Below, piece by piece: positions 1-32,000 of a DNA stretch of 32,000 bases. The translations under genes were made by a program, and so were the position numbers. The notes under the pieces are model-generated. The model saw only the letters and a program-made list of their open reading frames with translations, was not told the DNA's origin and did no database searches. This DNA comes from Candidatus Harpocratesius repetitus (lineage in GTDB: Archaea; Asgardarchaeota; Lokiarchaeia; Sigyniarchaeales; Promethearchaeaceae), in NCBI GenBank assembly GCA_021498095.1, contig JAIZWK010000001.1, positions 3,660,001 through 3,692,000 on the forward strand, given 5' to 3'. Each line of letters opens with the position of its first letter. Positions within the stretch are counted from its first letter, which is position 1.

Positions 1-52
1 CTGAATGATTTGGTCGAGAGAAGGATTTCGATTTAATATCTATTGTAAACAT
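1..52 (-). CDS. 5' fragment of probable ABC transporter ATP-binding subunit (runs off window start)
   Basis: ATG at 52 on the minus strand, just after the permease stop (67), opens MFTIDIKSKSFSRPNHS, which stays open to the window edge. The position and the I-x-I-x-x-K-S-F start fit a NitT/TauT ATPase. Only 17 codons are visible. Confidence 0.45.
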   Translation of the reverse strand, partial: MFTIDIKSKSFSRPNHS

Positions 53-66
53 TTTGAACACACAGG

Positions 67-870
67 TTAGTTTTCTGAATTATATTTCCAAGCCAATGAA
101 TACTTCTCAATTAAAAAAAAGATAAAATTGATCAACAAACCCACAATAGCAATCATAAGCATACCTGCAACCATATGTGAGTAATAACCAATATTTTTCA
201 TATAATTTATAAAATAACCAATACCTGCACCAGATATACCCATCATTTCAGCAGCAATCACACACATCCAACCAACACCTACAGCAACTTTTGTACCTGT
301 TAGCATATTGGGAGTTATTGAAGGAAGAATTACATTCCAAATAACTTGAATTTTATTTGCTCCTAAAGATCGTGCAACATCTTGATAAACAACATTACTT
401 TGTCTTACTCCATCATATACATTTTGAAAAAGTGGAAAAAACGCACCGATAAAAATAATAAATGCATTAGAAGTAGTTGTTAATCCAAAAGTAATGATCG
501 CAAAAGGGATCCATGCAATTGGAGGAATAGGGCGAATCATCTCAATAATTGGTTGAAAAATATGATCTAAAAATGGTGTGAGTGCCAAAACAATTCCAAG
601 TGGAACTGCAATAATCCAAGCATAAAAAACACCAATAAATACTCGAATAAGACTTGCAATTACATGAGTTAGAAGAGTTTGGCCATCTATTGGAGTATAA
701 AGCAAAAGAAAGAATGATTTGAACGCTTCATGAGGATATGGAACAACTCGTGTTCCTTGAGTAAATAATTGAAGAATAATAACAAAGAAATACCATGAAG
801 CAATAAATATTACGAATCCTGCGATATAATATAAAATAATCTTGAATTTACTACGATTTTTTAGTTTCAT
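67..870 (-). CDS. NitT/TauT (SsuC/TauC-like) ABC transporter permease
   Basis: Multiple TM helices with the motifs SLIRVFIG, RPIPPIAWIP, VARSLGA (EAA loop) and VIAAEM. Confidence 0.92.
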   Translation of the reverse strand: MKLKNRSKFKIILYYIAGFVIFIASWYFFVIILQLFTQGTRVVPYPHEAFKSFFLLLYTPIDGQTLLTHVIASLIRVFIGVFYAWIIAVPLGIVLALTPFLDHIFQPIIEMIRPIPPIAWIPFAIITFGLTTTSNAFIIFIGAFFPLFQNVYDGVRQSNVVYQDVARSLGANKIQVIWNVILPSITPNMLTGTKVAVGVGWMCVIAAEMMGISGAGIGYFINYMKNIGYYSHMVAGMLMIAIVGLLINFIFFLIEKYSLAWKYNSEN

Positions 871-886
871 TCCTTAAAACTTCCAG

Positions 887-1528
887 TTATTTTTCATTCG
901 TTTTATCGTTTTGTGTGATTATCATATAAAAACTTTCGTTTCGAAGCGAGATTTGGCAATGACAATTAATTGGGGGTTTCTCCAGCACAGTTTTAAAATA
1001 TTCACTCCAATAAATTCCATATGTTTTTTGATTAAAATGATAAAAAAACGTTATTTCAAATTTCTTTGCATAAAATTCATCCGATTCGGTTTCATCTTGT
1101 GCTTTTATCTGAACCTTCCAAAAATAATTTCCTGCAATCCATATTTGCTTAATCGCGATAAGGATCTCATAAAGAGTTAAGCGATTAATCGGTCTATTAT
1201 CATAAAACCATTCAATTAGTTCAATACAATTGTTGTTTTCTTGAGGTTCAGTTGGAATCTTATCGATATAGGAAAGAAAAGTAGTTCGTCCTACAGCTAA
1301 CATATTGAAATCTGATCGCATTAAGTGCCAAAGTTGATATTCATCTAAATTACTTTTTTTTAAATCATCTAGCATATGTACACGAATTTTTAAGAGTTTT
1401 AAAGCTTCTTCAATAACATTTGAAATTGTACCGTACTGAAGAGCCAATTGTTTTAGTGCTTCATAAGTCGAATCGGAAACAGTTGTATGAAGATGTTTTT
1501 TTTTTATAGAATTTGTGGATGATGGCAT
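887..1528 (-). CDS. Putative transcriptional regulator: N-terminal ribbon-helix-helix plus uncharacterised C-terminal (possibly ligand-binding) domain
   Basis: N-terminal LHTTVSDSTYEALKQLALQYGTISNVIEEALKLL has the RHH strand-helix-helix pattern. It is the first gene of the permease operon and is divergent from the binding protein. Confidence 0.55.
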   Translation of the reverse strand: MPSSTNSIKKKHLHTTVSDSTYEALKQLALQYGTISNVIEEALKLLKIRVHMLDDLKKSNLDEYQLWHLMRSDFNMLAVGRTTFLSYIDKIPTEPQENNNCIELIEWFYDNRPINRLTLYEILIAIKQIWIAGNYFWKVQIKAQDETESDEFYAKKFEITFFYHFNQKTYGIYWSEYFKTVLEKPPINCHCQISLRNESFYMIITQNDKTNEK

Positions 1529-1533
1529 ATTAA

Positions 1534-1641
1534 TCGATATAATTTCAAATTATTTTCAAGAATATATAACATTTTTGTTTTTCATGTATTTATGTGAACA
1601 CAATGGTTCAAATATGCTCAACACCATCATTATTATATCGA
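1534..1641. promoter_or_regulatory. Candidate operator sites in the divergent regulator/binding-protein promoter
   Basis: ATTATATCGA lies on the sense strand upstream of both divergent starts (1534-1543 minus, 1632-1641 plus). A central palindrome TGAAC-N6-GTTCA lies at 1595-1610. Confidence 0.35.
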
Positions 1642-1660
1642 AAAAAAGAAGTGTTTTAAA

Positions 1661-2668
1661 ATGATTTCACGAAAAAGTATGGTTTTTCTCATCTTGGGAA
1701 TCGTAATGGTTGCAGGAATTGGCATCGGAATTTACTATTATGATCAAAACAATGCCGATGTGCGTATTGGTTATTTAGAAGGAGATCTTCACCAACTTGC
1801 TTTTTATGTTGCGCGCGAACAAGGATTGTATCAGCAAGAAAATATCAAAATTCAAAGCGTTGCATTTAGTAATGGTGGGGATGTAATGACTGCATTTGAA
1901 GCATCTAACCGTGGCATTGACATGGCGTATTTTGGTTTCGCACCTGCACTTTTTCATCGATTTACAAATCAAGCAGCAAATATTACCATTTTGGCTGGTG
2001 TAAATGTTAATGGGTCAGCACTGATTGTTAAAAATGATCCTAATATCCAAACAGGAGAAGATCTAAAAGGTTTAACGATTGCAGTGCCTTCAAGACATAA
2101 TATGCAAGATTTCATTTTGAGTATGATTTTAAATCAATCTGGGTTAACTTATGCAGATATTAATTTAACCGTGGGAATGGCACCATCGAATATGGTGCTA
2201 GCATTACAAGAAGGCTCAATTGATGGATATATTGCATGGGAACCTTATTGTATTAAAGGTACTGAAAACAATATTGGGAAATACTTATATAGAAGTAGCG
2301 ATGTTTGGCCAAATCATCCTTGTTGTATTATTGCATCATATAATGATTTTCTAAATTCTGATATTAGCACAGTTAAAAAAGTTTTAAAAGTGCATAAAGA
2401 AGCCACTGAATGGATTTTAAATAATTGGAATGAAGCTAAACAGATTGCAATGGATAAAATGAATTTATCCGAAGAACAAGCAGCTCTTGCAATGGCAAAT
2501 ATAGGTTATGTATATCAAATGGATCTCGCACAAATGGAATTATTTGTGCAAAAATTGGTAAATTTAAATGATTTGATCAGTTTAGATTCACCAAATATTC
2601 CAAGTGGATCAACTACTACAACTTTTATTAAATGGTTTGTCGATCCATCGATATTAGCATCTGTATAA
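1661..2668 (+). CDS. NitT/TauT family ABC substrate-binding protein (SsuA/NrtA/CmpA-like), membrane anchored
   Basis: N-terminal hydrophobic anchor and motifs GYLEGDLHQLAFYVA, GSALIV, IAVP, WEPY and WPNHPCC. Confidence 0.9.
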   Translation: MISRKSMVFLILGIVMVAGIGIGIYYYDQNNADVRIGYLEGDLHQLAFYVAREQGLYQQENIKIQSVAFSNGGDVMTAFEASNRGIDMAYFGFAPALFHRFTNQAANITILAGVNVNGSALIVKNDPNIQTGEDLKGLTIAVPSRHNMQDFILSMILNQSGLTYADINLTVGMAPSNMVLALQEGSIDGYIAWEPYCIKGTENNIGKYLYRSSDVWPNHPCCIIASYNDFLNSDISTVKKVLKVHKEATEWILNNWNEAKQIAMDKMNLSEEQAALAMANIGYVYQMDLAQMELFVQKLVNLNDLISLDSPNIPSGSTTTTFIKWFVDPSILASV

Positions 2669-2835
2669 ATCATTTTTTATTATTTTTCGTATTTTCAATT
2701 TATTTTCTAATTTTTCATCATTTTTGTAGTGTTAATATTCAATAATGGGTCAATCATTTAAGATCTTTCCAAATATGAACGATATTGAAAGATAACTTTA
2801 ATATTCTTCAAACCTAAAAGATTACTAGAAAAAAA

Positions 2836-3288
2836 ATGGGAATCTTAGTAACAGGGATTATTTTCAAAGGGACCATATTAGTCGACAAAAAGTTCTATCC
2901 AGAGGAAGGGTTTATCTCAGAAGAAATGCTTGGTGATTTATTTAACGGAATCTTTAATTTTGTTAATCAAACGTTTCATGATGATTTGAATAAATTTTCG
3001 ATCGGAAATTTCCCTATTTTGTTAATTTCTCGAAAACTTCCTTCAATTGGAGAACAAGCTTCAAATGATCCCCCAATTCTTATCTTTAGTATTATTGAAA
3101 AGGATACAAACGAAAAACCCGTAATTGATGCAATGAATTCAACCTTAGATCAATTTTTTAATAGATATAGCAATTTTGATATTAAATCTTTAAAAATTAA
3201 AAAATTCAAAAAATTCGCAAAAAGAATGGAAGAAATCTTTAGTGATTTAGCTTTAAAATTAGAGGATCGTTTTAAAGCGCTCTACTAA
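2836..3288 (+). CDS. Longin-like domain protein (Asgard eukaryotic-signature-type fold)
   Basis: 150 aa with longin-type topology: beta-beta (GIIFKGTILV), helix (LGDLFNGIFNFVNQTF), beta-beta-beta, helix (IDAMNSTLDQFFNRY), helix (FKKFAKRMEEIF). Confidence 0.6.
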   Translation: MGILVTGIIFKGTILVDKKFYPEEGFISEEMLGDLFNGIFNFVNQTFHDDLNKFSIGNFPILLISRKLPSIGEQASNDPPILIFSIIEKDTNEKPVIDAMNSTLDQFFNRYSNFDIKSLKIKKFKKFAKRMEEIFSDLALKLEDRFKALY

Positions 3289-4557
3289 GATTTTCCCTGT
3301 AATTTTTTCTTCATCCAGCACTTCAATTTTAGGATCCCATGTTAAACCTTGAATTCGACAGTCATGCCAGAATATTTTGAAAGCTGAATGATAATGATGC
3401 AAAAATTCAAAGTAGGGTTGAAGTGAAATATGTTGCCAGCGTGAAAATAAACATACTCTGATTCTTTTGTTTACATACTTAATATCATAAATACAAATAG
3501 GTGCAAATCCATTCTCAAGTAATATTTTCATTAGTGTTAAATTTGCTATCATGGATTCTTCCTTTGAAAAATCAGATATTTGTAAAGTTACATTAATAGA
3601 CTTCATTCGATTTTCGATCAATTCCAAAAAATTTAACGATTCTACAGATTCTATGGCAATAGCTAGGTGATCTTTATCGGGTGCAGCTAATTCAGAATAA
3701 AAGAAGGCATTTTCTATGCTATGTCGAATGATTTTCGCAGATTTAAAGTCACCAAAAATTTTCAGATATGGTTTTATTACCGTCCAGCTGTACTTTCGAT
3801 TTTCAAACTTAATGTAATGATCTTCTGTAATATCGATAGAATGGAATACAGGTTCGAGATCAGGCCGAAATTCTGTTTGAAATATTTGAAATCCTTTTAT
3901 TTTAGCGATATTTGGAAGAAAAATCTTCTTTTTAATGATTTTATCTAAAGTTGGCCAAGCATCGTAGAAAAGTCCAAATTCTAAAAGAAAATTACCTTGT
4001 TCATCTTTATTTGCGATATAATGAGATAAAAATCCTTTGGGATATGCAACATTTACAATTTTTCCTTGAGCATTCGGCATCTTGCCTCTTTGAACTTGAA
4101 GTTGAGTTGTTGCAGATGCCATACGAGCAGAGAGATAAAAAGGATTACCTTGACGAAGAAAATAATACGCAAATTCTCTAATTCGTCTAGCTTCAACAGA
4201 TTGATAACCCATTTTTCTATATTTTTTAGAAATTAAGGACAATCCCAATTCAATATAATCAACATTTCTCTCATGAAAAAGATAAAGTGCGATTGTTCCG
4301 ATCATATCTTTCTTTTTTTCATGATAAAAAACACATAAAATCATACCAGAATCAAAATTGACAGTGCCGGGAAAAAAATCGTATGTGTCTTCTATTAATT
4401 TCATAACATCTTTCTTAATTTTTTTTAGAGCTTCTTCTTCAGATGAGAAAATCGGCTCATAATCATAAGCATGACCATTAATTATATCAATTATATGAAG
4501 GTTTTTGTGCTTTTCCTTACGAATTTGATGTAATGCCTCTATTGACCATTCTTTCAT
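3259..4557 (-). CDS. GNAT-fold protein, probably tandem GNAT domains
   Basis: IGTIAL...IELGLSLISKKYRKMG is an acetyl-CoA-binding motif A. The C-terminal LLENGFAPI resembles motif B of a second GNAT domain. The 3' end overlaps the convergent longin gene by 30 nt. Confidence 0.55.
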   Translation of the reverse strand: MKEWSIEALHQIRKEKHKNLHIIDIINGHAYDYEPIFSSEEEALKKIKKDVMKLIEDTYDFFPGTVNFDSGMILCVFYHEKKKDMIGTIALYLFHERNVDYIELGLSLISKKYRKMGYQSVEARRIREFAYYFLRQGNPFYLSARMASATTQLQVQRGKMPNAQGKIVNVAYPKGFLSHYIANKDEQGNFLLEFGLFYDAWPTLDKIIKKKIFLPNIAKIKGFQIFQTEFRPDLEPVFHSIDITEDHYIKFENRKYSWTVIKPYLKIFGDFKSAKIIRHSIENAFFYSELAAPDKDHLAIAIESVESLNFLELIENRMKSINVTLQISDFSKEESMIANLTLMKILLENGFAPICIYDIKYVNKRIRVCLFSRWQHISLQPYFEFLHHYHSAFKIFWHDCRIQGLTWDPKIEVLDEEKITGKILVERFKTIL

Positions 4558-4972
4558 TAAAACCTAAAAAGTTAGAAAAGTTTTAAAAGATTTAGGTCTA
4601 TAACTGGTGCAATTCTAATAATTTATTAAAATAATAAGAAAAATGAAGATAAGAGCTTTTATCAACATTTGATAGATTGATAAAAAAATAAAAATCATGC
4701 ATAATTTACGCATTTACCAACATTCCATCCAAATTTGAAATTTGTCGATCAGAAATTTAGAACTTTTTTTATCAAATTCAACTATAATATGATTAAAAAT
4801 AGTCAAAAATCGACCCATAATTATATTTTTTAAAGTTCATTTTTGCCGACTGAAATAATTCTTGGATAGAATTGATTATTGTCGGAAAATGAAAGATTAA
4901 AATGGCAATTCAGTCAAAAATAAAGAAGTTGCTAGAACCTCATAAAAGACAAAAAAGTATAAAAAAATAATT

Positions 4973-5833
4973 TTAGTCGTTTTCAGGTTCTTTTCTTAAA
5001 CCAAAGGCCAGAAAAAGAGCACCAGGGATTGTAAATAATAATTGGAACCATAATCCAATATTACGAGCAACAACAGATGATCCAAAGGTATTAGCAATAA
5101 AAGCACCAATTAATTGAAGATCAAAAAACAGAATTCCAATTATATTTCGGAGATATTTCTTGCTATATTTATTTTTACCCATTTTTTTAGTAATTTTAGT
5201 TGAGTAATACAAGATAAAAATAAAAACAATCTGGGACATGATTATAAAATATCCTCCTAAATATATATTATAATAAGGAACTATCGAACTCTGATTTGGA
5301 GAAGGATGTTCTGCCCAAGTAATTCCTAAAATAGATTCTCCGCCAATATTAAAGGGAATAAAACCAATTATAAATATACCTATTAAAATTAAGGCATAAA
5401 GAAGAACAACTATTAATTGACGTTTTTTATTGAATATTTTAGTTGAGAAAAACAATATTAAATTAAAATTTAACAAATGAATTCCTGCAATTGTTGTTAA
5501 ATATAATGTTATTAAGTTCAATACGGAAAAAATAACTACATCTTGAGAATTTTCAAATGATAATACACCCAATAATTCTAATAATCGATAAATGAAGTTG
5601 ACAGTTAATCCTAACGCAGTAAAAATAAAATATAACGATAGGGATATTGCTAATCTATTTCGATTTCGATGAAGAAGCATAATACTTATTCCTAAAAAAA
5701 TCAGAATAATAATTCCACCAATAACTAAACTTTGGATTGCTGGTGATTCTGCTGTTTGAACTAGCATATTATAATCTTGTATGTATGAGAATTTAAAATC
5801 TCTTATTTGCCCAAATTTGTATAGATATCTCAA
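4973..5833 (-). CDS. Seven-transmembrane membrane protein of unknown function (likely true start ATG at 5767)
   Basis: Seven hydrophobic segments counted and no cytoplasmic output domain. A TTTTAAA TATA-like element lies about 26-32 nt upstream of ATG 5767. Confidence 0.65.
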   Translation of the reverse strand: MRYLYKFGQIRDFKFSYIQDYNMLVQTAESPAIQSLVIGGIIILIFLGISIMLLHRNRNRLAISLSLYFIFTALGLTVNFIYRLLELLGVLSFENSQDVVIFSVLNLITLYLTTIAGIHLLNFNLILFFSTKIFNKKRQLIVVLLYALILIGIFIIGFIPFNIGGESILGITWAEHPSPNQSSIVPYYNIYLGGYFIIMSQIVFIFILYYSTKITKKMGKNKYSKKYLRNIIGILFFDLQLIGAFIANTFGSSVVARNIGLWFQLLFTIPGALFLAFGLRKEPEND

Positions 5834-5948
5834 TTTTTGGGTACAGCTGAATATTCCTTAATCTTCTTTTTATTCTTTGGAAATAAAAGAATAAGAAAAT
5901 TCCATAAAAAATAGAATTTTGTCCATATTCAAGCCTATATTTCTTTAA

Positions 5949-6740
5949 TTATACACTTTTATTTTTAAAACATTGATTCAAAATAAGACTAGCATAAACA
6001 GCAGCACCAAATCCATTATCAATATTAACAACAGCTAATCCAGGAGAACATGATTGTAACATTGTAGTAAGGGCACCTATGCCTTTTTCTCCTAAACCAT
6101 ATCCCGTTGATGTAGGAACACCAATCACAGGCACATCTACAAGCGATGCAACCACTCCAGGCAGAGTACCTTCCATACCAGCAACACATATTATTACATT
6201 TACATTTTTTGAAATCATTTCAATTAAAGGAGGAAAAATGCGATGCATTCCTGCAATCCCAATATCATACGAAGTAAAGGACGAATAACCCATATAATGC
6301 AAGATCAGCCGTGCTTCTTCGGCCACTTGTCGATCTGATGAACCTGCGGTAATAATTCCAACTAAACCTTCATGTTTGGGAATAGAATAGGAATCTTCGA
6401 TTATCAATGCAATGCGACCTTCTGGATGTGGATAATAATCAACTCCAACTAAATTTGAAAAATTTTCTTCAAGAATTTTATATTGTGAAGAGGCTACCCG
6501 CGATAAGAGTGCAAAATGATTATTTTCCAATATTCGTTTTGTGATTTTAATCAAAGTTTGATCATCTTTAGTTTCTGAGAAAATAACTTCAGGAATACCA
6601 GTGCGGTGATGACGACGAAGATCTAATTGTGCCAAATTATCCAGATTCTCAATATAATCTAATTTGATCGTTTTTTCTGCATCTGTAATATTTACAATTC
6701 CTTTCTTTACTTGCTCAAGAATTTCCCGTAAGGATGCCAT
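5949..6740 (-). CDS. larB: Nickel-pincer cofactor biosynthesis protein LarB (AIR carboxylase/PurE-like family)
   Basis: Motifs LDLRRHHRTGIPEVIFSETK, TAGSSD, DIGIAGMHR, AGMEGTLPGVVA, VPTSTGYG and NIDNGFGAA. Confidence 0.92.
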   Translation of the reverse strand: MASLREILEQVKKGIVNITDAEKTIKLDYIENLDNLAQLDLRRHHRTGIPEVIFSETKDDQTLIKITKRILENNHFALLSRVASSQYKILEENFSNLVGVDYYPHPEGRIALIIEDSYSIPKHEGLVGIITAGSSDRQVAEEARLILHYMGYSSFTSYDIGIAGMHRIFPPLIEMISKNVNVIICVAGMEGTLPGVVASLVDVPVIGVPTSTGYGLGEKGIGALTTMLQSCSPGLAVVNIDNGFGAAVYASLILNQCFKNKSV

Positions 6741-6850
6741 TATGATTCAAAAATCTTGTGTAGAAATTAAATATATTTAAAATAAGTAATAATTCAAAAA
6801 AAGAAAAGAAATGGTAATACTTCTGCAAATTTCATAATATCTATATTTGA

Positions 6851-8182
6851 TCACTCAAATTTTGAAAGAAAATGAGAATCACTAGAAGAATTAACTTTTA
6901 CTGGAACCCGAAAAACTGTGGAGTTGATAACAGATTCAGGGAAGAATCGCAAATATTTGGTTAATGCACTTAATGTATGTTGTGTATAATCATTTCGCAT
7001 GGTCATATTATCTGAATACTCAAAACTGTGTCGAAATCCCCCAAAAGCTCGTTCAGGATGTGTTAAATTCATTGCCTTACATTGATCATATCGCATTTGT
7101 AGTGATAGAACCCATTCAATCCCAATCCGCATTCTATATTCGTAATTTGCCATTCTTGTCGTATCATTCGCCATTTTTGCAGCTGCGTAACAATCCCCAA
7201 GTCCTTCTAATGTTGATGAAACAGCAACACTTCGACTAATGCAACCAAGTAAGTTATTTCCAAATTTATCATAGTATTCAAAAATATTTTGGCTTTTTAG
7301 TCGATGATCAATCATCTTAAATGCAAAATCAGCATAAGTATAGTTTCCAGTGATTTGGTATAATTCTGAAAAAGCAGAAGTACTCCAAGGGATAAAAGGA
7401 GTATTTTCTGATGCATAATAATCAAAATTATCTAAATTATTGTAATATACATAAGCTTTTTGTAAGGCAGTTAAATACTTATTATCTCCTGTTAATTTAT
7501 AAACAAGGGTTAAACCCAGTAGACTTTCTGAAGGATAAAAAGGATTATCTTCCCCTCCATTTACGATTCCGTTGTAAATATACATAGAACGAATTTTTCC
7601 ATTGCTTTCTTGCATCCAAAGAAGAAAATTACTTAATTTACTAATATAAGTATCATAACGAGGATCTCCAGTTAGCTGTCTATATTGGGTTAAAGCCATT
7701 AATGCTAGTGCTGGTCCACCGGAAGATGAAGAATATTGGTAAAAGAAATATCCAATGCTAGAATCGTTTTCAAATGTGGTGAAATATTTCAAACCCCAAT
7801 CAATGGTTTTGCGAACTGCTTTCAAAAGCTCAGGATAAGGATTATGTTGGTAATAATAAATCATTGAGTAAACCGATCCCCAATGTCGAAGATAAGAATA
7901 TGATGAACTGTAAGAATCTTTATCAAGATAATAAATATATCGATATGAACCATCAGATCGAACAATTCGGATAAACCAATCACTGGCCCATTCTGCTGCA
8001 TTTTCAACGGTTAGTTCTTGAGCATTTATAGGATATTCCCAATTAGAATCTATTAAAGTATATTGCTCTAAATAGCTATAAGTATAGCTACCAGCAAAAC
8101 CCAAAATTATTAAAAAAGTTGCAATCTGATATTTTCGAGTTTTTATGAAATGTATAAATCCATGCAATTTCTTTTTCACCAT
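6851..8182 (-). CDS. Membrane-anchored extracellular (alpha/alpha)6-toroid protein (glycosidase/epimerase/prenyltransferase-like fold)
   Basis: N-terminal TM anchor, repeated helical hairpins (ALMALTQY, LWMQESNG, SLLGLTLVYKLTGDNKYL), YLRHWG and C-terminal GGFR...DYTQH motifs. Confidence 0.6.
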   Translation of the reverse strand: MVKKKLHGFIHFIKTRKYQIATFLIILGFAGSYTYSYLEQYTLIDSNWEYPINAQELTVENAAEWASDWFIRIVRSDGSYRYIYYLDKDSYSSSYSYLRHWGSVYSMIYYYQHNPYPELLKAVRKTIDWGLKYFTTFENDSSIGYFFYQYSSSSGGPALALMALTQYRQLTGDPRYDTYISKLSNFLLWMQESNGKIRSMYIYNGIVNGGEDNPFYPSESLLGLTLVYKLTGDNKYLTALQKAYVYYNNLDNFDYYASENTPFIPWSTSAFSELYQITGNYTYADFAFKMIDHRLKSQNIFEYYDKFGNNLLGCISRSVAVSSTLEGLGDCYAAAKMANDTTRMANYEYRMRIGIEWVLSLQMRYDQCKAMNLTHPERAFGGFRHSFEYSDNMTMRNDYTQHTLSALTKYLRFFPESVINSTVFRVPVKVNSSSDSHFLSKFE

Positions 8183-8280
8183 ATATGTTCTCTTTCAATT
8201 AACTTTTTAAAATTTTTGCATGATAAAGGAATTTTTTTCTGTTTTATTTAATATAAAGCTTGTTTATTTAAATAAAATAA

Positions 8281-8322
8281 AATCTACATAAACTCTATAT
8301 ATCGAACTGTAATCTACATAAA
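8281..8322. repeat. 12-bp direct repeat AATCTACATAAA x2 (30-nt period)
   Basis: Exact copies at 8281-8292 and 8311-8322 in the divergent promoter upstream of iorA. Confidence 0.6.
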
Positions 8323-8437
8323 GTTTTGGAACTTTTAAGGACATTTTTTCACATGAAATAAAATCTCATTAAGCTGTTAATGTTTTTTTGAGAGAAATGC
8401 GAACTATAAGATAAAATATATATTTGAAGACATTTAT

Positions 8438-10339
8438 TTGAAATTAATGTTAGAACTTGATCATAATATAAAGAAAAAATTAATTATAGGAAACCACGCA
8501 GTTGTTCAAGGGCTACTTCAAGCAAAGGTTGGAGTTACCTCGGCATACCCGGGAACGCCAAGTACTGAAATTCAAACAGAATTATATAAATTATCCAAAA
8601 AAGGGAAGCTCTACTTTGAATTTTCAGTTAATGAGAAAGTTGCTTTTGAAATTGCTGCTGCTTCTGCAATGTCAGGCGTCCGTTCGGCTGTAATTATGAA
8701 ACATGTTGGATTAAATGTTGCATCGGATGCAATGATGGCCATGGCATATTTTGGAGTATTGGGGGGAATGCTACTTGTTGTGGTGGATGATCCGGGATGT
8801 TTATCTAGTCAAAATGAACAAGACTCCCGATTCTGGGGTCGATTTGCACATTTACCTGTTTTTGAGCCATCCACGAACCAAGAAATTATCGATATGATCC
8901 AAGTGGCATTTGAATTATCAGAAAAATACAATCAAATATGTATACTGCGCCTTACGAACTTTACTGCATTAAACACAAGTGAGGTAGAATACGTTCCCAT
9001 TGAAGAAAATTTACCTCATAATGGTGAATTTATCAGGGATATCAACTACCAAATCCCAGCACGGTATATTCTGCATAAAAATGCACACAATAAACTACTA
9101 CAATTCATAGATGATGAAAGGTTTACATCTTTGAATCCACTAATTGCCTCAAATGGAAAACCACAGTCTTCAGAGAAGTTAATCATTACTCACGGTGCAA
9201 TTTATCCAGTTGTTGCCTATTTAAACGATTATTATGAACTAAACTTACCGATATTAAAAATATCTGCGATTCATCCTTTGAATGAAGATTTGATACAAGA
9301 AATGATCAAACCTTTCAAATACCTCTATTTTATTGAAGAACTTGAACCCTATTTAGAGAGAGAATTTTTAGCGATAATAGGGAAGAATCATTTGGAACAA
9401 AAAGTATTTGGAAAAAAGGAACTTGAAGTTCCACAAGAAAACAGAATTGTTGCTGAGGCGTTAGCGATTCCTTTTGAACATATCAAAGGGGATCCAACAA
9501 ATTCAGAAACATTTATTCCAAAAATCAAACCATCACTTCCATTTGCACCGATATTGACTCAAAAAGAATTGGTAATTCCAAGAACATTACCTCGATTATG
9601 TGATGGTTGCCCTCACCGAGGAGCATTTTATGTAATCAAGAAAGCGACAAACTATGATGATATAATCCCTAGTGATATCGGCTGCTATGCTTTGGGTCAA
9701 GTTCCTCCAGTTCAAGTAGGAGACTTTTGGTTATGTATGGGAGGAGGCATTGGGACAGCATTAGGATTTTCTATTACTAATGATAAACCTGTAATTGCTG
9801 TAATTGGTGATGGAACATTCTTTCATGCAGGGATTCCACCCTTGCTAGATGCAGTTATGCATAATCGAAAGATTACGGTAGCAATTTTGGATAATTATTT
9901 AACATCAATGACTGGTGGTCAACCAACTGCTGGTTCACCAGAACGTATAGCCCCTGAACAAACTCAAATTGATATCGAAAAATTGGTTAAAGGATGTGGG
10001 GTTCAATGGGTTAAAAGAGTACCTGTTGAAAATATTAAAGAAAATATAAAAATCTTTAAAGAAGCATTAGCATTTGATGGACCCTCAGTGGTTATATTCA
10101 CTGGTATATGTGTTATTGATCTTTTTAGGAGTCAGAAAATTTTCGAGCAAGGAAATAAAAAAGTTTACATTGATCAAGACAAATGCACGAAGTGTGGAAC
10201 TTGTTTATATGATTTTAGCTGTCCTTCTATCTTGAAATATGATGGCAATTTTGTTATTAACCAAAATAGCTGCATTGCTTGTGATTTGTGTATAAATGTT
10301 TGTCCTGTTAATGCAATTTTAATAAAAGGAGAAAAATAG
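8438..10339 (+). CDS. iorA: Indolepyruvate:ferredoxin oxidoreductase alpha subunit (likely start ATG 8447)
   Basis: Motifs YPGTPSTEI, NEKVAFE, KHVGLNVASD, LCDGCPHRG, SDIGCY, TPP-binding GDGTFFH...DN...MTGGQP, and two C-terminal 4Fe-4S motifs. Confidence 0.95.
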   Translation: MKLMLELDHNIKKKLIIGNHAVVQGLLQAKVGVTSAYPGTPSTEIQTELYKLSKKGKLYFEFSVNEKVAFEIAAASAMSGVRSAVIMKHVGLNVASDAMMAMAYFGVLGGMLLVVVDDPGCLSSQNEQDSRFWGRFAHLPVFEPSTNQEIIDMIQVAFELSEKYNQICILRLTNFTALNTSEVEYVPIEENLPHNGEFIRDINYQIPARYILHKNAHNKLLQFIDDERFTSLNPLIASNGKPQSSEKLIITHGAIYPVVAYLNDYYELNLPILKISAIHPLNEDLIQEMIKPFKYLYFIEELEPYLEREFLAIIGKNHLEQKVFGKKELEVPQENRIVAEALAIPFEHIKGDPTNSETFIPKIKPSLPFAPILTQKELVIPRTLPRLCDGCPHRGAFYVIKKATNYDDIIPSDIGCYALGQVPPVQVGDFWLCMGGGIGTALGFSITNDKPVIAVIGDGTFFHAGIPPLLDAVMHNRKITVAILDNYLTSMTGGQPTAGSPERIAPEQTQIDIEKLVKGCGVQWVKRVPVENIKENIKIFKEALAFDGPSVVIFTGICVIDLFRSQKIFEQGNKKVYIDQDKCTKCGTCLYDFSCPSILKYDGNFVINQNSCIACDLCINVCPVNAILIKGEK

Positions 10340-10347
10340 GTGAAATT

Positions 10348-10959
10348 ATGAAGAATAGAATAAATATCGCAATAGTAGGGTTAGGAGGTCAAGGTGTTAT
10401 TACCCTTGCAAATTTGATTGCAGCAACCTACCATTCATTAGAAAAGCAAGTTTGTTTCAATGAGATCCATGGTCTTTCTCAACGTGGTGGATCCGTACAA
10501 TCACTTTTAGCAGTAAATGACAATGATTGCCCTGTATTTGCACTTGAGGATACTGATTATTTAATAGGAATGGAAAAATTAGAAACATTACGCTATTTAT
10601 ATACGAGTAAATCCCATCCAATTGTTATAATGGGAAATAGATATGAAATTAGAAATACAGTATATTTCGACTTGGAACATTTCCCAGAAGAAAAAGATAT
10701 TGATGCAGAAATCCGAAAACTGGTCAAAAAATTATATCTTTTTAATAGTGTAGACTATGAAAAGAAAATTTCTTTTCGGATTAAACCAACAAATATTGCT
10801 ATTTTTGGTGCATTAAGTGAATTTACTGAATTGGGATTAGATCCCAAAATTGCAAAGAAAAACGTCAGAAAACATTTTGCGAAAAATCCAATTGCACAGA
10901 GTTTTAATCTTACAGCATTTAAGGAGGGAAAATCATGGTTGAAGGAAATGAATCTGTAA
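10348..10959 (+). CDS. iorB: Indolepyruvate:ferredoxin oxidoreductase beta subunit
   Basis: Motifs GLGGQG and EIHGLSQRGGSV. Directly follows iorA. Confidence 0.92.
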   Translation: MKNRINIAIVGLGGQGVITLANLIAATYHSLEKQVCFNEIHGLSQRGGSVQSLLAVNDNDCPVFALEDTDYLIGMEKLETLRYLYTSKSHPIVIMGNRYEIRNTVYFDLEHFPEEKDIDAEIRKLVKKLYLFNSVDYEKKISFRIKPTNIAIFGALSEFTELGLDPKIAKKNVRKHFAKNPIAQSFNLTAFKEGKSWLKEMNL

Positions 10960-12026
10960 AAATTTTAGTTGTCGGACCTGGTGCTATTGGATGTGCAGTT
11001 GTAGGAAGTTTGGCATATCATAACATTCCAGTAAAGATTTTAGGTAAAGCACATCATAAAGATTATTTTTCAAAAAATCCTGCAAGATATATCAAAAATG
11101 ATGAAACATTAGAGGGAATGGCAGAAGTCTTAACTATGGATGAGTTAAAAGATAATCCATTTAAACCAGATTATATCATAATAACATTAAAAGCGAATCA
11201 TACTATTGATCTGATAAAGCAACTTGGAGAAGTTTATTCATCTGATATCCCTATAGTTTCACTCCAAAATGGATTGATCGCATATGATATTGCAGCGACT
11301 TCACTTTTCGATAATGTGTTTGGATGTGTTGTAGGATTTAATATTAAAAAGGAATCTCTTGGTGTTTCCATTCAAGCATCTGAAGGTTCATTAGTTTTAG
11401 GCAGAATATCAGGAAAAGATAATAAAAGTAGCGACGTCCCAGACTTTATAAGAAATTCATTGGAAAAAGTGGCACCTTTAATAATTTCTGAGACAATTGC
11501 AGGTGATATTTGGATGAAAGTTCTGATCAATTCAGTTATCAATCCATTAAGTGCGATTGGTGATTGTGCTTTGGGAGAATTAGCAAATTCTAATGAAAGT
11601 GTTTACTTATGTCTTTGGGCATGGAAAGAAATGGTTGATGTTGCCATAAAACATGGAATTACACTTAATCCGTTTGAAGGAAAGCTTTACCCCGAAGTGC
11701 TTTATATCTATGATATTATTAGTTATGCGATTGCCCGTACTGTATTGAGTCGAATAGTTTACCCTCATCGAAATGCAATAATTTCAATGCTGCAAGACAT
11801 TCGAGCAGGAAGAATAACCGAGATCGATTATCTTAATGGTAAAATTCTTGAAATTGGAAAATCTTATGGAATGGATCTTCCTGTAAACGAATTATTAGTT
11901 GATTATGTAAAACAATTAGAGCAAAAGAAAATTCATGGTGGAAAAGCATTATTACGAAAGTTTTATCGACAAGTTCTTTCAACTCGAAATCGAAATACAG
12001 CGCCTAAATATTATATAGAATATTAG
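10935..12026 (+). CDS. panE: 2-dehydropantoate 2-reductase (PanE/ApbA) family oxidoreductase
   Basis: GPGAIG Rossmann motif plus LKA, SLQNGL, WMKVLINSVINPLSA and SMLQDIRAGRITEIDYLNG. Overlaps iorB by 25 nt. Confidence 0.85.
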   Translation: MVEGNESVKILVVGPGAIGCAVVGSLAYHNIPVKILGKAHHKDYFSKNPARYIKNDETLEGMAEVLTMDELKDNPFKPDYIIITLKANHTIDLIKQLGEVYSSDIPIVSLQNGLIAYDIAATSLFDNVFGCVVGFNIKKESLGVSIQASEGSLVLGRISGKDNKSSDVPDFIRNSLEKVAPLIISETIAGDIWMKVLINSVINPLSAIGDCALGELANSNESVYLCLWAWKEMVDVAIKHGITLNPFEGKLYPEVLYIYDIISYAIARTVLSRIVYPHRNAIISMLQDIRAGRITEIDYLNGKILEIGKSYGMDLPVNELLVDYVKQLEQKKIHGGKALLRKFYRQVLSTRNRNTAPKYYIEY

Positions 12027-12163
12027 AAATTGAAAAAATATCAAAATCAGTGCTATAATTAGGATTTAAATCCTGCTTTTTTATTTCCTTTTTTAATAAC
12101 AATTTTTGAAATTATTTCAATAAAAATTATCAAAGAAAAGTTTTTTCGTTAAGAGATTAATTA

Positions 12164-13690
12164 ATGAGTTATATGGAATTTTTAAACAATCCAAGTTTTC
12201 AAACAAGTTTGAATTCATTTGATGAAGGAATTATATTTACAGATGCTTTAGGAAAAGTTATACATTGTAATTCTAAAATATGTGAAATTTTAGGTATGAC
12301 AGAAAATGAACTTAAGAAATATGCCGTATCAGAAGTTATTAACCTTCAAAACCAAAACAAAAGTGTTACATTCGAGGATTTCTATAAAAAAGCATTAGAA
12401 ACAAAGGAAACTGATAGTATCCCATATCCAACATGTTTGCTAGATAAAAAAAAAAAAGAGCATTACACAAAAATTATAATAGATATCATTAAATCACAAG
12501 ATAAATCAAATGAGATAACTGGTTCAATTATACGCATCTATGATCAAACAGATAAATATCTTCTTCAGCATGAATTACAAAGAGCTTTGCGTTTAAAATC
12601 ATTATCCCAATTGTTAAGCGGTTTAGCTCATGATTTTAATAACATTTTAACAAGTATTTTAGGAAATGTGAGTTTAGCTAAATTTGAAATTAAAGAAGAA
12701 AATAAGATCTGGAATTTATTAAATGATGCAGAGACAGGAATCGAAAAAGCACGAGATTTAACTAAACAATTATTAACTTTCTCTGCTGAAGAACAAAAAG
12801 AGAAGGAACTTGTTGCACTACCTGAAATATTGAATGAAATGATAAATTTTACCCTCTCTGGAAGTAATGTATCTGCAAAATTTGATTTAAAACAAGATTT
12901 ATGGCCAGTTTACATAAATAAAACGCAAATAAGTTTAGTTTTTTATCAAATTGTATTAAATAGTATTCATGCCATGCCTTTAGGCGGAGAAATTGAAATA
13001 AAAGCTTATAATCAAATAATTGAAAAAGATAACTCAAAAATGTATAATCCAGGTAACTATGTTGTTATAGAAATTCAAGATCAAGGCATTGGTATTCCTA
13101 AAGAAGAGTTGGATTATATTTTTGATGAATTGCATCAAAGTGATTACCTAAGTCCTGATGTAAATTTTTCGACTGTGAAAAATATTATTGATCAACATCT
13201 TGGTTATATTGATATTAAATCAAAACTTGGAGTAGGAATCACCTTTACATTATATCTTCCAGCAGAATACGCAGAAATTTCAAAAATAAAAGAACAAACC
13301 CCCGTTGAAAAGCAATTTACTGGAAAAATTCTAATTATGGATGACGAAATGATAATTTTGAAAGTATTAAATAAAATGCTTACTCAGTTAGGTTTTGAAG
13401 TAGTTTCTGCATCAAATTCTGATGAAACAATTAAAATCTTTAAAAAATATTTAGATGCACATGATCCATTTAAAATTGTTATTTTAGATTTGACAATTAG
13501 AGGAGGTAAAGGAGGAATTGAAACGTTACAAGAATTATTAAGGCTCAACCCATCGGTCAAAGCAATTGCATCAAGTGGTTATGCAACAGATAAAATTATG
13601 ATACATTTTCGTGACTATGGATTTTCAGGTAGCCTGGTAAAACCATATAAATTAGAAGAATTACAAGAAACATTAAGGAAATTGTTATAA
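12164..13690 (+). CDS. Hybrid PAS-HisKA-HATPase-receiver protein (CckA-like) with degenerate ATP lid
   Basis: PAS (DEGIIFTD..G.VIHCN), H-box GLAHDFNNILT, G1 DQGIGI and receiver (MDDE, LDLTI, SSG, KPY) are present. The F/G2 boxes are degenerate. Confidence 0.88.
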   Translation: MSYMEFLNNPSFQTSLNSFDEGIIFTDALGKVIHCNSKICEILGMTENELKKYAVSEVINLQNQNKSVTFEDFYKKALETKETDSIPYPTCLLDKKKKEHYTKIIIDIIKSQDKSNEITGSIIRIYDQTDKYLLQHELQRALRLKSLSQLLSGLAHDFNNILTSILGNVSLAKFEIKEENKIWNLLNDAETGIEKARDLTKQLLTFSAEEQKEKELVALPEILNEMINFTLSGSNVSAKFDLKQDLWPVYINKTQISLVFYQIVLNSIHAMPLGGEIEIKAYNQIIEKDNSKMYNPGNYVVIEIQDQGIGIPKEELDYIFDELHQSDYLSPDVNFSTVKNIIDQHLGYIDIKSKLGVGITFTLYLPAEYAEISKIKEQTPVEKQFTGKILIMDDEMIILKVLNKMLTQLGFEVVSASNSDETIKIFKKYLDAHDPFKIVILDLTIRGGKGGIETLQELLRLNPSVKAIASSGYATDKIMIHFRDYGFSGSLVKPYKLEELQETLRKLL

Positions 13691-13715
13691 GTGCGAATTT
13701 TTTATCAAAGAATAA

Positions 13716-14855
13716 TTATTTTAAAAATTCAGTTATTTTTTTTTGATTTTTGCTTTTTTCAACTCTGAAATTTGAAAATTTAATTCCAATTAATCGAATT
13801 TTTCTTTCAGAATGTTTAAATTCTTCAAGTAGTTCTTGAAATACTGCTTTTGCAGTACTAATTGAACAAGTTGGAGAAGCTAATGATTGAGCTCGAGTGT
13901 ATGTAATAAAACCTTGAAATCGGATTTTTACTGATATTGTTCTATAAAACATATTGTATTCCTTCATTTTTTTATGTAATTTTCGATTCATCGAATCAAT
14001 TTTTTCCATAACTAAAGAAAAATCATCAGTATCTTCGTGAAATGTCCGTTCAGAACTTATAGATTTAGGATCATATATATTCCGAGAATCGTGAACTTTT
14101 CGACGATCTTGGCCATGAATAGCATTGAATAACCATTTTCCAGAAGTTCCCAATTTTCGGGATAATTCTGGCAACGATAACTCATAAATATCTTTAAAAG
14201 TGCGGATTTCTTTGGAATAGTAAAAAAATTTGGTTTTTTTTCCTATTCCTGGAATTGCAGTTATTGGAAGATTTTGAAGTAAATTTTTATAATTTGTTGG
14301 TGTTATTACTGTAATTCCATCAGGTTTATGAAAATCAGATCCAATCTTTGCCAGAGTTTTAGAAAAAGCAACACCTATTGAACATGTTACACCAACTTCA
14401 GACTTGACTCGTTCTTTTATAGAAAAAGCTATTTTTTCAGCTTGTTGAAAATTACTTATTACATTGCTCATATCAAGATATGCTTCATCGATACTTGCTT
14501 GTTGAAAAGTATTTGAATAATTTTGAAGAATTTTCATAACCTTTTCAGAAATTTCTTTGATTCGATTGAATCGTGGTCGAAGATAAACTGCAAATGGGCA
14601 AAGTTCATATGCTCGAGAAATTGGCATACCAGAATGAACACCATAATCCCGTGCTTCATAAGAACAAGTTGATACTACCCCCCTTCCTTTTCCTTTTTTT
14701 GGATCAGCACCTATAATTAAAGGAACACCGACTAATTCTGGATGATCGAATAATTCTACAGCTGCAAAAAAGCAGTCTAAATCCACATGGAATATTATAT
14801 CAAGCATTCTTGTTCCTATTTGAAAATTATCATATATCCTTTTAAAATGAACCAC
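13716..14855 (-). CDS. dinB: Y-family DNA polymerase IV
   Basis: Motifs HVDLDCFFAAVE, VVSTCSYEAR.YGV.SGMP, SIDEAYLD, AKIGSDFHKPDG and KSISSERTF. Confidence 0.95.
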   Translation of the reverse strand: MVHFKRIYDNFQIGTRMLDIIFHVDLDCFFAAVELFDHPELVGVPLIIGADPKKGKGRGVVSTCSYEARDYGVHSGMPISRAYELCPFAVYLRPRFNRIKEISEKVMKILQNYSNTFQQASIDEAYLDMSNVISNFQQAEKIAFSIKERVKSEVGVTCSIGVAFSKTLAKIGSDFHKPDGITVITPTNYKNLLQNLPITAIPGIGKKTKFFYYSKEIRTFKDIYELSLPELSRKLGTSGKWLFNAIHGQDRRKVHDSRNIYDPKSISSERTFHEDTDDFSLVMEKIDSMNRKLHKKMKEYNMFYRTISVKIRFQGFITYTRAQSLASPTCSISTAKAVFQELLEEFKHSERKIRLIGIKFSNFRVEKSKNQKKITEFLK

Positions 14856-15137
14856 ATATAATGGCTAATAATTTGTATAGTGAATGATAATATTATTTTA
14901 CTAATTTTTAAATCAGTAAAAAAATTTAACGAAAATGACACTTAAATCAAGGTTTTTTGTTATGGATCGTATGATTTTTAAAAAAAATATCATACTCATA
15001 CCAAATTTCATTCAAATTTTATTTTTAGACAAAAATGGAGAGTTTTTACATTTTTTCTTGATTCAGTTTGATAAACTTAAAAAACAAATACTTATTTAAT
15101 TAATAAAATAAATTACTAATCAAAAATTAATAGTTCA

Positions 15138-16322
15138 GTGTTTAATATGAAAGAAAAACCAGATTGGCTTGTTGTCTCGGAAGAGATTATGGCAGGATAT
15201 AAATTAAGTAATTTTTTCCGAGTTTTATGGATGGGGCGATTTAAGGTTCATCCAAAATATTGGTTGCGCTTGGGGTATGCCTTTGCTCTTTCAATTTTTA
15301 CCGTACCAATGCGAATAATTCAAAAACAGAAATTACGAAAAGCCTTAAAAGGGCGTGAAATTAAAACTGATCCACTCTTTATAGTTGGAAATTATAGAAC
15401 AGGCACTACTTACTTAATTACCACACTTTCAAAGGACAAATCAAAAGGATACGTTTCAAATCTGATTGGTTATGCCTTTTCATTTTTCTTAGCAATTCCA
15501 AAACTTACCCGCAAAATCATTGATGCTTCATTACCAGAAACAAGACCAATGGATAATGTTATTATGGGAGCTGATGAACCCACAGAAGAAGAATACTGCT
15601 TAGGAACATATTCAAAATATGGGTATTATCATGGTATGGTTTTTCCACAGAAATTTCGTGAATTTGCCAAGTACCACAGCTTTCACGATCTTCCCAAAGA
15701 TGCCCGCAAATGGCAGAAACAATATGATTATCTACTCCGAATCTTAGATTATATTTATGATGGCAAACAATTGTATTTGAAAAATCCTGCTATTTGTTTT
15801 CGAGTTAAATATATTTTAGAAAAATATCCAAACGCTAAATTCATCTTTACATATCGAAATCCATACACGCTATATGCTTCAAATTTGAATTATTATCAGA
15901 AAGTTGTTCCTCTATACACATTACAGAATTTTACTGATGACATGCTCAAAGAAGAGATTTTAGATCACTATAGTGAAATGGTAAAAATGTGGAAAAAGGC
16001 AAAGAAAATAATCCCTGATGGAAATTATATAGAAATTCAATATGAGAAATTTTTAGAAGATCCAATGACCCATATGGAGAAGATTTACCGCCAATTTAAT
16101 TTAACCAATTGGGAAGAAGCAAAAAAAGGATTCCAAGCACATATTGATAGTCAAAAAACATACCAAGTGAACAAATTTGATATTTCGGATGAAGTAATAA
16201 ACATTGTAAATGCACATTGGGGAGATATTATTGATTATTTTGGTTATGAGCGTTTAGAACCAAAAGAGCAAGCACCTCTACCTTCAATAAAAAAATCAGT
16301 ACCTGAAAAAATAACAAAATAA
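15138..16322 (+). CDS. PAPS-dependent sulfotransferase (Sulfotransfer_3 / Stf3-like)
   Basis: 5'-PSB motif GNYRTGTTYL, RPMDN..MG...P.EEE, KNP, 3'-PB motif YRNPY...S, and YEKFLEDP. Confidence 0.85.
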   Translation: MFNMKEKPDWLVVSEEIMAGYKLSNFFRVLWMGRFKVHPKYWLRLGYAFALSIFTVPMRIIQKQKLRKALKGREIKTDPLFIVGNYRTGTTYLITTLSKDKSKGYVSNLIGYAFSFFLAIPKLTRKIIDASLPETRPMDNVIMGADEPTEEEYCLGTYSKYGYYHGMVFPQKFREFAKYHSFHDLPKDARKWQKQYDYLLRILDYIYDGKQLYLKNPAICFRVKYILEKYPNAKFIFTYRNPYTLYASNLNYYQKVVPLYTLQNFTDDMLKEEILDHYSEMVKMWKKAKKIIPDGNYIEIQYEKFLEDPMTHMEKIYRQFNLTNWEEAKKGFQAHIDSQKTYQVNKFDISDEVINIVNAHWGDIIDYFGYERLEPKEQAPLPSIKKSVPEKITK

Positions 16323-16403
16323 ATATTATCCTAAAAGATTTTTACGTAATATTCTTTTTTTTAAAATTTTTCTTATAATTTACTTAATTGAAACGTTTAT
16401 CTC

Positions 16404-17714
16404 TTAAATATCTAATAACCATTTCCAAAGTGGTTTGATGTGAATGATTTTTTCTTTGAATTCTTCTTTACCCTCACTATTCCATGTTAAAAGTAAAAGA
16501 TTTTGACATTTTAGATCTTCACTACCAATTATTAAAGCGCGAAACTCTCTATCTTTTGTCTGAAAATCTTCAATTGTATATGATACTTGAATTAATTGTT
16601 TAACTTTAGCACCTTTCTTCACTACAAAATCAATTTCTTTTCCATTTTTAGTATAATATCTAATATTTTCTTCTCCTTCTCTTCTTAGTAATTCAATATA
16701 AACACAATTTTCGAGTAATCTACCACGATCTTCTATACCAGATATTCTTAATATTCCATTATCTACAAAATATATTTTACGTATTGAATTTTCTTCAGTT
16801 TTATAGGATTTAGCATACTTTTTTAGCGAAAAAATAATCATAGAATCTTTTAAATATTCTAAATAATCGTATAATGTATTTTTACTTATTTTAAAGCCAG
16901 ATGTTTTCAAATAATTAAAAAATTTATTTACAGAAAATTGTTTTGAGTTAATTAAAGCCTTAAATAGAATTCGAAGTAATTTTATATTACGAATATTATA
17001 TCTCTCAATAATGTCTTTTTGTATTGTTACCTCGATTATTTCATGTAATATTTTTTCTTTTACTTGTTCCAATAAACAAACTTCAGGATAAGAGCCCCAA
17101 TTTAAAAATTTCCATGTAAGATTTTTTATTATATTCTCTTCTTTTGAAGATAGAAATTTATTTAAAATAAAACTTTGAAATGTGAGAAAATCTCGAAAAC
17201 TCAAAGGATAAACTTCAAATATCAAACTTCTACCCCTCATTTGTGTAGAAATCTCTTTACTTAATAATTTTGATGATGAACCTGAGAGATATACATGAAT
17301 TCCTTTATCTATTAAACTTCTAACCCATATTTCCCAATTTATCAAAACTTGAATTTCATCCAAAAAAAACCAGATTTCTTTTGAATAATTTTCTGGATAA
17401 ATAGTATAAAAAATATCCAAGAAATCAATCATATCATTAATATTAACACCAAACAATTCAATTGATTCAAAATTTATGTATAATATTTGATTAATTGAGA
17501 TTTTTTTTTTTAAGAGTTGTTGAATCAATATAAACATTTCATAAGTTTTTCCACATCTACGTGGTCCAATTATATTAATTGTGCGATTTGTTTTTAATTC
17601 AATTGGTATTTGAAGAGATCTGGAGTGGATATTTGATGGCAATGGGGATTCAGCAAAGTTTTTAATGAGTTTAATCCATTGATCTCGTTTTATCATAAAT
17701 ATATAGAAGGACAA
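16404..17714 (-). CDS. AAA+ ATPase (COG1373-like, AAA_14 + wHTH + DUF4143); likely start ATG 17696
   Basis: Walker A GPRRCGKT, Walker B FFLDEIQ, SGSSSKLL, GSYPEV, HTH segment (KISKNTLYDYLEYL) and C-terminal ENCVY...EIDFV...IQVS. Confidence 0.88.
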   Translation of the reverse strand: MSFYIFMIKRDQWIKLIKNFAESPLPSNIHSRSLQIPIELKTNRTINIIGPRRCGKTYEMFILIQQLLKKKISINQILYINFESIELFGVNINDMIDFLDIFYTIYPENYSKEIWFFLDEIQVLINWEIWVRSLIDKGIHVYLSGSSSKLLSKEISTQMRGRSLIFEVYPLSFRDFLTFQSFILNKFLSSKEENIIKNLTWKFLNWGSYPEVCLLEQVKEKILHEIIEVTIQKDIIERYNIRNIKLLRILFKALINSKQFSVNKFFNYLKTSGFKISKNTLYDYLEYLKDSMIIFSLKKYAKSYKTEENSIRKIYFVDNGILRISGIEDRGRLLENCVYIELLRREGEENIRYYTKNGKEIDFVVKKGAKVKQLIQVSYTIEDFQTKDREFRALIIGSEDLKCQNLLLLTWNSEGKEEFKEKIIHIKPLWKWLLDI

Positions 17715-17911
17715 AAATATAAAAAGTTTCCCTCTAAAAAAATATAAATTTAAAGAATATTTCCTTCTATATACTATTTTTAATTTTTTAAAACCTATCT
17801 ATTCTAAATGAAAATGAATAAACAGTGAAAAATAAGAAATTATTCCAAACAGAATGTAGATTAAAGAAAGAAGAAAAAAAGAGCTTTTCAAAAAGGAACA
17901 AATTTGAATTA

Positions 17912-18292
17912 CTAAACCTTATCTAATTTTTGGAGTTTCAACAAATCGGGCATCTTTGCTTTAACTCTCACTAATTTTTGGCTGTATGCTTTCATACCAG
18001 AAATTTCTTTCTTATCAATTGCTAAAAAAATATCTTTTGACATTTCATATAATATATCGGGGTTTTCAGATTTAGATTGAATTAATGGCCCAGGAATACC
18101 TTTCTCAAGTTTAAAATGCCAATATTCACCTGTATCTGTAAAATAATATTGAACAACTTTATTCCAAGCCTTAAAGGCATTTCTTACTTTTGGATCAACA
18201 AATTTCAAACGATTTCGATCTAAAATTTCGAGAAATGTTTCAGATTTCTCAGATTTATCTTCATATACTTCACTTTCTATTGTTTCATTCAT
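17912..18292 (-). CDS. SCP2 sterol/lipid-binding domain protein
   Basis: Pattern QYYFTDTGEYWHFKLEKG...PDILYEMSKDIFLAI...ISGMKAYSQKLVRVK.KMPDLLKLQKL matches the SCP2 fold. Confidence 0.8.
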   Translation of the reverse strand: MNETIESEVYEDKSEKSETFLEILDRNRLKFVDPKVRNAFKAWNKVVQYYFTDTGEYWHFKLEKGIPGPLIQSKSENPDILYEMSKDIFLAIDKKEISGMKAYSQKLVRVKAKMPDLLKLQKLDKV

Positions 18293-18367
18293 TTTTTTTA
18301 CCTTTTAACCCTTATTAATTTGCTTTTTTGATTAATCTTACATTAATTAAAAGAAAAAAAATTCTTA

Positions 18368-18628
18368 CTATCCATATGAAAATTTAACTCCAGTCCCACC
18401 ATGAGGTTCCCCAAAATCGATTGCGTCAGCCATGCATACATTCCAGCATGCACCACATTCAACACAATTAGAGAGATTGATCGGTTTGTATATCTTTCCA
18501 ACCTTTTCCCATACTCTTGTTGTACAAAATTTAGCACATTGACCGCAACCAGTACACTTATCTTCAATGACTTTGATAAATTCCCCCGGGTCTCCATCAT
18601 AATATCTAAATTTCATCTCAATCTGCAT
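18368..18628 (-). CDS. 2x[4Fe-4S] ferredoxin, FixX-like
   Basis: CTGCGQCAKFC and CVECGACWNVC, plus a FixX-type C-terminus PHGGTGVKFSYG. The start overlaps the upstream stop (TAATG). Confidence 0.88.
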   Translation of the reverse strand: MQIEMKFRYYDGDPGEFIKVIEDKCTGCGQCAKFCTTRVWEKVGKIYKPINLSNCVECGACWNVCMADAIDFGEPHGGTGVKFSYG

Positions 18629-20046
18629 TATTTTTCATCACTTCCATTTTTCGATTTTTCAGATATGTTTGAATTAACTTGAGCGCGCATTTCACGATAT
18701 ATATCCATATAATCTGTAGAAACTTGCCGATACGGTTGAATAAATTCCAAAAAGGTTTTAGCTTCTTCTACTTCATCAATAGAACCATTTTCAACACCTT
18801 TAAACCACTTTGTGTGAACAGCATTGGTAATAAATCCCCCGCCCATAATTACAGATTGCATCATTTCCACAATTTCTTCATCGGGTTTGCTAAGAATGGA
18901 TTTTTTATTCTCTTCACCAACATACATAAAACCTTGAAGGAATAAGTTCTCTTGAATCATATCTTCATAAAATTCACTTAAAGCAGACTGGGAAACATCT
19001 CCTTTTTTAATGCAAGCTGCAGCAGTTTTAGCCGCATAAATACCGGTTAAAAATGCTTCGGGCATTCCTTCTCCCAGAAAGGGAATTACAAATCCTCCCG
19101 CTTCACCAGTAAGGATTAAACCATTCTTGGTTTTTTGTTCAATTTTATTATCATATTCTAAATGCACACCCCATGATTCGATTTTCCCACCTTCAAGTTT
19201 TTTCTGAATAATTGGAAGATTCATAAAATTACGCATATACTGTTCAACTGTTGGAAATTCATCATTAATTAACTCTTGAGTCATGTAACCCCCAGTTCCT
19301 AAAGTAACTGTATCCTTTTTGGGAAAAATCCAGGGCCAAGTTTTATATTGAGTACCAGGAGCTAAATAATATTCAATACAGCAACCACCTTGTTCATCCT
19401 TGAACCGTTCATTAATAATTTCTTCACCCAAATGTACAGCAGCGGTGATATACAAGATCATATTTTTACCAGAGCGTTTTGGAATTAATCCTGCTTTTCT
19501 TCCAACAATTGAATTCACTCCTCCACCATCAATAACAACATGGCACATCAACTTTTCTCCAGATTCAAGAATAACTCCTCTTATGGTATTATTTTCTTGA
19601 ATTATATCCACTACAGCAGTTCCTAAACGAATTTCTGCCCCAGCTTGTCTTGCTTGTTCTGTATGCCACTTATCGAATTCATCACGACGGATAGAAAGCA
19701 ATAGAACGCCTTCTTTGGGCATTTCAGTAAAAATTGTTGTTCTATCTTCACTAATATGATAAGTTCGCATCGAATGAATTTCCCGCTCAATCGGACATTT
19801 CATTATATAGTGTAAATCAGTATCTCCAAGCGCAGCCATATTCAAACATGTTCCAGAAACATTCTTTGCACCAGGATCAAGAGCTTTTTCAATTAATAAT
19901 GTTTTTAAACCTAATTCTGCACATTTTTTTGCAGCCGCTGGTCCAGCACAACCTGCTCCAACAACAATTACATCATATTCAACATCAGATTTCATAAAGT
20001 TCATTAGATCTTCAGAAATATTCCTTATGAAGATTGTCTTCTTCAT
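18628..20046 (-). CDS. FAD-dependent oxidoreductase, FixC / geranylgeranyl-reductase superfamily
   Basis: Motifs DVIVVGAGCAG, PGAKNVSG (FixC-like), RRDEFDKW, DGGGVNS, WPWIFPK and GEAGGFV.PFLGEGM. Confidence 0.88.
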   Translation of the reverse strand: MKKTIFIRNISEDLMNFMKSDVEYDVIVVGAGCAGPAAAKKCAELGLKTLLIEKALDPGAKNVSGTCLNMAALGDTDLHYIMKCPIEREIHSMRTYHISEDRTTIFTEMPKEGVLLLSIRRDEFDKWHTEQARQAGAEIRLGTAVVDIIQENNTIRGVILESGEKLMCHVVIDGGGVNSIVGRKAGLIPKRSGKNMILYITAAVHLGEEIINERFKDEQGGCCIEYYLAPGTQYKTWPWIFPKKDTVTLGTGGYMTQELINDEFPTVEQYMRNFMNLPIIQKKLEGGKIESWGVHLEYDNKIEQKTKNGLILTGEAGGFVIPFLGEGMPEAFLTGIYAAKTAAACIKKGDVSQSALSEFYEDMIQENLFLQGFMYVGEENKKSILSKPDEEIVEMMQSVIMGGGFITNAVHTKWFKGVENGSIDEVEEAKTFLEFIQPYRQVSTDYMDIYREMRAQVNSNISEKSKNGSDEK

Positions 20047-20217
20047 ATCTCTATATACTTAATAAAGTTATTCAATATGTGGTCAATATATAGAGATTTA
20101 AGAATATAAACTTATCAACACTATAATTCTTTTTTTTTTACAATAAATAAAGCGAAAAATGATAAAAAAAATAAAATTAAGAAAGATTTGAAAAAAGGAT
20201 ATTTATTTTATTTTAAT

Positions 20218-20520
20218 TTATCCAAAAAGAGCACCAAGACCTGCTGGTTCTTCTGGTTTCTCTTCTTTCTTCTCTTCTTTCTTTTCTTCTTTCTTTTCTG
20301 CTGCTGGAGCAGCACCCGCTGCTGGAGCAGCCATTACTGGAGCCGCAGAAGCACTGGCAATTAATTCGTCAATGTCTTTTCCTTCTAATCCTGCCACAAG
20401 GGCCTTAATTTGATTTTTATCAGGAGTGACATTTGCAGCTTTTAACACTTTTTCGATGCTTGCTTCATCAATTGTTTTTTCAGCTTTGTGAAGCAATAAT
20501 GCAGCGTATACAGATTCCAT
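20218..20520 (-). CDS. rpl12: 50S ribosomal protein P1 (archaeal L12)
   Basis: [14 protein letters not shown]-terminus, Ala-rich hinge and [11 protein letters not shown] tail. AGGAG SD-like site upstream. Confidence 0.97.
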
Positions 20521-20607
20521 TTTTATTTCTCCTATATATATTAGTTTATTAGTTTTGATTAAAAAATTTGAGTTTTTTAAAATTTGGATTAAATTATTGA
20601 ATTATAA

Positions 20608-21570
20608 TTATCCAAACAACGCTCCTAATCCTGCAGGTTCATCTTTTTCTTCCTCTTTAGGTTCTTCTTTTTTGGAAGATTCAGTTTCAGATGCTGCGGG
20701 CTGGGCAATTTCAATACCAAATGCAGCAGCATTGACAACAGATGCTTGTCGAATAGCTTTCTGCACGTATTGCTCGAGTAAATCGGGTATGATAATTGGC
20801 AATTCTAATGCTAAACCAATAGCATTTCTTGCTGCTTTTTGTATCAATGGAGTAATTGTTTCATCAGTAATCATACCCAAACTTAACGCCAAATTCAAAG
20901 CTTGTGAAGCAGCCAACCGCACATTTCCCATGATTTCTTCTTCATCAAGGTGTAATACTTCTTCAGGAATAATTTCACCTTCTTCCCATGCAGAATAGAA
21001 ATCTAATTTAATTGTCATTGGTTCTAATCCAAGACGTGCAAGGAGTTGTGCCTGCTTTTCATTAATTATATCCCCTTTATGATGAGTAACAGTATCAGAT
21101 CGAACATGAATAGTTCCATTTTTAATCATGGTTGGAACTTTTAAGAATTGATTTAATTCAGAAATAATTGGTCCAGGTGCAATTTTTGTATCTCCAGCTT
21201 TCACTGTAATATCTCCAGGAGCGATATCACCTGGTTTTGCTGGACCTTTTACTGCTTTCGATTCCAAATATTGAGCTAATTTTATAGGATTCATATTTGT
21301 AAAAAGTAAAGCAGTAATTCCTTGAATCTGATCTGCTAACTCAACCAGATTTTCTTTTCCAGATTCGGCAAAAGCACGGCGAAGCAATTTTTTCTTCGAA
21401 ACTGTAATTACAACATCTCCTCTTAACGAATCCCGCAAATTATGTAATGCTTTAGCAGGTACTTTTTCAATACGAGCCAACCCGATAGCATTAAACTCAT
21501 CGATTAACTTTCGGATACGCACAACTTCTTGAATTTTTGCAGGAGAGATTTTATGATCTTTAACTACCAT
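20608..21570 (-). CDS. rpl10: 50S ribosomal protein L10 (P0/uL10)
   Basis: uL10 core, PGDIAP.DI.V.AGDT...PGPII domain II, stalk helices and PAGLGALFG tail. Confidence 0.97.
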   Translation of the reverse strand: MVVKDHKISPAKIQEVVRIRKLIDEFNAIGLARIEKVPAKALHNLRDSLRGDVVITVSKKKLLRRAFAESGKENLVELADQIQGITALLFTNMNPIKLAQYLESKAVKGPAKPGDIAPGDITVKAGDTKIAPGPIISELNQFLKVPTMIKNGTIHVRSDTVTHHKGDIINEKQAQLLARLGLEPMTIKLDFYSAWEEGEIIPEEVLHLDEEEIMGNVRLAASQALNLALSLGMITDETITPLIQKAARNAIGLALELPIIIPDLLEQYVQKAIRQASVVNAAAFGIEIAQPAASETESSKKEEPKEEEKDEPAGLGALFG

Positions 21571-21577
21571 TTATTGC

Positions 21578-22306
21578 TCACCTTCTGCCTCCTTTCTGTG
21601 CTTCCTTAACCATTATTGGCTTTCCCATTGTTGTTTTTAAATAAATAGAACGAACATTATTATTTCCAACTGGTAATTGCCCTTCGATAAAATTAAGCAC
21701 AGATTTGATGTTATCCATCAATTCATCTTTTGATTGGGATTTCTTACCTACTTTTAGTTGCATCAAAAGTTGCTTTTTCATTGATATTTTCACGATGCGA
21801 TTCAATAAGGGTAAATAATTGCCCAAATCTTCATTTGGTCGAATCACACCAAAACCTTTGGGTTGGGGTCGAGGCATCTTTCCTTGTTGACCTAAAAAGC
21901 GAGCTAATACTCTAGCCAAATCGCGCATTAAATCGGCTCGAGCAACAAAATACTTAAATTTTTTAGCCACCTCTTTCTTTTCTTTTTTCGATTTCTTTTG
22001 TAATTCATTTAAATCGTTTTGGTTCAACACATGATAACCAGATTCCTTTAAATCCAACTCCATCTGATCTTTTACAATGAAGCAAACTTCATCTTTGGTC
22101 AAATTATTCGGGATAGGATGAGGTAATAAGATTTCATTATCAATTCGATTATTAGGGTTTTTAATATCAACATCGCGTATATTTATAATCAAATCAACAC
22201 TTTCATCAAATTTTCGAATTTTGTCAGGTTTACCATCCTTTTTAATGACCGAATTCTCAAGGGCCAATTCCAAGGCTTTTTGAACTTCTTTTTCACTAAT
22301 ATTCAT
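21578..22306 (-). CDS. rpl1: 50S ribosomal protein L1 (uL1)
   Basis: Motifs RKFDESVDLIINI, LARFLGQQGKMP and IYLKTTMG, and operon position. Confidence 0.96.
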   Translation of the reverse strand: MNISEKEVQKALELALENSVIKKDGKPDKIRKFDESVDLIINIRDVDIKNPNNRIDNEILLPHPIPNNLTKDEVCFIVKDQMELDLKESGYHVLNQNDLNELQKKSKKEKKEVAKKFKYFVARADLMRDLARVLARFLGQQGKMPRPQPKGFGVIRPNEDLGNYLPLLNRIVKISMKKQLLMQLKVGKKSQSKDELMDNIKSVLNFIEGQLPVGNNNVRSIYLKTTMGKPIMVKEAQKGGRR

Positions 22307-22310
22307 ATCT

Positions 22311-22808
22311 TTAAGCCTCCTCCGCCTTTATTTGGTCATCATAGGCACCTGCATCGATTTCCTTTAAAACATCCCGAGCAGTTTTCCCATCTATCTTAAT
22401 GCCACAAGAGTAAGCAGTCCCAATAATTGTTTTTGCTCGACTTTTCATATCTAAAGCATTTAAAGAATCTTCTTTCATTCGCGCAATTTTTAAAATAGCG
22501 CTGAAAGGTAAATCCCCTACGAAATTGGTGGTTGGTTCACCTGAACCCTTAGCGATGCCTAATTCTTTAAGTAAGAGTGCTGAAGCCATGGGCGTGCTAA
22601 CTTTAATTTCGAAACTTTTATCAACTGGATTCACCAAAATCGTGATTGGAACTTTAAGACCTTTAAAATCTTTAGTTTTTTCGTTGATTGCATCGACCAC
22701 GTCTTTAATAGGAACTCCAGTTGGACCAACAGCTGGACCAATAGGAGGACCTCCAGAAGCTTTTCCACCTTCAACGAGAGCCGAGACTTCAATCAATTTA
22801 TCTGCCAT
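22311..22808 (-). CDS. rpl11: 50S ribosomal protein L11 (uL11)
   Basis: VEGGKASGGPPIGPAVGP and IIGTAYSCGI. An in-frame TGA three codons upstream of the ATG fixes the start. Confidence 0.97.
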   Translation of the reverse strand: MADKLIEVSALVEGGKASGGPPIGPAVGPTGVPIKDVVDAINEKTKDFKGLKVPITILVNPVDKSFEIKVSTPMASALLLKELGIAKGSGEPTTNFVGDLPFSAILKIARMKEDSLNALDMKSRAKTIIGTAYSCGIKIDGKTARDVLKEIDAGAYDDQIKAEEA

Positions 22809-23035
22809 TGTGGGTCACGTTTGTTGTCAAACATGCTATCTCTTAGGAAGCAGATTAAAACGCAGAATAATTGATCTATCTAGTGTATGTGCAACTGCCA
22901 GTTTTCTTCTTTAAAGGGTTGAATTCTGTAAATTGCGAAATATTCGATAGATCTGCTGGTGATACTTTACTACAATGCGAGGAGTAATGAACAGAGCGTT
23001 CTCATCCACGGAAATGAGAGTAAAGCCGCACAATG
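22806..23035 (-). ncRNA. Putative structured cis-regulatory 5' leader RNA of the rpl11-rpl1-rpl10-rpl12 operon
   Basis: No convincing ORF in the minus-strand frames, about 40% GC by hand count against about 15-25% in other spacers, and five or more nested helices. The outer helix pairs over the rpl11 AUG. Confidence 0.6.
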
Positions 23036-23166
23036 TACGCGTCCTAATCTACAATAATTTCCATAAGAGATTAGTAAGATTTGAAAAGTGGGATAAAATT
23101 AAAAATTTGCGGTTAATCTATGAAAAGTGTTGATAAGTTCCTAAAAATTCTAAAATTTTAAGTAAA

Positions 23167-25758
23167 ATGAATTGCATTTTAACTCTAATGGTGCTCCATT
23201 CTCCAGATAAATTAATCAATCAGCATTGGATTAAAAATAATTTGGGACTTAAAGGAGAATGGGGTCAAAAATTATATAGACTTTTCTTCACAAATATTCA
23301 AAATCAGATTAGTGTAAAAATAGAAAAATCTTCTTTCAATCTTTGGAAAAACGAATTATGTAATCTTTATCCCATGAAAGAACTAACAATTGAATTATAT
23401 GCAAAACATTGTTTACTATTTTCGATATTATTTACATTTCTTGAACATGCACTTAATAATATGAATAAAAGCAAAGATCCAAAGGCAGAAATACCACATT
23501 ATTTTGATTATTTTGATTATTTTGAATGGATTGTCAAAAATCATCAAATTATTAAAGAACTTGCAGATCTTAAAGATATATTGACAAGATATCAAGTAGA
23601 ATCAGAAGATCTTTTTGCTGGAATCTATCAAGAATTAATTTTTAATTCAACCCGCCATATTCAAGGCGAATTTTATACTGATGAAGTTTTATGCGAGCAA
23701 ATGGTCGAATCATCATATAAAATGGGGATGAAAGTCTTAGATCCAACTTGTGGTTCTGGAACTTTCCTTCTGATAATTGCTCGAAAAATTTTGAAATCAT
23801 CAGTATCTTTTGAAGAGAAAGTACATTTCTTATCAAGTTTATACGGAATAGATCAGAATCCATTAGCATATTTGATGACACGAGTGAATTTGATGCTACT
23901 TGCATCTTCTTACGGAATTTATCAAGATATTTTCAATATATTTCATAAAGACAGTTTAGAAATTCATCCTAAAGATTTAAATAAACCATATTCAACCATC
24001 TCCCAGAGATCGTCGAATGTGCCAATAAAACAGCCAAAAAAAGAGCAGAATTTATTTGATTTATGGGATTTAATTATCGGTAATCCACCTTGGTTGGTGT
24101 TAAATGGCATACCTTCGAAAGAAAAACAATTGCAGATAAAAAAGCTTGGGAACGATTTAAACATCTTGTTAGGCGGAAGATTTGCCACCAGTACTGAAAT
24201 TACTACGATATTTTGGCAGAAAATGGTTAATGAATTTTTAAAACCCGGAGGTATCATTCATTTTGTTGTCCCTGCCAGTTTAGCTACAGGAAGTCAGCAT
24301 GCTCGATTTCGACAATTTTTAGGAGTTGAGAAGATTGAAATTTGGGATTTTACAGTGGATTTTTTCCGAATTCATAATATCTGTTTAAAGGCGCAAAAAT
24401 CACTTCATCCTTTGAATAAATTGATCAAAAAAACACATTGGATTAAATTTAGCTTTGATGAAGAACACAATTGTTTGAAAAAGATTTCAGAAGAAGATTA
24501 TCTTCCGATTATGATCGAATTTAAGAATAAATCGAATAAATCAAATAAATCTTTGCACGATACAAAGGATAATTCTTCTTATAGAACGTTACAAAAATGG
24601 ACCAAAAAAAAGCTGAATTCTGGACTCAGTTCGATTTCTAATGTAAATAATCAGGGATTTCATTCTTCTATCTTAGTTGGAAGGTTAATTTCCGAAAAAC
24701 AGTTGATATCCCTTTTCGGAAGACCTACACCACTTCAAATCTCCGAAAATCAACATTCTCCCTATAAGGTTCTTTTTCGACAAGGAGCATCACTAGTTCC
24801 GCGAAATCTTTTATTTGTTGAAATTAATGGAACTCAAATACAGCCTAATGTTGAAACTAATCCCCATTCAGTTTTTCTGGAGAAACATAAACATATTCCA
24901 TATACTATTTATCCAAACAAAGAAGCAGAAAATTCGAAGATTATCGAGATTTCGCCTGCGACATCAATTCAATCCAAAAAAGATAGTACGTGGAACTTTA
25001 ATGCATATACTTCAGTTCGTATTGAGAGTAAATATTTATTTCCAGTTGCAAAAAGCACAGGTTTGTTATCATTTTGCTATTTTCAACCTTATATGGCAGC
25101 ATTACCTATAGAGATATCAAGTAACTCAAAAGCTCATATCTTTTCTCAAGTGAGAATCCCAGATCAACCTTTAGCACGTAAGCATTTTACTCATTTAAGC
25201 AAAATATATACTCAAAATTTAAAATCAGGAGCAAAAATAACAGATTTATTTTCTCGATTAGATTATGGTCATGCTTTATCAGATCCAAAGCAGCTACAAC
25301 AACCAAAGATAGTATTTGCAGGGATCGGCAGTAATGTTAAGGCCGCCATTCTTCACAAGCCCGCTATTATCGATACTTCTCTTTATTTCTATATTCCTTC
25401 TTCAATAGATGAAGCTTACTACCTTATTGGGATTTTAAATTCAGATTTTATCATATCATTCGTACGATTATCGGGAAGCACCGGTGCAAATGGGAGTCTA
25501 CGAAATATACATAAAGCACCATTTAAGTTGCCAATCCCTATCTATAACTCTAACAATGATATTCATCGCCAAATTTCAGAAAAAGCGCGGAATATTGAAA
25601 AGAGCGTTTACTATTTTTTAGATGACACATTAAAAGCTGCACCTGAATTAAAAAATAAAATTAAAACATTACAAATACGTTTAATTAATAATCCTCATTA
25701 TCGACAACAAATAATGGATTTGACCCATTTTGTTCAAAAAGTATTAAATCTGCCTTAA
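23167..25758 (+). CDS. N6-adenine DNA methyltransferase with C-terminal target-recognition region (type IIG-like, no apparent nuclease domain)
   Basis: GEFYT, motif I VLDPTCGSGTFL, GIDQNPLA and motif IV IIGNPPW in gamma order. C-terminal YYLIGILNS...HKAPFKLPIP is TRD-like. Confidence 0.85.
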   Translation: MNCILTLMVLHSPDKLINQHWIKNNLGLKGEWGQKLYRLFFTNIQNQISVKIEKSSFNLWKNELCNLYPMKELTIELYAKHCLLFSILFTFLEHALNNMNKSKDPKAEIPHYFDYFDYFEWIVKNHQIIKELADLKDILTRYQVESEDLFAGIYQELIFNSTRHIQGEFYTDEVLCEQMVESSYKMGMKVLDPTCGSGTFLLIIARKILKSSVSFEEKVHFLSSLYGIDQNPLAYLMTRVNLMLLASSYGIYQDIFNIFHKDSLEIHPKDLNKPYSTISQRSSNVPIKQPKKEQNLFDLWDLIIGNPPWLVLNGIPSKEKQLQIKKLGNDLNILLGGRFATSTEITTIFWQKMVNEFLKPGGIIHFVVPASLATGSQHARFRQFLGVEKIEIWDFTVDFFRIHNICLKAQKSLHPLNKLIKKTHWIKFSFDEEHNCLKKISEEDYLPIMIEFKNKSNKSNKSLHDTKDNSSYRTLQKWTKKKLNSGLSSISNVNNQGFHSSILVGRLISEKQLISLFGRPTPLQISENQHSPYKVLFRQGASLVPRNLLFVEINGTQIQPNVETNPHSVFLEKHKHIPYTIYPNKEAENSKIIEISPATSIQSKKDSTWNFNAYTSVRIESKYLFPVAKSTGLLSFCYFQPYMAALPIEISSNSKAHIFSQVRIPDQPLARKHFTHLSKIYTQNLKSGAKITDLFSRLDYGHALSDPKQLQQPKIVFAGIGSNVKAAILHKPAIIDTSLYFYIPSSIDEAYYLIGILNSDFIISFVRLSGSTGANGSLRNIHKAPFKLPIPIYNSNNDIHRQISEKARNIEKSVYYFLDDTLKAAPELKNKIKTLQIRLINNPHYRQQIMDLTHFVQKVLNLP

Positions 25759-25856
25759 AAAGAAGAATTGCAGTAATAACAGAACCGATTAATCAAATTG
25801 AATTAATTTCAGATAAATCGAGTGGTTAATTCAAGTTGCAAAAAATAGGATAAGAT

Positions 25857-27014
25857 TTATGGACTACAAACATCTTTATAATGGGCAGGAGGGTATTGTA
25901 AATTCCGTCCTCGTACCCATTCATGAGTACGCCCTATTAATATGGTACGATTTCGCACAATTTGGCGCAATTCTTTAATATTTCGCACACCCAATAAACT
26001 CATAGTAATTTTCATTTGTGTAATAATTTTCAAAAACCAATTTTTAAGATTCTCTTCATCCGGATATCCAAAATCTTCCATAATTTCAATCAAAACAGGA
26101 TAAGCAAAACTAACCAAATCAGCCCCTAATGCTAAGGCTTTGACAGCTTCTCGGCCATTTCTAATTCCACCCCCAACAATCAAGGGAATTTCCCGATTCT
26201 CAGGTCGCAATGATATATCTAAAAGACTCCAAACTGTTGGAATTCCCCAAAAATCAAAAGGACGCTTGATTGGGGGATAAGTTTGTTTTTGAGAAGTTGA
26301 TAAATCCTTCACGGTTTCAATTCGAGCAATTGAAGTACCACCAACACCTTGAATATTAATACCAGCTACACCCGCATCCCACAATGGTCTGATATCTTCA
26401 TTACTCAGACCTGTGGTAAAGCTTTTTATAAATACAGGGACATGGAGTTGATATGTAAGATTATGAATTCGTTCAATTAATCCTTGATAACCAGTATTTC
26501 GAGGATCGACTAATATATCTAAAAGAGGAGATACCCAAATTTCAACACCATCTGCTTTAATAAAATCAACAATTTTTTGAACATCCTTCACATAATCTTT
26601 ACTTTCGAGAATAACAGTTCCTGAAATATTTGCTAAAACCAGTCCATCAGGATTTTTTTCTCTAACAACTTGATAACTCTTCAATGCATCTTCATCTGCA
26701 TCATCTTGCAAAATACAGCGTTGATCCCCGACACCTTGAGCAATATTATATTTTGCGGTAAATTCTGCTATTTTTTCATTAATCGGAATGAATTTTTTAT
26801 ACCCTCCTGCAAGAGATCCAACACAAATAGGATATTTTAAATGTTTTCCCATAAAATCTATGGATAAATCAACATCATTAACTCCAATTGGAGTTAGAGC
26901 ATTGGGAATGAAATATACTTCTTTCCAATAATTTTTCCCATGGTATTGAATATCTTCTTTTAATACAGTCTCCATGGTTTTTAACTGGTAATGCAAGAAC
27001 TCTTCTGGTTTCAT
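25857..27014 (-). CDS. Divergent type-2 isopentenyl-diphosphate isomerase (Fni/IDI-2)-like FMN TIM-barrel protein
   Basis: IDI-2 scaffold (GVGDQR, AN, GVGGTS, WGIPT, GGGIRNG, KALALGAD), but the substrate-binding motifs are replaced. Confidence 0.8.
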   Translation of the reverse strand: MKPEEFLHYQLKTMETVLKEDIQYHGKNYWKEVYFIPNALTPIGVNDVDLSIDFMGKHLKYPICVGSLAGGYKKFIPINEKIAEFTAKYNIAQGVGDQRCILQDDADEDALKSYQVVREKNPDGLVLANISGTVILESKDYVKDVQKIVDFIKADGVEIWVSPLLDILVDPRNTGYQGLIERIHNLTYQLHVPVFIKSFTTGLSNEDIRPLWDAGVAGINIQGVGGTSIARIETVKDLSTSQKQTYPPIKRPFDFWGIPTVWSLLDISLRPENREIPLIVGGGIRNGREAVKALALGADLVSFAYPVLIEIMEDFGYPDEENLKNWFLKIITQMKITMSLLGVRNIKELRQIVRNRTILIGRTHEWVRGRNLQYPPAHYKDVCSP

Positions 27015-27240
27015 TTCGCATTAAGTAATTGTTCAGATCCTTTATAGATATTACTTCGATTATGTTATTTTATCATTTTATTTTGATGAAAAAATTTCTT
27101 AATTAAATATTAGTTGTATATCCCTTTTTGATTAAATGAATAAATAACCTAATAAGGAACGGAGAAAATCAATAATTAAGCGTTTAGATCAACTTGAATG
27201 TTTATTCATTATCGTTTTTTAGAATCAAAGATGAAAATAA

Positions 27241-28164
27241 ATGATGTATGAACATAAATTAAAAATTAAGATTTTTCCTGGATATTTCTTATTTGTTGAA
27301 TCTATTTTTATTTTTTTAGAGATTTCATTTATATTTAATGATATTTTGGATTATCGAGAAGGAACTTGGACACTACAACAATTGTATTGGTCTTTAACCA
27401 TCATATTTTTGTTATATGGCGGCATTGAAATGATTTTTTACTATTATCTTTTTTCAATAATTAGTTTTGATTCTCAGAAAGGAATCCAAATCTTTTCTCG
27501 ATTCTCTAAAATTAAGGCAACTTGGAAGGAAATAAAATCAATAGAACTTACGCTAAGCCTTAATAAACATAATTACTCAGCTCAAGGTGGCATATTATTG
27601 ATCTTTTTAGTGCCTTTTTTTTATCATAATCGAATTTTAAAAATTCATATTACAACATTTTCAGGAAAAGAAAAAACTATTCGTACTTATGGTAATTTGA
27701 GAAAAATTAACCTTCTTTTCGAATTCTTGACAGACTTGAAAATTTTTAACACATCTCATTATAAAATTGATGTAAATGAAAGGAAAAAAAAATCGAAAAA
27801 AAAGAAAAGTGTGAAAAAAGCAGAAAAAACAAAAAAACCGAGATTTTTCGACCAATGGAGTTTTGTTCGGAATAATTCTTATCAAAATTTGGTTGTAAAC
27901 GACATTTTCATTCGAGACAAAAATTGGAATATCTGGGATAAAAAATACAGTCGTAGAGCAAAAATATTTATTATTTTGGGCATAATTTCAACGATCTGTA
28001 CATTTTCCCTTTTATTTTTAACTGCATTACATTGCGAATTTTCAAAATGTCCGACAATTTGGAACATTTTCCTAATAATACTACTAATTTGTTTAATCAT
28101 AGGATTGCCATTAGCATTTTTAACGCCAGAAATGCGTGATACTTCCGAATTTCTTGAAATTTAG
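27241..28164 (+). CDS. Membrane protein: 2 TM, bacterial-PH-like domain, Lys-rich linker, 2 TM
   Basis: Hydrophobic pairs at both ends. ISFDSQKGIQI...ATWKEIKSIEL is typical of bPH domains. KKKSKKKKSVKK linker. Confidence 0.5.
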   Translation: MMYEHKLKIKIFPGYFLFVESIFIFLEISFIFNDILDYREGTWTLQQLYWSLTIIFLLYGGIEMIFYYYLFSIISFDSQKGIQIFSRFSKIKATWKEIKSIELTLSLNKHNYSAQGGILLIFLVPFFYHNRILKIHITTFSGKEKTIRTYGNLRKINLLFEFLTDLKIFNTSHYKIDVNERKKKSKKKKSVKKAEKTKKPRFFDQWSFVRNNSYQNLVVNDIFIRDKNWNIWDKKYSRRAKIFIILGIISTICTFSLLFLTALHCEFSKCPTIWNIFLIILLICLIIGLPLAFLTPEMRDTSEFLEI

Positions 28165-28229
28165 GGCATCTTTTTCCGAAAAAATTTTTACTTATGAAGA
28201 ATTTTTTTCTATAAATCTCATTATTTTTT

Positions 28230-28306
28230 GGACCCATCGCCTAGTGGATATGGCGTCAGCCTCCTAAGCTGATTTCCCGGGAGTTCGAATCTCCTTGGGT
28301 CCGCCA
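28230..28306 (+). tRNA. tRNA-Arg (anticodon CCT), intronless, CCA encoded
   Basis: Acceptor stem GGACCCA/TGGGTCC, anticodon arm TCAGC-CTCCTAA-GCTGA, T arm GGGAG-TTCGAAT-CTCCT, discriminator G then CCA. TATA-like CTATAAA lies about 15-21 nt upstream. Confidence 0.95.
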
Positions 28307-28403
28307 CGATTTCTTCATTTCATCATAATCAAAGAAAATTGATTTAAAATATATCAAAAACCAAAAAATAGTAAAAAGATAATAAAAATAAAGGAATTTT
28401 CAA

Positions 28404-30074
28404 TTAGAATAAACCGACTACATCACCGTCGAAATCAATATCAATGCTTTCAGCAGCAGGTTTCATGGGTAAACCTGGCATTCTGAGCATTCTTCCAGCG
28501 ATCGGTATTAAAAATCCCGCTCCTGCAGCGATTAAGACACGTCGAATTTTTAGAGTAAAACCGCTGGGAGCACCCAATTTAGTTGGATCATCAGAAAATG
28601 ATTTTTGAGTTTTAGCAATACAAATGGGAAGATTATCCAATCCAATTTGCTTTATATTCGCAATATCTTGTCTTGCATCCAATTCAAATTCGACATCTGC
28701 TGCACCATAAATCTCACGGGCAACAGTAAGCACTTTTTCTTCTATTGAATCATTCCAATCATATAATGGCGTAAATGTTGAAACTGTGGGAGATTCTAAC
28801 TTTTCTATAACTAATTTCGCTAAAGCTTCGCCACCCTCGCCGCCTTTTTCCCAAACTTCAGAAAGAGCAACATCAACACCTAATTGCTCACAATATGAGA
28901 ATACCATTTCAATCTCAGCGGGAGTATCGAAATTAAATTTATTTAAAGCAACAACCACAGGAATGTTAAATTTTTTCATGTTAGAGATGTGGCGCCCAAG
29001 ATTAGCTAATCCATCAGAAAGGGCAGTTAAATTCTCTTGTTTAATTCGATCGAGAGATTGCCCACCATGCATTTTCAATGCTTTGATAGTTGTGGTGATA
29101 ACAGTTAAATCTGGTGCAAATCCACCGTAAAGACTGACCAAATCAAAGAATTTTTCAGCACCTAAATCGCTGCCAAAACCTGCTTCAGTAACTACATAAT
29201 CGTTTGTTCTGAGAGCAAAATTAGTTGCCATAATGCTGTTTGCTCCTTGGGCAATATTAGCAAATGGACCACCGTGAATAAATGCAGGGTTATTTTCCAT
29301 TGTTTGCACTAAATTGGGTTTAATGGCATCTTTTAAGAGAACTGTAATAGCACCTGCAACATTCAAATCTCGACAATATATAGGTTTATTTTTGAAATCG
29401 AATCCTAATAAAATATTACCGATTTTCTCTTTTAGATCAGATAAATTGCGCGCTAAACACAAGATAGCCATTATTTCAGAAGCTGCAGTAATGTCAAAGC
29501 CACTTTCATGCGTAACCCCATCTGTTGATTTACCTAAACCAACAATAATATTTCTTAATGCACGATCATTTACGTCTACGACCCGATTCCATAGAATCTT
29601 TTTTGGATCTAACTCAATTTTATGCCGATAGATTGCATTGTTAAGTAATGCAGCCAAAGTATTATGAGCTGATGTGATGGCATGTAAATCGCCAGTAAAA
29701 TGAAGGTTGATATCTTCCATAGGGACACATTGAGCATATCCACCTCCTGCAGCACCACCTTTAATTCCAAAAACGGGGCCCAAAGAAGGTTCTCGTAAAC
29801 AAACGGCAGTTTGTCGGTTAAGTCGATTCATAGCATCCGTAAGTCCAATGGAAGTGGTTGTTTTTCCTTCTCCAGCAGGAGTGGGAGATGTTGCGGTTAC
29901 TAAAACTAACTTTCCTGGAGGGTGTTCCATACAATTTAAACAATATGTTAAATTTATTTTTGCTTTATACGGACCATAAAGCTCTAAACTTCGTTCTGGA
30001 ATACCTATTCTGGCAGCAATTTGTGTAATTGGTAGCAAATGGGCTTCCCGAGCAATTTCAATATCCGGTTTCAT
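28404..30074 (-). CDS. fhs: Formate--tetrahydrofolate ligase
   Basis: Motifs TPAGEGKTT, LREPSLGPVFGIKGGAAGGGY, INLHFTGD, HGGPFANIAQG, TEAGFGSDLGAEKF and MPGLP. Confidence 0.97.
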   Translation of the reverse strand: MKPDIEIAREAHLLPITQIAARIGIPERSLELYGPYKAKINLTYCLNCMEHPPGKLVLVTATSPTPAGEGKTTTSIGLTDAMNRLNRQTAVCLREPSLGPVFGIKGGAAGGGYAQCVPMEDINLHFTGDLHAITSAHNTLAALLNNAIYRHKIELDPKKILWNRVVDVNDRALRNIIVGLGKSTDGVTHESGFDITAASEIMAILCLARNLSDLKEKIGNILLGFDFKNKPIYCRDLNVAGAITVLLKDAIKPNLVQTMENNPAFIHGGPFANIAQGANSIMATNFALRTNDYVVTEAGFGSDLGAEKFFDLVSLYGGFAPDLTVITTTIKALKMHGGQSLDRIKQENLTALSDGLANLGRHISNMKKFNIPVVVALNKFNFDTPAEIEMVFSYCEQLGVDVALSEVWEKGGEGGEALAKLVIEKLESPTVSTFTPLYDWNDSIEEKVLTVAREIYGAADVEFELDARQDIANIKQIGLDNLPICIAKTQKSFSDDPTKLGAPSGFTLKIRRVLIAAGAGFLIPIAGRMLRMPGLPMKPAAESIDIDFDGDVVGLF

Positions 30075-30136
30075 ATAATCTCTCCAATCGATGTGATTTT
30101 GATGTAAAAAAAGAGGATTTTAGTATAAAAAGAAAA

Positions 30137-31396
30137 TCAGACAATTTGTTTTCCTTTTCGATATACCAAAAAGGGTTTTAAAGAACCTTGGTTATAAACA
30201 ATTTCTTGATATTTATTACAATTAAACGCAATAAAATCCGCTAGTTTTCCCTGAGCGAGAACACCCCGATCATTTAATGATAAGGCATCAGCAGCCCTCT
30301 TTGTAATACCTGCGAGAGTCTCTGCAATTGTAAGTTTTTGATATGCACCTAATAACGCGGCTTGAGTTAAAAGTTCACCCATAGGAGCAGAGCCGGGATT
30401 CCAATCAGATGAAATTGCAACATTTAATCCAACATCTAACATTTTTCTTGCAGGTGCAAAATCAATCCCTAATCCTAAAGATGCACCAGGAAGAGCAACA
30501 GCAATCACATTTGCTTCTTTTAGCATACGGAGATGGGCTTCATCTGATACTTCTAAATGTTCAGCAGATAAAGCACCAACATCGGCAGCTACTTCGGAGC
30601 CACCCATTGTAAATTGATCTCCATGCACAATAACTTGAAATCCAAGTTCCTTGGCATAATTTAAATATTTACGGGCAGAATCGGGACTGAAAGCACTTTC
30701 TTCAATAAATATATCTACTCGATTTGCCAAATTTTTTTCTTTTACAACCGGTAATAGTTTATCCATAATTTCTTGTAAATATTTTTCTGGATCTTGAAAT
30801 TCGGGCGGACAGGTATGGGCAGCTAAACATGTTGGTATTAAATCAGGTAATAATGCACGTGAACGATTAGCTTGATTGATAACCTCTAACATTTTAAGTT
30901 CTGCTTCTACAGTAAGTCCATATCCACTTTTTACTTCACATGTTGTGACACCGCGATGAAGATGGGTTAACCCTCGAATAAAGAGATTATCAAATAACTC
31001 TTTTTCTGATGCATTACGAGTTTTACGAACAGTATCAAGCATTCCTCCTCCAGATTTTGCGATATTTAGATATGTTTCACCTGATAACCTGCGAGCATAA
31101 TCTTCAGCACGTGTTCCAGCGTAGCACATATGAGTATGGCAGTCAATCATTCCAGGCATTGCCACTGCATTCTCAGTAATTTTGTGAAAAATAGTTCCTG
31201 AACCGTGGAATTTTGCATGAGATACTTCCTTTTCAAATTCATCTTTGGAAAGAATACGCTCAATTTTATCTTCAACAATTAAAATTCCCCCATTGGAGAT
31301 AATTTCCAATTTATCATCAGAAATAGGCCCAGCAGAGGGTAAATTTTGCATGGTAAGGATTTGCTTAAAAGGACCGATTAGTTTTTTATCCGACAT
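30137..31396 (-). CDS. hutI: Imidazolonepropionase
   Basis: PGMIDCHTH, EVKSGYGL, AAHTCPPE, HGDQF, SAEHLE, ALPG, SSDWNPGS and ADFI. Strong GGGAGGT SD at 31401-31407. Confidence 0.95.
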   Translation of the reverse strand: MSDKKLIGPFKQILTMQNLPSAGPISDDKLEIISNGGILIVEDKIERILSKDEFEKEVSHAKFHGSGTIFHKITENAVAMPGMIDCHTHMCYAGTRAEDYARRLSGETYLNIAKSGGGMLDTVRKTRNASEKELFDNLFIRGLTHLHRGVTTCEVKSGYGLTVEAELKMLEVINQANRSRALLPDLIPTCLAAHTCPPEFQDPEKYLQEIMDKLLPVVKEKNLANRVDIFIEESAFSPDSARKYLNYAKELGFQVIVHGDQFTMGGSEVAADVGALSAEHLEVSDEAHLRMLKEANVIAVALPGASLGLGIDFAPARKMLDVGLNVAISSDWNPGSAPMGELLTQAALLGAYQKLTIAETLAGITKRAADALSLNDRGVLAQGKLADFIAFNCNKYQEIVYNQGSLKPFLVYRKGKQIV

Positions 31397-31454
31397 TATT
31401 ACCTCCCTTCTAGTGAGCCAGTGCGAAATGAATTAAATAATTTGTGCTTTAAGA

Positions 31455-31928
31455 TTGAAACTAAATTTATTAATCAGAATTTCTAATATATCATTGGTCG
31501 TTTCAATGAAAAGTAATATTTGCGAATTCTGCGGTGAACCTCTACGGATGTTAATTCAATCGAATTATGTAATCTGTCCGATTTGTGAGCGAAAAGTGTG
31601 CCTTAAATGTCAAAAACTTGGATTATGTCCAGAACATTATGAAGAAATTCCAGAAACAACTAAATCTGATCTTAAAAGACTAAGAAGATTTTTAGTAATA
31701 TCCATTATTATTATCTCAGTAATATATTTTGCTTTCACATTCTTACTTATTTATATAAATAATGACATAAGAATTATCATTTTTGCTTCAAGTGGTGTTC
31801 AAAAATTGGTTTACTTTTTATTATTTCTTCCCTATATCCCTATTTTTTTAGGGATTTTAATCTCTTATGATAAAAAAGTGAAGAAATTACTTCGATATTC
31901 AATCGAACATTGGAAAAATAAGCGATGA
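31455..31928 (+). CDS. Zinc-finger membrane protein (FYVE/rabphilin-like C7H finger plus 2 TM); likely start ATG 31506
   Basis: CxxC-x14-CxxC-x4-CxxC-x5-CxxH, followed by a basic helix and two TM helices. Confidence 0.7.
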   Translation: MKLNLLIRISNISLVVSMKSNICEFCGEPLRMLIQSNYVICPICERKVCLKCQKLGLCPEHYEEIPETTKSDLKRLRRFLVISIIIISVIYFAFTFLLIYINNDIRIIIFASSGVQKLVYFLLFLPYIPIFLGILISYDKKVKKLLRYSIEHWKNKR

Positions 31929-32000
31929 TAAGGGTTAACTTTTCTCGAAATTCTGCTTGAGAATCCATTTTTAATCATTTTTACGATATAAATTCTATAA

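Follow-up and report, generated by a model that had tools for sequence, protein, structure and literature searches.

L1 operators are stems whose internal bulge contains an unpaired A besides a G-A pair, and whether they are placed at rplK or at rplA changes from lineage to lineage (PMC3616713; PMC10931766). They are situated in the mRNA which codes for uL1, as in the rplK leader of E. coli, in rpl1 of Methanococcus vannielii and M. jannaschii and at the dual sites of Geobacillus. Their two helices are joined by GA and G...A and flanked by G-C/C-G pairs, and the capping loops vary freely. The operator of Methanococcus reportedly lies inside rpl1 itself. Genes of stalk proteins can also be preceded by a long structured 5' leader, as in the bacterial L10(L12)4 leader (Rfam RF00557), which is placed far from the ribosome binding site (RBS) and acts by an indirect mechanism. 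Covarying motifs upstream of archaeal ribosomal-protein genes, the class to which the present leader also belongs, were proposed as candidates by Eckert and Weinberg 2020 (PMC7247131); that paper does not mention 'L11', 'uL11', 'uL1' or 'Asgard', and none of its Rfam models matches the leader described here. A literature search for an Asgard rpl11 or L1 leader found no report. The leader of the uL11-uL1-P0-P1 mRNA described below is likewise long, structured, far from the RBS and placed before stalk-protein genes. Unlike RF00557, it has no K-turn or H42-like motif and no Rfam match, and it comes from another domain of life. It is well supported as a genuine new ribosomal-protein leader family of one order of Lokiarchaeia-type Asgard archaea.

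The window, that is the whole stretch of 32,000 nt which was analysed, comes from the closed genome of Candidatus Harpocratesius repetitus (4.36 Mb, 31% GC). Its minus strand carries rpl11 (uL11, 22311-22808), rpl1 (uL1, 21578-22306), the gene of P0 (20608-21570) and the gene of the P1 protein (20218-20520), all identified by Pfam matches. The four genes share orientation; rpl11 opens the operon and is separated from rpl1 by 4 nt. As in the case of L1 operators, the transcript coding for uL1 carries the leader. The upstream neighbour is divergent, so the 358-nt spacer represents the rpl11 promoter together with the leader. This neighbour (23167-25758, plus strand) encodes a protein of 863 aa with N6 DNA methylase, Eco57I and TaqI-like specificity domains, a type IIG-like restriction-modification enzyme / DNA methyltransferase; the genes upstream of the leader vary among relatives. 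GC content of the leader (22809-23075) is 38.2%, against 13-27% in all other spacers of the window with one exception (58 nt, 34.5%) and 32.4% in coding sequence, in agreement with the raised GC content pointed out in an earlier note on this DNA. The same note had asked for a search of Rfam and had named a match to a decayed gene as grounds for refutation. All six frames of the leader region are closed and no open reading frame or decayed gene fills it, and a search of Rfam 15, both at the gathering threshold and with E values up to 10, gave no relevant match in the leader. The sole Rfam match of the window above the gathering threshold is a tRNA elsewhere in the window. The best match inside the leader was a miRNA model on the plus strand, which scored 22.5 bits against a threshold of 70 and was rejected as spurious.

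A BRE/TATA promoter block, CGCAAATTTTTAATTTTAT, is found on the minus strand at 23093-23111, with the TATA box at about 23105-23098. When 46 distinct relatives were aligned without gaps and anchored on ACUAA, the block AnAAAnTTTTTTAA was found at -35 to -22 from the A of ACUAA, and an AT-rich box at about -10 was likewise conserved. This A, at 23075 in the window, is invariant in 47 of the 48 distinct sequences and is always preceded by a pyrimidine. A BRE/TATA block at fixed distance from an invariant A is the geometry of archaeal promoters, and on the basis of this geometry and of the column counts the start of the RNA is predicted at 23075 on the minus strand. The 5' end of the leader RNA is thus most likely about 40 nt upstream of 23035, where the earlier note had placed it, and hairpin H1 (23074-23044) consequently fell outside the element drawn in that note.

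The promoter is followed, after about 22 nt, by a conserved core in the order H1, an NA dinucleotide (usually GA), H2, G and H3, all on the minus strand. H1 (23044-23074) is formed by CUAAUCU (23074-23068) and AGAUUAG (23050-23044), which enclose a loop at 23067-23051. It has seven pairs, and these are paired in 97.6% of cases among 48 distinct sequences; the three inner pairs covary between GC, UA and CG and include many G-U pairs. The junction dinucleotide (23042-23043) has G (38), U (6) or A (4) as its first base and A in 48 of 48 sequences as its second. In H2 (23026-23041), CGCG (23041-23038) pairs with UGCG (23030-23027) and an invariant G follows at 23026. The two outer pairs of H2, CG and GC, are near-invariant, while the third covaries (CG 22, UA 21 and AU 3 among the 48 sequences). 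The loops of H1 and H2 are free to vary in sequence and in length. Counted by alignment column, A4 is present in 47 of 48 sequences, and A44, G61 and the pair C5:G42 in all 48. The invariant unpaired or flanking positions are the A at +1, the C-G pair closing H1, the A of the junction, both outer pairs of H2 and the G that comes next; the A at 23075 doubles as an unpaired base of the junction.

H3 (22964-23026) follows H2 directly in most lineages examined; its partner is weak or unclear in the loci L033, L040, L048 and L053. In the window it is formed by GCUUUACU (23026-23019) and AGUAAAGU (22971-22964), which enclose a smaller stem, and it is identical with the second helix, P2, of the earlier note. 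H3 stems of differing sequence are found as GCUUUAU/AUAAAGU, as AUUCGAUU/AAUCGAAU and, in the family designated f3, as UUUCAAUAU/AUAUUGAAA, so that this helix of the earlier note proved to be conserved with compensatory changes between lineages. Within family f3 the sequence of H3 itself is strongly conserved.

To follow the core among relatives, the regions upstream of rpl11 were gathered from 30 genomes of four families of the window's order, and a regular-expression screen found the common module of BRE/TATA block and core in 28 of them. In a MAFFT alignment of 27 sequences, H1 and H2 were 94% paired, compared with 26-51% when the partners were slid, and the covariation score was 0.40 against at most 0.11. 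A model-built alignment of 48 distinct sequences gave a similar picture, with 93.5% of cells paired against 24-52% in the slid controls and a covariation score of 0.32 against at most 0.09. The collection of rpl11 upstream regions and the covariation analysis which the earlier note proposed are thus in favour of its suggestion of an undescribed structured Asgard leader of the L11-L1-P0-P1 operon, as is the missing Rfam match. By blastn, only the 5' 40 nt of the query (23060-23019) and a short distal block were conserved outside this genome, and in every case rpl11 followed 165-250 nt further downstream.

A covariance model of H1 and H2, named R1, was used to scan genomes for the core. In the genome of Harpocratesius the best match scored 58.7 bits and the next best 19 bits, indicating a single copy. 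Matches were present in 103 of 121 genomes of the class, all belonging to the window's order and usually once per genome, and the matched cores were always upstream of rpl11. Two weak matches outside the order in a phylum-wide sample belonged to another family, were not near rpl11 and were rejected as false. Five genomes from three other families of the class had no recognisable core, either by the model or by eye. Two families of the order carry divergent cores that were seen by eye, and in one of these, f4, H2 has the form GC..GC. The relatives include Candidatus Lokiarchaeum ossiferum and Promethearchaeum syntrophicum MK-D1, with an L11 identity of 78-81%; the leader was found in these two cultured members, which makes it directly testable. 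The distance from core to AUG is about 130-510 nt among relatives, whose leaders measure between 133 and about 510 nt. The longest leader was observed in G003 (genus g2), in which the core (L049:1858-1914) lies about 510 nt upstream of rpl11. The genome G099 has a second complete promoter and leader core (L106:220-420); the copy at rpl11 follows 5 kb downstream, after three ORFs. G090 has a decayed second core (L107; G090:C196:22908-22966) about 1 kb upstream, in which UUAG is changed to AUAG and the CG pair is lost. In G099, a member of family f3 (L106:5400-5620), and also in G027, G039, G040 and G041, the rpl11 reading frame is present in three-frame pieces, MSKTTKIIVKALVTGG / ASGGPPIGPAVGPTG / NIKDVVDAVNEKT, which are split by two inserts of about 30-36 nt with stop codons. 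The second insert folds as a hairpin, and these inserts may be mini-introns or recoding sites; rpl11 of the window is intact.

Apart from the local hairpins, the leader is predicted to form a second, long-range fold. When folded from 23075, the full leader has a minimum free energy (MFE) of -76.6 kcal/mol (z -5.6), and none of 200 shuffles was as good. This structure contains a 28-bp helix between 23074-23039, which includes H1, the GA junction and the 5' half of H2, and a distal strand at 22863-22836 (minus strand) that ends 27 nt before the AUG. The distal strand corresponds to the second stretch conserved in the relative G002. The antisense strand of the full leader reached z -1.6 only, which agrees with the sense orientation, towards rpl11, assigned in the earlier note. 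Among leaders of 17 lineages z ranged from -1.2 to -5.0 against shuffles, and the sense strand was the more stable one in 16 of 17. The energy of the long-range duplex is between -20.7 and -30.6 kcal/mol. The helix covaries as well, though MAFFT could not align it. H1 loops are not the same in all genera of family f3, and each has a distal strand of its own that matches it. When cognate and non-cognate pairings were compared for 47 leaders with the variable part of H1 only, the mean z was -2.5 and the cognate downstream leader was the best partner in 26 of 47. In genus g6 this test of the variable part was not significant and the helix was seen only if the invariant bases were counted in; in genus g13 no long-range helix was detectable.

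Because the long helix takes up the whole loop of H1 together with some of its stem, only one of the two folds can be present at a time, and an H-type pseudoknot that would combine H1 with the long helix was rejected on geometrical grounds. Since both folds show selection, both must form. The leader thus has two conserved folds that exclude each other, one made of local hairpins and one of a long closing helix, and predictions favour the long helix over the local fold by 3-14 kcal/mol. In the lineages inspected by eye the long helix ends 0-35 nt upstream of an SD-like sequence, and at this distance either fold could affect ribosome loading. Duplexes of the freed distal strand with the RBS region (-20 to +12) were no better than shuffles (mean z -0.1), and predicted RBS accessibility was slightly lower when H1 was forced (0.43 against 0.51). 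No T-run terminator is conserved after the core or after the distal strand, and among the leaders of family f3 such runs are inconsistent. In this genome and in G002, when H1 is forced, AUCUGC(U/C) of the distal strand can pair with GGCAG(A/G) of rpl11 codons 1-3 (window 22856-22850 with 22806-22800, 6-7 bp). With this pairing the scheme would resemble an attenuator of four strands; other genera did not show it.

The region between core and rpl11 is largely variable. The insert at 22873-22953 (minus strand), in which GAUCUAUC pairs with GAUAGAUC and an inner GCAAUU with AGUUGC, was called P3 in the earlier note. It folds in this genome, as does the hairpin CAUGUUUG-ACAA-CAAACGUG at 22816-22835 (minus strand) near the AUG, so the two structures of the earlier note stand as folds; as to their sequence, they are not conserved even within the genus. 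Family f3 leaders have a much shorter insert at the position of P3. The AUG-side hairpin is lineage-specific and abuts the distal strand, and its 3' arm includes part of the SD-like GUGA (22818-22815). An SD-like GUGAU, 6-12 nt before the AUG, is shared by members of family f1. The description of the element as far larger than known L1 operators is misleading, as the conserved core comprises about 60-100 nt, with a junction that resembles an L1 site, and the rest is variable filler.

The junction of the core was compared with the L1 stalk of the organism's own 23S rRNA. The leader junction reads UUAG/GA/CG..CG/G, together with the 5' A/CUAA, while the H76/H77 junction of the own 23S rRNA reads CUGG/GA/GC..GC/GACAAUGGAACA/CCAG, i.e. 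CUGG/GA/GC..GC/G..A/CCAG, and the Rfam archaeal LSU consensus at this place is GgugG/GA/Gcc..ggC/g..ACA/CcacC. The same bases flank the same two helices in leader and rRNA. As in L1 operators, a closing G-C pair, a GA and a GC-rich helix are present in the leader with G...A before the return strand, and the capping loops are free. A small invariant junction with free loops is what would be expected if only the junction were recognised. The first pair of H2 is C-G in most lineages, compared with G-C in the rRNA. The leader also lacks the return strand of the rRNA, whose place is taken on one side by the transcript's own 5' end and on the other by H3; the junction is thus split, with the first nucleotide of the transcript as its unpaired A and a third hairpin after its G. 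L1 operators are continuous irregular stem-loops, whereas here the 3' side of the bulge is cut by the 5' end and H3. We know of no L1 operator with a discontinuous 3' side of the junction. The leader also differs from them in being bistable, as the long helix can swallow the whole site. A K-turn, which would bind L7Ae, was also considered for this junction and rejected: it needs a bulge of three nucleotides followed by tandem G-A / A-G pairs on continuous strands, and here H1 passes into GA with no such bulge, opposite a discontinuous strand.

A contiguous L1-site pattern had no match anywhere in the operon mRNA. The same scan recovered the site in the own 23S rRNA and, as a positive control, the operator of a Methanomicrobia MAG (JAUVXU010000005.1), GUGAAG/GA/GGC..GCC/GCGAAA/CUUCAC, 24-60 nt inside rpl1 (L120:1104-1170). 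This pattern, a loose one, was not specific on its own, giving 4 matches against about 8 expected in control loci. An L1 operator is at or near the regulated RBS, and the leader core is 130-510 nt upstream of the AUG, which excludes direct steric repression. The likeness to an L1 site comprises about six junction nucleotides and the topology. Membership in the L1-operator family is not established, although the junction is L1-like, because the stem is not continuous and the site is not close to the RBS; the leader is regarded as a candidate L1 site. Among the possible ligands, uL1 probably ranks first. The strong conservation of H3 within family f3 is a feature that L1 binding would not explain.

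Taken as a whole, the leader is best read as the 5' leader of the uL11-uL1-P0-P1 mRNA and a new cis-acting RNA family with two states that would probably sense uL1, a reading of the aligned sequences to which we give a probability of about 0.4. In such a scheme the local fold (H1-GA-H2-G-H3) would form first during transcription and would be the protein-binding form, presenting a split look-alike of the 23S L1-stalk junction. Free uL1 would bind this fold co-transcriptionally, lock it and block the closing helix. When uL1 is not bound, the distal strand, which is made 100-200 nt later, would displace the local fold. The output is the most speculative step: the freed pyrimidine-rich distal strand might open the message to decay or to factors that terminate transcription or cleave the RNA, or access to the SD might be altered. 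By either route, less L11, L1, P0 and P1 would be made when L1 exceeds free rRNA. Archaeal termination differs from the bacterial one. A full kinetic switch, in which the L1-stalk mimic would use the triphosphate-bearing first A of the transcript as its bulged A, uL1 would be captured before the 20-28-bp helix forms and expression would be lowered by factor-dependent termination or decay, is less probable than this scheme as a whole.

The two exclusive covarying folds and the invariant unpaired bases of the junction would also fit a leader that senses something other than a ribosomal protein, namely a small molecule, an ion, temperature or a general RNA-binding factor, or a closing helix which merely stabilises the 5' end of the mRNA. 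In the case of such a sensor, the two folds would be its aptamer and its expression platform. Riboswitches of one class tend to regulate several genes in a pathway. The element described here is present in single copy and strictly tied to one ribosomal-protein operon, and its invariant part is small and matches an rRNA junction, which makes sensing of this kind rather unlikely. The ligand could instead be another product of the operon. As uL11, P0 and P1 are all encoded in it, the core might be an operator for the P0-(P1)n stalk complex or for uL11, mimicking the GTPase-associated centre (H42-H44) in the manner of the bacterial L10(L12)4 leader. Bacterial rplJ leaders are regulated by mimicry of the L10(L12)4 type (PMC10931766), and a core of three hairpins with a highly conserved H3 could make a larger binding surface for the stalk complex or uL11. 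However, when H42-H44 of the own 23S rRNA was aligned and compared by eye, no likeness to the core was found in junction, loops or K-turn. The conserved loop sequences of H43/H44 have no counterpart in the core, in which the loops of H1 and H2 vary freely, and an operator of this type appears unlikely, more so than sensing of a non-ribosomal signal.

The remaining two explanations are much less probable. The earlier note had drawn a single nested fold of 230 nt, in which a 7-bp closing helix, P1 (CAUUGUG/CACAAUG), sequesters the rpl11 start codon, and had suggested a riboswitch-like or IRES-like initiation element. All the helices listed in it are present in the sequence, the MFE structure of 22800-23040 (minus strand) does contain P1, P2, P3 and the AUG-side hairpin (z -2.13, against -0.60 on the plus strand), and the duplex energy of P1 is -8.8 kcal/mol. 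However, CAUUGUG is held in the loop region of H2, so that P1 overlaps this conserved hairpin, and once the leader is folded from its likely 5' end P1 is lost and the 28-bp helix takes its place. Complementarity between H2 and the start region was no better than in shuffles (31 leaders, mean z +0.4), and the nearest relative keeps only 3-4 of the P1 pairs. A CAU in the H2 loop (window 23031-23037) does recur in five genera of family f1, in the forms GUACAUUGU, GACCAUUGU, CACCAUAGU, AAGCAUAUR and ACUCAUAUA; H2 loops of family f3 are without it. This CAU could make a lineage-limited contact with the AUG, which is statistically unsupported. Nothing points to an IRES-like element, and start-codon sequestration by P1 as the function of the leader is very improbable. 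It is about as improbable, or slightly more so, that the conserved 5' module is a separate small ncRNA gene or an operator at the level of DNA. H1 does form an inverted repeat from +2 of the promoter, with the conserved half-sites ACTAA and TTAG. Against these two readings, the spacing of the half-sites varies between lineages, from 16 to 26 nt in the sequences checked by eye, and H1 includes many G-U pairs, two of its positions having UG in 8 and in 18 of the 48 sequences. Covariation of H2, H3 and the long-range helix is that of an RNA read from the minus strand only, and no conserved terminator-like T run follows the core.

At minimum, the leader provides a new RNA family for the annotation of Lokiarchaeia genomes. 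If uL1 is the ligand, the L1 operator would have moved once more: its site in methanogens is within rpl1, and here it would be at the very start of the rpl11 message. It would also tolerate a split topology. The leader would then bear on the origin of such mimics and on the coupling of RNA folding to expression without terminators of the bacterial style. Asgard archaea would, if the kinetic uL1 switch is true, have their first described ribosomal-protein feedback circuit, working through a permuted L1 operator.

What the first reader, a model, noticed from the sequence alone, without database searches (positions are those of the whole stretch)
25857..27014. IDI-2 paralogue with systematically replaced substrate-binding residues
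Compared with characterised type-2 IPP isomerases (motifs recalled from memory): N-terminal RKxxH becomes QLKTM, MTGG becomes LAGG, GSQR becomes GDQR, HLNxxQExxQPEG becomes WVSPLLDILVDPR, KExG becomes KSFT, and GGTxW becomes GGTSI. The FMN-phosphate motifs (GGGIR, GG, WGIPT) and the barrel Lys remain. The ORF is full length and intact. Inference: a neofunctionalised FMN enzyme, flavin sensor or inactive partner subunit linked to Asgard isoprenoid metabolism, not a working IPP isomerase.
Basis: partly seen in the sequence, partly recalled or inferred. Interest (0 to 1): 0.6.

Follow-up and report, generated by a model that had tools for sequence, protein, structure and literature searches.

The report
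Diverged IDI-2-like flavoprotein of Lokiarchaeia
This Asgard (Lokiarchaeia) genome carries, besides a normal type-2 IPP isomerase, a second, tightly conserved and (in a cultured relative) transcribed copy that keeps the flavin site but has lost nearly every residue that holds the isoprenoid diphosphate, so it is most likely an FMN enzyme with a new, still unknown substrate that databases mislabel as IPP isomerase.

Summary
The ORF lies on the minus strand (385 aa). One motif was mapped one residue off: RKxxH corresponds to YQLKT.

The protein is an IDI-2 homologue scoring below the family cut-off (241 vs 281 bits). Its predicted fold matches S. shibatae IDI-2 (TM 0.86-0.90). It differs at 10 of 11 near-invariant substrate/Mg sites. 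FMN-site residues are kept.

A canonical fni (344 bits, next to a polyprenyl synthase) lies about 658 kb away.

The paralogue has orthologues only in one Lokiarchaeia family: 11 of 14 genomes, including relatives of the cultured Prometheoarchaeum and Lokiarchaeum. None was found in about 290 other Asgard genomes. Only 3 full-length (plus 2 fragmentary) representatives out of 1.84 billion belong to the clade.

It evolves more slowly than the canonical copy (87.5% vs 56% identity between the same two genomes; dN/dS about 0.10 vs 0.17). In strain MK-D1 it is transcribed at a similar level.

Most likely it is a neofunctionalised FMN enzyme with a non-diphosphate substrate. The substrate was not identified.

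No isoprenoid genes flank it. Its constant neighbour is an N6-adenine methyltransferase-like gene, operonic in the basal lineage.

The scan had noted the same motif pattern on other genomes.

The parts
25857..27014 (-). IDI-2-like paralogue ORF, 385 aa (P0001)
   Evidence: Searches show an intact ORF. TIGR02151 scores 241 bits, below the 281 cut-off. The best PDB sequence hit is S. shibatae IDI-2, E 9e-42. The AF2 model has pLDDT 94.2. The Foldseek top hit is 2zrw, TM 0.86/0.90.
26976..26990 (-). Y9-Q10-L11-K12-T13, in place of the N-terminal R-K-x-x-H diphosphate lid
   Evidence: Canonical sequences: R 91/93, K 92/93, H 90/93. Paralogue clade: Y/F/R/L, Q 23/28, T/S 23/28.
26802..26813 (-). 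L68-A69-G70-G71 (canonical M-T-G-G, the strand next to flavin N5)
   Evidence: T is present in 92/93 canonical sequences. The clade has T15/V9/A4.
26718..26729 (-). G96-D97-Q98-R99 (canonical G-S-Q-R)
   Evidence: S is present in 93/93 canonical sequences. The clade has D 25/28, N 2 and E 1. At the R position the clade has I in 17/28; R is kept only in the Harpocratesius-like subgroup.
26499..26537 (-). W160...R172, in place of H-L-N-P-x-Q-E-x-x-Q-P-E-G (the Mg/diphosphate and Gln region)
   Evidence: H->Y/W in 26/28. N->S/E/D. Q->L/R/Q/I, variable. E->D in 21/28. Q->W in 18/28. G172, invariant in canonical sequences, is variable here.
26415..26426 (-). K197-S198-F-T200 (canonical K-E-x-G); the barrel Lys is kept
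   Evidence: K is kept in 26/28. E (93/93 canonical) becomes S in 24/28.
26328..26342 (-). G225-G-T-S-I229 (canonical G-G-T-S/N-W)
   Evidence: GGT is kept. W/F becomes F in 20/28 and I in 5/28.
26196..26324 (-). Beta6-beta7 excursion carrying clade-specific conserved residues: R231, T234, K243, Q244, D254, W262, D266, and L-R-P-E272-N273. It also holds the retained WGIPT (256-260).
   Evidence: Each listed residue is present in at least 25/28 clade members and in fewer than 30% of canonical sequences.
26160..26174 (-). G281-G-G-I-R285, the FMN-phosphate loop (canonical S-G-G-I-R)
   Evidence: G281 is present in 28/28 clade members, against S in 84/93 canonical sequences. GGIR is kept.
26049..26078 (-). 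Clade-specific insertion E313-D-F-G-Y-P-D-E-E-N322
   Evidence: G316, Y317 and P318 fall in columns that are gaps in 93/93 canonical sequences, and are present in 25-27/28 clade members.
27041..27046 (-). TATAAA hexamer 26 nt upstream of the ATG; a possible own promoter for a leaderless or short-leader mRNA
   Evidence: Read directly from the sequence. This is an inference and was not tested.
23167..25758 (+). Constant neighbour: an 863-aa gamma-class N6-adenine DNA methyltransferase-like protein (N6_Mtase/Eco57I/TaqI_C; motifs LDPxCGSG and GNPPW), convergent with the paralogue
   Evidence: Domains. It is adjacent in 13 of the 14 distinct sequence contexts examined (10 complete-or-draft genomes plus G310 and the three metagenome contigs L003, L005, L047; L006 duplicates G312; only L048 lacks it). 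The 14 adjacent-MTase rows in the tree, which include the G312/L006 duplicate pair, form one clade.
20218..22808 (-). L11-L1-L10(P0)-P1 ribosomal operon, syntenic with the pair in most lineages
   Evidence: Synteny is seen.
28230..28306 (+). tRNA-Arg(CCT) upstream of the paralogue, as in P. syntrophicum MK-D1
   Evidence: In MK-D1 the order is DSAG12_01783 (tRNA-Arg) then 01784.

Best explanation
The ORF encodes a neofunctionalised member of the type-2 IPP isomerase (IDI-2) fold.

Shown:
- It is an FMN-type TIM barrel that keeps the flavin-binding residues.
- The N-terminal Arg-Lys-His lid, the Ser of helix alpha4, the His/Asn/Gln/Glu set of the beta4 loop, the Glu after the barrel Lys and the Trp over the flavin are all replaced across an orthologous clade.
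- The clade is confined to one Lokiarchaeia family.
- The clade evolves under stronger purifying selection than the canonical IDI-2 that every carrier also has.

Inferred:
- It still binds FMN and is catalytically active.
- It no longer clamps a Mg-diphosphate, so IPP/DMAPP is not its physiological substrate.
- The substrate is held instead by an acid at the old Ser position (D97), S198, aromatic or hydrophobic replacements (Y/W160, W169, F/I229), and newly conserved residues of the beta6-beta7 excursion and the beta8 insertion (R231, K243, Q244, D254, W262, E313-D314-x-G-Y-P).
- The chemistry is carried out at flavin N5. It is either proton transfer, as in IDI-2 (double-bond isomerisation of a non-diphosphorylated compound), or hydride transfer.

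The substrate itself was not identified.
For: Homology and fold:
- TIGR02151 scores 241 bits against a cut-off of 281.
- The best PDB hits are all IDI-2.
- The AF2 model has pLDDT 94.2. Foldseek's top hit is 2zrw, TM 0.86/0.90.

Site replacement:
- The replacements hold clade-wide. The protein differs at 10 of 11 key sites, while 130 of the 149 sequences compared differ at 0-1.
- FMN-site residues are kept: N129, K197, T227, GGIR, G297.
- There are 41 clade-specific conserved positions, concentrated after beta6 and beta8.

A canonical copy exists:
- It scores 344 bits and sits beside a polyprenyl synthetase.

Distribution:
- 11 of 14 genomes of the family carry the paralogue plus a canonical copy.
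- No paralogue was found in about 290 other Asgard genomes.
- Only P0013, P0026 and P0122, plus two fragments, belong to the clade among 1.84 billion representatives.

Selection:
- Identity between the same genome pairs is 87.5% vs 56%, 75% vs 49-50% and 54% vs 43-44% for paralogue vs canonical.
- For G285-G307, dN/dS is about 0.10 (0.066/0.646) for the paralogue and about 0.17 for the canonical copy.

Phylogeny:
- The clade is monophyletic (SH-aLRT 100) on a long stem of 0.64.

Expression:
- MK-D1 DSAG12_01784 has RPKM 219. The canonical DSAG12_01209 has RPKM 241 (Imachi 2020, Suppl. Table 3).
Against: - No activity, cofactor or ligand data exist.
- In S. shibatae IDI-2, single alanine mutants of the conserved polar residues still bind substrate and keep about 1-35% efficiency, because flavin N5 is the acid/base (PMC3509576). 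Residue loss alone therefore does not prove loss of isomerase activity.
- Within the clade, the former substrate positions are on average less conserved than the rest of the protein (entropy 1.64 vs 1.27). The old pocket looks relaxed rather than uniformly re-specified. This fits a moved binding site, but also a non-catalytic role.
- Model coordinates could not be inspected, so placing the newly conserved residues at the pocket rests on TIM-barrel topology only.
- Gene context gives no metabolic clue.
Confidence: 0.6

Rival explanations
1. It is a non-catalytic or regulatory partner. The paralogue binds FMN or nothing, and joins canonical IDI-2 in its tetramer/octamer, or another protein, as a modulating or flavin-sensing subunit.
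For: - The former substrate positions are relaxed in the clade.
- The position of the Gln reported as substrate-contacting varies: L/R/Q/I/V/T.
- Every genome with the paralogue also has a canonical IDI-2. The three genomes of the family without the paralogue also lack IDI-2.
- Many clade-specific conserved residues could form a protein interface.
Against: - Overall constraint is stronger than on the working enzyme.
- D97, S198, G281, Y/W160 and the FMN residues are fixed.
- The joint absence in genera g2 and g71 is probably a single event, because their methyltransferases pair as sisters.
- The two genes are never adjacent or fused.
Confidence: 0.12
2. It is the functional partner of the neighbouring N6-adenine methyltransferase-like protein. 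The two form a unit acting on nucleic acid or on a SAM-linked metabolite, and the FMN protein supplies a second chemical step.
For: - The methyltransferase is adjacent in 13 of the 14 distinct sequence contexts examined.
- In the basal lineage the two genes are co-directional. The methyltransferase stop codon and the paralogue ATG are 1 nt apart, and the tandem order recurs in G310.
- The adjacent methyltransferases form one clade with the same basal branch as the paralogue tree (P0122), and a broadly similar branching order.
- They keep the SAM and NPPW motifs.
Against: - In the crown lineages the genes are convergent, so not co-transcribed.
- The L11 operon, a tRNA-Arg and a large surface protein are conserved neighbours too, so this region keeps its gene order by descent.
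- The methyltransferase evolves much faster (48-55% vs 87.5% identity, G000-G089).
- It belongs to a multi-copy, restriction-modification-like family.
- L048 lacks it.
- The paralogue gained no obvious nucleic-acid-binding features.
Confidence: 0.12
3. It is still an IPP/DMAPP isomerase, or an isomerase of a close analogue such as isopentenyl phosphate, that binds its substrate in an unusual way.
For: - The fold and flavin site are intact.
- Flavin N5 is the catalyst, and single mutants of the polar residues keep activity.
- Lokiarchaeia of order CR-4 are reported to use a route through isopentenyl phosphate (PMC11052028).
- Databases name it IPP isomerase.
Against: - All cationic and Mg-binding residues are lost together, and an Asp is gained at the invariant Ser.
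- It scores below the equivalog cut-off.
- A canonical copy is present and expressed.
- Isoprenoid context is absent.
- No UbiX or UbiD is present in the genome, so nothing would need dimethylallyl phosphate.
Confidence: 0.08
4. It is a decaying duplicate or pseudogene.
For: One draft-genome copy (G311) shows an in-frame TAA.
Against: - The ORF is intact in 10 other genomes and in about 27 metagenome clusters.
- dN/dS is about 0.1.
- It is more conserved than the canonical gene.
- It is transcribed in MK-D1.
Confidence: 0.01

Closest known systems
Type 2 isopentenyl-diphosphate Delta-isomerase (IDI-2 / Fni; TIGR02151; e.g. Sulfolobus shibatae 2ZRW, Thermus thermophilus 1VCF, Bacillus subtilis 1P0K)
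   Same: - Same fold and length, with 25-35% identity.
- FMN-site residues are the same: Asn of beta3, Lys of beta5, GGT, WGIPT, GGIR.
- An origin by duplication of the family's own IDI-2 is not rejected (AU p 0.595).
   Different: - Scores below the equivalog cut-off.
- Differs at 10 of 11 near-invariant substrate/Mg positions.
- Has its own conserved insertions: LRPEN and EDFGYPxExN.
- Has no isoprenoid gene context or fusions, unlike canonical copies. Those occur as IPK-IDI2, IDI2-polyprenyl synthase and DXS-IDI2 fusions, and in the GGR-GGPPS-IDI-IPK-MVK-HMGR cluster of MK-D1.
FMN-dependent alpha-hydroxy-acid oxidases/dehydrogenases (Pfam FMN_dh PF01070: LldD, glycolate oxidase, lactate oxidase). 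This is the source of the RefSeq name 'alpha-hydroxy-acid oxidizing protein'.
   Same: - Same superfamily TIM barrel and FMN-phosphate loop.
- Pfam FMN_dh hit with E 3e-18, over the C-terminal half.
   Different: - Similarity is restricted to residues about 181-351, and structural matches are much weaker (TM about 0.56-0.66).
- The catalytic His and Arg of the S-N-H-G-x-R motif align to V224 and T227.

Membership tests
IDI-2 (TIGR02151 equivalog) | HMM score at or above the curated cut-off (281.3 bits) | tested here: not met
   241.2 bits. The genome's other copy scores 344.3 bits.
IDI-2 (TIGR02151 equivalog) | FMN-binding (beta/alpha)8 barrel of the IDI-2 type | tested here: met
   AF2 model pLDDT 94.2. 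Foldseek's top 10 ranks, and all 14 leading entries listed, are IDI-2 structures; the best (S. shibatae) reach TM 0.86/0.90. N129, K197, T227, GGIR and G297 are conserved. FMN binding itself was not measured.
IDI-2 (TIGR02151 equivalog) | N-terminal Arg-Lys-x-x-His segment that closes over the diphosphate (Arg7/Lys8 in S. shibatae; PMC3509576) | tested here: not met
   It reads Y9-Q10-L-K-T13. Canonical sequences have R 91/93, K 92/93 and H 90/93.
IDI-2 (TIGR02151 equivalog) | G-S-Q-R of helix alpha4 (Arg98 contacts substrate; Ser invariant) | tested here: not met
   S (93/93 canonical) becomes D97. R99 is kept in this protein, but the position is I/V/T/L/Y in 22 of 28 clade members.
IDI-2 (TIGR02151 equivalog) | H-x-N-P-x-Q-E after beta4 (the review PMC3509576 names His155 and 'Gln161', taken here to be Gln160, near the substrate; Glu as Mg ligand is from my own recollection) | tested here: not met
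   It reads W160, S162, L165, D166.
IDI-2 (TIGR02151 equivalog) | K-E after beta5, and an aromatic Trp/Phe after G-G-T-S/N | tested here: not met
   K197 is kept. E becomes S198. W/F becomes I229.
IDI-2 (TIGR02151 equivalog) | IPP/DMAPP isomerase activity dependent on reduced FMN and Mg2+ | not testable with these tools
   An enzyme assay is needed.
IDI-2 (TIGR02151 equivalog) | Genomic association with mevalonate or prenyl-chain genes (typical, not strictly defining) | tested here: not met
   The neighbours are a methyltransferase, the L11 operon, tRNA-Arg and membrane or surface proteins. The canonical copy is beside a polyprenyl synthetase.
FMN-dependent alpha-hydroxy-acid oxidase/dehydrogenase (PF01070) | Catalytic His and substrate-carboxylate Arg in the S-N-H-G-x-R motif after beta6 | tested here: not met
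   BLASTP alignment to a LldD-like protein of G165 places N-H-G-G-R opposite G-V-G-G-T of the paralogue.
FMN-dependent alpha-hydroxy-acid oxidase/dehydrogenase (PF01070) | Full-length match to the family profile | tested here: not met
   The Pfam match covers only profile positions 208-345 of 350. Lactate oxidase and LldD NCBIfam models score 19-32 bits against cut-offs of 376-645.

The most novel reading that the evidence does not exclude
The IDI-2 fold has been recruited here for a flavin reaction on a substrate class not known for this fold. The enzyme would work as a conserved two-gene unit with the neighbouring N6-adenine methyltransferase-like protein, which is operonic with a 1-nt spacer in the basal lineage. 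That would make it an FMN-dependent step in nucleic-acid modification, demodification, or a SAM-linked pathway specific to the family that contains both cultured Lokiarchaeia.
Probability: 0.1. Interest if true: 0.8.

Novelty: new variant of a known kind. Interest (0 to 1): 0.5.

Why it matters
The two cultured Lokiarchaeia, P. syntrophicum MK-D1 (QEE15956.1, DSAG12_01784) and L. ossiferum (UYP47919.1), both carry this protein under the name 'isopentenyl-diphosphate delta-isomerase'. Metabolic reconstructions of Asgard lipid synthesis would therefore count two isomerases where there is probably one.

The protein is more conserved than the true isomerase. It is confined to one family and is transcribed, so it very likely does something that matters to these organisms.

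IDI-2 is the textbook case of a flavin acting as an acid/base catalyst without net redox change. A natural variant that keeps the flavin but swaps the substrate site is a ready-made test of how far that chemistry extends. It can be expressed and assayed directly.

Tried and rejected
1. Isopentenyl phosphate -> dimethylallyl phosphate isomerase feeding UbiX/prenyl-FMN. Rejected: the genome has no UbiX above cut-off and no UbiD, and the phosphate-binding cations are gone as well.
2. Alpha-hydroxy-acid oxidase (the RefSeq name). Rejected: the catalytic His and Arg are absent.
3. Defence-system component. PADLOC gives no hit for the paralogue.
4. Fused forms as a Rosetta-stone clue. None exist for the paralogue; only canonical IDI-2 fusions were found.
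5. ESM Atlas. It returned only IDI-2 clusters.
6. The large neighbouring protein (1466-1482 aa) as a partner. It is a signal-anchored, N/S/T-rich surface protein with a C-terminal transmembrane segment. Only its recurring position links it to the paralogue, and that looks like inherited gene order.
7. A net charge shift of the clade. None is consistent.
8. Pocket geometry. The model's coordinates are not exposed, so no distances or docking could be computed.
9. Primary IDI-2 structure papers (PMC2666567, PMC3251075, PMC4215930, PMC3856697). None are held. Residue roles come from the review PMC3509576 and from my own recollection.
10. Context of the second outlier lineage, P0251.
11. The free tree placed the clade away from the family's canonical IDI-2, but the AU test does not reject a sister relation. 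The origin of the clade is left open.
Full report
WHAT IS THERE

The interval 25857-27014 holds one intact ORF of 385 aa on the minus strand. Pfam sees only the generic FMN_dh domain over its C-terminal half. The NCBIfam equivalog model for type-2 IPP isomerase (TIGR02151) matches end to end, but at 241 bits against a cut-off of 281. By sequence, the nearest solved structures are all IDI-2: S. shibatae 2zru (E 9e-42), T. thermophilus and B. subtilis. An AlphaFold2 model built on a 121-sequence alignment is confident (pLDDT 94.2, pTM 0.93). Its best structural matches are the S. shibatae IDI-2 entries (TM 0.86/0.90). Alpha-hydroxy-acid oxidases follow far behind (TM about 0.56-0.66).

THE MOTIF CLAIMS

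Residues were mapped through the 2zru alignment and an alignment with 93 canonical IDI-2 sequences.
- M-T-G-G -> L68-A-G-G
- G-S-Q-R -> G-D97-Q-R
- H-L-N-P-x-Q-E-x-x-Q-P-E-G -> W160-V-S-P-L-L-D166-I-L-V-D-P-R
- K-E-x-G -> K197-S-F-T
- G-G-T-x-W -> G-G-T-S-I229

One correction is needed. R-K-x-x-H aligns to Y9-Q-L-K-T13, not QLKTM.

The canonical residues at these sites are close to invariant: S 93/93, N 93/93, E 93/93 (two positions), K 92/93, R 91/93, H 90/93 (two positions), Q 90/93. Of the 149 sequences compared (148 representatives plus the query), 130 differ at no more than one of 11 such sites. This protein differs at 10.

The residues I take to be flavin-side, from family knowledge and their conservation, are kept. 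They are N129, K197, T227, WGIPT, GGIR and G297.

The review PMC3509576 names Arg7, Lys8, Ser9, Arg98, His155 and Gln160/161 as lying next to the substrate. It names helix 95-102 and loop 162-177 as the parts that close on binding. These are the segments remodelled here.

IT IS A PARALOGUE WITH ORTHOLOGUES

The window lies in a single-contig 4.36-Mb genome. A second IDI-2 gene lies about 658 kb away and scores 344 bits. It keeps RKxxH, GSQR, HLNPLQE, KE and GGTNF, and sits beside a polyprenyl synthetase.

Word-indexed searching of 5.8 billion proteins gave 27 clusters at 39-97% identity (at least 310 bits). There is then a gap down to canonical IDI-2 at 198 bits or less. An exhaustive HMMER pass over 1.84 billion representatives found only P0013, P0026 and P0122, plus two fragments, above that gap.

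The named sources are Candidatus Harpocratesius, P. syntrophicum (QEE15956.1) and L. ossiferum (UYP47919.1). There the protein is called either IPP isomerase or 'alpha-hydroxy-acid oxidizing protein'.

Among whole genomes:
- 11 of 14 genomes of the window's own family have the paralogue and a canonical copy.
- None of about 290 other Asgard genomes sampled, nor five further genomes of the order, has the paralogue.

The replacements are shared by the whole clade. The basal branch (P0122/G310) still keeps K-E, the His of 'LVHNALPE' and S-G-G-I-R. It looks like an intermediate.

SELECTION, ORIGIN, EXPRESSION

Between the same pairs of genomes the paralogue is more conserved than the canonical enzyme:

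| Genome pair | Paralogue identity | Canonical identity |
|---|---|---|
| G000-G089 | 87.5% | 56% |
| G000-G094 | 75% | 49-50% |
| G000-G307 | 54% | 43-44% |

For the least saturated pair (G285-G307), Nei-Gojobori estimates are as follows:

| Copy | dN | dS | dN/dS |
|---|---|---|---|
| Paralogue | 0.066 | 0.646 | about 0.10 |
| Canonical | 0.129 | 0.745 | about 0.17 |

In a maximum-likelihood tree the clade is monophyletic (SH-aLRT 100) on a long stem of 0.64. The family's canonical copies form their own clade. The free search did not join the two. A tree that does join them is slightly better and is not rejected (AU p 0.595). Duplication of the lineage's own IDI-2, followed by a burst of change and then stasis, therefore fits the data but is not proven.

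In the published MK-D1 transcriptome (Imachi et al. 2020, Supplementary Table 3), DSAG12_01784 is the 'IPP isomerase' between tRNA-Arg and a COG1002 methyltransferase/L11. This is the same order as in the window, and its RPKM is 219. The canonical DSAG12_01209 sits inside a GGR-GGPPS-IDI-IPK-MVK-HMGR cluster with RPKM 241. I equate DSAG12_01784 with the paralogue on the basis of annotation and gene order, not sequence.

WHERE THE CONSTRAINT LIES

Within the clade, the former substrate positions are on average more variable than the rest of the protein (entropy 1.64 vs 1.27). The exceptions are D97, S198, G281, Y/W160 and F/I229.

Forty-one positions are conserved in the clade but not in canonical IDI-2. 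Many fall in two places:
- The long excursion between beta6 and beta7: R231, T234, K243, Q244, D254, W262, D266, E272, N273.
- A five-residue insertion after beta8: E313-D-x-G-Y-P, then E320, N322 and W326.

By TIM-barrel topology these lie on the catalytic face, but I could not measure distances. I read this as follows. The Mg-diphosphate clamp was abandoned, a few pocket positions were re-fixed, and new determinants arose on the lid. This favours a new ligand or partner over decay. It does not by itself separate 'enzyme' from 'binding subunit'.

CONTEXT

No isoprenoid gene flanks the paralogue in any locus seen. Canonical IDI-2 genes, by contrast, are beside or fused to IPK, polyprenyl synthase or DXS.

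The constant neighbour is a 750-880-aa gamma-class N6-adenine methyltransferase-like protein (N6_Mtase/Eco57I/TaqI_C; motifs LDPxCGSG and GNPPW).
- It is adjacent in 13 of the 14 distinct sequence contexts examined.
- In most it is convergent, with gaps of 2-98 bp.
- In the basal lineage it is co-directional, with the stop and ATG 1 nt apart.
- The adjacent methyltransferases form one clade with the same basal branch (P0122) as the paralogue tree.

Against a functional link:
- The L11 operon, tRNA-Arg and a large surface glycoprotein-like gene are also retained neighbours.
- The methyltransferase evolves fast and belongs to a multi-copy family.

I rate a functional link at roughly one in eight to one in ten.

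VERDICT

The most likely reading (about 0.6) is an active FMN enzyme whose substrate is not a prenyl diphosphate. The rivals are:
- an inactive or regulatory partner (about 0.12);
- a methyltransferase-linked function (about 0.12);
- residual IPP or IP isomerase activity (about 0.08).

The caveat from mutagenesis of S. shibatae IDI-2 means that only an assay can exclude isomerase activity. Three earlier first-reader notes of this scan recorded the same motif pattern on other genomes. They add no independent evidence.

I class the protein as an undescribed subfamily of a known fold, of moderate interest. It is directly testable in the two cultured Lokiarchaeia.

Noticed in passing
window 23167-25758 (+): An 863-aa N6-adenine methyltransferase-like protein (LDPxCGSG, GNPPW, TaqI_C domain) with no recognisable nuclease domain or partner. 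Its orthologues stay beside the IDI-2 paralogue across the family, and the wider family has about 4-6 copies per Lokiarchaeia genome. In MK-D1 it is annotated as an N5-glutamine methyltransferase (DSAG12_01785).
   Followed up: partly
G165, G234 (genus g2) and G306 (genus g71), same family as the window's genome: These three genomes (91%, 76% and 80% complete) have neither IDI-2 nor the paralogue, and no convincing IDI-1. The only hits are LldD-like, FabK-like and a weak Nudix protein. How they make DMAPP is unclear.
   Followed up: partly
P0141, P0145, P0225, P0192 (database proteins); also L041 (G310) and many genomes of family f2: Canonical IDI-2 occurs in several fusions: IPK-IDI2 (about 636 aa, common in the sister Lokiarchaeia family), IDI2-polyprenyl synthase (772 aa), DXS-IDI2 (980 aa), and HAD-CTP-dependent riboflavin kinase-IDI2 (702 aa). 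The last joins the enzyme to the maker of its own cofactor.
   Followed up: partly
P0251 (354 aa, database protein): A second, separate IDI-2-like lineage that also has Ser->Asp and His->Tyr at the same sites and has lost the G-G-T motif (8 of 11 key sites changed). P0140 is a milder outlier (6 of 11).
   Followed up: partly
L047:3650-8050, L005:3375-7820, L048:3452-7900: Orthologous 1466-1482-aa proteins with an N-terminal signal/anchor, a C-terminal transmembrane segment and N/S/T-rich sequence (a probable surface glycoprotein). They flank the paralogue in the deep-branching lineages and are absent from that position in the window.
   Followed up: partly
window 27241-28164 (+): A 307-aa predicted membrane protein (weak DUF2207_C match) with a lysine-rich linker, divergent from the paralogue. 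No family could be assigned.
   Followed up: partly
L031 (G311:C259:7131-8264): The paralogue copy in this draft genome carries one in-frame TAA. This is either an assembly error or a real pseudogene in one strain.
   Followed up: no
L003, L048; window 18628-20046 (-): Geranylgeranyl-reductase-like FAD proteins (391-401 aa) lie 1-7 kb from the paralogue on two metagenome contigs. A FixC-like flavoprotein follows the ribosomal operon in the window. Orthology among them was not tested.
   Followed up: no
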